Part shown: positions 1 to 64,000 of the stretch, in pieces | How the letters are laid out: the number at the start of each line of letters is the position of its first letter | How positions within the stretch are numbered: the first letter of the stretch is position 1 | Assembly: GCA_012026655.1 (NCBI GenBank) | Contig: JAAILG010000264.1 | Coordinates: 1-64,000 of the forward strand | Direction of reading: 5' to 3' | Length of the DNA: 64,000 nt | Origin: Hydrolagus affinis | Taxonomy: Eukaryota | Position numbers and translations under genes: made by a program | Notes under the pieces: generated by a model | Seen by the model: the letters and a program-made list of their open reading frames with translations, nothing else | Databases searched by the model: none | Told to the model about the DNA's origin: nothing

Positions 1-153
1 CACTCTTGTAAGGCGAGTGCTCTAACCACTGAGCTACATGCTGAAAGAACACAAGAGTAATTATAAAGGGATAACCACTCAATAATATAAAAGGATAAAG
101 CTAAAATTGGGTGGACTAATTGGATGGATTGTAATAATCATTTCTCACACTAG

Positions 154-328
154 GTTATTGGCAACTGTACAGCTATTGTAATCTTCAACAAAAAGAACGC
201 AAGACCGTACACAAATGTAAACTGCAACATACGTAAAAAATACCAGAAAGAGACTGCGAGGAAAGATCTTCAGTTTTACCTCAAGATGATAAAGAAAACG
301 ACACCAGCATTTGTGAAACATATTCCTG
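154..328 (+). CDS. RARRES1: RARRES1/latexin-family exon (fourth from last)
   Basis: cactag|GTT...CCTG|gtatga; VIGNCTAIVIFNKKNARPYTNVNCNIRKKYQKETARKDLQFYLKMIKKTTPAFVKHIP; 175 nt, ends phase 1. Confidence 0.85.
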
Positions 329-504
329 GTATGAAGTTTCAACTTTAATGTGTCATTTAACAGTAAACAACGTTAACCTTTCAGCATGCTTTAAAGTTAC
401 AATAATAAGGGAGCATTTTTGCGCAATTAAATTATTTCAAACGCCTAAGATAATTTTAAAGCTTGTTTTATTTTAAACCTGCCTTTTCTTCTTCCCCATC
501 TCAG

Positions 505-641
505 ATAACTTTGGAATGATAGATCCCAAAATTATGCCATTCTGGCACTTGGCAAGGATTGCTGCCAGTTACATCATGTGGGAAAAGTCCACTGAAAACT
601 TAGCCTTCAACATGGGCCGTTTACAGAAAATGAACCAACTG
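505..641 (+). CDS. RARRES1: RARRES1/latexin-family exon (third from last)
   Basis: tctcag|AT...CTG|gtgagc; DNFGMIDPKIMPFWHLARIAASYIMWEKSTENLAFNMGRLQKMNQL; 137 nt. Confidence 0.9.
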
Positions 642-990
642 GTGAGCAACATTTAACACTAATAATAATAATAGCAACAGCCTTTTGTTCCTTTTGCTTT
701 CCAATTCTTTCATATCATTAATATAACAACATTTCACGTCAGGAGGACGTCTAAGACACTGTGTCAAACCCGAGCTGGGATGGGGATGGAACAGGGGGGG
801 ATTAGGAAATGCCGATGGGATAATCGAAGAAGAGAATTTTGAGACCAGACTTGAAGGAGGCCAGGGAGGAGGTGAGGCGGAGGGACTGCGGGATGGAGTT
901 CCAGAAGTTGGGGGCAGAGTGGCTAAAGGCTAATATATAAAGGTTATATATTAATATAACTAATTGAACAATGACTTTTGATCTGTTCAG

Positions 991-1053
991 AACAGGCATG
1001 AAAAATACCTTAATTTCGCTTTTGTTGTTCTTCTGCACGAGATACCGACACAG
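991..1053 (+). CDS. RARRES1: RARRES1/latexin-family penultimate exon
   Basis: gttcag|AAC...CAG|gtaaat; NRHEKYLNFAFVVLLHEIPTQ; 63 nt. Confidence 0.88.
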
Positions 1054-1155
1054 GTAAATTAATCCAATTCTAGCGGCCACAGAATTGCCTTTGAAGATAA
1101 TCAATTTACTTTTCCATCATCAATTACCTGCCAGTAATACATTCTTTCTGAATAG

Positions 1156-1317
1156 GAAATAATCACTTGCTATGTTGGCGTGAACTGGTATCCAAACCTA
1201 CCACTCAATCCGAAATACCATTGTGTGCCTTTGTCTCAACAAGCAAATATCGTCGAAGGGTCTGGAGTTGCAATGATCGAAGGGTCAACTATGGAAGAAG
1301 GATCTGCTATGAACTGA
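1156..1317 (+). CDS. RARRES1: RARRES1/latexin-family last coding exon
   Basis: gaatag|GAA...TGA; EIITCYVGVNWYPNLPLNPKYHCVPLSQQANIVEGSGVAMIEGSTMEEGSAMN*; AATAAA at 1490 and 1586. Confidence 0.88.
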   Translation, partial: EIITCYVGVNWYPNLPLNPKYHCVPLSQQANIVEGSGVAMIEGSTMEEGSAMN

Positions 1318-1950
1318 GCATTAGCCACACATGAAACGTCAGTGATGCAAAATGCATATTACAATTGTAGCAAAAAATAACTCAAATTTCTCAAAAGGAC
1401 TTTACTAAAATGATACAATTGAATGCAAACTCCCAGCTAACACAGCTACTTCAAATGTGGTCTATAAAAGTTGCAGAGTACCATTATAAAATAAATAGCT
1501 AACTACAGCAATGTCAGCGATTACTAAAACCACTAACATTCTCAACACACGTGCTGTATTATTGAACGTTTTATTGCTAACCATCAATAAAGAAATGCAT
1601 TAAAATTACATTTATTGTATTGCAAGTACAATTCTATAAACATTCTCTGAAAAACAGAAGTTTTGAGTTGCCACACTCGAGTATATTTTTCTCTAATCGC
1701 TGCATGTGGAGGATCAATTATAGACAACGAATGCTTCACGCATTCAAGACTGCATCTCTTACTAAAAAGCAGATGAATCTATAAACATTTTATGCAAATA
1801 ATGTCATCAAAATTCCTTTAAAATTTGGCCCATGAGTTGGCCAGAGAATGAGCCTTTGCCTTGCGTGGCTGGCAATACAGTACAGGATCAAATGAAAGGA
1901 AAGCACGAATGGTATATATATATATATATATATATAGATACACACACACA

Positions 1951-2952
1951 CAGTAAAAGCTTGTTTATCCGTGACCTAATCAATCATAACTTCCGTATAA
2001 CCGGCACTTCAAAAAAAAAGGTCCCCATTCGAATAACCAGATCTTATCCAGCACAATTGCGGAGGCACATTGAATGAGTCGATTGTCGCACGAGAGTACA
2101 GTACGATTAGTTCTGAATGCTACCGGTAGTGGCACTTCTGGTTTTTCTTCTTAGAGCCACACANNNNNNNNNNNNNNNNNNNNNNNNNNNNNNNNNNNNN
2201 NNNNNNNNNNNNNNNNNNNNNNNNNNNNNNNNNNNNNNNNNNNNNNNNNNNNNNNNNNNNNNNNNNNNNNNNNNNNNNNNNNNNNNNNNNNNNNNNNNNN
2301 NNNNNNNNNNNNNNNNNNNNNNNNNNNNNNNNNNNNNNNNNNNNNNTGTTGCCTGACTCTATCGTGGGTTTATACATTTGTTTTGGTGGGGTGGGAGTAG
2401 GAGAGAGAGGTAGGGAGAGAGAGGGTGGTGGGGGAGGAAGAAAGGGAAAGAGGGGGGGGGGGAGAGAAAGAGAGAGGAAGAGAGGAGTGGGAGGGCGAGA
2501 GAGAGATGGGGGAGAGGAGGGGAGAGGGGGTGAGTTGATTCATTTAGATGGAAAATGAGAGGAGTGGAGAGGGGTTGGGTTTGGAGCCATTGAGATGCCA
2601 GACTGACGGAGTGTGTGTGAGAAAGAGAGAGAGAGGGAAGGAGGGAGAGAAAGGAAGAAAAAAGAGAGGAAAAAATGACAGTATCGCTCTAAGCCAATAC
2701 AGTCCGCCATTGTAGAATTTTGCTTTGTGATTTGTGCTGTGTTTATAGACTCTAATCGATATTTATTGCTGTATTGATAAGTATCCATACAGTATTCTGT
2801 TATTATTTAGTCTATTATTAATATGGTATGTTTAAAAAAAAAGCCATTTTTTTTGTGTTGGGTTTTCGGCAGCTTGCTGCCCAAATATCCGGCATTCCAT
2901 TTAACCGGCATTGGCCAGGTCCCGAGGGTGCTGGATAAACGGGCTTTTATTG
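1951..2952. mobile_element. Non-autonomous Tc1/mariner-pogo (Tigger-like) MITE, family A copy 1; contains an assembly gap
   Basis: TIRs CAGTAAAAGCTTGTTTATCC ... GGATAAACGGGCTTTTATTG followed by TA; inserted in a (TA)n(CA)n microsatellite. Confidence 0.8.
2164..2346. other. Assembly gap (183 N)
   Basis: Run of N inside MITE copy 1. Confidence 0.99.
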
Positions 2953-3062
2953 TATACACACATATATATATATATATATATACACACACACTATTATCTA
3001 TACTGAATTACAAATAATATTGTTTTGGCAATTGACTATCTTAACTGAACAATTCTTTAGAA

Positions 3063-3143
3063 TTAAAACGCAAAATGCTGCAGATGCTGGAAGTCTGAAA
3101 CAAAAACAGAAATCAATGTTTCCAGCGATTTCTGTTTTTCTTT
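3063..3143. mobile_element. Short remnant of the same element with 13-bp target-site duplication
   Basis: AAAATGCTGCAGATGCTGGAAGTCTGAAACAAAAACAGAAA; CAATTCTTTAGAA at 3050 and 3144. Confidence 0.6.
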
Positions 3144-3567
3144 CAATTCTTTAGAAGTGTCCTGTTCAAGGGCTATACAAAGGATCATTTGTGCAAAGTC
3201 ACCCAGAATGTGATTAGACAAGTAGATGCTTTTGGTAATGTTTTTAGATGTTGAAGATGTATTTCATTCAACATCAGCTAAAATGTTTCAGCCCCATGGC
3301 ACCCCAATCTAAACTGCAAACCAGAGGATTTGGAAACACAGACAAATCACTAGATAGTTCCTTAAAATATGTGGGTGGTAGAATAGCCAAGCTATTTGGA
3401 GGCCTGGATGAAACGATCAGGCCAAGAAATAGATTTCTAAAAAGAAAATCCTTCATCTAAATCAAAGCGTATTTCCATTCTTCTGACAACACCCCTTTTC
3501 AGTACTGAAACACTTTTTTAAAAAAACAATTTAATTTGTGAATTTATAGGAATAGAACTATACTTAC

Positions 3568-3650
3568 GGGACAGGGGCGGATATGGTTTCTCTGAAGGCA
3601 ACTTTTGGTTTTCCCATTACACACGGGCAATTGTATTCTCTCTCGAGTCT
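3568..3650 (-). CDS. GFM1: GFM1 exon 13
   Basis: [27 protein letters not shown](P)|gtaagt; 83 nt. Confidence 0.96.
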
Positions 3651-4364
3651 CTGAATGTTAAATAAATTACATCATTTTTAAACACAAATTAAGGAAAGTT
3701 TACAACAGATACTTTCATAACACTGAACAAATGAAGATGTACTCAACCAAAGCCAATTGATCTGGATAAAGCATATCCTTGGAAAAGAATGCTTAATAAC
3801 ACTGAGCTGGATTCAATGTTGGTGTCCTGTACCAGAACTTAGTGACTTTTGTTGTCCCTAAGTATCCGTAGATAACCACAGCAAAATTGATCTACTTTTT
3901 GTTTGCAAACCAAACAAATGTTCAATTACCATTCAAAACGAAAAAAAAAGTGGGTCGCTACAAAGAGAACGTATATATAGTGAACATTGCTATCAAATGT
4001 TGCACTCAGTCATGGTGATTGGCAGATGTTGGATGCTTTAACTGAAAAAAGACATTTCCTTCTCCAACTTGGAAATGAAAATAAATTAGTACTGCAAGTT
4101 TGATAGCATTTCTGTGCATGAAACTTATCAGTGATAAAAATGCGGTTCCCTTATACCGATCATTTAAAATGAAATAAACAGATGCTTTCACATCACTGGT
4201 CTGAAATCATACTATACAATAAGCCTATATATACCATATATATCTCAAATCAAAAGGTATTTAAAACTCCTGAAACACTGAAATAGTTAATACATAAAGT
4301 TCAGTAATCAAATTGCAACAAATTCAGACTAAAGAGTAAAAGAATAAAAGACTGAATATGGTAC

Positions 4365-4502
4365 CTGGGCATAAATTTCCAAGTGCAATTCTCCCATTCC
4401 AGATACAATCGTCTCTCTGCTCTCTGGGTCATAAAATATTCTAAACGTGGGATCCTCTCTTGTAAATCTACCAATTCCTTTGGAAAATTTATCCAAATCA
4501 TT
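4365..4502 (-). CDS. GFM1: GFM1 exon 12
   Basis: [46 protein letters not shown]. Confidence 0.97.
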
Positions 4503-5196
4503 CTGAAACAGAATAGAACATACATTTACGTTTTGTTTATTTCTGATCCACATTTTCTGTCATTTGGAGATATTAAACCAGGGTGGTCCAACAACAACTT
4601 GTATTTATATTCACATTACAGTATATTCTGTGAAGCGCTTTGAGACGTCTGGAAGATGTGAAAAGCGCAATATCAAATGGAAGGATTATTATTATTATAT
4701 AGCACCTGATGACATCTCGGACTCGCACGCTGCTTTTACTGATGTTTGCTGACGGCCCCTTAAATAATGTTGTTGTAGTTTCTCTTCCGGAAACATGACC
4801 CATAAGAATCACATAGAAATCCTATGTTTTAAATTGTGTCCAATTGTGCTGTTACCCATCTATCTTCAAACACTTGTTACCTATCTATCTCAATCACTTT
4901 TTGATTTGGTACTGACTTTGGCTTCGTAATCAAAAGGTCATCGTGAAACAATAACACTTTCTATTGTTTTAAAAATTAAATCATTAATGCTCCTAACCCG
5001 TAATGTTGCTTGCAACATGGTAAACCATAATACAATAATACTTGATACAATGTCTTATCATGTCATTCAGACATCTCAAAACTCTTCGCAGGACGTACTG
5101 TGGCGTAGCAAAGGGTAGCACTTTGTGGGCAAAAACAATAACATAGAATGTCGAGGAAAGAAGACTCTTTTTAGAAAGGATCTGTCCATGACTTAC

Positions 5197-5253
5197 CTTG
5201 TCGGTAGGTTTTATGGATACTGATATCACAGGCTCAGGCACATGAATAGATTC
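5197..5253 (-). CDS. GFM1: GFM1 exon 11
   Basis: ESIHVPEPVISVSIKPTDK|gtaagt. Confidence 0.95.
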
Positions 5254-5929
5254 CTGGACGGTGGAAAAAAAGGAAAGACAAATAGCTTAAATATCAACCC
5301 AAGCCATTCCAGAAGTTATTCGAAGACTGGCAAATATTGTAAGTTTTCTTTATTGTGCCTCAGAAACATAGAAATGAGGTTCTCACCAATTTACTGCCGA
5401 TCTATCAAAGTAACTAACATTTAAAAATACAGTGGCTTAAAAGAATCAAATCAATGTAAAGTACAATTTGGTATGCTATCCATGTGGTGTTCTCCTGTCA
5501 ATCAGTGACCTTGTTCGTTTTCATGGAGTAAGTTTAACACTCTTTTGCAGTGTAAGTTTAACAGCAGTTGAAACAGCTGTGAGTCAATAAAGATAGCAAT
5601 TCTCTAAGAGTTACCAATTATTATCGCTTTTCAAATGCAAGCAATTTTCCATCTGGCTGTTGCTGCTGATAAGAGGTGTAACAATTAAATTTAATTTTAA
5701 TTAAATACTGATTTGCACAAATCAATTTGACTTTGATTTAAAAAGTTGTACCATAACAAAAACAAGTCATGTATTTTCATTTTCTCCTATCTGGCTTACG
5801 ATTGAAAATTAACTGGTAAACGTGGATGATAATTACTGTTTACCGCTGCAACAATGTGTTGGTTTGCAATATCAGGACATGGTTAGTGCCTATGATTCTT
5901 CCCAAGATCAAATTCAGGAGGCTAACACA

Positions 5930-6223
5930 GGAGTCCTGTAGCTCATTGGTTAGAGCACTCGCCTTCCAAGCGAGAGACCTGGGTTCAATTCCAGGCCATG
6001 GTGAAACCTTGGGCAAGTTTCCTTACTTCACACGCCTAATAATAATTCCTCAAACAAAACAATACTAAATTGGTCATTTCAATCCACGACTGTTTATGGG
6101 ACACTGCTATGTGCAATTGGCTACCATGTTTCACCCACAAATATACACTCAATTCACTTTACAGTATATTCTGTGAAGCGCTTTGAGACATCTAGAAGAC
6201 GTGAAATGCCAGGATTATTATTA
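5930..6223 (+). mobile_element. tRNA-derived Deu-domain SINE, near full length
   Basis: A box TAGCTCATTGG, B box GGTTCAATTCC, Deu-like GTGCAATTGGCT core, L2-like tail and (ATT)n. Confidence 0.85.
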
Positions 6224-7277
6224 GAGGTACCACATGGAGACAAAGATGGAAATTAGTTTCCTCTTATACACGTTCCTAACAATAATAATCCTTGCATTTG
6301 ATATGTCATGTCTTTGAGAGCGCAGACGTGATAAAGTGTAACAGCTTTAATATACAAATTGACCAAAAATAAACAACATTCCGAAGGAAAAACTGAGTCA
6401 AAAAAGTCACAAAGGTGCAAGGTTTGATCTCTGTTCTGTGCTCAACACATGCTGATATTTTAGCAGCAGCGTCACCTGGACTCTTAGCTAATCCTCATGG
6501 AAGCTGTTGCTTCATGCATTTATTTTTCTCCGCTCCACTTGCTGTCGCAAATTTCCGAACATAAAGTTCCTGCTGTTAGTAAAATTCACCTCATCGTTTA
6601 CAACTGCTTCGGGGCATTTTCATTCTGAACAAACGTTAAAGAACTGGAGTCAACTATGAAGAACGAGAGATTACTTCCCTCCATGACATTTTATGGCTCT
6701 AACTGGTAATTTGCAGATGGAATTCCTGTAATCCTCACAATTCCAATGTAGCTCTAATAATCTGCTGAATAGCATTTAATTTTCAGATACTTTCCCCCCC
6801 CCCCCACCCCCTCAAATGGCCCACCCACCTCTTGAGACAGGCTAAGGATTGCAGGTTTTTCTGTCAATTTTGTGCGGGAACAAGGACATGGACTCCGGCA
6901 GACGGAAGGGAAAGATGAAAGCAGTTTGGATTTTATTATTTTACACAGAGATGAATACGTGGAATAGACTAACCATGGAGGCAGTGGAGTCAGGCTTTTT
7001 AATGTTATTTTCCAGCCAGATAGACTGCAATGTTATTTTATGGTCTGTTGCTGTTCCCATTTCTTATGAATCATTTTATGTTTTACATGCCTGTGAAATT
7101 CTTGCTGTATAAATGTATGCAAGTCTCTACTTTATCCTCCCTCAAAACCAGTTGTGCCTGGCTTATTATTCTTGCTTGATTAGGAATGAAGTCAAAACAG
7201 CCAATATCTTTTTTTTTAAAAGTATTTTTGTTATTTTTATTATCATGAATGTTCTTATGCAATGTGTTTTTCCTTAC

Positions 7278-7379
7278 CATTGATAGGTGGGTGAGGGCTT
7301 TAGCAGTAAATGTGTCACCACTTGCACAATCAATCCCAAACAAAGCACAGATATCACCAGCATAGACTTCCTCAACATC
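7278..7379 (-). CDS. GFM1: GFM1 exon 10
   Basis: [34 protein letters not shown]. Confidence 0.96.
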
Positions 7380-8202
7380 CTGTAATGAAAAAATGCAAGA
7401 AATACAAGCTGTTATATCAACAAAGTTAATAGACTTAACCATTTTCAAACCTATCTCCTCCTTCAAAAAATACTCTCAGTGAACCCACTAGAAGTGGATT
7501 GAAAAGCCAATTGATTCTAATTAACTAGTTAATCTCCATTTCCCCAAATAATTTACCAGTGCAGCAAATCAAACTAAACGACATTCAAAATAAAATGCTG
7601 TTTATAGAAATAATAAGCATAATTCTTGTATTTGATACAGTGCCTTATTACATCATTGAGACGTCTCAAAGCGCTTCACACAATATACTGTAAAGTGAAT
7701 TGACTGTGTATATTTTGCGGATACAACATGGCGGCCAATTGTGCACAGACGTACTCCACAAACAATCGTGGATTCATAAAATACAGCAAATACAAAACTC
7801 TCAATAAATCAAATGATTAACTGGTGATAAACTCACATACATGTCAAGTACGACACAAAAAAACCCTCTAATGACAATGTTGGACTGACCAAGAGTTTTT
7901 AAAACACACTGATGGTCTTCCAGTACAAGTTAAAATCAGAATTGTTTATTCAATGTTGGGACTGATAAGTGGTCACTTTGACAGCTGGTCTCTCCACATT
8001 TGGCAGCTGAGACAGATTTAATTGTGGTGAACAGTGAGTTTTCAATGTAATGTGGCATTTGGGAGCCACACAGAAACAACATCGTACAGAGGGTAAAACA
8101 TAAGGTCAAACAGCTATGGAGTTCCCATTTTTTATCTGTGTGTGTGTGTGTGCATGTGATCAAATAGCAATGCAGTGTCATCAAAAATACGGAAGCTAAA
8201 TA

Positions 8203-8800
8203 CAGTAAAAGCCTGTTTATCCGGCACCATCGGGACCTGGCCAATGTCGGTTAAACCGCATGCTGCACATTCGGGTGGCCAGCTACCGAGAACCCAACAC
8301 AAAAAAAATTAACTTTGGAAAAATTACTTTTTTTTAAACATACCATATTAATAAAACTAAATAACAGTATTATTGTACGGATACTTACCAATAAAGCAAC
8401 AAATATTGATTACAGTCCACAAGCACAACACACAATCAAAGGGGTACTCTCGTTTTTTTCCTTTCTTTCTCTCTCTCTCTTTCACACATACACACTCAGT
8501 CAGTCTGGCATCTCAATGGTTCCAAACCCAACCCCCCACTCCACTCCTCTCATTTTCCATCTAAATTAATCGACTCACCCCCTCTCTCTCTTCCCCCTCC
8601 TCTCCCCACCTCTCTCTCCCACTCCTCTCTCTTTCTCCCCCACCCCCCTTCCCTCTCTTTCTTTCTCTCTCTTTCTCCCCCACCCCCCCACTCTTTCCCT
8701 CTCTCTGTTGTGATTGTGAATCGAATGGAGACCTTTTTTTGAGGTGCTGGTTATACGGAAGTTACAGTTGATCAGGTCACAGATAAACGGGCTTTTACTA
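8203..8800. mobile_element. MITE family A copy 2 (inverted relative to copy 1)
   Basis: TA|CAGTAAAAGCCTGTTTATCC ... GATAAACGGGCTTTTACTA|TA; interior complementary to about 2520-2950. Confidence 0.82.
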
Positions 8801-9397
8801 TAGTATCTACATGTACAGTGTTACATATGTTGCATTCCACACTTACATGTAGATCATATATGAGGCTTTCCTTTGTTACAATTTTAATTTTATATTATAG
8901 CTGAATCAAATATAATTCTAAATTTGAGAAAGTCAACTAAATATTTAGCTTATAAAAATTCCAGAATTGTAGATGAGTTATTGTAAATAATAGCTATACC
9001 TATAGTAACATAACAGCCCGCAAAACTCAAAATCACCGCACTTCACAGTAAAACTCTGTGAAGTGTCGAGTACATGCTAAAGTGCTACAATTAAATGCAA
9101 GGATTATTATTATTATTATTTATTATTATGTTAGGCTACACCCGGGTCATTAACTTTGTATTCATTCTTTTGAATATTTTATAAAATCAAAGAAAATGGA
9201 CCACGCTGGAAATGAAAACAGAGATGGTGGGAGTCCACAGTGGGCTAATTAGCATCCAAAAGGGAAAATGGAATACTTACTCAAAGGGAGGAAATAAACA
9301 GTAATAAAATAGACAAGCATAGTGGGGGGGGGGGGTAAAATTTCAGTCATGTCAGGAATAAAGTTATAGAGAGGATTCAAAGAAAATTAAAGCCAAT

Positions 9398-9770
9398 ACA
9401 ACAACAAAATTACATGTATAGAGCGCCTTTCGCGTCTGGAGAACGTCCCAAGGCAATGAACCCGAACAAGGGAGAAAGGCAGGGTAGGGAGGTGGGGCAG
9501 GAGAGAGTTAGAAGGGGAGGGAGAGAGTTGGGAGGGCTGCAGAAGGCATGGTCGAAGAGGAGTGTCTTGAGACCACCCTTGAAGGAGGTGAGAGACGGAG
9601 TGACGTGAAGGACTGTGGATGAAGTTCCAGAGTGTGAGGGCAGAGAGGCTAAAAGCCCATCCGCCGATGGTAGGGCGGATTGGGTGGGGGACATGGAGCA
9701 GGTCAGAGCCCGCTGAACGGAGGAGACGGGGAGGTTCACAGGGGGGCAGCACGTCGGAGAGGTAGGGGAA
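9398..9770 (-). mobile_element. L2 LINE 3' fragment
   Basis: LRSAGS.LL.VP...TIGG.AFS..A..LWN and SFKGGLKTLLF remnants, L2 tail. Confidence 0.8.
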
Positions 9771-10321
9771 ATCCAGAAAGCTGAAAAGATAAAATAGTGC
9801 TTCCAGAAGTTGCTTTGGGTTTCATTTGAATACCATACGAGGCCAAGGAGAACATCTCTTGGACAGACCCAGGGAGTGGGATTGACTTTGAATAGCTCTT
9901 TTCAAAGCTAAGAGCTATTTTTAGACACGATGGGCCTCCTTTTGTGCTGCAAAATTCTATGCTCAACAATAACTTGCTTTTGTATTGCGTCCTCCATGCC
10001 AGGCAGAGTCTCAGAGTGCTTCAGAATGGCGGATCCCAAGGCCGAGCCAGGGGGAGCAAGAACAGAATGTTTTGGGTTACCTTCACAGATTAAACCAAGC
10101 TGTTTGGCAAAGCAACACCCCGATCCTTTTGTTTTTTTCTTTTGCCTTTTTCTTTTATGTTGGGTTTTGCATTTTGTCCAGAAATAATTACACAATAAAA
10201 CAAAATGTGAATTTGGAATTGGATGGGTCAATTCCAAGACAAAAAGATCCATCTATCAAAATGTGTGCAGTGGGCGGTGGTGGTGGAAAAGATATGAAGT
10301 GCGAACAGCAAAAAGCCATAC

Positions 10322-10459
10322 CTCCATTTGATCGGAATTCATTCGGACCAAACGCTGGACTCTGATCTTCTTTGCAGTTCGTGTGTTGTAGATATATTCA
10401 CTCTTTTTAAGCATACCCTGATATACTCGAATGTACGTTAACTGCCCGAATCGGCCAGC
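10322..10459 (-). CDS. GFM1: GFM1 exon 9
   Basis: [46 protein letters not shown]. Confidence 0.95.
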
Positions 10460-11080
10460 CTGACAAACGCAAAGGAAGAACGATTAGCAAATGGCAATCT
10501 GTTTCACCTCTATCTCCACTGATTTCAAAGTACGGCTGCTAAAATATTTATTCACAATACGTCATAGAAGATCATCGAGGGTAGTTGTGGGCATTTTACT
10601 CTAAATGTGGTATTTATAGTAAGTGCAAATTAACAAATAACTTCAGAGTTGAGCTGCAAAGAAATGCTGCACTTGTTTTAAAAATCTAAGACAGATTACA
10701 TGGGAATCCTCAGGACATTCAGATGAGGATTCCGATGTCCAACCCACTCAACGATGGCATCCTGCCTTAAAATGCTAAATAAAAAACCCTGCATTTCTAT
10801 ATGTTAGATCACTCACATGATAACACATGGACGGTGTTGCCAACCCACTGTTGGCTGAGCACCCAGCCACTCATCTTAAAAGAATGGCTTATTCTACATT
10901 AACACAACATCACTGTCAGACAAGGCCAGGTCTTTGAGAGATGCACAGCATGTTTTTGGAAAGGATGGAGGTTGTCAGTTCAACATTTATAATTCCAACA
11001 AGCTATCCTAATGGTGCTTCTTGGATTTCCACGTGTAAAATCTATGCGCAAATCGATTGTATGTTCAGTTATAGAAGTAC

Positions 11081-11165
11081 CTCTAATTTAAAAGCCAGGC
11101 CAACAAAGGGTTGAGAGCCATCTCTTGTGGAGTCCATAATAATTCGGTTTATATCTTCAGAATTC
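11081..11165 (-). CDS. GFM1: GFM1 exon 8
   Basis: NSEDINRIIMDSTRDGSQPFVGLAFKLE. Confidence 0.93.
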
Positions 11166-11814
11166 CTAAGATAAATAACATGTCACACATTTTGGTGGGT
11201 TCTAGATCCAAAATACAGTCAATTCATCTTACAGTATATTTTGTGAAGCGCTTTGAGATGCTTCAAAAACACACTAAGGCGTAATATCAAATTCAAGGTT
11301 TATTATTATTATTAACACGATTCATGTAAAAATATAAACCCAAACATTCCTTTTTAAACTTTAAACAAAATACAGTTTGCAGTGTGCTGAGTTATTGTTA
11401 GAAAAGTCTCTTTAGACTAAATATTAGATTGGTAACCGTAAAAAGATCAACAAGCTCCTCGTTTTATTAAATTAAATAAATTACAGATGATCGGACACTT
11501 GTAGAAAAGACAGGCACAAAAAACAATATCACAAATAATTTTCTAACTTTGCAAACTTGGCTGATGATGAATGAATGCCTTTTGACTTATTTGATCACAT
11601 TCTTACAATATCAAATCATATTATCTTCTCATGGTCTAGTAGACTTGTTTTGAATGAGTATCTCAGCCAATATTTAACTGTGAAAGTTTTGTGATTTAAA
11701 AAAAGGATTCCTTTATGATACCACCGAGAATAAAAACAGAAAGAATGTGTACAAAAAGACAATGATCAGCTCGTTACTAATCCAGAGTAATAATGATGGA
11801 AACAAAACACTTAC

Positions 11815-11969
11815 TCGTGATTATGTAGAGCATAATTTGAGACTTCACTTGGGTTTGGTAAATAGTCCAAAATGGCATCTAGCAATGGCTGTACTCCCTT
11901 GTTTTTCAATGCACTTCCTACTAACACAGGTGAGAATAACCTGCTGATAGTTGTCCTCCTTATAGCAGC
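11815..11969 (-). CDS. GFM1: GFM1 exon 7
   Basis: [51 protein letters not shown]; G5 motif GSALKNKG. Confidence 0.95.
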
Positions 11970-12538
11970 CTAGAAGGAAAATAATTATTTTAGAATCCAT
12001 TCATATGGTCAATTTATCTTAATAAAACAGTTGGCATTTTCTAGTGGAACAATCTGTTTTGGTCAAAACAATACACGACAAAGAAGATATGGCACCCATC
12101 AATTTTGGTTCACTTGGAAGAATGGAACGTATACAGAATCCAATATAAGAAAAGATGTTAGTTACAGCTTTAAACTATCCAAGGTTACTGTATGTAAATC
12201 GTATTATACGTGAAAAATTTGGTGTTACTCACATTAACACTTATCCTTAAATTAATACTCAAATTTTTTTTAAATTGCCATTTCAATTCACGACTGTTTG
12301 TGGGACACTGCTGTGCACAATTGGCTGTCGTTTTTCGCCCATAAATATACACTCAATTCACTTTAGTATGTTCTGTGAAGCACTTTCAGACATTTAGAGG
12401 ATGTAAAAAAGTGCTATATCAAATGCAAGGATTATTATTAGTATTATTATTATCCTATTTAACTTCTACTTAAGCAAACTGGAGTACCATAGAAATTAAA
12501 TCATATTGGGGAATAGAACTCGTGAAATGAACACACAC

Positions 12539-12689
12539 CTTTAGGTCAGTAACTGTGGGGATTTTCTCTTCCAGAAACATCTCTCCCAGCTGTTCATCCA
12601 CATTCGCTACACACTCTACAAGCTCCTGACGTCGGTCAGCAGCCTCTGCTCGCAGCTCAGCAGGAATGTCCGCATAGTTCACATCCTGA
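12539..12689 (-). CDS. GFM1: GFM1 exon 6
   Basis: [50 protein letters not shown]. Confidence 0.95.
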
Positions 12690-12805
12690 CTGAAGGAGAT
12701 TATTTATTTTATGAACATTTCCAATCACGCAATACATTTGGTGTTGAAAAAGCCAAGCAGCTGAACAATATTCTATCAATTCGGTGATAAACTAAATTCT
12801 TTCTC

Positions 12806-13014
12806 AAAAACAGAAGTGGCTGGGAACACTCAGCAGATCAGGCAGCATCTATGGAGAAAGGAAAAGTGAGTCACTGTTTCTGATGAAGAGTCATGGTCCC
12901 AAAACGTTGACTCACTTTTCCTTTCTCCATAGATGCTGCCAGATCTACTGAGTGTCCCCAGGAATTTCTGTTCATGTTTCAGATTTCCTCGTGATCTGCA
13001 GTATTTTGTGTTTT
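12806..13014 (+). mobile_element. Penelope-type palindromic retroelement remnant with degenerate hammerhead core
   Basis: Perfect 33-bp inverted arms 12841-12873 / 12908-12940 around CTGATGA-AGAGTC-ATG-GTCCC-AAAACGTT; flanking TCTTTCTC direct repeat. Confidence 0.6.
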
Positions 13015-13591
13015 AAAAAAAATCTTTCTCACTCCATTTTATTTTACAATGCCGTCTTCAAGAAAACAGCAGGTAAAGTATTACATTGGTGCTATGATCC
13101 AGAAGGCAAATAAAGTGAAAAGTAGAATACAGTAAAAGGTAATGTAAGGTATGGAGAAAATCCCATATTAAAACTTAAGATGGTGCGTAAGGGACTCAAT
13201 ATGGTCTCAAGCAATTAAAGAGGTTGTCCGCATTACTTTATCTTTGTAACAGCTGATATTCAATTAATAATCAAACCTTCTCATTTTTAGAATAAAATTT
13301 AGAAACGGAAACCAGTGAAGGGGAATTTGTTGGAACACTTAACAGACATAAGAAGACTTGGTAAGATATACATTATTAATCTGGTCTAAGAATTGGGAGC
13401 ATTCCCATAATAAATATTATAGTTTGGAATATTCTTACATTTAACCTGTGCTAGATTTCTCAACTATTTAAACAAGAACAAATTACATTTGTATAGTGCC
13501 TTTCACGTCAGGAGGACATGCCAAAAATCTCATCGTGTTTGTATGGAAATCAGGAAGATGCTCAGCACATTTGAATAATAATGCTGCTTAC

Positions 13592-13708
13592 CCAAACTGG
13601 CCTTCAAAATAAATAGCCCGTTCCTCAATGAGATCAATAATTCCTTTAACATTTCCTTCCAAACCAATTGGAATTTGAATGTATGCTGTGTTGTAATTCA
13701 ATTTTGAC
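13592..13708 (-). CDS. GFM1: GFM1 exon 5
   Basis: [39 protein letters not shown]. Confidence 0.95.
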
Positions 13709-14244
13709 CTGCAATAGTAAGACATTGAACATTTGGTTCTGAGGACAGAGATCGAAAGCATTTTGAAATGAAATTCTAATTGTTTATCATCTCATAATTT
13801 GGAATTACTCCCCATGGTGTTGTATCCCCTTGGTGTGCAGTTGTTTTTTTCACACACACACACACACTTATTACACACATTATAGAGGTCTTAGTCTGCC
13901 CTCGGGTGGCAGTAACTAAGCACTGCAAGATCGTTGCGTTGCAGCTTTGAGTCCAGTAGTCCACGAGATATTTTCATTCCTGGGAGAATTTAGGGTCATG
14001 ACAGACTTTGTGTTTGACACGATTCAACTTTTTACTCATTACCCACACAGAGCATCCCCTCCTCACCCAGAGAAATGTTCCCTGAACTGCACTCACTTAT
14101 TGCCACCTTGTCCATTCTCTCCTGCCTGTGCAACAGGTTCTGTTATGAGTTTGTAAGTCTGGCAAATTAATCCTGTATTAAGGTTAATCTTATGCCCCCT
14201 AAAACCACACTTTGGCTGCGCAAATTCCTAATAAACCTTGCGTA

Positions 14245-14565
14245 TAATAATAATAATCCTTGATTTGACATAGTGCTTTTCACATCTTCTAAACGTCTCA
14301 AAGCGCTTCACAGAATGTACTATATAGTGAATTGACTGTATATTTGTGGGTGAAATGCGGCAGCCAATTGCGCACAGCAATGTCCCACAAACAGTTGTGG
14401 ATTGAAATGACCAATTTTATTATTGTTTTTTTTTTGGGGGGGGATTATTATTAGGCGTGTGGAGTAAGGAAACTTGCCCAAGATTTTGCCCTGATCTGTC
14501 TGGATTCAAACACAGGTCTTACGCTTGTAAGGCGAGTGTTCCAACCATGCGCTACAGGACTCCAC
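14245..14565 (-). mobile_element. tRNA-derived Deu-domain SINE, full length
   Basis: Same consensus in reverse: GTGGAGTCCTGTAGC head through to (ATT)n tail. Confidence 0.88.
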
Positions 14566-14794
14566 AGTGTATAGAGTGATGCAGCCGCTCATCACGTCTT
14601 ACGATAACGATGTGATGGCTGGCTAATGTCACAGGAGGTTAAGTGCCAACACGGTTCAGTCTGATTCCTGAAACACAGGATTCTAACCACATTCACATTA
14701 ACCTCTCATCATTGGAAATATAGATTGAAACACCACTCGTCAAAATTGTGCATTCAGAGCAATTAACCGTGTAAGTCCAGAGGCCAGCACAAAC

Positions 14795-14999
14795 CTTAAT
14801 TGTTGAAGAGCTCGGTTAGGGTCAGCTCCCAGCCTGTCCAGTTTGTTTATAAAGGTAAGAAATGGCACATTGTAGCGCTTCATTTGTCTGGTTACTGTCA
14901 TTGTCTGACACTGGACTCCACCAACTGAGCACAAAACCAAAACAGCTCCATCTAAGACTCTCAAGGAACGCTCAACCTCGATTGTGAAATCCACATGAC
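14795..14999 (-). CDS. GFM1: GFM1 exon 4
   Basis: [69 protein letters not shown]. Confidence 0.97.
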
Positions 15000-15509
15000 C
15001 TGAGTGAATAGCAAACACGCACAAGCACATCAATCAACAAGGAAGGAGACATGCAAGATATAGTTTATGTTCCAATAAGCCCAGAAAAACACAAGCAGGA
15101 AAAAAATATTGATGAGATACGTGCTGTTACTTCTGTAAACACCAAACCAAATTGGTCATTTGTGTCTGCTGAGAGGGAAGAACTAAGACAGTTTCGGCAA
15201 CCAGCAAATTCACACATGAATAATACTAATAATAATCGTTGCATTTTATTTAGCGCTTTTCACATCTTCTAGACGTCTCAAAGTGCTTCACAGAATGTAC
15301 TGTAAAGTGAATTGACTATATTTGTGGGTGCAAAGTGGTTTGGTGTTTACAGAAGTAATAGCATGTATCTCATCAATATTTTCCTGCTTGCGCACAGCAG
15401 TGTCCCAAGAAAGGAAAGTTATCACCCTTAATATGAGCCTTCTGCTCAAATTGTGCTAATAGTTCATCTCAGGCATTTAGTGAGTCTTAAACCTGGTTTT
15501 GATAGTTAC

Positions 15510-15642
15510 CTGGAGTATCAATGATATTAATATTATTTTCCTTCCATTCAGTGTACGTGGCTGCTGACTGGATAGTAATACCTCTCTGTCGTTCTAGTTC
15601 CATTGAGTCCATAATGGCACCCACTCCATCCTTTCCTTTCAC
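15510..15642 (-). CDS. GFM1: GFM1 exon 3
   Basis: [44 protein letters not shown]. Confidence 0.96.
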
Positions 15643-15828
15643 CTGTCGATTGGGATTAAAACTTTAATATTAGGAGACAACGTACAGAGATCAACTGTTC
15701 AAGAGATAGTCTTTCTTAATGCCGTATAGATGAACTTTTCTGGATGTTCATCAAATTCACTTTATATACAACAATCTTTCTCTGTCTCCTTACCCTCCCA
15801 CCCCAATAAATAAAAAAAAACACTGAAC

Positions 15829-15981
15829 CTCATGCATTTGTGTTATTCTTCCTGAGTAGTACAAAATTCTTTCTGTAAGCGTGGTTTTCCCAGAGTCTAT
15901 ATGTGCAGAGATTCCTATATTCCGAATCCTCTCGTTTGGTAGTATTCCAGAAGAACACCGTCGACAGCTGTTTAGAAGGAT
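15829..15981 (-). CDS. GFM1: GFM1 exon 2
   Basis: [51 protein letters not shown]; G1 P-loop. Confidence 0.96.
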
Positions 15982-16235
15982 CTGTAAGAAAATATTGAAG
16001 AAATTCTGTTCACTGTTTCAGTTTATAATGAACGTTCCTCGGTTGTTTCACATGTGTTCCAAACCACTTTGGCTTCATAGTTATTCTGTCTTTTAAGGAT
16101 TTATGATCTGAAAGGCTAAATTTCAGGTATAAAGTCGATCAGATAGCTTAAGTCACTTTTCTCCAAACTACTAACCCTCCCCTCCTGCCCTCCCCACCCC
16201 ACCCCCAACCCCAGCCAGTGGTTATTACAAGGAGT

Positions 16236-16540
16236 AATAATAATTTTTAAAACTTGCATTTGATATAGAGCTTTTCACGTCTAGACGTCTCTCACTGAAC
16301 ACACTGTAAAGTGAATTGACTGTATATTTGTGGGTGCAGCGCGCCAGCCAATTGCGCACAGCAGTGACCCACAAACAGTCGTGGATTGAAAACGATCAAT
16401 TTTATTATTGTGTTTTTTTTGGGGAGGGATTATTATTAGGCGTGTGGAGTAAGGAAACTTGCCCTGGGTTTGGCCCTGACCTGACCTGACCTGCCTGGAT
16501 TCCAACACAGGTCTGTCTCACTTGTCAGGCGAGTGCTCCA
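16236..16540 (-). mobile_element. Same SINE family
   Basis: Consensus match, head slightly truncated. Confidence 0.82.
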
Positions 16541-16576
16541 GGAGCTGTCTCCAGGACATGACATTTGCTCACAGGG

Positions 16577-16676
16577 NNNNNNNNNNNNNNNNNNNNNNNN
16601 NNNNNNNNNNNNNNNNNNNNNNNNNNNNNNNNNNNNNNNNNNNNNNNNNNNNNNNNNNNNNNNNNNNNNNNNNNNN
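16577..16676. other. Assembly gap (100 N)
   Basis: Run of N in GFM1 intron 1. Confidence 0.99.
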
Positions 16677-16739
16677 CCACACACACACACACACACACCC
16701 TCCTCCCCGACCATCTTACCCTCCCCCCCCACCCACACT

Positions 16740-17160
16740 CCACCCCGGGGGGGGGGGGGGGAGGGACCAGTAGTTGGCCCACGGGCCGGGAAGGGCTGTC
16801 AGGGGCCGGGTCGGTGTGGGGGTGAGAGACGTCTCTTACCCGCCTGATGTTGAACGGAGCCGCCGGGCTGCCGGCCAACAGCGCGGACACTTTAAACAGG
16901 TGCATTTTGCGGCGGTGCCGGTGCTCCGGGAGGGCAGTGACGGGGGGGTGGTCTCGTGGCTCAAACTCCGCGGGTTGAGTCGCCGGGAGACACGGGGGAA
17001 GGTCAAAGCTACAAACCCGCCCCGGATGATGATCATCCATCCACCCGCCCACTGCCGCCGCCGCCGCCAACCACCCCCCCCTGCTGGCCGGAGGGCAACA
17101 TAACATCCCAACACTCCCCACTGATCACTCACTCTAGCCCTCTCCACCTCCGCCCTGGCT
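16740..17160. promoter_or_regulatory. CpG island / GFM1 promoter and first exon
   Basis: Abrupt GC- and CpG-rich stretch around the GFM1 ATG in AT-rich surroundings. Confidence 0.75.
16840..16905 (-). CDS. GFM1: GFM1 exon 1 (mitochondrial presequence)
   Basis: ATG...MHLFKVSALLAGSPAAPFNIRR|gtaag in a CpG island; phase 0 fits exon 2. Confidence 0.8.
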
Positions 17161-18173
17161 TCATTTATCCATCACTACAATAACAATGTGTATTTATACA
17201 TTTCCCTCCCCTCCCTGCTGGCTGGCGTCTCAGAACGCTTTAAGGTGGCGGAGCCGGGGAGGGTGGTGGTGGTGGTCGGAAGGCAACCACAAGAGCATAA
17301 GTCGGTCCATCGGAAAGGTCTTGAGGCACGACCTGAAGAGGGGGGTGCAAGGCGAAGAGATTGAGGGGTTTAGTGGCTGAAAGCACGGAAGGAGGAGCGG
17401 AGGATTCAAAGCGCTTCGAGGATTCGAAGCGCTCTGAGACGCCGTCCGGCGTGGAGGGCGCTATATAAATCGAAGTTGTTGTTGTTGATTCAGGGGGATA
17501 AGGAGGAGGCCAGACCCAGTAGATTGGAGGCAACGTGTACAGTACAAGTGTGGAGAAAGGAAGTTGGAGAGGTGGTAGTGGAGGGGAGGTGGAGGTGGGG
17601 AGGTGTAGAGGAGGAGAGGGATTTAAACACAAGACTACCACTTAAATCATCACACTTTTTTGTGTCAATATTCCAGTTGCATTTATAATAATAAACAAAC
17701 AAATAATAAGAATCCTTGCATTTGAAATAGATTAAAGCCACCAAGCTGCTTTGGTCGTGAATGAGTGATCTGTGTGGCATGGCAATGTTACAGCGGGTAA
17801 GAATTCACAAACACGAGAATTAATGTTAAGATTTTATTAACTGGCTTTTGTGGGCTTATGAGTTCAGACAGCAAGTCTAGTTATCATAACCAATAAAAAA
17901 AAACACTATACAGTACACGATGTACTTGTCTGAAATGCTTTTTCAGATAACTTCAGTATTTCCATCAGTTGCTGCATACTCCTAATAACAGAGGTGTTCA
18001 TTTTGAAGTATGTGAAAGCCAGAAGTTATAAGGGACATAACAATAGTTCTACAGGATCGTAAACTAGAAAATGAAATCACAGAAACTCAACATTGATGAA
18101 AAACTAGTGGAACAAGCTTTCTCTAGCAAGAAAATGGCCGTGCGTTCCCACGTTCCTGATCACATTGGCTCCT

Positions 18174-18324
18174 CTATTGCTTCCCACGTGTATTCCTGTT
18201 TTGCATTTCATATGCGTTTCCCTGAACCATCCCAATCATGTTCTCATGTGGCATCCCATTCTCATTCCTACGTGGCATCTCAAGCACGTTCTCATGTGTG
18301 TTATTGTTCAAGTATTGTCGGGAC
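18174..18324 (-). CDS. MLF1: MLF1 last coding exon (divergent, repeat-containing)
   Basis: ccccaaag|G TCC...TAG; SRQYLNNNTHENVLEMPRRNENGMPHENMIGMVQGNAYEMQNRNTRGKQ*; phase fits exon 6; minus-strand AATAAA at 17833-17838. Confidence 0.75.
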
Positions 18325-18663
18325 CTTTGGGGAACAGATGCAAAATGAATTCATCCTGTCATTTATATACAGTATTTATATAATATACATAAAATTTATA
18401 TATATGAAATATTCTGTCATATATATTAAATGTATATATGTACTTATATAGTATATTCTGTGAAGCACTTTGAGATGGCTAGATGTGAAAAGTGCTCTCA
18501 AATGCAAGAATTATTTATTATTATTTCTTGCAAATCGCAATTTTAATTGGCCAATGTTAGTTAGCCAAGACATGTGTAGCCAAACAAACTTGTATTTCTA
18601 GTAAAATTATTATTCAGGTTTCAGAGAAAAATAATTTTCAAATAATTCGAGGATTAAAGCTAC

Positions 18664-18784
18664 CTTTGTGCTTCAGGTTCAAGGCCCCTATTTACACTGG
18701 TACGAGAAGTTCGTGCAGATGGTCCACCCCTCCCAAAACCTGCCACCTGATTTTCCCATTCTTGATCAAAGGCACCTGCTTCAT
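18664..18784 (-). CDS. MLF1: MLF1 exon 6
   Basis: (N)EAGAFDQEWENQVAGFGRGGPSARTSRTSVNRGLEPEAQ. Confidence 0.9.
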
Positions 18785-19093
18785 CTGTTAATCACCAAAA
18801 TAATGTTACTGACAAAATGGTGGTAGGATCTCAATACAGGTCTTTCACATAATAGTCATAAACATTCAGCACCATTGCAAGTGTACTCCATAGAAGGTAG
18901 CATTTCAGGTACCTGTACGAGTTTATCACCAAACAAATACTGTCCAAAGGAACATATCTGCACAAGAAATACAGTTCCTGTAACATTGACTACAATAAGT
19001 TCAACCTTTTTTCCTCCTGGTAACAGATTAAAAACTATTTTGCTCTGATATACATGCTACTGTATCTTTCAAAATGTTTCAAATAAACCTTAC

Positions 19094-19253
19094 TTTCATC
19101 CACATTGATAAATTCCTGATTCACTTCTGAAGCCCCTGATTTTTCATTTTTAGACCTTTCAATAACATGACCACGATCACGAATGTGATGACCAATTTTG
19201 AGTTTCTCTTCTCCGGTGTCAGAGTTTCTGATTGCTTTTCGTGTCTCTTTAAT
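19094..19253 (-). CDS. MLF1: MLF1 exon 5
   Basis: IKETRKAIRNSDTGEEKLKIGHHIRDRGHVIERSKNEKSGASEVNQEFINVDE. Confidence 0.96.
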
Positions 19254-20194
19254 CTGCAAAAGAAAACCCAATTTCAATTCCTTTTCAACAATCCAAAGAT
19301 AGGTTCTAAACTCAGCATATTCCACAAAATATCTATCACACGCCATTGGGGTAAGAGAACTTACAGTGAAAAATTGCTTCAAAATTGATGACTGTTTAAG
19401 CGTTTGACAAATTCTGAAATGTTACATTAAAAGAGTAAATCTAGATCTATGTTTGAATTTCTCCCTTCTTATTTAGGATTTTACTAGATGGACCATAAGG
19501 GCAATAAAGTTAGACGTTCCCTTTGTTATTCTTTTGTTTTTCTGTTATTCTGCACAGAAGCATGTAATCACATTAACCCCATTCTCAGAACAGTTTGCTA
19601 TAAAGATAAAGGACCTTTGTTCCAGATGTCTTCCATGTCACATTCCACATTAGGGTTTGAGAATTTCACTTGTGGGGCCAACTAATTTGAAGGATTACCA
19701 AGGCTGTATTGTTGGACATGCAACTTTGACATGGCTTGTAGCCTGGTCCAAATTTATTATTCTACTTATTATTATCATTATTATTAACTAAATACAACAA
19801 CAACTTTGATTTATATAGAGCCCTCCATACCGGATGGCGTCTCAGAGCGTTTCACAATAACAGATCCTGGGACCGAGCCAGGGGCAGGGGTAGAAAGGTG
19901 ACCAAAGGTGCGGTCGAAGAGAAAGGTCTATGGAGACATTCTGGAATGCAAATGGCTTTCCTCCATTGTGCCCCCAGATTTGCCCAGAAATGGAGGAATG
20001 TTGAAATGTCACAAATACAGAAATAGAAAATTCAGAAAGCAATAGTTTTTGCATTATACAAGTTTTTTTGATTGAATTTTTTTTCTATGGCCTCAAATTC
20101 CTTTTCATTTACAGGGTGACTAAAAAGTCATGATATCTACCCTACTATCTAAAAACAAACAAAAAATCATAATTTCTTTAAACCTTAAGACATT

Positions 20195-20484
20195 ATAATT
20201 ACATTTGATATAAAACTTTTCATGTCTTCTAGACATCTCAAAATGCTTCACAGAATATACAGTACTGTAAAGACTGTATTTGTTGGGGAAATGTGGCAGC
20301 CAATTTCACACAGCAGTATCCCACAAACAGTCATAGATTGAAGTGACCAATTTTTTCTTGGTGAGGGATAATATCAGCCGTGTGGAATTGGGCAACTTGC
20401 CTAAGTTTTCGCCCTGTTTGGAATTGAAACCTAGGTTCTCACTTGCAAGGCGAGTGCTCTAACCACGGAACTACAGGACTCCAC
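20195..20484 (-). mobile_element. Same SINE family, full length, more diverged
   Basis: Head and tail present; flanked by CATTRTAATT direct repeats. Confidence 0.82.
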
Positions 20485-21821
20485 TGTACCATTGTAATTG
20501 TATCACAACTTTATGATCACCCTATACATACTTCAAACATTCAGCAATAAAGTTAAAGTTAATCTTCTTAAACCAGATGGTTTGAAACTCGAGGCTACAT
20601 AAGGTACTTGGGAAATGCTATTCATGTTCACCATTCCAACACAAACTGAATGAATGAACATGTTACCATTTCAGACATGAAAGGTTAGCATCTACTGAGC
20701 ATGTATCATTGGTTAAGTGTTCTCAGGTCCTATCACTGTCCGCTTGACTTATTATTAGAAGCTTTGATTATGATAACAATGTGGAGCTTAGTTCTGTCAT
20801 CACATCTACAAGTTATTTTGAACTGCATGCAGGCACATTACCTTTAATCTGTTTTGCAGTTCTAGCTAAATTTTTCACATATTGGTGTCAACAAAAATTC
20901 CTTTGCGCCACTAATTTTTAGTTAGTAATTTAAGTTTCTTAAATTTAAAAATCTGGAGACAGGAAGTATATGTGTGTAAAGAAATATGGATTGCTAACAT
21001 TATAAATACTATTTTGTAGTACCAATTCAGGGCAGTTATTACATTGAAAATTACACAGAGAAGTGTGTTTACAACACTGTTTGAGGATTTATATTTAATC
21101 TAGCTCAAGTTTTCTGATGAAGGATATTAAAAAAACAAAATAAAAGATTGAGATTTAAACCATTTGCACCATCAAGCTGCCTAAATCTATTTTTAGTGGA
21201 CTATTTTTAGGTCATTAAGTCTACACAAGTGCTGATTTATGGCTCTATTATTACATTATTTTTTTTTAAAAATGTTATACACTGATCATCAATCATAAAT
21301 AGCTATGCTAATAATAGTAATGCTATGCTGACAAGGCCTCGCAGTTTGCCTACAAATGGACAGTCACTACACTTTACAGTAAATTTTGTGACGCGCTTTG
21401 AGATGTGGGAACAAGGTACTACACCAAATGCAAGGATAAATATCATTATTATAACTACTACCTCTCTTCTGCCAACTCCTGTATCTATCTACTATTCTCA
21501 ATTTTGTGTCCAGTACTTCACAGCTGAAGAATCTCAGTGTTGGCCTTACACTGTCACCAGGTCAAGGATTAAGCAGTATGGGTTGCCGCACACAACTTTG
21601 TTAAGTCGCTTATGTCTTGGATACTTAAGGGTACTGACCATTCCTTTCTCAAAATACTGTAGCCAAAATAATCCCTTTGACCACGGTAAAATCTGTGATT
21701 AAAATAGCACAACAAATTCTGAGTCTATCCCCACGTAAAATAAATGTCATGATTTCCCTAACGGATCCAATTTAGGTAAATAATATAATGCTTCTTGTCT
21801 TTATTTAGAATACCAACTTAC

Positions 21822-21950
21822 CCCACCAGGAGCTTGTCTGGTTTGACTTGTAGCCTCAAATAGCTTTGCAGGTTTATCTCCCAATTTTGAATAGGTCTTT
21901 ACCGTGGAGGAGTGGAAAGAATGACCATTCGAATTGGAAGGCTGTTCATC
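21822..21950 (-). CDS. MLF1: MLF1 exon 4
   Basis: DEQPSNSNGHSFHSSTVKTYSKLGDKPAKLFEATSQTRQAPGG. Confidence 0.95.
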
Positions 21951-22279
21951 CTATGGCAGAAAAAACATACTCTGAAATAAATAAACTGCTAGTTTTTCCT
22001 CAGCTGGACTTTATCCCTACTTACTCAAAGAATTCATGAACTGCACACTTAAAATGACGACATATCGCTTAACTCACTTAAATATACTGTACTCTTTTTG
22101 AGCAGCCAAACTTTTACATTACAGTATTTAGAAATGAATGTAACCAAGCTTTTCTTGTAAAAAAAGAGGGATTACTTAGCTTGTACAATCTTTCTGATTC
22201 TTGAAATTGAAGCATTCTCCATGCACCACTAGAAAGTGATTCACCAGAAATTTTATGACGGTGTTGGGGGCAGGGGAGG

Positions 22280-22925
22280 AACAACAACAATTTGGATTTA
22301 TACAGCACCTTCCACGCCAGGCGGCATCTTGCAGCCCGAGGCTGAGCCAGAGGTTGGGGAAGGTGACCTTAAGCGCGGGCAAAGAGAAACATCTTCAGGC
22401 GCATATAGAAGAGTGGAGGCAGCGGGTACTGCTGTGAGGAGATTGGAGGTTAGAGAGATGGGGGGGTTGCCAAGGAGTGGAGGGATTTAATCACACGAAT
22501 GAGGATCTTGAAGTTGATCTGCTCTGTGACAGGGAGCCAGTGCAATTTGGCAAGTACTGGGTAATCCAGGTATGAAGTTTGGTGCATGTGAGAATGTTGG
22601 TGATGGAGTTTTGGATGAGCTGAATTTTATGGATGGTGGAGGAGGGCGTTGGAATAGTCTAGCCAAGAGGCAACAAAGGCATTGACCAAGGTTTCAGTAG
22701 CTTTTGGGGTGAGGTATTGACGGAGATGGGCAATGTGGCGGAGGTGGAAGAATGCGGTGCTGGTAAGGGACTGAATGTGGGAAAGGATAACTGAGGATCG
22801 AACCTGACACCCAAGTTGTACATGGGTTCAGAGAGTTTCAAGGATGGTCGGATAGGTTGAGGAGGTCAGAACCGTGGGACAGAAGACATCGACAGGAGCC
22901 AAAGCGTATGGCTTCCAGCTTGTTA
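22280..22925 (-). mobile_element. L2 LINE fragment
   Basis: NLGVRFDPQLSF peptide, colinear with the 27050-28169 copy; (CAA)n tail. Confidence 0.85.
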
Positions 22926-23739
22926 TGGTGAACTACTGGAAGGGAGATAAGGGAGAAGAAATCCCAAGTAATGCCTCTAAAATAAACTCAGAATCTCATT
23001 TCTAATTGACAGGTCAGGGATGACTGGTTGCAAGTTCTCATCAGATCCTGCATTAATGATCCAGTTACATGGTTGACAAGTATCTGCATTGGAGGTGTTA
23101 ATCACAGTGCTAAGAATCACTAGATGACTAGAGGTTCAAGGGAAACGGACTGAAGGAGTGAAGAGGTGTCTTTAAGGCTTGACAAGACTTGGGCTAGGGA
23201 ATGTAGAAGAACACTGTGATTTCTGCTGTGAGGTTCTGGTGTCAGATGAAGCTGAGTGTTAAGATGTATAATTTGAGATAAATGTTTCATTGATCCTGAC
23301 AGGTAAGTGCAGTTTTTTTCTTCCTAAACATCTCAGAAATATTATGTTCTTGAACAATTGGAGGACGGGAAAATCCTAAACATATGCTGCATTTATCTTT
23401 GTTGTGCTTGGCTGAATGGAACCTGAAACAGAGTTTCTAGGCAGTGTAAATGTTATAGAACATTTTGAACAATGATTACATTGTGAATGAGTTAAAGAAG
23501 CTATCTTGTTACCGATCTATAAAGCAAATTTTTAAAATGACCATTACAGTGCCAAGTAATAAATTGGACAAAGAGACCATTGAATAAATACATTTGATAG
23601 ATCTTTACAAATAAAATAAACTTGAATCAGAAAACCTTAATAGATTATGAACAAAACATACCTAATGTGACAGAACCTTCGGTGCTGTATAGAGGATTCA
23701 AAATTAAGAAGGATGGCATGTGATTTGGTATATAAATTA

Positions 23740-23870
23740 CATAAGAACATAAGAAGCAGGAGCAGGAGTAGGCTATTCGGCCCATCGAGCCTGCCCCGCC
23801 ATTCAATCATAGCTGGTATTCCATTCTAACTCCAGCTTCCTGCCTTATCCTCATACCCCTTAATCCCTTT
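23740..23870 (-). mobile_element. CR1 LINE 3' end
   Basis: CATAAGAACATAAGAAGCAGGAGCAGGAGTAGGCTATTCGGCCCATCGAGCCTG; 8-nt terminal repeat typical of CR1; other CR1-like remnants near 6930-7080, 57460-57615 and 58070. Confidence 0.7.
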
Positions 23871-23891
23871 ATGAATGAACATTACACTTAC

Positions 23892-23978
23892 AATTATTCC
23901 ACGCATGTCAAACATTCTGCTCCCCATGTTAGACAACATGTTCTCCATGTGCTTGAATGGGTCCATTGGCTCAGCAAC
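23892..23978 (-). CDS. MLF1: MLF1 exon 3
   Basis: VAEPMDPFKHMENMLSNMGSRMFDMRGII|gtaagt; Met-rich like the corresponding MLF1 segment. Confidence 0.85.
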
Positions 23979-24334
23979 CTATCATAATAAACCAAATACA
24001 TTGTGAGGAAGCAAGTGAAGTGGATTTAAATGCAGTGGATGACATCAACAGTGTACAACGATCCCCACTGTGAAATAAATTTTACCTGAACGTTTGCTGC
24101 TTGCATTAGAAGAAAGATCAATGTAGGACTTCATATGATAATCATCATGTCACTAGGATGATACAAGGTATAAGACAATGTATTCTGTATGAAGTAATGC
24201 TATCTAAACTGGGACTCTTTCTCCTGGAGTAGAGGAGTTTGGGAAGGGAAATTGAGGCTGGTCCAAATCAGGAAAGGGAATGCGATTCTTTCCGAGCTGC
24301 AAATTATTAAGCGATAACGGGAAGGAGATTATAA

Positions 24335-24756
24335 ATAATAATAATAATTCTTGCATTTGATATAGCGCTTTTCACATCTTTTAGATGTCTCAAAGAACTT
24401 CACAGAATATATTGAATATTTGTGCGTGAAACATGACAGCCAATTGTGTATAGCAGTGTCCCACAAACAGTCGTGGATTGAAATGACCAATTTTATTATA
24501 GGTTTTATTTTGAAGGATTATTATTAGGCGTGTGGAGTAAGGAAACTTGCCCAAGGTTTCGCCCTGACCTGCCTGGATTTGAAACACAGGTCTCATGCTT
24601 GTAAGGTGAGTGCTTCAACCACCTTACTACCTTGGGACGTTGTTGTATTCTGTGAAGCATTTTGAGATATCGATAAGATGTGGTAAGCGCTATATAAATG
24701 TAAGGATTATTATTATATTATTATATTATTATAACCACTGACTTACAGGACTTCAC
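24335..24756 (-). mobile_element. Same SINE family, head interrupted by an opposite-strand tail insertion
   Basis: AACCAC duplicated at 24617 and 24733 around the inserted tail. Confidence 0.8.
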
Positions 24757-25386
24757 GATTAATCTCATGCTGTTCAATGGTTTCATAGTGCATGGACAAT
24801 GGACTTCATGTTTTATTTTTCCAATGCAGAATACATGTTGCATGTTTTGCACGTTACATACAGATTAACACAATTTAGTTACGTTTGAAACACCGAGTTC
24901 TCTGTGTATCAGAGCCTCGAGAACAAGAGCATCATATCTTCTCCCTAGATCACATCTTGATCAAAGCCTCTTTACTATCACTCCCCCTTCCCACATGGAG
25001 CTCAAAGATAAAGTAGTTCTGCTACCTGATGCACATAGAGTATCTATTCCAATAGAAAAGTGACACCCAGTGGATTAAGTGCAGGCTGATGGCTCATAAT
25101 GCAAAAGGTGCTGGATAAACTATGTACAGGATTGTGCGATTGTGTGTGTATGTATAAAATACGTTTTTTTTAAAAAAAACTTCTTAATTCTAGGGATCCA
25201 ATTCAAGCAACCATTCATTAAGGAGAGATGGACTAATCTTGTTTTACCAACAGAAAAACATGATTAACACGCAATTAGCTGTGGTTAAGATTTAACTACA
25301 GTACAATATTTCAAAAGGCATTCTGTCTTAGCACTAGCAGTCATCACTGACAAACATTTTGGAGTTTCCAACTTAACTATACAGTA

Positions 25387-25948
25387 CAGTTAACCCTTGT
25401 CAGGAGTTACATTCCTGGAAAACTGCGCAATCAGTAAAATCACATTGGATAAGGTTAACAAGTAATGGGAAAAGGGGAGTTAGGCGAATCCAGCCACCTC
25501 AAGCCTCCAGGCACATCCACACCCGACCAATGCAAGGTATGTACTGAGGCAGGCTACAGCCGGCTGGCCCGCTCTCCCCCAGCAATAAAGCAACAGTATC
25601 GCAAAGCAATAAAGCATAAAGCAATAAAACAACAGCTAAATTATGTTATCTTTGTTCCTGGAAGTGTTAGGAGACTATCTCTCTCTCTGTCTCTTCTGTT
25701 TACCATTCAATGCTCCGAGGCCGAAGAGTCATCGGACGTTCACAAGGATGCATTGTGCACGGGGCTAGCCAGCCGAGGAATAATTGGATTTAGTCGGGAG
25801 CTGCCGGCACCTCACAACTGCATGCGTGCGGGGCCAGCCAGCGTGTCCATACAAGTTTTATGCGCCCTGTGCAAAAAAGTAACGCTTTTTTTCATCGTGT
25901 ATGCTTTAATTCGCAATCGACAAAGTCACCTTCGACGAAGGTTAACTG
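25387..25948. mobile_element. Tigger/pogo-like MITE, second family
   Basis: TA|CAGTTAACC ... GGTTAACTG|TA; CpG-rich interior; explains ORF 25465-25986. Confidence 0.7.
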
Positions 25949-26039
25949 TACTGTCAATAAAACCACACGAAAAGATACAGGAATAGCAATTATTTTTACC
26001 AGGCTAATTAAAATTTCTGTCAGACAATTAAAATAGAAT

Positions 26040-26177
26040 CAAAACACAAAATACTACAGATGCTGGGAATCTGAAACAAAAACAGAATTTGCTGGGGAAA
26101 CTCAGCAGGTCAGGCAGCATCCATGGAGAAAGGAAAGCGAATCAAGGATTCGGGTCCATGACCCTTCGTCAGAAATA
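26040..26177 (-). mobile_element. Same Penelope-type element, single arm with hammerhead core
   Basis: Minus strand CTGACGA-A-GGGTC-ATG-GACCC-GAAT; 14-bp direct repeat AATTAAAAYAGAAT (26026, 26178). Confidence 0.6.
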
Positions 26178-26781
26178 AATTAAAACAGAATGACTATTTG
26201 TACTGTATTTCAGGTTGCTCTGGCTTTAGAAAAGCAAAGCTTATTGAAATCCTTATTAGTACTTAGACTTGTCTTTCTAAAATGCGAAATAAATTTTTCA
26301 GAGAAAAATTATACATGCAGTACTAACCCTACTACCAAAAGAGTGAAAAGGTACGAGCGAACGGCTGATTTCCTGAAAAACATCAGAAATAGAAAATTGC
26401 AGCCTTTCACAACATTTCTGTGAAATTGACATTATTTTTTAAGCATTGTATATTATACCGGGACATTTCCTTGAAGAAAGAATGATATAGAAAACATGCT
26501 CCACTGTACAGCAAATCTATCGAACATTGTGGGAACTGGATCTCTGAAAGGTAAGTCGAGGAAGGAAAAACAAGTTTGAAATGTCACAATAATGAAACTA
26601 CTGTATTTACATTTCTCTGCCTAGGTGTTATATGTTTACAGTTCACTCAACAAATTCTACAAAGAAAGTATCCAGCAAGAGACACTGGCACCTCTCGATG
26701 TAACTCCAGCGTTTGCTACTTTAAAATCTACAAAATAATCGATGAATTAGAACTAGAGTATTAAAACATTAAGTAGCATAC

Positions 26782-26914
26782 CCTGCGATCATCATTGAAA
26801 GATGAGCCTGGTTCCAGTTGTCTGTTTTTACCAAAAAATTGATCGAGTTGAAAGCCATCTGAAAAATGTCTCATCATCTTATTCATGTGCTCTTGATGTG
26901 CATGGAATGGCTCC
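26782..26914 (-). CDS. MLF1: MLF1 exon 2
   Basis: EPFHAHQEHMNKMMRHFSDGFQLDQFFGKNRQLEPGSSFNDDRR|gtatg. Confidence 0.9.
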
Positions 26915-27049
26915 CTAAATAGGGAGAAAATTAATACTTTTGTATTTTATTTATGTTAGACAGCATATTAAATATAATAAAAAGGGAAAGAATAGATGAT
27001 AATAAGTAGATACACTGCCTTATCATGTCATAAACACTTCACAGATCTT

Positions 27050-28169
27050 TCACCTCTGTGGGACTCGCCTGGTTCGAGTCTGCCTCACAAACCGCCAATA
27101 GTACATCACCACAAATGGCTTTTCCTCCCGCTCTCATCTGGTTACCTGTAGGGTACCCCAAGGATCCATCCCTGTCCCCTTCCCCTTCCTAATCTATATG
27201 CTCCCTCTTGGTGATATCATCCGCAGACATGGGGTACACTTCCACATGTATGTGGATGACACCCAACTCTATTTTTCCACCTCACTTTGCAACCTCCAGT
27301 CCCCTGATGTTCTGTCAGCCTGCCTGTCAGATACCAGGAGCTGGATGTGTGCGAATTTCCTGCAGCTGAATGTTGACAAGACGGAAGCCATACTCTTTGG
27401 CTCTTGTCTTCAGTCACATGGCTCTCAACTACTCCACCTACCCGACCTGCCCTAAAAGTCTCCGAACCCATAAGCAACTTTGGTGTCAGGTTCGACCCCC
27501 AACTGTCCTTCCTCTCCGGTGCCTCACCAGCACTGCTTTTTTCCACCTGTGACATATTGCCCATCTCCAGCAATACCTTGCCCCAAAAGCAGCTGAAACC
27601 CTGGTCCATGCCTTTGTCACCTCTCGGCTGGACCTTGCAAATGCACTCCTCGCTGATCTCCCCTCCACCACAATCCATAAAATCCAGCTCACTCAGAACT
27701 CTGCCGCCGCATTCTCACCAAACTTCGCTCCCCCATTACCCCAGTCCTTGCCAGACTTCACTGGCTCCCTGTCCCAGAGAGGATCGATTTCAAGATCCTC
27801 ACTCTTGTCTTCAAATCTCTCCACTCCTCTGCACCCCCCTGCCTCTCTGATCTCCTCTCTCCCCAAAACGTTACCCGTTGCCTTCGCTCCTCCGATTCTG
27901 GTCTCCTCCTTGTCCCCTGAATCCTCCGCTCCACCATCGGCGGTCGTGCCTTCGGCCACTATGCCCCGAAGCTTTGGAAATCCCTTCCTCACTCCCTTCG
28001 CCTCACCCCCTCTCTTCTTAGTTTCAGGTCTCAGTTGAAGACTTTTTCGACCACGCCTTTGGTGACCTTTTTCCCCCTGCCCATGGCTTGGGCCTGGGAT
28101 CCGTTATTGTGAAGCACTGTGAGACGCCATCTGGCGTGGAGGGCGCTATAGAAATCAAAGTTGTTGTTG
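27050..28169 (+). mobile_element. 5'-truncated L2-clade LINE (degenerate RT C-terminus, 3' UTR, (TTG)n tail)
   Basis: VPQGS...LPLGDIIRRHGVHFHMYVDDTQLY (YxDD motif), frameshifted; tail GAGACGCCATCTGGCGTGGAGGGCGCTATAGAAATCAAAGTTGTTGTTG. Confidence 0.9.
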
Positions 28170-29380
28170 TCTTTACTGTAAACCTAATGACAGTACATTT
28201 GTAGGTGAATGCAGCAATCGGTTTGCATGTAAACTGCCAAGAAATGAATGATCAATAATATTTGGAAAGTCATTTGAGAGGAAACTGGGAGAAACTCTTC
28301 TCTTTTCAATAGTGTTATAGAATCTTTAACATGGATTTGTTGTAAAAACCATATGTACAGATGCAATTCAGGATAATTTCTTTCATAATTAATTGAGGCT
28401 ATATTGGGTGTACCCAGTTTGTTTGCAGTAAAATTTGCCCAGTTCATCCTTTAAATAATCCAAATAACAAACAACCCAAACATGTCTGGGCTTACTTAAT
28501 ACAGAATAAAGTTAACAAGCACGGCTCAAGTTTAGCTACGTAGTCTTGAATGCTATTTAAAATTTATTAACTACAGTAGTTTCATGCTTTTCAGAAATGA
28601 ATAGTTAATTCCTTCAGCATGTTGCTCGAGACTTTTGCCTTGATCATTACACAGGTCTTCAGCACCCCCACCCCCAGCCAACCCCAATGTAATAATTCCT
28701 GTGCATGAAGCAAATTTAAAAACAGCCCTTTCACAAAATCACCTTCCACTATTTGTGGAGTTCTTAGAAATGGTGTGTTGCGACAGTATCGCTGTCATCA
28801 AAGTGTTTTGTTGGCGTTGCCATGATAGAAAAAGCTTGGGAGGCAGGGAGAGAGAGAGAGAGAGAAAGAGCAAGGTCAACTGCTTTGGACTATAGCTTGA
28901 TATGGCAAAGTTGATGTACGGCTCTCTCTGATCGCCTTTTTTTGGACTCTGTCCCAGTCAACTCGAATGCCCTTGAACAGCTCACGGTCAGGCGACGTGC
29001 AAGTTATTCTTATACCAAACATTCAAATAAAACTCAGACCACTAGGATACAGCCCTCCTCTCTGCCCCCAACCCCACCCTTATAACCCCACCTCCATCTA
29101 CAACATCCACATTGAAAACACTGGGTGGGAAATATATCACCCGGATACAATAATAATAATCCTTGCATTTGATAATAGCGCCTTATCAGACGTCTCAAAG
29201 CCCTTCACCGAATATACGTCGCAAAGGGAATTGACTGTACATTTTGTGGGCAAAGTGCAGAAGGTCAACTGCACGCAGATATAACAACAACAATATAAAC
29301 TGTACACACAGGGAAAAAAATGGGACGCTCTCTCTGGGAGAAATTTAGCACAAAACAGCAAACTTACCAGTTTAAAGGGT

Positions 29381-29436
29381 TAGAGTCTCGGGATAGCTGG
29401 AGTCTCGGGATAGCTAGAGTCTCGGGATAGAGTCTC
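29381..29436. repeat. 17-nt tandem repeat (about 3 copies)
   Basis: GAGTCTCGGGATAG(CTR) repeated, running into a SINE-tail fragment. Confidence 0.8.
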
Positions 29437-29859
29437 AAAGCGCTTCACCAGATTTCAAGTTTTTTGAATGCAAAATAATCAAACCTCACTCACCCCTCCC
29501 CTCCCTCCCTCCCTCCCCACACACACCCCTGCCCTAATTGCCCCCCTTCTTCCCACCACCACCCCATCCAAAAAAAACACCCCACAGGAAACCACAGACA
29601 ACTAACTATAACTAATTTAACTAAGAATTGGCGGTGTTTAACCCTCTTGCCAACCCCCTCCAGCCACCACCAAAAAAAATATTATTTATTACCAACAATT
29701 TAGGACATCACCTCAACTGTGGGTATATTATATATATATCGTCTGTGTCGCCTATGTGTTTGTTTTTTTCTTTCAGTATATAAATGTATACACTAGAGAT
29801 AGATAGATAGATAGATAGAACACCTAACTATCTATCTGCTTTATTCAAGAAAAATCTTA

Positions 29860-30480
29860 CCTGAAGAACGGATCGTCCTCAAAATCGCGAAACATGTTGT
29901 TGAACATCTCACTCAAACCGGCCTCAGTCACTCGACTCCTCAACTCCAACGGTTCAGCGCGAGCGACGACCCCAGGCTCTGACACTAACTCTGCCCCCTC
30001 CCCCTCCCGGCTGTTCTGTTCCATCTCCCCCTCCCCCCTCTCTTCCCCCCGCCGCCACGCGCGGTAACCAACGGCAACGCGTCCCAGGCGCCGATTCTGA
30101 TTGGACTCCTTTCGGTCACGTGCCGAGTGTTTGTTGTGGTTTCAAGCCTCACAACAGCGGCGCGCGTCACTATGACAACAAGCGCAGGCCAGCAGGATAA
30201 TGTCGCGTTACGTCACGCCAACGGCACAACCCGCCCGCCCACCCGCTCAAAGCCAACGGTTGGTTCAACAACAACAACAACAACCACCACACAATGACAC
30301 TTGTGCAGGCAGCGAGTGAAGAGGGAGGAATTGGGAAGTTCGACAAGTTGGTGTAGTTCGAGCCTGGATTCACCCGGGGAATTTGAATTTTGAAACTCAA
30401 AAGGCAGGCGGCCCGCCAAGCCACTCCTCCATCACAAGAGTGCGCTTTGGGGGGGTAACCGCCGGAAGAAAAAAAAACAC
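29860..30480. promoter_or_regulatory. CpG island / MLF1 promoter with RFX X-boxes, MYB sites, CCAAT, E-box and CRE-like motifs
   Basis: GTAACCAACGGCAAC 30064-30078, GTCACTATGACAAC 30166-30179, four CCAACGG, GATTGG near 30100, GTCACGTG near 30115, TTACGTCA near 30208. Confidence 0.75.
29861..29907 (-). CDS. MLF1: MLF1 exon 1
   Basis: MFNNMFRDFEDDPFF-AG|gtaag; 47 nt. Confidence 0.93.
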
Positions 30481-30640
30481 GAGGGGGGAGTTTTAAAACT
30501 CATTTGGAGGGGATATTGTGGGTGGGAATTTGTTGGTAAAAAGGAAGATTATGTACGGTCCAGTTGGTTCGACTTCCACCATCTTGGCAGTCGCTTTGAC
30601 ATGTCGTGTCCCAAAACCGTACACTGTCCCCAGATATCCC

Positions 30641-30923
30641 CTTCTAGACGTCTCAAAGCGCTTTGCAGAATATACTGTAAAGGGAATTGACTGTATATTT
30701 TGTGGGCGAAACACGGCAGCCAATTGCGCACAGCAGCGTCCCACAAACAGTCGAGGATTAACATTAACAATTTATTGTTTTTTGGGGGGTGGGGTGAGGG
30801 GTTATTATCAGGCGTGTGGAGTAAGGAATCCTGCCCAAGGTTTCGCCCTGACCTGCCTGGAACCGAACCCAGGTCTCTCGCTTGCAAGGCGAGTGTTCTA
30901 ACCACTGAGCTACAGGACTCCAC
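30641..30923 (-). mobile_element. Same SINE family, between the RSRC1 3' end and the MLF1 promoter
   Basis: Intact head with anticodon-like arm CTCGC-CTTGCAA-GCGAG; tail end missing. Confidence 0.87.
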
Positions 30924-31313
30924 AACATTCTGAGAATGCCGGGACGGGGGAAAAGAAGAGCCGTGAGTTGTAAAATAGCTTTCAGAGACAACTTAGACCA
31001 AGGAATTCTGAAATTTTATTGGCAATTCTCATGTAATCTGTTGAATAACATGGTATGCTATAAACCCCGCTGTTATTTCACACACGATATGGCACAACTT
31101 TCATTTTCAGTACAGGGAAGGTCTCAGCCATGATACACTCACTATTCATTGAAATTGAAGTAACATTTTTCTGGTATAAATTTCACAAAACAGATCACTA
31201 CGAATTAACTCACTCTCTGGTAGAAGAAATACAAACATCAGTTTCACAAGATAAAACAATTGGTGGGTTTACGAACACTTATGACCATAGAAATCAACTG
31301 TTCAAAACCAAAA

Positions 31314-31412
31314 TCAGAATCCAGACACTGGGCTTCCCATCAATTTTTCCTGCCGCAGAGTAATTAACCTCTTAAACCACTTTTCTTCGGCTTCTTTCTT
31401 GTCAACAAACAG
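31314..31412 (-). CDS. RSRC1: RSRC1 last coding exon
   Basis: [32 protein letters not shown]; minus-strand AATAAA at 31015-31020. Confidence 0.95.
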
Positions 31413-31549
31413 CTGCAAAAGAAAAATGCACACAAATAATTTAAACTCAAAACAATAGGTATTTATAGTTCCAATTCACCATTACATGCCATGAAATCTT
31501 TTAAATCTTTTTTGTTTTCTATTTATATTTTCTGAAAGGGATCCTCATC

Positions 31550-31945
31550 CAGAGGATCCAATTCAAGGTACTGGTCCTCACATTCAAAGCCCCCCACGCT
31601 CTCAGCCCACTCTATATCTGTGACTAACCCCCTACCAACCCCCGCCCCTTCCGCTCAGCAGGCTCTGGCCTGCTTCATGTCACCCGACCCACCTGCCCCA
31701 CCATTGGCTGGCAAGCCTTTGGCCATTCTGCTCCCAACCTCTGGAAGGCTCCATCCTGCAGTTCCTCCACCTTGCCCCCCTCCCTGGCCTCCTTCAAGTC
31801 CCGCCTCAAGACCCTCTTTGACGGTCCCATCGGTCACCCCAAATCCCTCCCTATCCCTGTCCCTAGGTTGGGTCTGAAACAATGACTGTCCAGTACCTTG
31901 GAACATCTTCCTGACGTGAAAGGTGCTATATAAATTGAATACAAA
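31550..31945 (+). mobile_element. L2 LINE 3' fragment
   Basis: RIQFKVLVLTFKA remnant and GACGTGAAAGGTGCTATATAAAT tail. Confidence 0.78.
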
Positions 31946-32033
31946 TTTCAAGAGGATTGTTCCCTTGTGGAAGTGGTGTATCACCATATGATAACATAAT
32001 CTGTCAAAGTAAACTTCATCACTAAATACTTAC

Positions 32034-32177
32034 ACTAGGATGAGCTAATGTGGCATCATCCTGGTATTTAATAGCTGAAGGGATGTAGTCAATCTCTTGT
32101 TTGATTCCAATGGTGTAATCAGCTGTCTTTGTGCCAAGAATGGCAGATTCATGCTCAGATTCAGTGGATTCTTGAGA
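32034..32177 (-). CDS. RSRC1: RSRC1 penultimate exon
   Basis: SQESTESEHESAILGTKTADYTIGIKQEIDYIPSAIKYQDDATLAHPS|gtaagt. Confidence 0.93.
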
Positions 32178-32219
32178 CTAAGTTTGTGAAAAGAAGAAAA
32201 ATATTATTGAATCATAAAT

Positions 32220-32510
32220 GAACATAATCCTTGCAATTAATATAGCACCTATCGCCTTGTTGAGACATCTCGAAGTGCTTCACAGGATATGTTGTAAAGT
32301 GGTTTGACTGTATTTTGTGGGCGAAACACGATAGCCAGTTACACATAGTAATGTTCCTCAAACAGCCATGAAGCGTGTGGCTAATTTTATTTGGGGAATT
32401 GCTGGCCAGAGAAACAGGAGAAACTCCCCTTTCTTCTTGAAACAGTGCCGTGGCTTTGACGTCTATCTGAACAGCAAACCTCAGTTTAACATCCCATCTG
32501 AAGGACATTT
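32220..32510 (-). mobile_element. Older DeuSINE copy with long Deu domain
   Basis: GTCCTTCAGATGGGATGTTAAACTGAGG...GGCACTGTTTCAAGAAGAAAGGGGAGTTTCTCC resembles the recalled AmnSINE1/SacSINE1 Deu domain. Confidence 0.65.
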
Positions 32511-33103
32511 CCCATACTAGGTCATTTTTCTAAATGAAGACTGATGCACATGTCTGAAATAATCCTCTATTCATGACCATCTTTTTGTATTGGGTAGATA
32601 GGGCAAATATGCATAATAGAGTACAGTATTCCTAAGCAGTTAGTTCCATGTAGTAATCAGCTTCACGTCAATATCTGTCACTTTTAGCAACCGGTGAATG
32701 AATACAAAGTAAATGTGGTTATTTATCTTAGCTCTGACATTGGTTGCATTTTGAAAACTTATTTTTTTTCCAAATCTGAAATTTAAGTGAAAGTACTTCA
32801 ATTTACTCATCAAGATCAGGGGAGACATTTTTTTTGAAAATTTGTGATCCATATTTTTCTGACTCACCGATGAACAATGAAATATTAGTTTAATGAGCTG
32901 AAGTTACAGACACACATCACTATAAATTACTGCAGTACCATAAATGAAATTCAGGAACTTTTATGTGTTTGCTGGAATAATTTAATTGAAAGTTACCAAT
33001 GATTTACAGAATGTAAATATGGGAGATCATGCTGGGTTTAACTTTGTCCATACAGTTCCTGGGGAAAAACTTAACCACGATTCTTGGGGTGAAGAAAGCC
33101 TAC

Positions 33104-33210
33104 CTTTTTTGTATCTTTATTTGATCGGAATGTGTGCTGAACAAAGGAATCACTTTCAATAGCTTCGATATCTTTCACTCGCTTTACCTGTTCTTCAATA
33201 GTAGTTTGTT
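33104..33210 (-). CDS. RSRC1: RSRC1 exon (third from last)
   Basis: (E)[35 protein letters not shown]. Confidence 0.95.
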
Positions 33211-34518
33211 CTGATGAAAAGAAAAGGAGAATTAACAATTATCATTATCTTGGAGAATTGCAGGCAGCCTGTGGACCAGGCAGATTTAAATGTTCTGTTG
33301 TGATGGGACAAGATCAACTGAATTGAGAAGACAAGGCAGCATGAATCTAAGTCAATTAAGCCTATCTCAGAATATAAGAATTTGCTGGGTGTGAAGGTAG
33401 ACCAATGTCCATCTATTTCGCCTTCCACTATCCTGGCAGTCACTTGACATGCCATGTCTCAAACTATATCCTGTATCCCCAGTTATTGTTTTCCAACAGA
33501 AATCTATCTAAATTATTCTTGAAACAAATGAGTTGGGTTAATAAACACATAAAATAGAAGGGACAAGAATACATTTTCATCAAACATCTATCTAAATTCT
33601 AAATATTGTTCTACCAGGTAAAATATATCACAGAAAAGCAAAGATAATATAATTTACAAAAGAGGACACACAGTATAATCAATTCTGATCCTTGACAATC
33701 AAGACAAGAATATAATGCGCTAGAATAGCTGGAAAAGAAGAATAAAGTTACCCTATGAATTTAATATATTTTCCCACAAAAGACTGAATGAAAAGGACAG
33801 ATGTAACCAAATGTTGAGCAAATATATCTGTAGGTGGCCAACTTAATTTATACTATATATACACAAGTAGATAGTTGAAAATAAAGCTTAATTTTTATTG
33901 AAAACTGTCCTGAGCTTGACTGACCCTAACTAACATTAATGGTGTTTAATGATAATGGTGTTTAATTACTGATTTGCCGACTTGTCATGTCACGAAAGAA
34001 CATGATACTGTGTCTATTCAAGCTGAAGAACTCATTAGTTTGGAGGTTCAACAAAGGAGACCTCAATTTATAAGCTTTAAATTTTCCCCAAGAAACGCTA
34101 ATGTCTTACTGTTAATATGCTTATTTTCTAATATATTTCCATAATAAATGACTCTCCAGGCACAGTCAATTGTCACAGGGAGAACAGATGATGCAAGCAA
34201 TCTGATGAAGAACTAAAGAGCTGCACTGCAGGTATGCTATTTGGGAGAAAGCAACAACATTGAGTGTTTTAACTGTGATCGAGTGAGCTTGTTCTCAGTT
34301 GAAAGAGGTACATTTTATTAGAAGGAATATACAACCTGGACAACAATATTAAGAGGGCCATTGCTGTCACGTTGGAACTTTTCAAGCGGACTCGATCTTT
34401 GGAACAGGTCTCTTTCTAAATGCTAAAATGCTGCCAATGCTTACCACCAAGAAAGACAACAAATTACACTTGTAAAGCATCGTTCATCGTCAGAAAAACA
34501 TCCTGGGGTGCTGGGCAG

Positions 34519-34519
<1 letters not shown>

Positions 34520-34550
<31 letters not shown>
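34520..34550. repeat. (AAT)n microsatellite
   Basis: About 10 perfect AAT units. Confidence 0.9.
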
Positions 34551-34551
<1 letters not shown>

Positions 34552-37500
34552 TCTCTTGTAATAAGGCCGTTTAATTGTAGACGTACCGATTTTATATTTT
34601 TGGCTCAATTAATCACTTGTATAATTTCATCACAAATCTAGGTCACCATGTTTGCTTATATTTATTTACTGGAATGTCACTGAAATCCTTGACCATCAGT
34701 TGAACGAATCTGTATAAAATTTAATCTATTAAACTAATGATTAGCACAAATGCTTTGCTGTATAATTCTACCTTTCTTGCACATAAAACTGGTACATGAA
34801 AAACAGTAATGCACCTCTTTAAGTGGGATATTAATGTTTATAGATTGAACAATATGGAAAATAAATGTGACATTAAGATCCATTAGCATGGTATTATTTG
34901 ACAAAGACATTACAGTTGATAAAACTCCTTCCTTGGTATTGTTTGTCAGATGTCACAAGAAAGGATATGTATTTGATAGAAAAATCAAAAATAATGGATT
35001 TTGAAATCCCAGAAAAGCTTTAGATGTACAGAAATCAATACTAATCCCACATTAAGCCAAAGCCTTCTGTCAGGCTCCTGAATGGAAGGTCAGGGTTCAT
35101 TTTAAACATTAATTGACGCTCAATTTTCAATTTTGATTGTGCGAATATAAAACCAACAGATTTTTGTCTGATAATTAATCTAAAGGATTTATAACATTAA
35201 GGGAGCTGAATTAAAGTGCACAGGGTAGTCTAAAACATTTACCATAAATAATAATGTTCATGTTTCAGTCAATACCTATCCATATCAAAACAAATTATTT
35301 CTGCCTTGCAGCGTAGCAAACAATTCTTTCACTTTCCAAACTACCATTCCTTCATAATGTGCCATACTCAGATCATTATTACAATTTGCATGGAAATATC
35401 AAGCTTAATTTAACAGTGCTGTCATGGCAACTGCTACCTTTGCAATGAAATGTTAATAGCGATGAAATGTTAACAGTGGCCATGTGCCTCTTCACCTTAC
35501 ACGGAGAAGTATGTCCTTTTGAGAACTGCAGTCTGGAAACAGTGACTTATGTGACATCATGATGCCTGATGGCTGCACTCCATTCATCATGTCATTTCTG
35601 ACTTGTTTAAGGGGTGGATAAAGATCTAAATTTCATGCATATAGGAGTCGTTCATGAATCAGGTACTGTATACAATTTAAATTTTTCGATCCGTTTTTAA
35701 AAAATCTAAACAACATTCAAAGGCATGAGTTGGGTAATCAGTGGTACAATGTACTTTCTTCAGCTATCTTCAAAGGCATCAGAACACAAATGAACAAATA
35801 AATGGCATAACAGAGGGCATTGTTGTTATTGTCCATTCAAAGATAAATTGAGGCTGAGGCTAGGTTTTCTTGTTCAGTGCCTTGGGATGTCCTCCTGACA
35901 TGAAAGGTGCTATACAAATATAATTTGTTGTTATCCACCAATCAATTCTTTCCCCTCACCATACATAACAACAAAGCAGTCAGGTTTAAAGAATGTTGGG
36001 CTGTAATCCATTGGAAAAGCATTCACAAGTTGTCAAGACTGCTATAGATTGTGGGTGCAAAATTAAAGTAATTTCTGAAGTTCTGACATAAAATTAAAGA
36101 ATTCTTATTGTACAATGTTGATTCTAATATGGCAAAAGGCCTGATGTCGAGCTACAACTCTCCTATTGTAGAGTAGATACCTCTCATCAAGACTGCATGA
36201 TTTGGACGCCAACATTAACCTTAGACAGTTTCCACTGTTCCCATTTCAAGCATTTATATACTTTATCTCCATCTTAAATTTTCAAGCACACACAAGTGAT
36301 TTTGTGGTAGAAGGTAGTAACAGAAAACCTCCACGAGATGGCAAATGAAACAACAGAATAGTTGCTTCTGATCATGTAGATATAAGCAGCTTCATCCAGC
36401 AGAGGTCAGTACTGTACACCACAAACTGATAGCCAGGGTACAAGATTTCTGCAGCTACTCCTGTAAGTGATTATCAAAGTCTCAGTATTATTTTGAAACA
36501 AATCCTGTGATCAAAAGAAATAAGAAGGAACGGGCAGATTGCTGGGGCGTTAAAATACATTTTTACAGGAAATCCAGTAAAGTGCTTTGAGGCGCAGTGG
36601 TCAAAGGAGCGATATTAAATGGAGTGAATTTTTATTCTTTATCATGTTCAATGATAAGTAACTCTTTAACCCCATTTGCAGGCACACATTAAGAATATGC
36701 CCATGAACAGAATATTAGCTTGTGTTTTCTTCTCATTTGTCTGCATGCATTTACAAATAGGAAAAATAATGATTTAATTGATGCATTTATTTTACCCCCC
36801 CACCCCCATAAAAAATGTTGCAAAACTGATGGTCACTATTCCTCACGTAAACATGCACCTGAATCTGTTTGAACATAATAAACCTGTCCCTGAAATTGAC
36901 AACCAAATAGATCTTATGCTTATGGATGAGAATCAGGCCCATTTGCTACAACATTTATTTCCAAATGAGCCAATTCAGCAGGAGAACTGAAACGTAAAGA
37001 TCTGGGCAATCCTGACCAATTATTTTATTCAATCAGAGATCAAAAGTTGGCAGATTGTGCTCAACAATGTGAAATGGTTTCCAGGATCAAATACAAATGG
37101 GAGAGCCTGCTGTGCATCATCATGACACAGTTTAACACACCGTTGAAAAACAAGATTTACAATTTTATTATTGTCTCAAAAGTATTAACAGGTACAAAAG
37201 TAGCACTGGTTTGGAATGAATTTGCACAGTTTTCCCCCAAAATATACAGTCAATTCACTTCTACAATAATAATAATAATCCTGATATAGAACTTTATCAT
37301 GTCTTCTAGATGCTTCAAAGCTCTTTGTAGAATACACTGTCAAGTGAATTGACTATATTTTGTGAGCAAAACACAATAGTTTATTGCGCACCCATGAACA
37401 GTCATGGATTGAAGCGACTAATTTATATAATTATTACTCTTTATGGAAGGAATTATTTTATCCTGGAAAAGCGATCTGCCAATCAACCAAATACTGTGTT

Positions 37501-40031
37501 CCTACTTACCACGAGATAACCAGAGGTGTGTGGAGTAAGGAAAGTTGCCCAGCATTTAGTCCTGTTTACTGAAAACACCTTTTCCAAGTGGGATTTTTCC
37601 CAACTGATGCAAAACACATAAGTTTCAGAACATATGGTGAAACCGTATTTATTCTGTATTTTCATGCTAAAGGACATTATAAATCGGGCTAATTTGGACA
37701 GCCAATGCTGAAGTCAAAACATAGAGAATAATTGCTGGCATCTGGATTATATCTGTACCACAATTTATCCAATTTCAGTCAACAGCAATATGCTAATCAA
37801 AACAGTTCTGAAAGAAGTTATAAATTAAATGTAAAATAATTGATTCTTGTGGGTGAGTTACAACTTGTAATCTAATTGTGAGTTTCAGACAACTTCATAA
37901 GCATGAGATCAAAAGTTGAGTCGTTTAGGAAGTAAACACCAAGATTAAGTCACCAGCTTTTAACTCTGTCTCAAGTATTTACTCTTTACATATACAATGT
38001 ATGGACTATTTCGCTACAAAAATGTATGGTTGTGTCACGTAGTTTGTAGCGGGTGTATTCTACGACATATCATGAGACTTATAGATGTTCATACCAGTCT
38101 AATTTCTCAGACAGCAACTTTTCATAGTCCTACCAATTGAAGTATTCAACGAGCTGAGAACTAGTGTTTCCTTAGGTAAGGTGCCTGTGGCTCTATACCA
38201 CCCTGTGCACAAAGCATGGCAGAGGTTTGCCTACTTGTTGGCTGGCAAATGGTGTATACAATACAATTTACATTTATATAGCATCTTTCACATCAGGGGG
38301 AATGTCTCAAAGGGCTTTACACAGGAGAGTACACAAGTGTAAATTGTTGTCTTCCAATAAAAGCTGAATTTTTAAAACACTTATTGATTACATGCTCTAA
38401 AAGTACACAATAAAACCAATGTGTAATTTACTAATGTTTGCAAAAAAAGACCTAATACATTTAACGATTGTAGAATTGCTCATTATAACACTGATCGTAA
38501 GAATCTTACTCCCATCAATGTCTCTTTATTTTTGACTCATTCTAATTCACTTCAAGATCCAGTAACCTTCAATTCACTGCACTGTGCTCTTATAATTCAG
38601 ACTTGAAAATAAATTTTCGGTTAGAAGTACACAAAGCTAGGAGTTAGTTATACATCTGGATGGATGAAAACACTTTATTTATGCCACCAGGAGAAACTTA
38701 TTTCACCCACCAATAAATTTACAAAGCAGCAGTTCAAAAGTAACCAACAATATTGCAACTGTCCATACCACAATTGGATTTCCCCTTCCCCGGCCAAACT
38801 GATTAATTTACTGTCAACCAAGCACAATGTATTTACAAGGTACTAGTCATTAGATGCCATCTGCCAGCCATCTCCCAACACCCCATAACCACACACAACT
38901 AGTCTGTCAGGAGAGGTAACACAGACGTTGGAGGGCATACCACATTTGTCATTTAGGCCAGTGTCACAGATATGCCTACAATGAGTAGCTCCCTCTTTCA
39001 GATACACAGGGCTGAAGATATGTAATTCAATGCTCAATTTACCCTTGCCTCACAGGAGATTTTTGCCTGCTAATTGATAGAAATTAAGCCATTAATCAAG
39101 CCACTAGCCATCATTCAAGCCAGGAAAGATGAATACAAACTTTCATAATAACCACCTTCACCATTTTAGTGCTCATTAGCATTAATTTTTAATGCAATTA
39201 TGCTATTCTTTTACGCTGAGCTCATAAATTACAGCTCTTTTGTTGCTGGCTGGCCTTGTAAAATCCACAGTAATGCTTTGTAGTCTGATCTTAAAGGCAA
39301 TTACTGGCTTCTTCTTTCTTTTATCTCTCTGTCTGCCCAATAACCTTTTACTACTGATTTATTCCAAATCCTTTCTTTCTGTTTGCTTTTATTTTCAGCT
39401 CACTTTCAGAAGTGAAACGCTTTGAATCTAAGGTTCGCAATATTCCTAAATAAAACGGTAATTCATTATAATCCTAAATAGAATCTGAGGATTAAAAGAG
39501 CTTTTCTATTCCTGGTTGCTATCTACAGCTGATTTAATTTATAAGAGATACTTTTACGTGACACAAGGGACCAAAATCATCTAATACTTGAAGCTAAATT
39601 AAGTCAAGATTATACACTAGTCTCTTTTATGTGTAAAAAAAACTTTGACGTAAATGTAGAAAAATAATATTCAATTTCTCAATTGATAACAAATATCTGT
39701 TACCAAATGTTGTGGGTGTATTTTGCAGGTCTTAAATGAAATGAAAATGATACAATCCATTTCTAACATACATGATAAATTTGAACAGTAATATACATTT
39801 TTACTACACATTAGTTTTAGAATATAATTTGGCTGCTAATTACCTAATTGTCTAAAATTACAAATAGACTGCCTTTAATACCATATCTATAAATTCTTAA
39901 GACACAATAAAAAAAAGCATAATGACTGTTCTCTGATGTGATTCAAGATCTGCTAATGCCAATCTTGCTTTGTTATACAATTAAAGGATAGATATGTAGC
40001 AAGGGATAGAAAGCAGTAATCAAGCAGTAAT

Positions 40032-40349
40032 CGCTCGCCTTGCAAGCGAGAGACCTGGGTTCGATTCTCGGCAGGGCGAAATGTTGGGCAAGTTTCCTTA
40101 CTCTAGCATTAAATGGCAACTTGGTTGTCTGGATCAGTGGATTGTTTTTCTGGGGATAATAATCCCTCAAAGAAACACAATAATGATTTGGTCATTCAAT
40201 CCATGACTGTTTGTGGGACACTGCTATACACAACTCGCTGCTGCGTTTCACCCACAAATATAGTCAATTCACTTTACAGTATATTCTGTGAAACGCTTTG
40301 AGACATCTCAAAGACAATTTATCAAATGTAAGCATTATTACTATTATTA
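40032..40349 (+). mobile_element. Same SINE family
   Basis: CTCGCCTTGCAAGCGAGAGACCTGGGTTCGATTC through to tail. Confidence 0.82.
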
Positions 40350-41649
40350 GGACATATAAAGTGATATGTAATTTTTCAAAGTGAAATGGTTGGTCTGTAT
40401 ACTGGCATTGAATGGTATAAATTTTCTAGAGTCTATAACGCATGATAAAGTACCTCTTTGGAGTTCATCATTACAGTAAAATAAAGAGGCTACTAGTTTG
40501 ATTTATCAGATGGCATTTGAGTGGAAAATATAGTTGTATTTTTTCTGGTGAGTGCTTTGAGTAGTTTTATTCACATGGTGCATGAGATTTTCCATTGCCA
40601 GGAGGTGGTACATGGTGATGTAGGGCACATATTATTGCTCATGACAGTGTAGTGGGAATGCAAAGTATCTCGCTCCACAGCTAGACCTGTAGAATATATT
40701 GCAAATAACGTTGGAGAGACAATAATAAGTTGTGGAATACCCAGATCATTTTGCTTTCTGAGGAGCGCCACACAATCTGTACACATGAGCAAAGTTCTAA
40801 ATATATTTCAATTCTTTATTCGGTCAAAATTACATGAAAAATGTATAGACTAAGGACACATTGATGGCTGTTATAATGCCTTATTAAGCAATTGAGCTCT
40901 CTACCTTGCAACAACACTGAATATTCAACATAACAGTCAGAAGAAAGGAGAAAGTGATTGTGTGCAAGCATTTTATATAAAAAACTATTGTGTAAGAAAG
41001 TGTGTTTATATTCTAAAATACAAAATGCTTGCATACAGCCACTTTATTTTTGATAGTTTTAAGGCTGCTCATCAAGAGAATGCTTGGGGGAGGCGCCATA
41101 TAAGTGCAAGTTGTTGAGTTGGCTGGGAGTGAGTTATAATAGTACTGTACTGGGGGAAAAAAAATATTGGCCAAGAGAAAGTGGATGGGAAAAGACTGTG
41201 GCAGCTTCAGGAAGGAAACGGTGGGAAAGGGAGGGAGTTTGTGGCAGCCTCAATAAGAAACCTGACCTGGTTTCTCCAATATGAGAACCATGACATGATT
41301 CTGTAAAGCTCCAGAGACAAATTATTGGTATTTGACATCCAAATCAGCAGTTGCAAACAACACAGTAAGACTGATTGTGATGTTAATCAACAACTAGTAG
41401 ATGGCAAAAAAAAATGCATGAACCATATTGTCCCATATGTGTAGCTTGGAAAGACTTTAGGAATTTCGGTCAGTGAAAAATTTATTATGACACAAATCTT
41501 CCAAATTAACCAGGATACAGTTTTCCTCTGATGGAGTTGAGATCCAGCACAGTTTGACAAATAGCAATAAAGTACAACATAGTTTTATTTTTTCCCCAAA
41601 AAATATTTTTACTTTGAAGCTGTTTTATAATAATTATAAAGTATAAATT

Positions 41650-41948
41650 ATAATAATATAATAATCCTTGCATTTGACATAGCGCTTTTTCACATCTTCC
41701 AGACGTCTCAAAGCGCTTCACAGAATACACTGTGAATTGACTGCATACAAGTATTTGTGGGTGAAACGCAGCAGCCAATTGCGCATAGCAGTGCCCCACA
41801 AACAATCGTGGATTGAAATGCGAATTTTTTTAAACTAATTTTTGGAGGGATTATTATTAGGCGTGTGTGTGGAGTAAGGAAACTTGTCCAAGGTTTCGCC
41901 CTGACCTGCCTGGATTCGAACACAGGTCTCACACTTGTAAGGCGAGTG
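41650..41948 (-). mobile_element. Same SINE family
   Basis: Consensus match. Confidence 0.85.
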
Positions 41949-44900
41949 GTTTGTACGTTTCAAAATTATTTCATGAAGTTATTAACTGAAACAATTTTTT
42001 AGGGCAGTGCAAGTTTTCACTGACCCAAATGAATGTTTTATTCTGCTTTCAAAATTCCACACTCCTAATCATGGAAATGTTACATCTGCTGAAATGGAAA
42101 CCACACAAAGCTCACCTCTTCAGATGTTCACACTTACCAGGATCAAAAGAAATCTAAAGCTAACATCTGGCCATTTTTCACTCCAATAAAAAGGACTGTG
42201 ATATTTTAACCGTTGACTTTCCATACACACAGCCACCTTCTTTACATCTCCCAATAGAAAGAACTATTCGTGCCAGTTAAAGCTGAATCAAGATGTAGAT
42301 CTATTCGAAGTTGAACATGTCTGCAACACACGCAATTGATTGTCCTATATTGAACTGGATTCTAACACAACTACTGTCAGTCTTTGGTCGTCAAAATCCT
42401 TTCAGGTTCAAACTTTATTGTCCTACATTAATTAACTCTATGCAGACTATTTTCAGCAAGAAATCTACCTCTGCAACAGTATATTTTTGCTTATGACTTT
42501 TGGAATCATTTACAGCATGACATTTCCTAAGTGTATTGCTTGTCTACATATGTTTTTCCTTTTATTCAGGGCAACTGAATAAACGTCAGTTAGATTTAAT
42601 TTCATAGTCTACAACAAAAGCAACATGATACAAAATGTCAGAAAGCCCGAGCAATTACTTTACCAAGGTCATGTGGAAACAGAAGATATGAAAAATTCTA
42701 TTCGTAAACCTAGGAAAACCACAGGATTCTCAAATCGGAAAAGAGTTTGAGAACATAAAATATCCTGATTCTAAAATTACATGTACATTTTCCATATTTA
42801 AATTAATGCTTTGTTTTTTTTAACCTAAATGGGATGGACAGTTAGACAAATAATTTGCACCTTGCAAGATGTTAATTCATTAGTGTAGTTTTTTTTATAT
42901 CTTTTATGCTGCTGGACCCAATTCAAATAAAATTTAAGTCATTAAAATAATACTGCAGGGAGTCAATAAGCCATACTAATTTAAACCAGACCCATTGTGG
43001 ATAAGCAAACGGGGCAGATAATTGAACATCATGGGAAATATTAATATTATTAAACAAATTGGCAACTGGGCTATTATTGTTTCCAACAAGACTTGTACGG
43101 TTACTATACTAGTAAACTGTGTTAGCTCTTCTCGCTCACTCGCTCTCTCTCCGCCACTTTTACAGAGGCAGCAAATGATTCCATGCAAGCTATTCAGCTT
43201 TTCACAGATTCTATAGGTAATTTACCTACAGACCACACAGCCTGTAAATATACTGCCTTAACATTATGTGGGAAGACGTCTAGAAGACGGATAAAGGGCT
43301 ATAGCAAATGCAAGGATGATTATTATTATAGAGTTAAATAAATAGTGGATTATTTTAGACCCCTAAACAAATTCAGAAACAATGAAAATCTCAGGCTGAA
43401 AGAGAGACAAGTTTGTGAGTTATACCTCAGGGTTCTGATGATGGACATTATCAGGGCTGTGATATTCATGTAACTTCAGCTTTTATATCATGACTATCAT
43501 TTAGATATTTCTTCATATGCCATAAGCAATAATGTATTTCTTCAAATATTACCATCACTTTTGCACAAATCTAAGGTCAGACAGATTCTTGATGGTTTGA
43601 GGGAATAAAAGAAATGTTTCTGCAATTGTAAAGCAACATTGATTTTTCAATATTTTCATTGGTTTTCCATTTCCCTGGTTTTAGGAGGTACCTTTCAAAT
43701 TAAAAATAAATATGGTTAACTAATGGACATTTATGTTATGGATTCACCCCCATACCATTTTGAATCATTGTCCCATAATAATTTTTTAAAAAGGGCTTGG
43801 TTGCTTTTTTTCCCCCGTGACGAACAAATTTCATTCAAGTAAACCCATTCCTTGCTGTAAAACGATATGAACTGACCGTGAATGAAGACATGAGGAATAG
43901 TAATAAGAAAAATTGTGCGTAGAGGTGATCAAATGATAGTAGTGAATTGACTGTGTACTGACAGGAGTGAACGCAGCCATGCAAATGCATCAACTGTGCA
44001 ACAAGGAGCTATTAAGGCTATTGATTTGCTGATTTCAATTGATAGCTTACAGGCTAAGGTTGCACATCAATATTTGCATAAATAAGACCCAGAAGCTAAC
44101 AAGAGTGACAAATGAAAACTTCAATAGGCATTACAACAAAAATTAATTGATGCTGGAATTGTAGAAAATACCATTCAGAGGAACATTTAAATAGACAACT
44201 TAGATAATAAGCAACTCCCACCAGCCACTGCATTTGTAATGACACAGAGGTCTAGCGAGGAACCGAGTTGAAATGTGTGCAAAACTCATTCTTTTAACTG
44301 GAGGTTTAACGGAGATAAAGGAACTACATGTTGATGAGTTGCTCTCAAATCCTACGTTAAGTTGAGTCCTTCGTGGGTTAATCTGTTTGCCTTTGCCACA
44401 CAAGATGATTGACCCCTTTCAACTCAACCTGCCCTGAGATTGCACTTGAGGAAAAATAAGATGACCACATCATAGGCACCAAAGCAGATTCCTTGAATTT
44501 AGTCAAGACAACATTGCTCAGTGAAAAACGTGAATACAACTCTTGAGTGTGCAAATCAATGGGAGAAGGATTGGATAAATGCATGCCCAGAATGTAGCTA
44601 CCTCTCAAACTCAATGACCCTCAACTAATCCAATAAACAACTTAACCACAAGGAAGCAGCAAAGGAGAATGAATTCAGACAGTCACTGAGAGATGCAAAG
44701 CTCGATAATGAGTTGACTCATTACCTCTTTGCTCACACACAAAAAAACAAATAATTGACCTGATGGTGAGAGCTCTTTGGTCAGATCCATATAAAAATGT
44801 AAACTTCAATGACTGTCCACATAATAGAAATGGGTTTGAATCTTCCTACATTAAAAAACAGAGAAAATGCAGGAAGAATAAAAGGTGAAATTCAGAAAAA

Positions 44901-45187
44901 ACCCCAACTCTCCTTCAACTTTTGTGAACAAGGTGAGTTAGAATGTATATTGTCTGGTTATATGGTTAAGCACTCTGGGATGCTACCCCATGTGAATGGC
45001 GCTATATAAAGTTGTTGTTGGTGGTGACATTTTAAACTGCAATCGTAAGATGATGGAAGGCTTGGGTGGTGGGGGAGACGGGTGTCCATAACCAGGCGTT
45101 AATGCCAGATGATTGTATCATCATAATAATACAGGAAAACATAGAACCACAGTCGTTTACAACATTTATAACATAGGTCGCACTGTA

Positions 45188-45504
45188 ATAATAATAATCT
45201 TTGCATTTGATATAGCGCTTTTTCACATCTTCCAGACGTCTCAAAGCGCTTCACAGAATATACTGTGAAGTGAATTGACTTTATATTTGTGGGCGAAACA
45301 TGGCAGCCAATTGCGCAAAGCAGCGTCCCACAAACAGTCGTGGATTGAAATGGCCAATTTTATTACAGTATTGTGTGTTTTTTTGGAGGGGTTATTATTA
45401 GGCGTGTGGAGTACGAAAACTTGCCCAAGGTTTCGCCCTGACCTGCCTGGATTCGCACACAGGTCTCATGCTTGTAAGACGAGTGCTCTAACTACTGAGC
45501 TACA
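45188..45504 (-). mobile_element. Same SINE family with 7-bp target-site duplication
   Basis: CACTGTA at 45181 and 45505. Confidence 0.87.
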
Positions 45505-47539
45505 CACTGTATAAAAAACAATTAATGCTCGGTTTACCATAATAAGTTACTTTAACAAAAAAATAGAAATAAGGATATTGATGGACTGCAACGACTATTT
45601 TAACAAGCTGTTCCTTTTCGAAAGATTCTGCTGAAACAAACCTTGAAGGCGGAGGTATCAAGACTTCTCAACTTCTTATCTCGAGGCTGTTAGTTCAAAG
45701 ATCCTAACTACGACTGCAGACTGCTGTAATGAGAACTGAAGCAGCCACTGGAGTTTTATTTGAAAAGAATGAGGCTTTCACACACTCTCGACACCTTTGT
45801 AAATTTGCTGCTTAAGTAGTTTTATTATAATTACTGTCACTGATGAAAAATGTTTTGTATTGAATTGTGATTGAATGGTTCCAAAAGTTAAAATACAATA
45901 CACTTGTGTTTTGTTGACTTATTTCTCAAAGCCCATGCGTTTACATGCAGTCTACTCTGACGTTGAGTTAATCAATGCAATAAATAGTTTGGGTCATTTA
46001 TTACACAGCCAACAAAACAAAACACACGCACTCATTTTTGTCTGCCATTCTTGACGGCTGTACACCTTTCCTCCCCTGCACATTCTGATTATGAATCCTA
46101 ATGAGGATTGCTCAGCGGGTCAATAGATTAAGATCACAGTCACAGCCAGATGCCTAAGGAACCTCATGAGGTTGACAATGTACACAGCAGGTGGCTGAGT
46201 CAGCTTAATGAGGCCGTGACATATACACTTGGGAGGGCTTTCAACTTCCACAAGACCCATCTGCACAAACTAAGGTGCTCTAACTCCCTCAAGGTACGGA
46301 TGGGACCCTTAAATTATACACCAATGTGCTCAGTTAGCCTTTGGAAGCCATATCCTCGGGTGAGTAAACTGATCAGTAACCGCAGCTAGGTTGCATGCAA
46401 AGTAAAAGCCATTAGCCCATCAAATAATTATTGTGGGAACAATAATGCGTGGCTGGCTTGTGTCTCAACAGTTTCTAAAGGACAACTCAGTTCTGAGCTG
46501 AGCGTGGCTGTCCAATTTAGTTTCCCTCAATCAGCTTTCATAGGCAAAGTTGTCTGGTTATGCTGAAAATGCAGTTAAATTATAGATCACAAACGTTTAA
46601 TCTGAAGTTCGTCAGGTAGTAGTTCTAGATTTCGCACGATAAATTATTAATTATCACAGCAGCCGAAAAAAGAAATTGGTTCTATTAATGGCCAGTCGTA
46701 CATGATGTCAGTGCCTTTAGCTTTTAATGCTGCGCTTGGTCTTTAGGTCATTGTTACACAGTCACACTGGGATAAAATATACCCGAGCATTCCTGAGTAA
46801 TTGAACAAGTAACTATGACCTTTGACAAAAGCTAATGAACTGAAATACATCTTAATATATTATCTTATCATCTAGCACTGCACTTAAGGAATTGCACTTG
46901 CAAAATGTGACCTTTCCCGAATTGAATGTCTCTCTTGCAAACTTGGAACATTATTGCCCTACCCCCCCACCTCCCCACCCCCAACCCATTCCCCGCAAAA
47001 TTAATTAAAATGAGCACAACCATTTAATGCTGCAGGTTTACATTTGGTTGAAAGGCGCAATACAATTACCAAGCTACTAACTTTCCGTTTTTGTGGTGGG
47101 GGAGGCTTATTGCATTTATTGGCCTTTAAGGATTCTGTAAAACTGCAACTGCTGACATGACATGCCTTTTGAAATGTGATGCTTCTGAAGGTTGATCCTT
47201 TAAGTAATCTGGAGTTGGGTATGAAGATGAAATTGTTGGGGGAGAAAAACAATCAGGCTAAAGATATACGAAGCAGTCACTTAGTTTGTGAGAGCAATCA
47301 AGGCTTTCTACCCACCAAAGTGTGCCTGTGTAGAAATTATGGCAAATTTGACAACATCAAGTAGTGGTCTAGCGACGGGATTGCGACCTGCAGACCTGAA
47401 GCCTTTAATAAATGAAATTGGCACATATTGGTAAGGAGCTTCGACATAGACGAGAGAGAGAATGGTATGGAAGCGCTGGGAGGAGGGTGATGATGATGGA
47501 TGTGCCTAATGCGGGCGTGAACTAGCTTAGCCAATTGGT

Positions 47540-47862
47540 CTGTTTGGGCTCCAGTCTGCTCCATATCCCACGCCCGACCCGCCCTATCATAGGTGCCCCC
47601 ACACTGTGGAACTCCAACCCACAGTCCCTTTGCCTCGCATCCTTCCTCGCCTCCTTCAAAGCCGGTCTCAAGAACCTTGTCTTCGATCTTGCGTTCTGCT
47701 GCCTATCCCAACTCTCTCCCTCCCCTCCTAACTCTCCCCCTCCCCTCCCCACTACCCTGACCCAACTCCCTTGCTCGGGTCCTGACCTGACTGTTTAGCG
47801 CCTTGGGACGTCCTCCCTACATGAAAGGCCCTCTAGAAATGTAATTTTGCTATTGTTGTTGT
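47540..47862 (+). mobile_element. L2 LINE 3' fragment
   Basis: LWNS.PQSL...SLASFKAGLK remnant and L2 tail; further short L2 tails near 720-930, 17225-17490, 19795-19945, 35870, 44970, 49330, 50600, 58330 and 59660-59860. Confidence 0.78.
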
Positions 47863-48689
47863 TTCTACCTCCCCCCCACCCCCACCATTTCACATTGGGG
47901 TGTAAAATGCTTAGATTCTGATACCCAAATTAGGGTCAAATTATTTTGCACATCGGGTATTTTACAGGCCTTTCTACCAATGCACAATAATGTACTTAGT
48001 TTCTGCCTTTTGATAGTGAACTACACAAGTCATGGAGTTAACTGCAATTGAATAAAACTGACAGCATCACATTCCCGTTCATTGTTCCATCATTGCAGGA
48101 ACTCAGCTGACGCTTGACTGCAGGCCGGAGAAGTGTTTCATTTGCTATCCTTCGGGTGAGAGATTTAACCAATATGCTGTCTATGTGTTAAGGTGATCAC
48201 TAAAAGATCTAATGGCAATATTCCAAAAATAAAAGAACACTTGTTTTAAGACATTTGGATGAGACGCAACATGATATAATATGTAAGCATTAGTATTAAG
48301 TATTCTAACCCTGTATTGAAGTATATTTGCACACCCCTTTCTTTCTCCTGTTGTACCATAGTTCAACCACAAAATCCAGAGAAAATGTTTATTTTTCTGA
48401 TTAGATGCACCTCAATCTTAGCAAAACATGGGAAACTTACAATATATTCAACATTATGTTTTGGGCCTGATTAAAATGGCACGCTTCAGTCATTTCAATG
48501 ATCCAAGAAATAGATTTCTAAGCAGTGATGATGTCTGATTGATTGAACTGATGAAATTGTATTGTGTAAGAACGCAAGAGTAGAATTGGTTAAATATTTT
48601 GATAAAGTAATGCTAAATATTGATAATTAACTAGAGTGAGCGACTTCTTTTATCTATTTGATTTGATCAAAGTCTATTCATCTATTATT

Positions 48690-48985
48690 ATATTTGAATG
48701 AGACATTAAGCTGAGGTCCCTTCTGCCTGTTCAAGCGAATGTTAAAGATCCTGTGGAACTAGTCATAGAAGAGAAGGGAATTTCTATCGATGTCCTGCCC
48801 AACAATAAAAAAAATTGGTATTTTACTTTATGGTTATTTGTACCACATTTCTGTGTGCAAATTAGTTGTAGCATTTGCACAAATACAGTCACAACACTGC
48901 TGGGCAGTAATCCTCTGAGAAGCATTTTGAGACGTCTCGATCACATAATAATAGGGCTTTATCAAATAGATATAACTATTATTAT
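48690..48985 (+). mobile_element. Older DeuSINE copy
   Basis: GAATGAGACATTAAGCTGAGGTCCC...GTTAAAGATCCTGTGGAACTA...GAAGAGAAGGGAATTTC. Confidence 0.6.
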
Positions 48986-51900
48986 AGTATCACTTTGTAG
49001 GTGCTGTTACTTTACATAATACTTTTTTTTTGCTATTTTTTGTGGTTAGCTAAACAATAGAGATTAGATTTGCTCAACAAGGCAGAGGCTTTCCCCCCCC
49101 CCCCCTCATCGATTTTCTCTTCCCCTTACAGAAGGCATTTTTATCCACTTTCCCCTTTCTTTGGTGGCAAATAGTTCAATGAGCAGCAGATTCACCCTAT
49201 TATTGATTCCTATCACGACAATACACAATCAAAATCTGGCAAAAAAAAGACTCAAAATATTAATATTGCATAATGGACTTTTTTTTAAAGATTGATTTTT
49301 AAAATTTCACTTGCAACACAGTTCAACAACTTTGATTTATTTCGATTTATATAGTGCCCTCCACGCCGGACGGCGTCTCAGAGCGCTTCAATAACTCTCA
49401 CACACTCAATCACTCATGGGTAATGCAAAATGTCTCATTCACAAGGTAAAAAAATACTGATATTTCATTCTGCCATATCCTGCACTTGTGTAACATATTT
49501 TGAGATCTACAATATAAAAAACCGAGGACAGATGGCTTTGAACTTGTCACAAATGAGTAACACAATCTCCGGGTTCTGAAGAATGTTGTAATCCACAAGA
49601 GTAAAGTGGTCATAAGATTATGTTTCACATTCGAACACTGTATTTTTAAATAACATACACAAGATTAAGTTACACATTGGAACACAATATTTTTTAAATA
49701 ACCCCCCCCCCACCACACACACACACACAATGCTCGAAGATATCTGACTTCCTTTCAAGGTTGCTCAATTGTATTACACTGGGAAATTTCAAAAAATCCT
49801 GTGTCAGATCCAAGAATGATTTGCAAATTCATTCAAGGATTATTTCAGCAAAACCTTAGGGTCAACTGGATTATATTAATTGCATTTGTACAGTTCAAAT
49901 GAACATAAATAAAAGATTAGAAACTAAACCATTGTGTGTTGTAAATTATTTTTATTAGCATATTTATTAATATTAATGTCCATATCTATTCATTAACACA
50001 TTACTCACAATATCTGGATTACTGTATATTGGGTGTTGCATTGAGAGCTTACAATCTTGTGGGATCACATCTTGATTATCAATATTTTCACTGGTTGCAG
50101 CATGTAAAACTACTGTATGTTATCTGAGACATTACACAGCATTTCACCAGTGTAAAATTGTTGGGTGAGATGAATGATTAACGGGCCTGATCACAAGAAT
50201 AATGAAATGAATCACATCAAATATTCAACTTGATCTCTCAACACAGATTTATTCGCAGTTACAGATCCAGACGTTTAAAAAGAAAGTATTTAATGCAAGG
50301 CTTTCGATTTCTAATACATGCACCTGCTACTGAATTAGGAATATTCGAAAGTGCTCATGGTTTTCTTATTCTGCTTCAGAAAAGGTTGTTGTCAAGGAAG
50401 GGAACACTTTTCCAATAACAAGGACCTACAATCACATAACCTTACTGATTCGAAAACTTCTACTGACTGTGACTGTATCACGCACTTTAGGTACATGTTA
50501 AAGTTTTGCTACTCAGCAACAGCAATGAGCTCAGTTAAGTGTTCCCATTGCACAGCACGGTGATCAGCACAGCACAAGCCATCTTGGTAACTTTTCTGCC
50601 TTGTGACATCCTCCTGATATGAAAGGCGCGATACAAATGTAATTTTGTTGTTGTTATTTCTTGTAAAAAAAAGAGAGGCGCGGTGAAGGGCCAAAAAGCT
50701 TGGCACAGGATTCCGCCAAATCCAATTCGTGCTACTGCCCGATAAGGAACTAGGTTGATGCCGTCAATGTTGATCACGGTACCGAACAAAATGTGGAAGG
50801 TGTTACATCTAAAGGCGAAGATTATCTTTCCATTGTTTATTTTCAAACAGTACCCTGCACACTGCTGAACGAATGAGACAAACAAAGAAACGGCGAGTGG
50901 AATCAATGCGCGTGACAAGGATTTCAAGAGTTAATTTTCTCTCACATCTTACATCTCTTATCCCAGCAGTCTAATCACGGCAAGCTGCTTACGCCTCGTG
51001 CACATTTCTGAAGTCATATACATGCAGCTTCCTCTCCCCGCTCACCACCCCACCCCCCACCACCCCCGAAATTAATTTGTCATGATCTATCTCACGTCCC
51101 CATCTCTAATAAAGAAATGTTTCTATTACACACGCTAACCACAGCATGACTCTGGTCAATTTTATTCTTTATGACAGCCAACCCTGCTAGACAGTGACTC
51201 CACTCATTCACTGTGCCAGGTCACGTGGGTTTTACTTCCAGGCTCATTCAATTGATGCTTCAATACCGTGTGCCACATGACTTGTTCGTATAAATAGAGC
51301 AAATTAAACTGTCTCCACAGATATCCTATCACATTTGTACCCCCGAATCCTCTATTTAACACGTGGGCAAGTCACCACATTATCTGTCTGGAAAGGTCGA
51401 CCTCTGGATATTAGATTCTGCCACAGTTCTCTCTTGTACAAAACCAAAGGGAAACACTTAATCACCCCAGCCTTTTCAAGAAAAAATCAACTTAAAATTT
51501 GCCATGATGAAAAATCAATAAACCTGTAATTGCTTGCCTTATCATCATGTGGGAGGACAAATTGGGAAGCGAAGCTTGGCGTCGACACATATTTCCCTGT
51601 AACACTGAGAGTTTCAGGATCACTGGGCTGGAAAAGGGAAAGGTCTCCAAGTGATAATTAAATCTTCTCATGCTGATTTTCTGCCAAATTTATTTCCCCC
51701 GAGTGCATAACCCTGATTTTCTGGTTACGAACCAGGCATAACTAATCAATCTGCTACAGTTGCACTACCTCCCTCAATAAATACCAATTGAAAAGGTTGC
51801 AACAAGCAACAGAACTATAGTGAGAGCTTAGAAATTTATCTTCACTTTACCACAATTAGGCAACCCACACCTAGAAAAAATATAGTTATAGCTAGCTACC

Positions 51901-52402
51901 TGAAACTGTACTCTGTCACTACATGTAGCTACATACAGTATTTTGCTTCCAAGTTATATTTTTCAACACATCTTAAGGATCCTAGTAATATGATCAAATT
52001 ACTGAATAAATAAATATATATATATACACACACCAATGGCCTGTATTTTGCACTCAGCGATCAAAAATACAAGCAATGATATTGCTGTTAAAATGCAGTT
52101 CGCCTAGTGTACAAACACAATGCTTCAGAAGTACAACTTACAAATGATGGAACGGTACCTGCAATTAATAAGATCTCAATGCTAATACCTTTCTTGGGAG
52201 GTACCATGAACAAGCAATTCCTCACATGTAGTAGTAAAACAAATCAGGAGACAAATCATTCAAATCATGTGGTATAACTCTGAGCAGCAAATTAACACCA
52301 TATGCCAGAGGTTTATTTAGTAGCAGGTCACCTGCTCCAACCATCCTCTTGCCCAGAAATAGAAAAAGAAAAACCACAGCATTAAATATTAAGAATAGAA
52401 AG

Positions 52403-52722
52403 TAATAATAATAATCCTTACAATTGATATAGTGCTTTTCAAGTCTTCTAGACGTCTCAAAGCGCTTCATACAATGTACTGCAAAGTGAATTGACTGTAT
52501 ATTTGTGGGCGAAATGCGGAGGTCAATTGCGCACAGCAGTGTCCCACAAACAGTCGTGGATTGAAATGATCAATTTTATTATTGTGTTTTTTTTTGTAGG
52601 GATTATTATTAGGCGTGTGGAGTAAGGAAATTTGCCCAAGGTTTCGCCCTGATCTGCCTGGATTCAAACACAGGTTTCACACTTGGAAGGCGAGTGCTCT
52701 AACCACTGAGCTACAGGACTCC
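52403..52722 (-). mobile_element. Same SINE family, full length
   Basis: Consensus match. Confidence 0.88.
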
Positions 52723-53180
52723 AAAACGATTGCACCGTTTTATAAATGTTCTCAAACAGATGGACTGATATACTGATAATGTTTCCATGCTGCAAGGAGA
52801 AGTAAAGGTGACAGCCAAGCAATTTGTGTTGCGTTTTGTTTTTCCAAAGGTTGTTGGATTTGGAGACCAATTTACCGAATTTGATACCTCCTTGAATCCT
52901 AAATGACAGCAACTGCAGCACTGACGTGCGAACCCCAAGTTCTTCTTGACCACATTTAGGTGTTGGCTTCACTCCCAACTTAGTTCAAAAGATTAACTGA
53001 TGTTAAGTCAGCCTGCGTGTCTCACTGCCACATCATCTTGAGTAAGCACAAGGTGTTCCTTCCCCTCATTCTTTGGTTAGTTTCTAATTATGTAACTCCT
53101 CCATTTAACTTAGCTGAAAAGCAAAAGTATCTGGACGAGCGCTCGATGCAACTATAAATTCTGCAGCTTTATTTATTATT

Positions 53181-53499
53181 AATAATAATAATCCTTGCAT
53201 TTGATAAAGCGCTTTTCACATCTTCTAGTCGTCTCAAAGCGCTTCGCAGAATATACTGTAAAGTGAATTGACCGTATATATGTGGGTGAAATGCGGCAGC
53301 CGATTGCACATAGCAGTGACCCACAAACAGTCGTGGATTGAAATCACCAATTTATTATTGTTTTTTTTAGGGATTAATATTAGGCGTGTGGACTAAGGAA
53401 ACTTGCCAAGGTTTCACCCTGACGTTTTTCCTGCCTGGAATTGAACCCAGGTCTCTCTTGTAAGGTGAGTGCTCTAACCACTGAGCTGCAGGATTCCAC
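53181..53499 (-). mobile_element. Same SINE family, full length
   Basis: Consensus match. Partial copies also near 1-40, 4600, 7620, 9040, 11190, 12270, 15225, 18450, 21330, 29150, 37240, 55060, 56730, 59385 and 62460. Confidence 0.88.
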
Positions 53500-54315
53500 T
53501 ATTTCTCTTCTAATTCAATTTTCTTCAATAATTTCCACCACATACAAAAGAAAATGGAATTGGAGGGGAAATCATTGTGTTTCAATGGAAATTAGATAAT
53601 AAGAGGTGATGGCCATGTATTCTCTGTCCAGCTAGTCACCCCCAGCCCACCTCCCAACCCCCCAGCCCGCCTTCCCACCCCCCCAGCCTGCCTCCTCACC
53701 CACCACCAAAAAAAAAACACATACTGTCGGTAAAGATCAGATTCAATATTTGCTCCGGGGAGGAGAATTCAAAGGCAAATGAGTCCTTTTCAATAATAAA
53801 CAGAGCGATAATTAGCTTGAAGCTTCCATGCAAGGCCAGAACTCTATACTTTTACAATGTAAGTGACTAAATAACAGTTGTTCATAGCATCACTTCCAAG
53901 GTCAAATTAAATTATAATGCAGGACGTTATTTGGAATCAGAGGTGGTGGGCCAGCTCATTGAAACATGTAAAATTCATAACACATTTGTAAATGAGTTAT
54001 TGCAGAACAAGTGTTCCAGAAATTACTCTTAATAAATCTCCAAACGACCTTGATCAAATGTACATAAAAGCACTTTTTCTGCCTTGAAAACTCAGGAAGT
54101 TAACAAGGAGGATGACGTGATTGCCATGTTAATAAGAGGTCATCTTCAAATCTAATTAGAGTTACTGGAACTCCTGCAGATTTTTTTTTAAAAAAGTATG
54201 ATATTATTCTGACGACTTTTGATTGAATCGTATCTTTTCCTATCTTATTGGGACATGGGACTATCCTCTCTACAGTTGCCCTCTCTAATGCTAAGTGCTT
54301 TTTTTGCTCACAAAA

Positions 54316-55058
54316 CAGTAGAAGCCTGTTTATCCGGCATCCGCGGGACCTGGGCAATGCCGGTTAAAGCGCCTGCTGGATATTCGGGTGGCCTATGGCT
54401 GAAAACCCACTACCAAAAAAATTTAAGTTCTTTTAACACACACCATACACACCAGACTAAGTCAGGGCAGATAGTGACAGAATGTTGAGTTGGTGCTTGT
54501 TGTTGAGGCTGCTCTCTTGCACTTCTCACCTTTGCTGGTTGGGGTTTGCAGTCCAGCGATTTGTTTTTGAATGGGGGGCGCCAGGCGGGTGAAAAAAAAT
54601 GGCAGCGTTATTTTAAAGTCGTGCAACTTTACTACTGCAAGCCGAAGCTCTAGACTCTACTTGCGGCAAACCAAAATACTGCACCTGCACAACAATGTGG
54701 GTTATCGGCTAGCGTTATCGGCTTGCTGCTAGTATGACTTTAAAGTCATATGCGCTCCTTTTTTTAGCCCGCTTGGTGTGCTCCATTTTGGGGGGAGTCG
54801 CTGGACTGTAAACCTCAACCGCAGCATCATGGATCCAAGCGCAGCATCTACCAGCAGGGGTGGGTTGCGCGGGAGAGTGGTTTTGACGGTGAGTGCCAAT
54901 GCAGTATTCTGTTGTTATGTTATCATTTATGCATTTACAAATGCTCCACTGCTATTGTTCCGGATAAGTTCTGGTTTATCGAATGGGCCTTTTGTTTTGG
55001 CGTGCCGGTTATACGGAAGTGCCGGTGCATCGAGTCACGGATAAATGGGCTTCTACTA
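54316..55058. mobile_element. MITE family A copy 3 (longer, CpG-rich interior)
   Basis: CAGTAGAAGCCTGTTTATCCG ... CGGATAAATGGGCTTCTACTA. Confidence 0.78.
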
Positions 55059-58000
55059 CACACAGTCAATTCACTTCACGGTGTATCCTGTGAAGCGCTT
55101 TGAGACATCTGGCTGATGTGACAAGGCGCTGTATCAAATGCAAGGATTTTTATTAGTAATAGTAGATTCGAATTTATTACTAGTTTAGTTGATTGACAAA
55201 ATTATAATGTCTTTGAACTTTAATTTGCCATTTGTTTCACGTGCTCCAATTTTTGAAATATCTTACGTGATTTAAGAAAGTTGCCCAAGATTTCGTAAAG
55301 AAAAAATAATTAGTGGGCCATTGAGGACTGGTGATGCAAGATCAAACATTGGATGGTGCTCATTTAAAGTTGTGTACTGTTGGAAAAACATAGCGTGATG
55401 CAACACCATGTTATTCTAGCCCGCAGGAAGCCCCAAGTGCTATTATGCATCACAGGCAACCAACTGTGACACAAATTTATTTTGCATAACTGCTGCAAAA
55501 CAGTGGGAGTATGAGCGATGGGCTTTCCAAAAACTTTCTCCGCCACAAGCTGTAACGTTTCAGAACGCAATCATTTCGAAAGTGGTTAAAAAAACTCACT
55601 GGGTTTTGCATCGAAAAATGCACTGCGTAACAACAGTTCTCCAAAATGTTGTGTCTGTCCTTCAGCTTGGCAGTGGTAATTAAAAGATTTAACGCAGCAC
55701 AATGTCATCCCCACCTCTCCCCCCCCAAGCACAAGCACCACCACCAGTCTCTAATCTGATGCCTGGGTCAGGCGCTTGTAGATTCTAATTTGTCCTCTAC
55801 ACTATTTGTATTCATGACATGATAGCTCTGAATATTTAACAGCAAAGCAGCAGGAGTGTGTTTTGCAGGGCTTGGAGGTCAAATAATTTGATTTTCAAGC
55901 AGATTACAGTTAACGCCATTGTCCGGTTGTGCGCTTGCTGGTTTTGTGAAAGCGCACAGGATATTATCCAGGAACAGCCAGTAAAAAAGTTAAGCTGCCA
56001 CTAGAAGTAAGTATGTGATCAATAACAGAATATTCCAAAAGGCAAAAAACATTAAAAAAAAATTCAAATCACGTTATTTCTGTTCTCACCGATTTCATAC
56101 CAGAGAAGAATAAAACAATTTATCCCTGTCAAAACAGTGAGTTACACCCTACTTAATCTACTTTAGATGCTGCTCTGAATGTGTGATCTGTGTAATTTGG
56201 AGCCAGTCTGAATTCAAAAACATACTTCAAGTCCCTTTATTAGGCAAAAGCAATTTTAGGTTTGAATATAGCCTGTGTGAAGAATAAATTTGAAGTAAAT
56301 TGATTAAAGATGCATTTAGTACATGGAACACTTTGCATTTATTATGCAATGATTTCATGCTAGCAATTCACATTTGCTTTGTTCTAGACGAGCATCACGA
56401 CCAGGAGAAAGATAAAAACAGGGATCCAATTTTCCTTTCAAATAGGGGCCAACAAAATATACCAAACTGACTTTATAGCCAATGCAATTTGCCAACATTT
56501 TAAATTGTAAATGATCAGTTAAAAATAGGGCGAAAGATGAAGTCAGAATATGTGTAATGGAATTGGATTTAGATTAGTATATTAAGAAGTCCATTACTGG
56601 CATATCTTCTCACAATAGTACAAATTTCAAATATTTCAGATTTTATAATAAAGCTAAATTGGAAGCGAATTGAAACGTCTCAGATGTTTTCGAAGTTGTG
56701 CAGTTTCGGTGTCCCAATATAGCATTGCTGTGCACTATTGGCTTAGAATCTGTCTGCAAAACATGTAGTCACTACACTTACAGTAAATCCTGCGACACGC
56801 TTTGAGACGTCCTTCTGACATGAAAGGCCCAATATCAAATGCAAAGAAGATTTAATTCCCATGTGTCATACTTCAGATCTCAGCTGTGGCACCGGGGGAG
56901 CAAGGGAGGCTGTTGAGTTGAAGTCAACCCTTCCACCAGGTAGTCCATAAATCTCTCTTATATGCCTCATAGAAGTTGCGCTAGACAGTCATTGCCAAGC
57001 CTGTCATTTGGTTGCTTCTATTCATTTTCTTTGCATGTAACAGAGCAAAGCAGTCAGGGAGAAGGAATACAATTCCTTAAAAAAAATGATGACTGCTTAA
57101 GACCTTTGCTGAAGGTAAAAGTGATCCATTCAGACCTACGCTGAGTCAGCTAACCGCAGTCAGGATCAGAGGAAATGACTTTATAATTGGCCTCAGAAAG
57201 AGAAAATACAAATACATTTCAAATGAAATTGTTAGTGCGAGAAGACAAGGTAAATATACTCACTTTTTTCTCATTTATTGTGTATCTATCCCTTGCCTTG
57301 CAATTGACAAGTTATCTCATCAGTCATTTTCTCGCTATCTGTGTTGTTGAGGTAACTTATTGAGTGACAGTCAATGTCCATTGATGCAAGAACAATCAAC
57401 ACAGGCTAAGATGAGGTTATGTCACAAATGGCTGTTGACCCCTCATCGATAACAGCATTTAAAACGTATTTGGATAAATAATCGAGAAAAGGCTATATTA
57501 GAAGGTGCAGGGAAAAGTAAGGGAATAGAAGTACAAGTAGGTCTAGTGGGTGAGCGAGCCCCACTGATATGGGTCAAATTATCTTTTTCTGTGTTTTAAA
57601 TATTATATGATCCTATGGCAAATATTAATTTCTAAGCCTCAACTGGAGTTTTTGTTAGGGGTCTTCCAACTCAAACATTGTTGATACATTTCAAAATATT
57701 GAGAAAATTTGAAGTAAAATATTTAATTTTGTAAACAATAATATACAGAATAGACTGATCAGGCTAAATAGACAGAGATAATGTCAATATAAACTCAAAA
57801 TAACAGCACAAGGAGGACTGTAAAAGGAAGCAAAATGTAAGAATGATATTTGTTTTAAGGCTACTCCTAGCAGAAAAGTATTTGTTTTGTCGATAATAAA
57901 TTATTTTTGGAAAGAAAATGACCCATTTGGAGCAATGTAAGGGTTAAGAGAAACTGCTACATTTATCAGCATGTACATCACTTCACTGTTGATTGGCAGT

Positions 58001-58623
58001 CCATCCTGCAAGTATAAGTGACGTTAGCGTACAGGATATCCAAGTGGATCAGTTACTGCTAATCAATAAGAACATAAGCGAGCATTGAATGCAAGAAGAC
58101 ATTTGACCCATCAACCCTGGTCTTCTACCGTCAATGTACAAACAGCAAGGACTCTAACCAATCTACTCAACGTCTCAAATAAACGGCTTTGTAAAGTTCT
58201 CTCTTAAAGTCCAGCCAACTTGCAGAACATGTGCATAACTCTGTTTCTTCTTTGACACAGCATTAACACAGCCCATCAATGTAGGAACGATTTGCCATAA
58301 ATATTCAATCAGCTTAACTGTCCTTTTCTAACAACAACAACAACAACAACAAAATTGCACTTTTAGAGCACGTTTCACGTCAGGAGGACATCCCAAGGCG
58401 CTGGATAAAATGTTTAGTATAACTTATATTTCTTAGAAAACATAATATACGCACAATTCCGAACAAGATATTTGTCCAACACTTTTTAAAGAATTTGCTG
58501 AGCGCAGCATGATGGTTTTGTATTTTTCCCAGGTATTCCATTGTTTCTCTACTTCCTAAACTCTAAAAAGTTTTTTTTGTATAATGTAGCAACACTTCAT
58601 CTCCACTTTTGTCAATTATAATA

Positions 58624-59082
58624 CAATCAAAGCCCGTTTATCCGTGACTTGATCAATCGGGACTTCCGTATAACCGGTACGTCAAAAAAAAGTCCCCATC
58701 CGATTAACCGGATCTTATCCGGCACAATCGCGGTGGTGCATTTAATGAATCGATTGTCGCATGAGAGGACTGTACAGGTATTTCGACTTGCCGCTAGTAG
58801 AGCCTTAAAGTGGCGTTGCCGTTTTTTTCCCTCGTGTGGCGTCCGCCATTACAGAAGTTATCGATAGACTGTACACCTCTACCCTAGCATCATGGCTTCA
58901 AATCAGGCATAACAAAGGTCTGTTATTATCTCTTATTATTTAGTCTATTATTAATATGGTATGTGTTAAAATAATTTTTTTTTGCGTTGGATATTCGGCA
59001 TCGGATCCGACTGAATATCTGGCATTCCGTTTAACCGGCATTGGCCAGATCCCGCGGGTGCCAGATATACGGGCTTTTACTG
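58624..59082. mobile_element. MITE family A copy 4
   Basis: TA|CAATCAAAGCCCGTTTATCCG ... GATATACGGGCTTTTACTG|TA. Confidence 0.8.
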
Positions 59083-60949
59083 TAAATGGCTCCATTCCAT
59101 ATTTCCCTTTCAAATTATGTTTTTTTTCTTCTTCGATTTGAAGAAATATTGCGAGGAAGTCTCATAAATTTCCTATTTGTGAGCTTCCACTTATAACCTG
59201 GCAAGGGAACGGGATGGAAAAGGAAATGCAAACGCCTTCAGGAAGTTATGTTACATCTCACAAATCCAATGACTGTCCAAAAGTCTGGACAACTGCAGGC
59301 AATCCCTCCTTCCCACTCTTGCCTTTGGAATGTTGATGATGTGCAATGAAATAGGAATTCCGTTCAAAAACAAAAAAAAAACCACAATAATAAAATTGGT
59401 CAATTCAATCTACGACTGTTTGTGGGGACATTGCTGTGTGCAATTGGCTGCCACGTTTCGCCCACAAATGTACAGTCAATTCACTTTACAGTATATTCTG
59501 TGAAGCGCTTTGAGACGTCTAAAAGATGTGAAAAGCTCTATATCAAATGCAAGGATTATTATTATCATTATTATTATTTCTGTCAAACCAATACAGGACT
59601 TACTGACATCATTCTTGAGCCAAGTACAAATGCGTTGGCCCTGGTGAGCCATTGGTACCTTCAGCCACTACTCCCCAAAACTCTGGAACACTCACCCTCA
59701 ATCCCTCCCCTTTGTGACCCCTCGCTCCACACCTTAAAGTCCCCCCTAAAGACTTTCCCCTTTGATCGTGCTTACGGTTCAGGAGTCTCCCTCAATGTCA
59801 AGCTCTCCGGGATGCTATCCCGCGTGAAGGGCGCTATATAAATGCAAGTTGTTGTTGTAACTTAGGTTCAATGTTGAGATACGAGTTTGAAATTCACGTT
59901 TCTTATGTTTCCCATGTGCAGAGAATATTCCTAAACCAGAAGTTTGGAGCACATAGGCAAACTGTAGATCATGCATGCACCATCCAAATAATTCAATTTT
60001 CACAAGAATTCCTAACTATTCTGAATTATTTAAAAGACTATACAGTTTTATTTACAACATATTCATCTACGCTCCCTTGTGTAAAAATATCTTGTGTTAC
60101 AAGGTATATCATGTCTTTGCCATCATATCTTTAAACTGAGAGCTTCCTTCCTCTAACTGTAGATAGAGGTTTCGATGTGAAATCAGATTACAGCTGTGTA
60201 GCTTAGTTCTGATTCTTGGTTGAAGACATGAACTGCAAAGCCCTTATCTAATATTGTTTCCCCTTTTCTCCAACCAAGAATATAAAGAACAGTGCAACAC
60301 AATAAACAAACGCTGCATTTCATTAACAACTCTGATTTCTATAACCTAAGACTTGTGACATTATAATATGACATTTCTATCAAAAAAGGCTATTTATAAC
60401 CCCCTAAAAAATCTTATTTCTTTGGAAATGGTCATTTAGTATTAAACAATTCAGTAATACAGAATCATCTTTAAACTTATATTGTATTCTACCCAATCTT
60501 CCCCAATATCAATTCTACCGTACTTTAAAATAAGTTTTTTTTTGCCATCTTCAAAATGCATTTTCTTGCCTGAGAGGGCAAGGAAAGCAACTATTTTTAC
60601 ATTAAAACAATGCAACTAAATGTGGGTGAACATCAAACTTCTTAGCAAAACGTATAAGTTGCCTTAGTTTGAAATTTGAAACAGGATATTTGAACACTAG
60701 TTAAAAACTGAATTGTCCCGACACATTACACAAGCCTTGGAATGCTCAGTTTTTTTTTCCATTCATAAGAAATACACTTCAAAATTATTGACTCCGAAGT
60801 CATATAACACAGGTGTCTCACCATTCCACATCATGCAAACATCCAACTCTAAATTGAAGGCATTTCCAAACCAGTAAAACACACAGTATTAGGTAACATT
60901 GACAGCACATCTGGAAGGATATAAATGCTTCCTGTAAAAGAAAGGTTAC

Positions 60950-61018
60950 CTTGCTCTCGCTTCTTCTTAGCATCATTTTCCTTCTTTTCTTTTGCCTTCA
61001 ACAGTTCGTCTGCTTTGG
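60950..61018 (-). CDS. RSRC1: RSRC1 exon (fourth from last)
   Basis: tttcag|CC...G|gtaacc; (A)KADELLKAKEKKENDAKKKREQ; coiled coil; phase fits next exon. Confidence 0.9.
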
Positions 61019-64000
61019 CTGAAATTGAAAAACATTAAAACCATTTAGAAAACCTCAACATCATAGTATGAAAATCTCTTTAAAGTAACTGTACTGTTAA
61101 AGCAACCAATTGAAAACCTCTCCTGAATTAACCATAACCTTTATAAACCAGTTGTTTTCAATGTGCTGATAAATATGTTTGAAGTCCACTGCTTCTGTCA
61201 TTTCAGAAAAAAATGCTTCATTGTTTTGTACGTAAGCTTTTTATTACACATACACAGGGACAAATTAGAAATCAGATTCATTAGTTAACAAATTTTGTGG
61301 GTTATATTTAAGTACATACTCTATAAATACAGTTTATCTTGACTAAATTGATCAATTTCAGGCAGGTCCAATTTTGCTCATTACTATAACAGGAGCAGCT
61401 GGCAGGTCTATTATCTAACATCTATGTTTGCCTTTCATTTTACTTTCAATTGTAATGATCAGTTCCAACCTCCATTGAAAGATTGAGGCCAGCATTTTTA
61501 TGCAGGATGGAACAAAATAGGGCCACCATCCATCTTTTTGTTTGTTTATCAATCTAAGTGAATAGTCAGTAAGAAGGAATGTTCTCTTAAACCGTTTGTT
61601 CTACTTTAAATATGTATAAATTTACTTGGTTGCTACTCGCGCAGAGGCAACTGTCATTCACTGCAAAAGACAAAACATCTAAAATAAACGTCCTTCTGGG
61701 ATCCTGTCATTAGCTGCGTCCTCAATAGCAGAACTCAAAAGTTAACTTTCAAAATGGCCCTTTAACGAAAACAGAATTTGAGCACCAACTTTCACTTCAC
61801 TTCTCTATTATCCTGGCACTTAAACAGTGAGCTTTGGATGTTCATTCCTACTCTATAAATTCAGCCAATTTCCCTGTAAACTTCATATGAACAGTCAGAG
61901 GAACCACAGAATCGTATACTGGATGAGAATGGAAATCGAGTGCAGGATTCAGGACATTGCGACCATAAATCCACATTTTTAATAAAGTATGATCTGAAAG
62001 TACTTACTGAAGCTTTGAAATTGAAAGCTTAAATACGAGTTCAAGAAAGCATAGCTCCACATCACTAACAATGGGAAATGCATTGTAAATCTTAAGTAAT
62101 CTAATGCAGGTATCCTGTATAAAGTGTTGCGAGTGGGCAATCCCAACAGCAAGCCATTAACAAGGTACAGGTCTATATGAAGCATTTGGAAAACAAATTA
62201 CACAGAGTTCAAATAGGAGTTTGGAAATTGGTCTCGACCAGCTGACTTCACCAATGCTAATTTCCATTACCATCAATAGACATCGTTTAGTAAACTGGAA
62301 ACCGGTTTTCAAAATCAGAAACCCCCCTCTCTTAGTTGCAGTAAACAGTAATGTTCTGACATTTATATTATTCCGATTGCCCCCAAAAGGAAATATTCAA
62401 GATTCGTACGCAAACCATTTCAACCGATTCATGACATTCCACCAATGATGTAGTAATAACAATACAACTAATAATAATCCTTGCAATTGATATAGTGCTT
62501 TATCATTTCGTCAACATGTCTCAAAGCGCTTCACAGGATATACTTGTGAAGTGGTGGGAATGAGTAGAAGCTCAGCATGTTGAATACGAGTGCTGGTATA
62601 ATCAAGTATAATAATGTTAATAAATTAAAAATGCAGGATCGCATTTGAATATTAAGCACATGGGGAAGCCTATTTCCCAAACTAATCTTTTTGCACATTT
62701 CCCATAATGAATCCCTTCATATTTACTCTTACTGCACAATCTATCACATATCCTCTGAAGTAGTTTTCAAACACTTCAGTACAGATGTTAGAAAAAGATT
62801 AACATATACTGCCAAGTAACCAGGGGTTATCAATAAACTCTGCAAATTAATTAAATTTCTGTTCCAGCATATCATTTATTTCAATGCATAAATGTCTCCA
62901 GGGAAGCATTTCTCTTTATTGCTAAGCTGCTGGTGAGTGAACAATGTGCAAAGAAGTCTCTTTGATCACAGTTTCAGGCTTGCTTTGCCTTGCTTGCATC
63001 ATGTTATAATCAATGATTTTCCAATTTCAATCAGTAAAATCTCTGCCAGTTCTTGTCCACTGATAGATTGGTGGATTGGGTTAAACCATCCAAATTGTAT
63101 TGCCATCTTACTTTTTCAGTTATTGGATAATATTGATGGTGTGAGTGACATAGCGCTATGAAAGTACAGTAGTACGCAAATTAGAATAAGGTTACAAATG
63201 TACAAACGCACATACAAAGGTTTTAAAGAAATGGTGGATTCTGCAGCAAATTGAGTGCAGTGCAGGTACTGCTAATGCGATTTAAATCAAGCCTCCAACC
63301 GCTCTACCACAATTCCAACATATTAAATTAGCTTACAAAAACAAGCATTTAGAATGGTAAAGACCCATACTTCATTTACACTTCATTCTCACTGCCGGAA
63401 AGGAAAAGATAATAGAAATTCCTTTTAAATTCAATTTTGGCTATAAGTGTAATTGTAGATATACCCCTTGAGTCATGTAAAACGTTTGGCTAATGTTTCA
63501 TTCAAATTATCCTGCTCCAGTACGCATTCTGTGCTTCACAAAGATCTTCAAAATGTATTAGCAGAACTCATTAGGCTGAAATTTAATAACAAAAACATCA
63601 GGTGGATTTCAAGAACGCCCATTATCAGCAGAAGATGGATAGCTTTTATGCTGCTGTGTAGCCAACTGGGCACAATTTAGATTCAACTAACTAATGTGCC
63701 TGATTTTGATTTATCTGCTGTACTTCACTAGGTTTGTCTTTTATAGTGATCTTTTATTACTCTTTAGCTTGATCAATTTATCAGAATTTTGAGGTGGTGT
63801 GGCACTAGGCTTCACAAAATGTTATTACAAAAAAAAGCAGATAAAGTATTCTCTGCACACTGGATTTAATAGGTAATTTGCTTCAGTTGTGACACTATAT
63901 AATTCATATTAGCTGCAAAAGTTACTGCACTTTCTGGAATTTGCGCTTTGAGGCGGTTGATGGTGGAAGTGAAGAGAAAGTTGTTAAGAATACAGTACTT

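Follow-up and report, generated by a model that had tools for sequence, protein, structure and literature searches.

The window analysed here is a stretch of 64,000 nt of Hydrolagus affinis DNA (positions 1 to 64,000 of contig JAAILG010000264.1, C264 below), which begins at base 1 of its contig, in a fragmented assembly of 1.11 Gb and 245,464 contigs. Its left end carries, on the plus strand, the last four of the six exons of a latexin-family gene, followed on the minus strand by exons 1–13 of the host gene GFM1, encoding mitochondrial elongation factor G1 (3568–16905, identified by TIGR00484 matches and exon mapping). The four plus-strand exons, which the earlier note had placed past GFM1 exon 13, are borne out by their AG/GT ends, by collinear matches to the PF06907 (LXN) profile and by RNA junctions. 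Exon 3 (154–328; PF06907 positions 65–121, E = 2.4e-10), with splice sites and RNA junctions to exon 2 and to base 505, encodes the end of cystatin domain 1, Cys99, Cys118 and the first part of the IPDxxG linker. Exon 4 (505–641; PF06907 123–167, E = 3.6e-14; RNA junctions) encodes the linker and the helix of cystatin domain 2, with 77% identity to the Callorhinchus protein P0001, and exon 5 (991–1053; PF06907 169–188, E = 1.3e-3; RNA junctions) the LLHE-PTQ loop. The coding part of exon 6 (1156–1317), identified by a PF06907 match (189–214, E = 0.03), alignment, motif count and RNA, holds Cys224, Cys242, an acidic tail with one E-G-S-G motif, and the stop codon TGA.

The first two exons are located on the minus strand of a second contig, C23506, where exon 1 (C23506:2464–2676) was found via a PF06907 profile search of the genome contigs, and exon 2 (C23506:893–961) encodes 23 aa and has no PF06907 match by itself. 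Five of the six exons match PF06907 in order, exons 1, 3 and 4 above the cut-off individually, and this profile match along the length places the gene in the latexin family, listed as MEROPS I47 (PMC9363672).

GFM1 exons 14–18 were located on the plus strand of the second contig (C23506:4784–6766), which is the contig of exons 1 and 2 of the latexin-family gene, on the opposite strand. GFM1 exon 13 (3568–3650, minus strand, 83 nt), the donor of which opens the host intron, joins in phase 2 to C23506:4784 to give a continuous EF-G frame, and in the EF-G profile it is flanked by exon 12 (positions 417–461) and exon 14 (positions 489–542). Over the two contigs, the 18 GFM1 exons form one intact 745-codon frame, and 17/17 introns are GT-AG. 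On the side of the latexin-family gene, 535 reads of RNA run X2 have a loose end before base 154 that is identical to the final 30 nt of exon 2 (agreement 1.0). Because GFM1 and the latexin-family gene break at the same gap, the latter is nested antisense in GFM1 intron 13, and this nesting across the contig gap is real. The same arrangement had been proposed in the earlier note, and it is upheld by the GFM1 frame across the contigs and by the exon 2–exon 3 splice in RNA; extension to the left also located the missing exons of both genes beyond the window. The RNA bridge between exons 2 and 3 and the in-frame read-through of GFM1 led us to reject misassembly.

In human, RARRES1 lies outside the GFM1 3′ end, between GFM1 and MFSD1, and the chimaera gene does not have this position, being inside intron 13. 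Its location, antisense in GFM1 intron 13, is that of an LXN orthologue, human LXN being placed in this same intron (10.1101/212191), with RARRES1 described as adjoining LXN (PMC3641360).

Two runs of N in the window (2164–2346 and 16577–16676) fall within GFM1 introns, clear of the exons discussed here, and a fragment of a very high-copy repeat is present in intron 4 of the latexin-family gene (about 750–960), where X1 depth is in the millions. Three exon-like pieces on the minus strand (26782–26914, about 29860–29940 and 33104–33210) had no match in Pfam; they are probably exons of MLF1 and RSRC1, in which case the gene order would be as in human.

Transcription and copy number

The RNA evidence consists of two stranded poly(A) runs (X2 and X3), with the junctions from exon 2 through exon 6 covered. 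The three junctions within the window were crossed by 670/107, 608/81 and 528/70 reads (X2/X3), which together with the exon 2–exon 3 splice confirmed the exon structure in RNA-seq. First mates were nearly all on the minus strand, which indicates plus-strand RNA in a usual stranded library, and the reads of both runs show few differences from the window sequence inside exons. The 3′ UTR (1318–1700, plus strand) is transcribed to at least base 1700 and contains AATAAA at 1490 and 1586, with RNA depth dropping past base 1500 from ~1000 to ~270 and coverage persisting to the end of the examined stretch (base 1700). The latexin-family gene is real, intact and expressed.

Minor splice forms were a 641 to 743 junction, with a stop after three codons (16 reads in X2), in-frame skipping of exon 5 (10 and 4 reads), and a 641 to 996 junction leading to an early stop (4 and 1 reads). 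In the 3′ UTR at base 1500, X1 has a 27-nt insertion compared to the window, and a similar loose end was present in 262 X2 reads.

When the genome was searched with PF06907, 4 of 8 candidates matched and none was a second family member: two of these matches lie in the window, a third on C23506 (E = 0.001), and the fourth is noise. All 4 matches among 5 candidates with the caecilian RARRES1 protein P0008 were to the intronic gene, as was one of the 3 matches among 5 candidates with the coelacanth LXN protein P0209, the other two having E >1. Searching with 34 family proteins by tblastn gave no other copy elsewhere in the window or on C23506, and no family exon is located in the 4.7 kb that follow the GFM1 stop on the latter contig. 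The contigs C126259 and C170827 (E = 1.6 and 5.0) were taken as noise, as was C62985 (E = 3.6), where six-frame inspection showed no family exon. The suggestion that an extra RARRES1 duplicate occupies the intron was not borne out, as the three genome searches gave this gene alone. A second copy could be missed, since the assembly is fragmented and the searches score the best candidates only (8, 5 and 5), and the results are good but not final evidence that the intronic gene, the sole latexin-family gene found in the chimaera genome, is single. This result agrees with Kordis and Turk 2009, in whose survey Chondrichthyes are scored as latexin present and TIG1 absent (PMC2784779).

The encoded protein and its known relatives

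The six exons comprise 819 nt and encode 272 aa. Exon 1 encodes a short hydrophobic N-terminal stretch (11-residue Kyte-Doolittle value of 2.78 from residue 6), answering the question raised earlier of a signal peptide or transmembrane segment with a predicted signal peptide, based on hydropathy and on the naming of the orthologue as a precursor in RefSeq. The core cysteines are Cys99, Cys118, Cys224 and Cys242, the paired conservation of which points to two putative disulfides (99–118 and 224–242), and there are three N-glycosylation sequons (at 24, 27 and 98). The AlphaFold model of the 74%-identical Callorhinchus orthologue P0001 (pLDDT 87.4) has tandem cystatin-like domains, and with Foldseek it matches latexin structures 2bo9_B (E = 4e-19, rmsd 2.4 Å) and 1WNH (E = 2e-18, rmsd 2.3 Å). 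The chimaera protein is predicted to be a secreted, disulfide-bonded protein with two cystatin domains, and by analogy we infer that it is likely an inhibitor of extracellular A/B-type zinc carboxypeptidases: ovocalyxin-32 is reported to inhibit bovine carboxypeptidase (PMC9363672, PMC8144736), and inhibition of CPA4 by latexin is the title of PDB 2BO9.

The acidic Ser-Gly tail may bear glycosaminoglycan, as its single E-G-S-G motif fits the E/D-G/A-S-G rule for attachment, such motifs alone being described as ambiguous (PMC8418075). Human RARRES1 is reported in the same source to be a chondroitin sulfate carrier, with attachment at residue 40 and not in the tail. In three sharks (P0003, P0047 and P0231) the tail consists of tandem repeats with 5, 10 and 12 E/D-G/A-S-G motifs, compared to one in the chimaera, and these could represent glycosaminoglycan attachment arrays.

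The direct orthologue is the Callorhinchus milii latexin precursor NP_001279868.1 (74% identity over 271 aa), which shares the N-terminus, the four core cysteines and the tail, and differs in the IPDxxG linker, where it has Gly in place of the Asp kept in our query. Databases give this orthologue both family names, 'latexin precursor' in RefSeq, and 'Retinoic acid receptor responder' (K4G0E6) and 'Latexin' (A0A4W3JYA7) in UniProt, with no choice made between them. The chimaera gene is a new orthologue of an annotated RefSeq gene in a known family, and because that orthologue was already annotated, the interest lies in the evolutionary reading and in the naming, and not in a new system.

With latexin (LXN; PF06907; PDB 2BO9 and 1WNH) the chimaera gene shares the antisense position in GFM1 intron 13, the tandem cystatin fold and the IPDxxG linker. 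LXN-clade proteins differ in lacking Cys pair 2 (224–242) and the acidic tail, those of lobe-finned fish and tetrapods also lacking Cys pair 1 (99–118), and no signal peptide is predicted for human LXN in the account of PMC6435711. The LXN feature set (absence of a signal peptide, Trp for Cys224, absence of an acidic tail) is not found in the chimaera protein, which has that of RARRES1/TIG1/ovocalyxin-32, with the hydrophobic N-terminus, both Cys pairs, the LHE-PTQE loop and the acidic Ser-Gly tail. All of the RARRES1-hallmark motifs listed in the earlier note were recovered, and BLAST identity of the query is 43% to the coelacanth RARRES1-type protein and 40–42% to those of caecilians, compared to 29–37% for LXN-type proteins. 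The differences from RARRES1 are the intronic location, as opposed to one outside the GFM1 3′ end, and the absence of a grouping with RARRES1 in the best trees. Ray-finned latexins (sturgeon, gar, bichir and teleosts) resemble the chimaera protein in having a similar hydrophobic N-terminus and, in 6/8, Cys pair 1, and differ in that their N-terminal spacer is longer, an internal Met precedes the first helix, and both the tail and Cys pair 2 are missing.

Trees and the distribution of characters

Homologue sampling consisted mainly of 50%-identity representatives (best 150 of 156 matches), a search with exon 4 only giving 1 protein among 1 candidate and a profile search of proteins 8 matches among 7994 scored. 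Tree 1 contains 34 rows, comprising the query and 33 near-full-length homologues chosen by hand, with hagfish as root; the selection excluded fragments, most birds, two frog models (P0056 and P0064) and hagfish P0234. Five of the 33 homologues are without a name, and there is no mammalian LXN row of known name in the trees. Tree 2 was restricted to the core of 27 rows, after dropping five unnamed or truncated rows, tegu and bichir B; of the four Cys columns, three were taken out and one, which lies outside the range, stayed in. The root is a single long branch (hagfish, 2.4 changes per column).

In both trees, a bony-vertebrate group of LXN and RARRES1 excludes the cartilaginous-fish genes (support 90/88 in tree 1 and 93/91 in tree 2), which makes it most likely that the chimaera gene is co-orthologous to both LXN and RARRES1. 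The chimaera gene falls with shark and skate proteins in species order, as sister to Callorhinchus (100/100), and lies outside the LXN clade, which comprises sequences of ray-finned fish, coelacanth and tetrapods and is supported by 100/100 in both trees; across cartilaginous fish, bony fish and tetrapods, the protein does not group with LXN. The RARRES1-type rows do not form one clade in either tree, and those of coelacanth and lungfish lean towards LXN (87/83 and 81/78). The AU tests give no firm rejection of the alternative topologies (p of 0.05–0.13), with values of 0.084 (tree 1) and 0.069 (tree 2) for cartilaginous fish with RARRES1, and of 0.125 (tree 1) and 0.049 (tree 2) for cartilaginous fish with LXN. 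The earlier description of the gene as RARRES1-like and not latexin-like is apt for its resemblance, as seen in the motifs, and probably wrong for its descent, going by both trees.

Characters were mapped on 34 rows, with a hydrophobic N-terminus defined as an 11-residue Kyte-Doolittle value of ≥1.9. Cys pair 2 is present in 6/6 cartilaginous-fish rows, 13/13 RARRES1-type rows and hagfish, and in 0/14 rows of the LXN clade, where the Cys224 column has Trp in 12 rows and Phe in one, with one row truncated. Cys pair 1 is present in 6/6 cartilaginous-fish, 13/13 RARRES1-type and 6/8 ray-finned LXN rows, and in none of the six lobe-finned or tetrapod LXN rows. Similarly, the hydrophobic N-terminus was detected in 6/6 cartilaginous-fish, 11/13 RARRES1-type and 7/8 ray-finned LXN rows, and in 1/6 of the lobe-finned and tetrapod LXN rows (a gecko model). 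Both Cys pair 2 and the PTQE loop are present in hagfish, whose two annotated isoforms lack Cys pair 1 and a hydrophobic N-terminus (maximum 0.85, P0229), so that predicted secretion can be traced no further back than jawed vertebrates on these sequences, with the hagfish isoforms giving no support for an older age. Since the 'RARRES1-like' hallmarks are common to outgroups or fish latexins, they look ancestral for jawed vertebrates, and are probably ancestral traits and not a mark of RARRES1 identity.

In all seven ray-finned latexins with a hydrophobic N-terminus, an internal Met precedes the first helix by ≤20 residues, close to where LXN of coelacanth and Xenopus begins, and one isoform beginning at this Met is annotated in sturgeon. 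A Met in the same window was also present in six rows outside the LXN clade, the query not being one of these. The ray-finned pattern suggests that secretory features were lost stepwise.

Several individual sequences deserve mention. The gecko latexin-like protein P0076, a gene model of the LXN clade, is extended by a hydrophobic N-terminal stretch upstream of the Met at which latexin usually starts; provided that the model is correct, a signal peptide was retained or regained in some tetrapods, which counts against a clean single loss. Reedfish has two LXN-clade copies (P0070 and P0073, sisters with 100/100), one with and one without a hydrophobic N-terminus, which possibly reflects an independent split into secreted and signal-less forms. 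In the Leptobrachium protein P0064, which carries the label RARRES1, the first half is of RARRES1 type and the second of LXN type; the protein is either a chimeric gene model or the product of gene conversion between neighbours.

Family history and alternative readings

We consider it probable that the chimaera gene is an unduplicated co-orthologue of LXN and RARRES1, transcribed and spliced antisense in GFM1 intron 13 and likely encoding a secreted inhibitor, and are similarly inclined to believe that it predates the LXN/RARRES1 split. That cytosolic latexin is the derived form is very likely. The earlier note had put forward, as one of two options, that a secreted-type, cysteine-rich state persists in the intronic copy and that cytosolic latexin came later, and both the trees and the characters support this option.

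From these patterns we infer an order of events, in which the jawed-vertebrate ancestor would have had one intronic gene encoding a protein with a signal peptide, an acidic Ser-Gly tail and two Cys pairs. On the bony-vertebrate stem this gene would then have been duplicated, with one copy coming to lie past the GFM1 3′ end, retaining the ancestral traits and giving rise to RARRES1/ovocalyxin-32. From the intronic copy, both the tail and Cys pair 2 would have disappeared, as in all LXN-clade sequences. Ray-finned latexins would have kept the hydrophobic N-terminus and mostly Cys pair 1, and in tetrapods and lobe-finned fish the start of translation would have moved to an internal Met, with the loss of pair 1, resulting in signal-less latexin. 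The complete scenario, with latexin starting as a secreted, disulfide-bonded, proteoglycan-like inhibitor in GFM1 which cartilaginous fish would still have, RARRES1 leaving the intron on the bony-vertebrate stem and the cytosolic form arising via a dual-start stage, has in our view an even chance of being correct. If true, it would explain why a mammalian protein described as having no signal peptide fits secreted carboxypeptidases, its best-known target CPA4 having such a peptide (PMC6435711), and it would argue that the core of RARRES1, the topology of which is presented as disputed in PMC3641360, faces the lumen or the cell exterior. Such a history also gives the family a direction, in which secretion is old, cytosolic latexin is derived and ray-finned latexins are intermediates. 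Our full-text literature searches brought up no statement of a secreted, intronic ancestor, and older papers on the family may discuss it.

Alternatively, the chimaera gene may be a true LXN orthologue which kept the ancestral traits, with duplication before the jawed-vertebrate split and RARRES1 lost or unassembled in cartilaginous fish. This would fit the LXN position of the gene, the NCBI label 'latexin' for the shark and skate orthologues, the scoring of Chondrichthyes in PMC2784779 and the AU p of 0.125 for the full set, but it requires an extra loss, the gene has no LXN-clade state such as Trp for Cys224, and the best trees place it outside the 100/100 LXN clade, with an AU p of 0.049 in the core-only set. 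We regard this as unlikely, and cytosolic latexin would still be derived if it were true.

A true RARRES1 orthologue, resulting from early duplication with loss of LXN in cartilaginous fish, and with the intron site either original or acquired by gene conversion, seems quite improbable. The traits that suggest it, which include every RARRES1 motif and the higher BLAST identity to RARRES1-type (40–43%) than to LXN-type proteins (29–37%), are at least partly ancestral, as hagfish has Cys pair 2 and PTQE, and ray-finned latexins have the N-terminus and pair 1. The AU values (0.084 and 0.069) and the UniProt name 'Retinoic acid receptor responder' of the Callorhinchus orthologue would agree with such an origin, but the grouping is absent from the best trees, and a loss plus a change of position are required.

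Finally, a lineage-specific extra RARRES1 duplicate in the intron, or nesting as an assembly artefact, could be suspected from the fragmented assembly and the contig break within the gene, but is highly improbable, as the searches with PF06907, RARRES1 P0008, LXN P0209 and tblastn found no second copy, the two genes are interrupted by one and the same gap and have complementary exons on its two sides, RNA joins exon 2 to exon 3 over this gap with GFM1 in frame, and the gene groups with shark and skate proteins in species order.

[quoted passage not shown] Since coelacanth carries both types (P0232, and P0209 as LXN) and the ray-finned genes belong to the LXN clade, the LXN/RARRES1 split must be at least as old as the ancestor of bony vertebrates, earlier than the published tetrapod date, and the RARRES1-type protein of lungfish, together with the coelacanth pair, argues for a split older than tetrapods. 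Le Roy et al. 2021 describe RARRES1 as conserved from fish to mammals, with zebrafish 'ltx' as the fish member (PMC8144736), whereas the ray-finned latexins in our trees, in which zebrafish itself is not among the rows, are members of the LXN clade.
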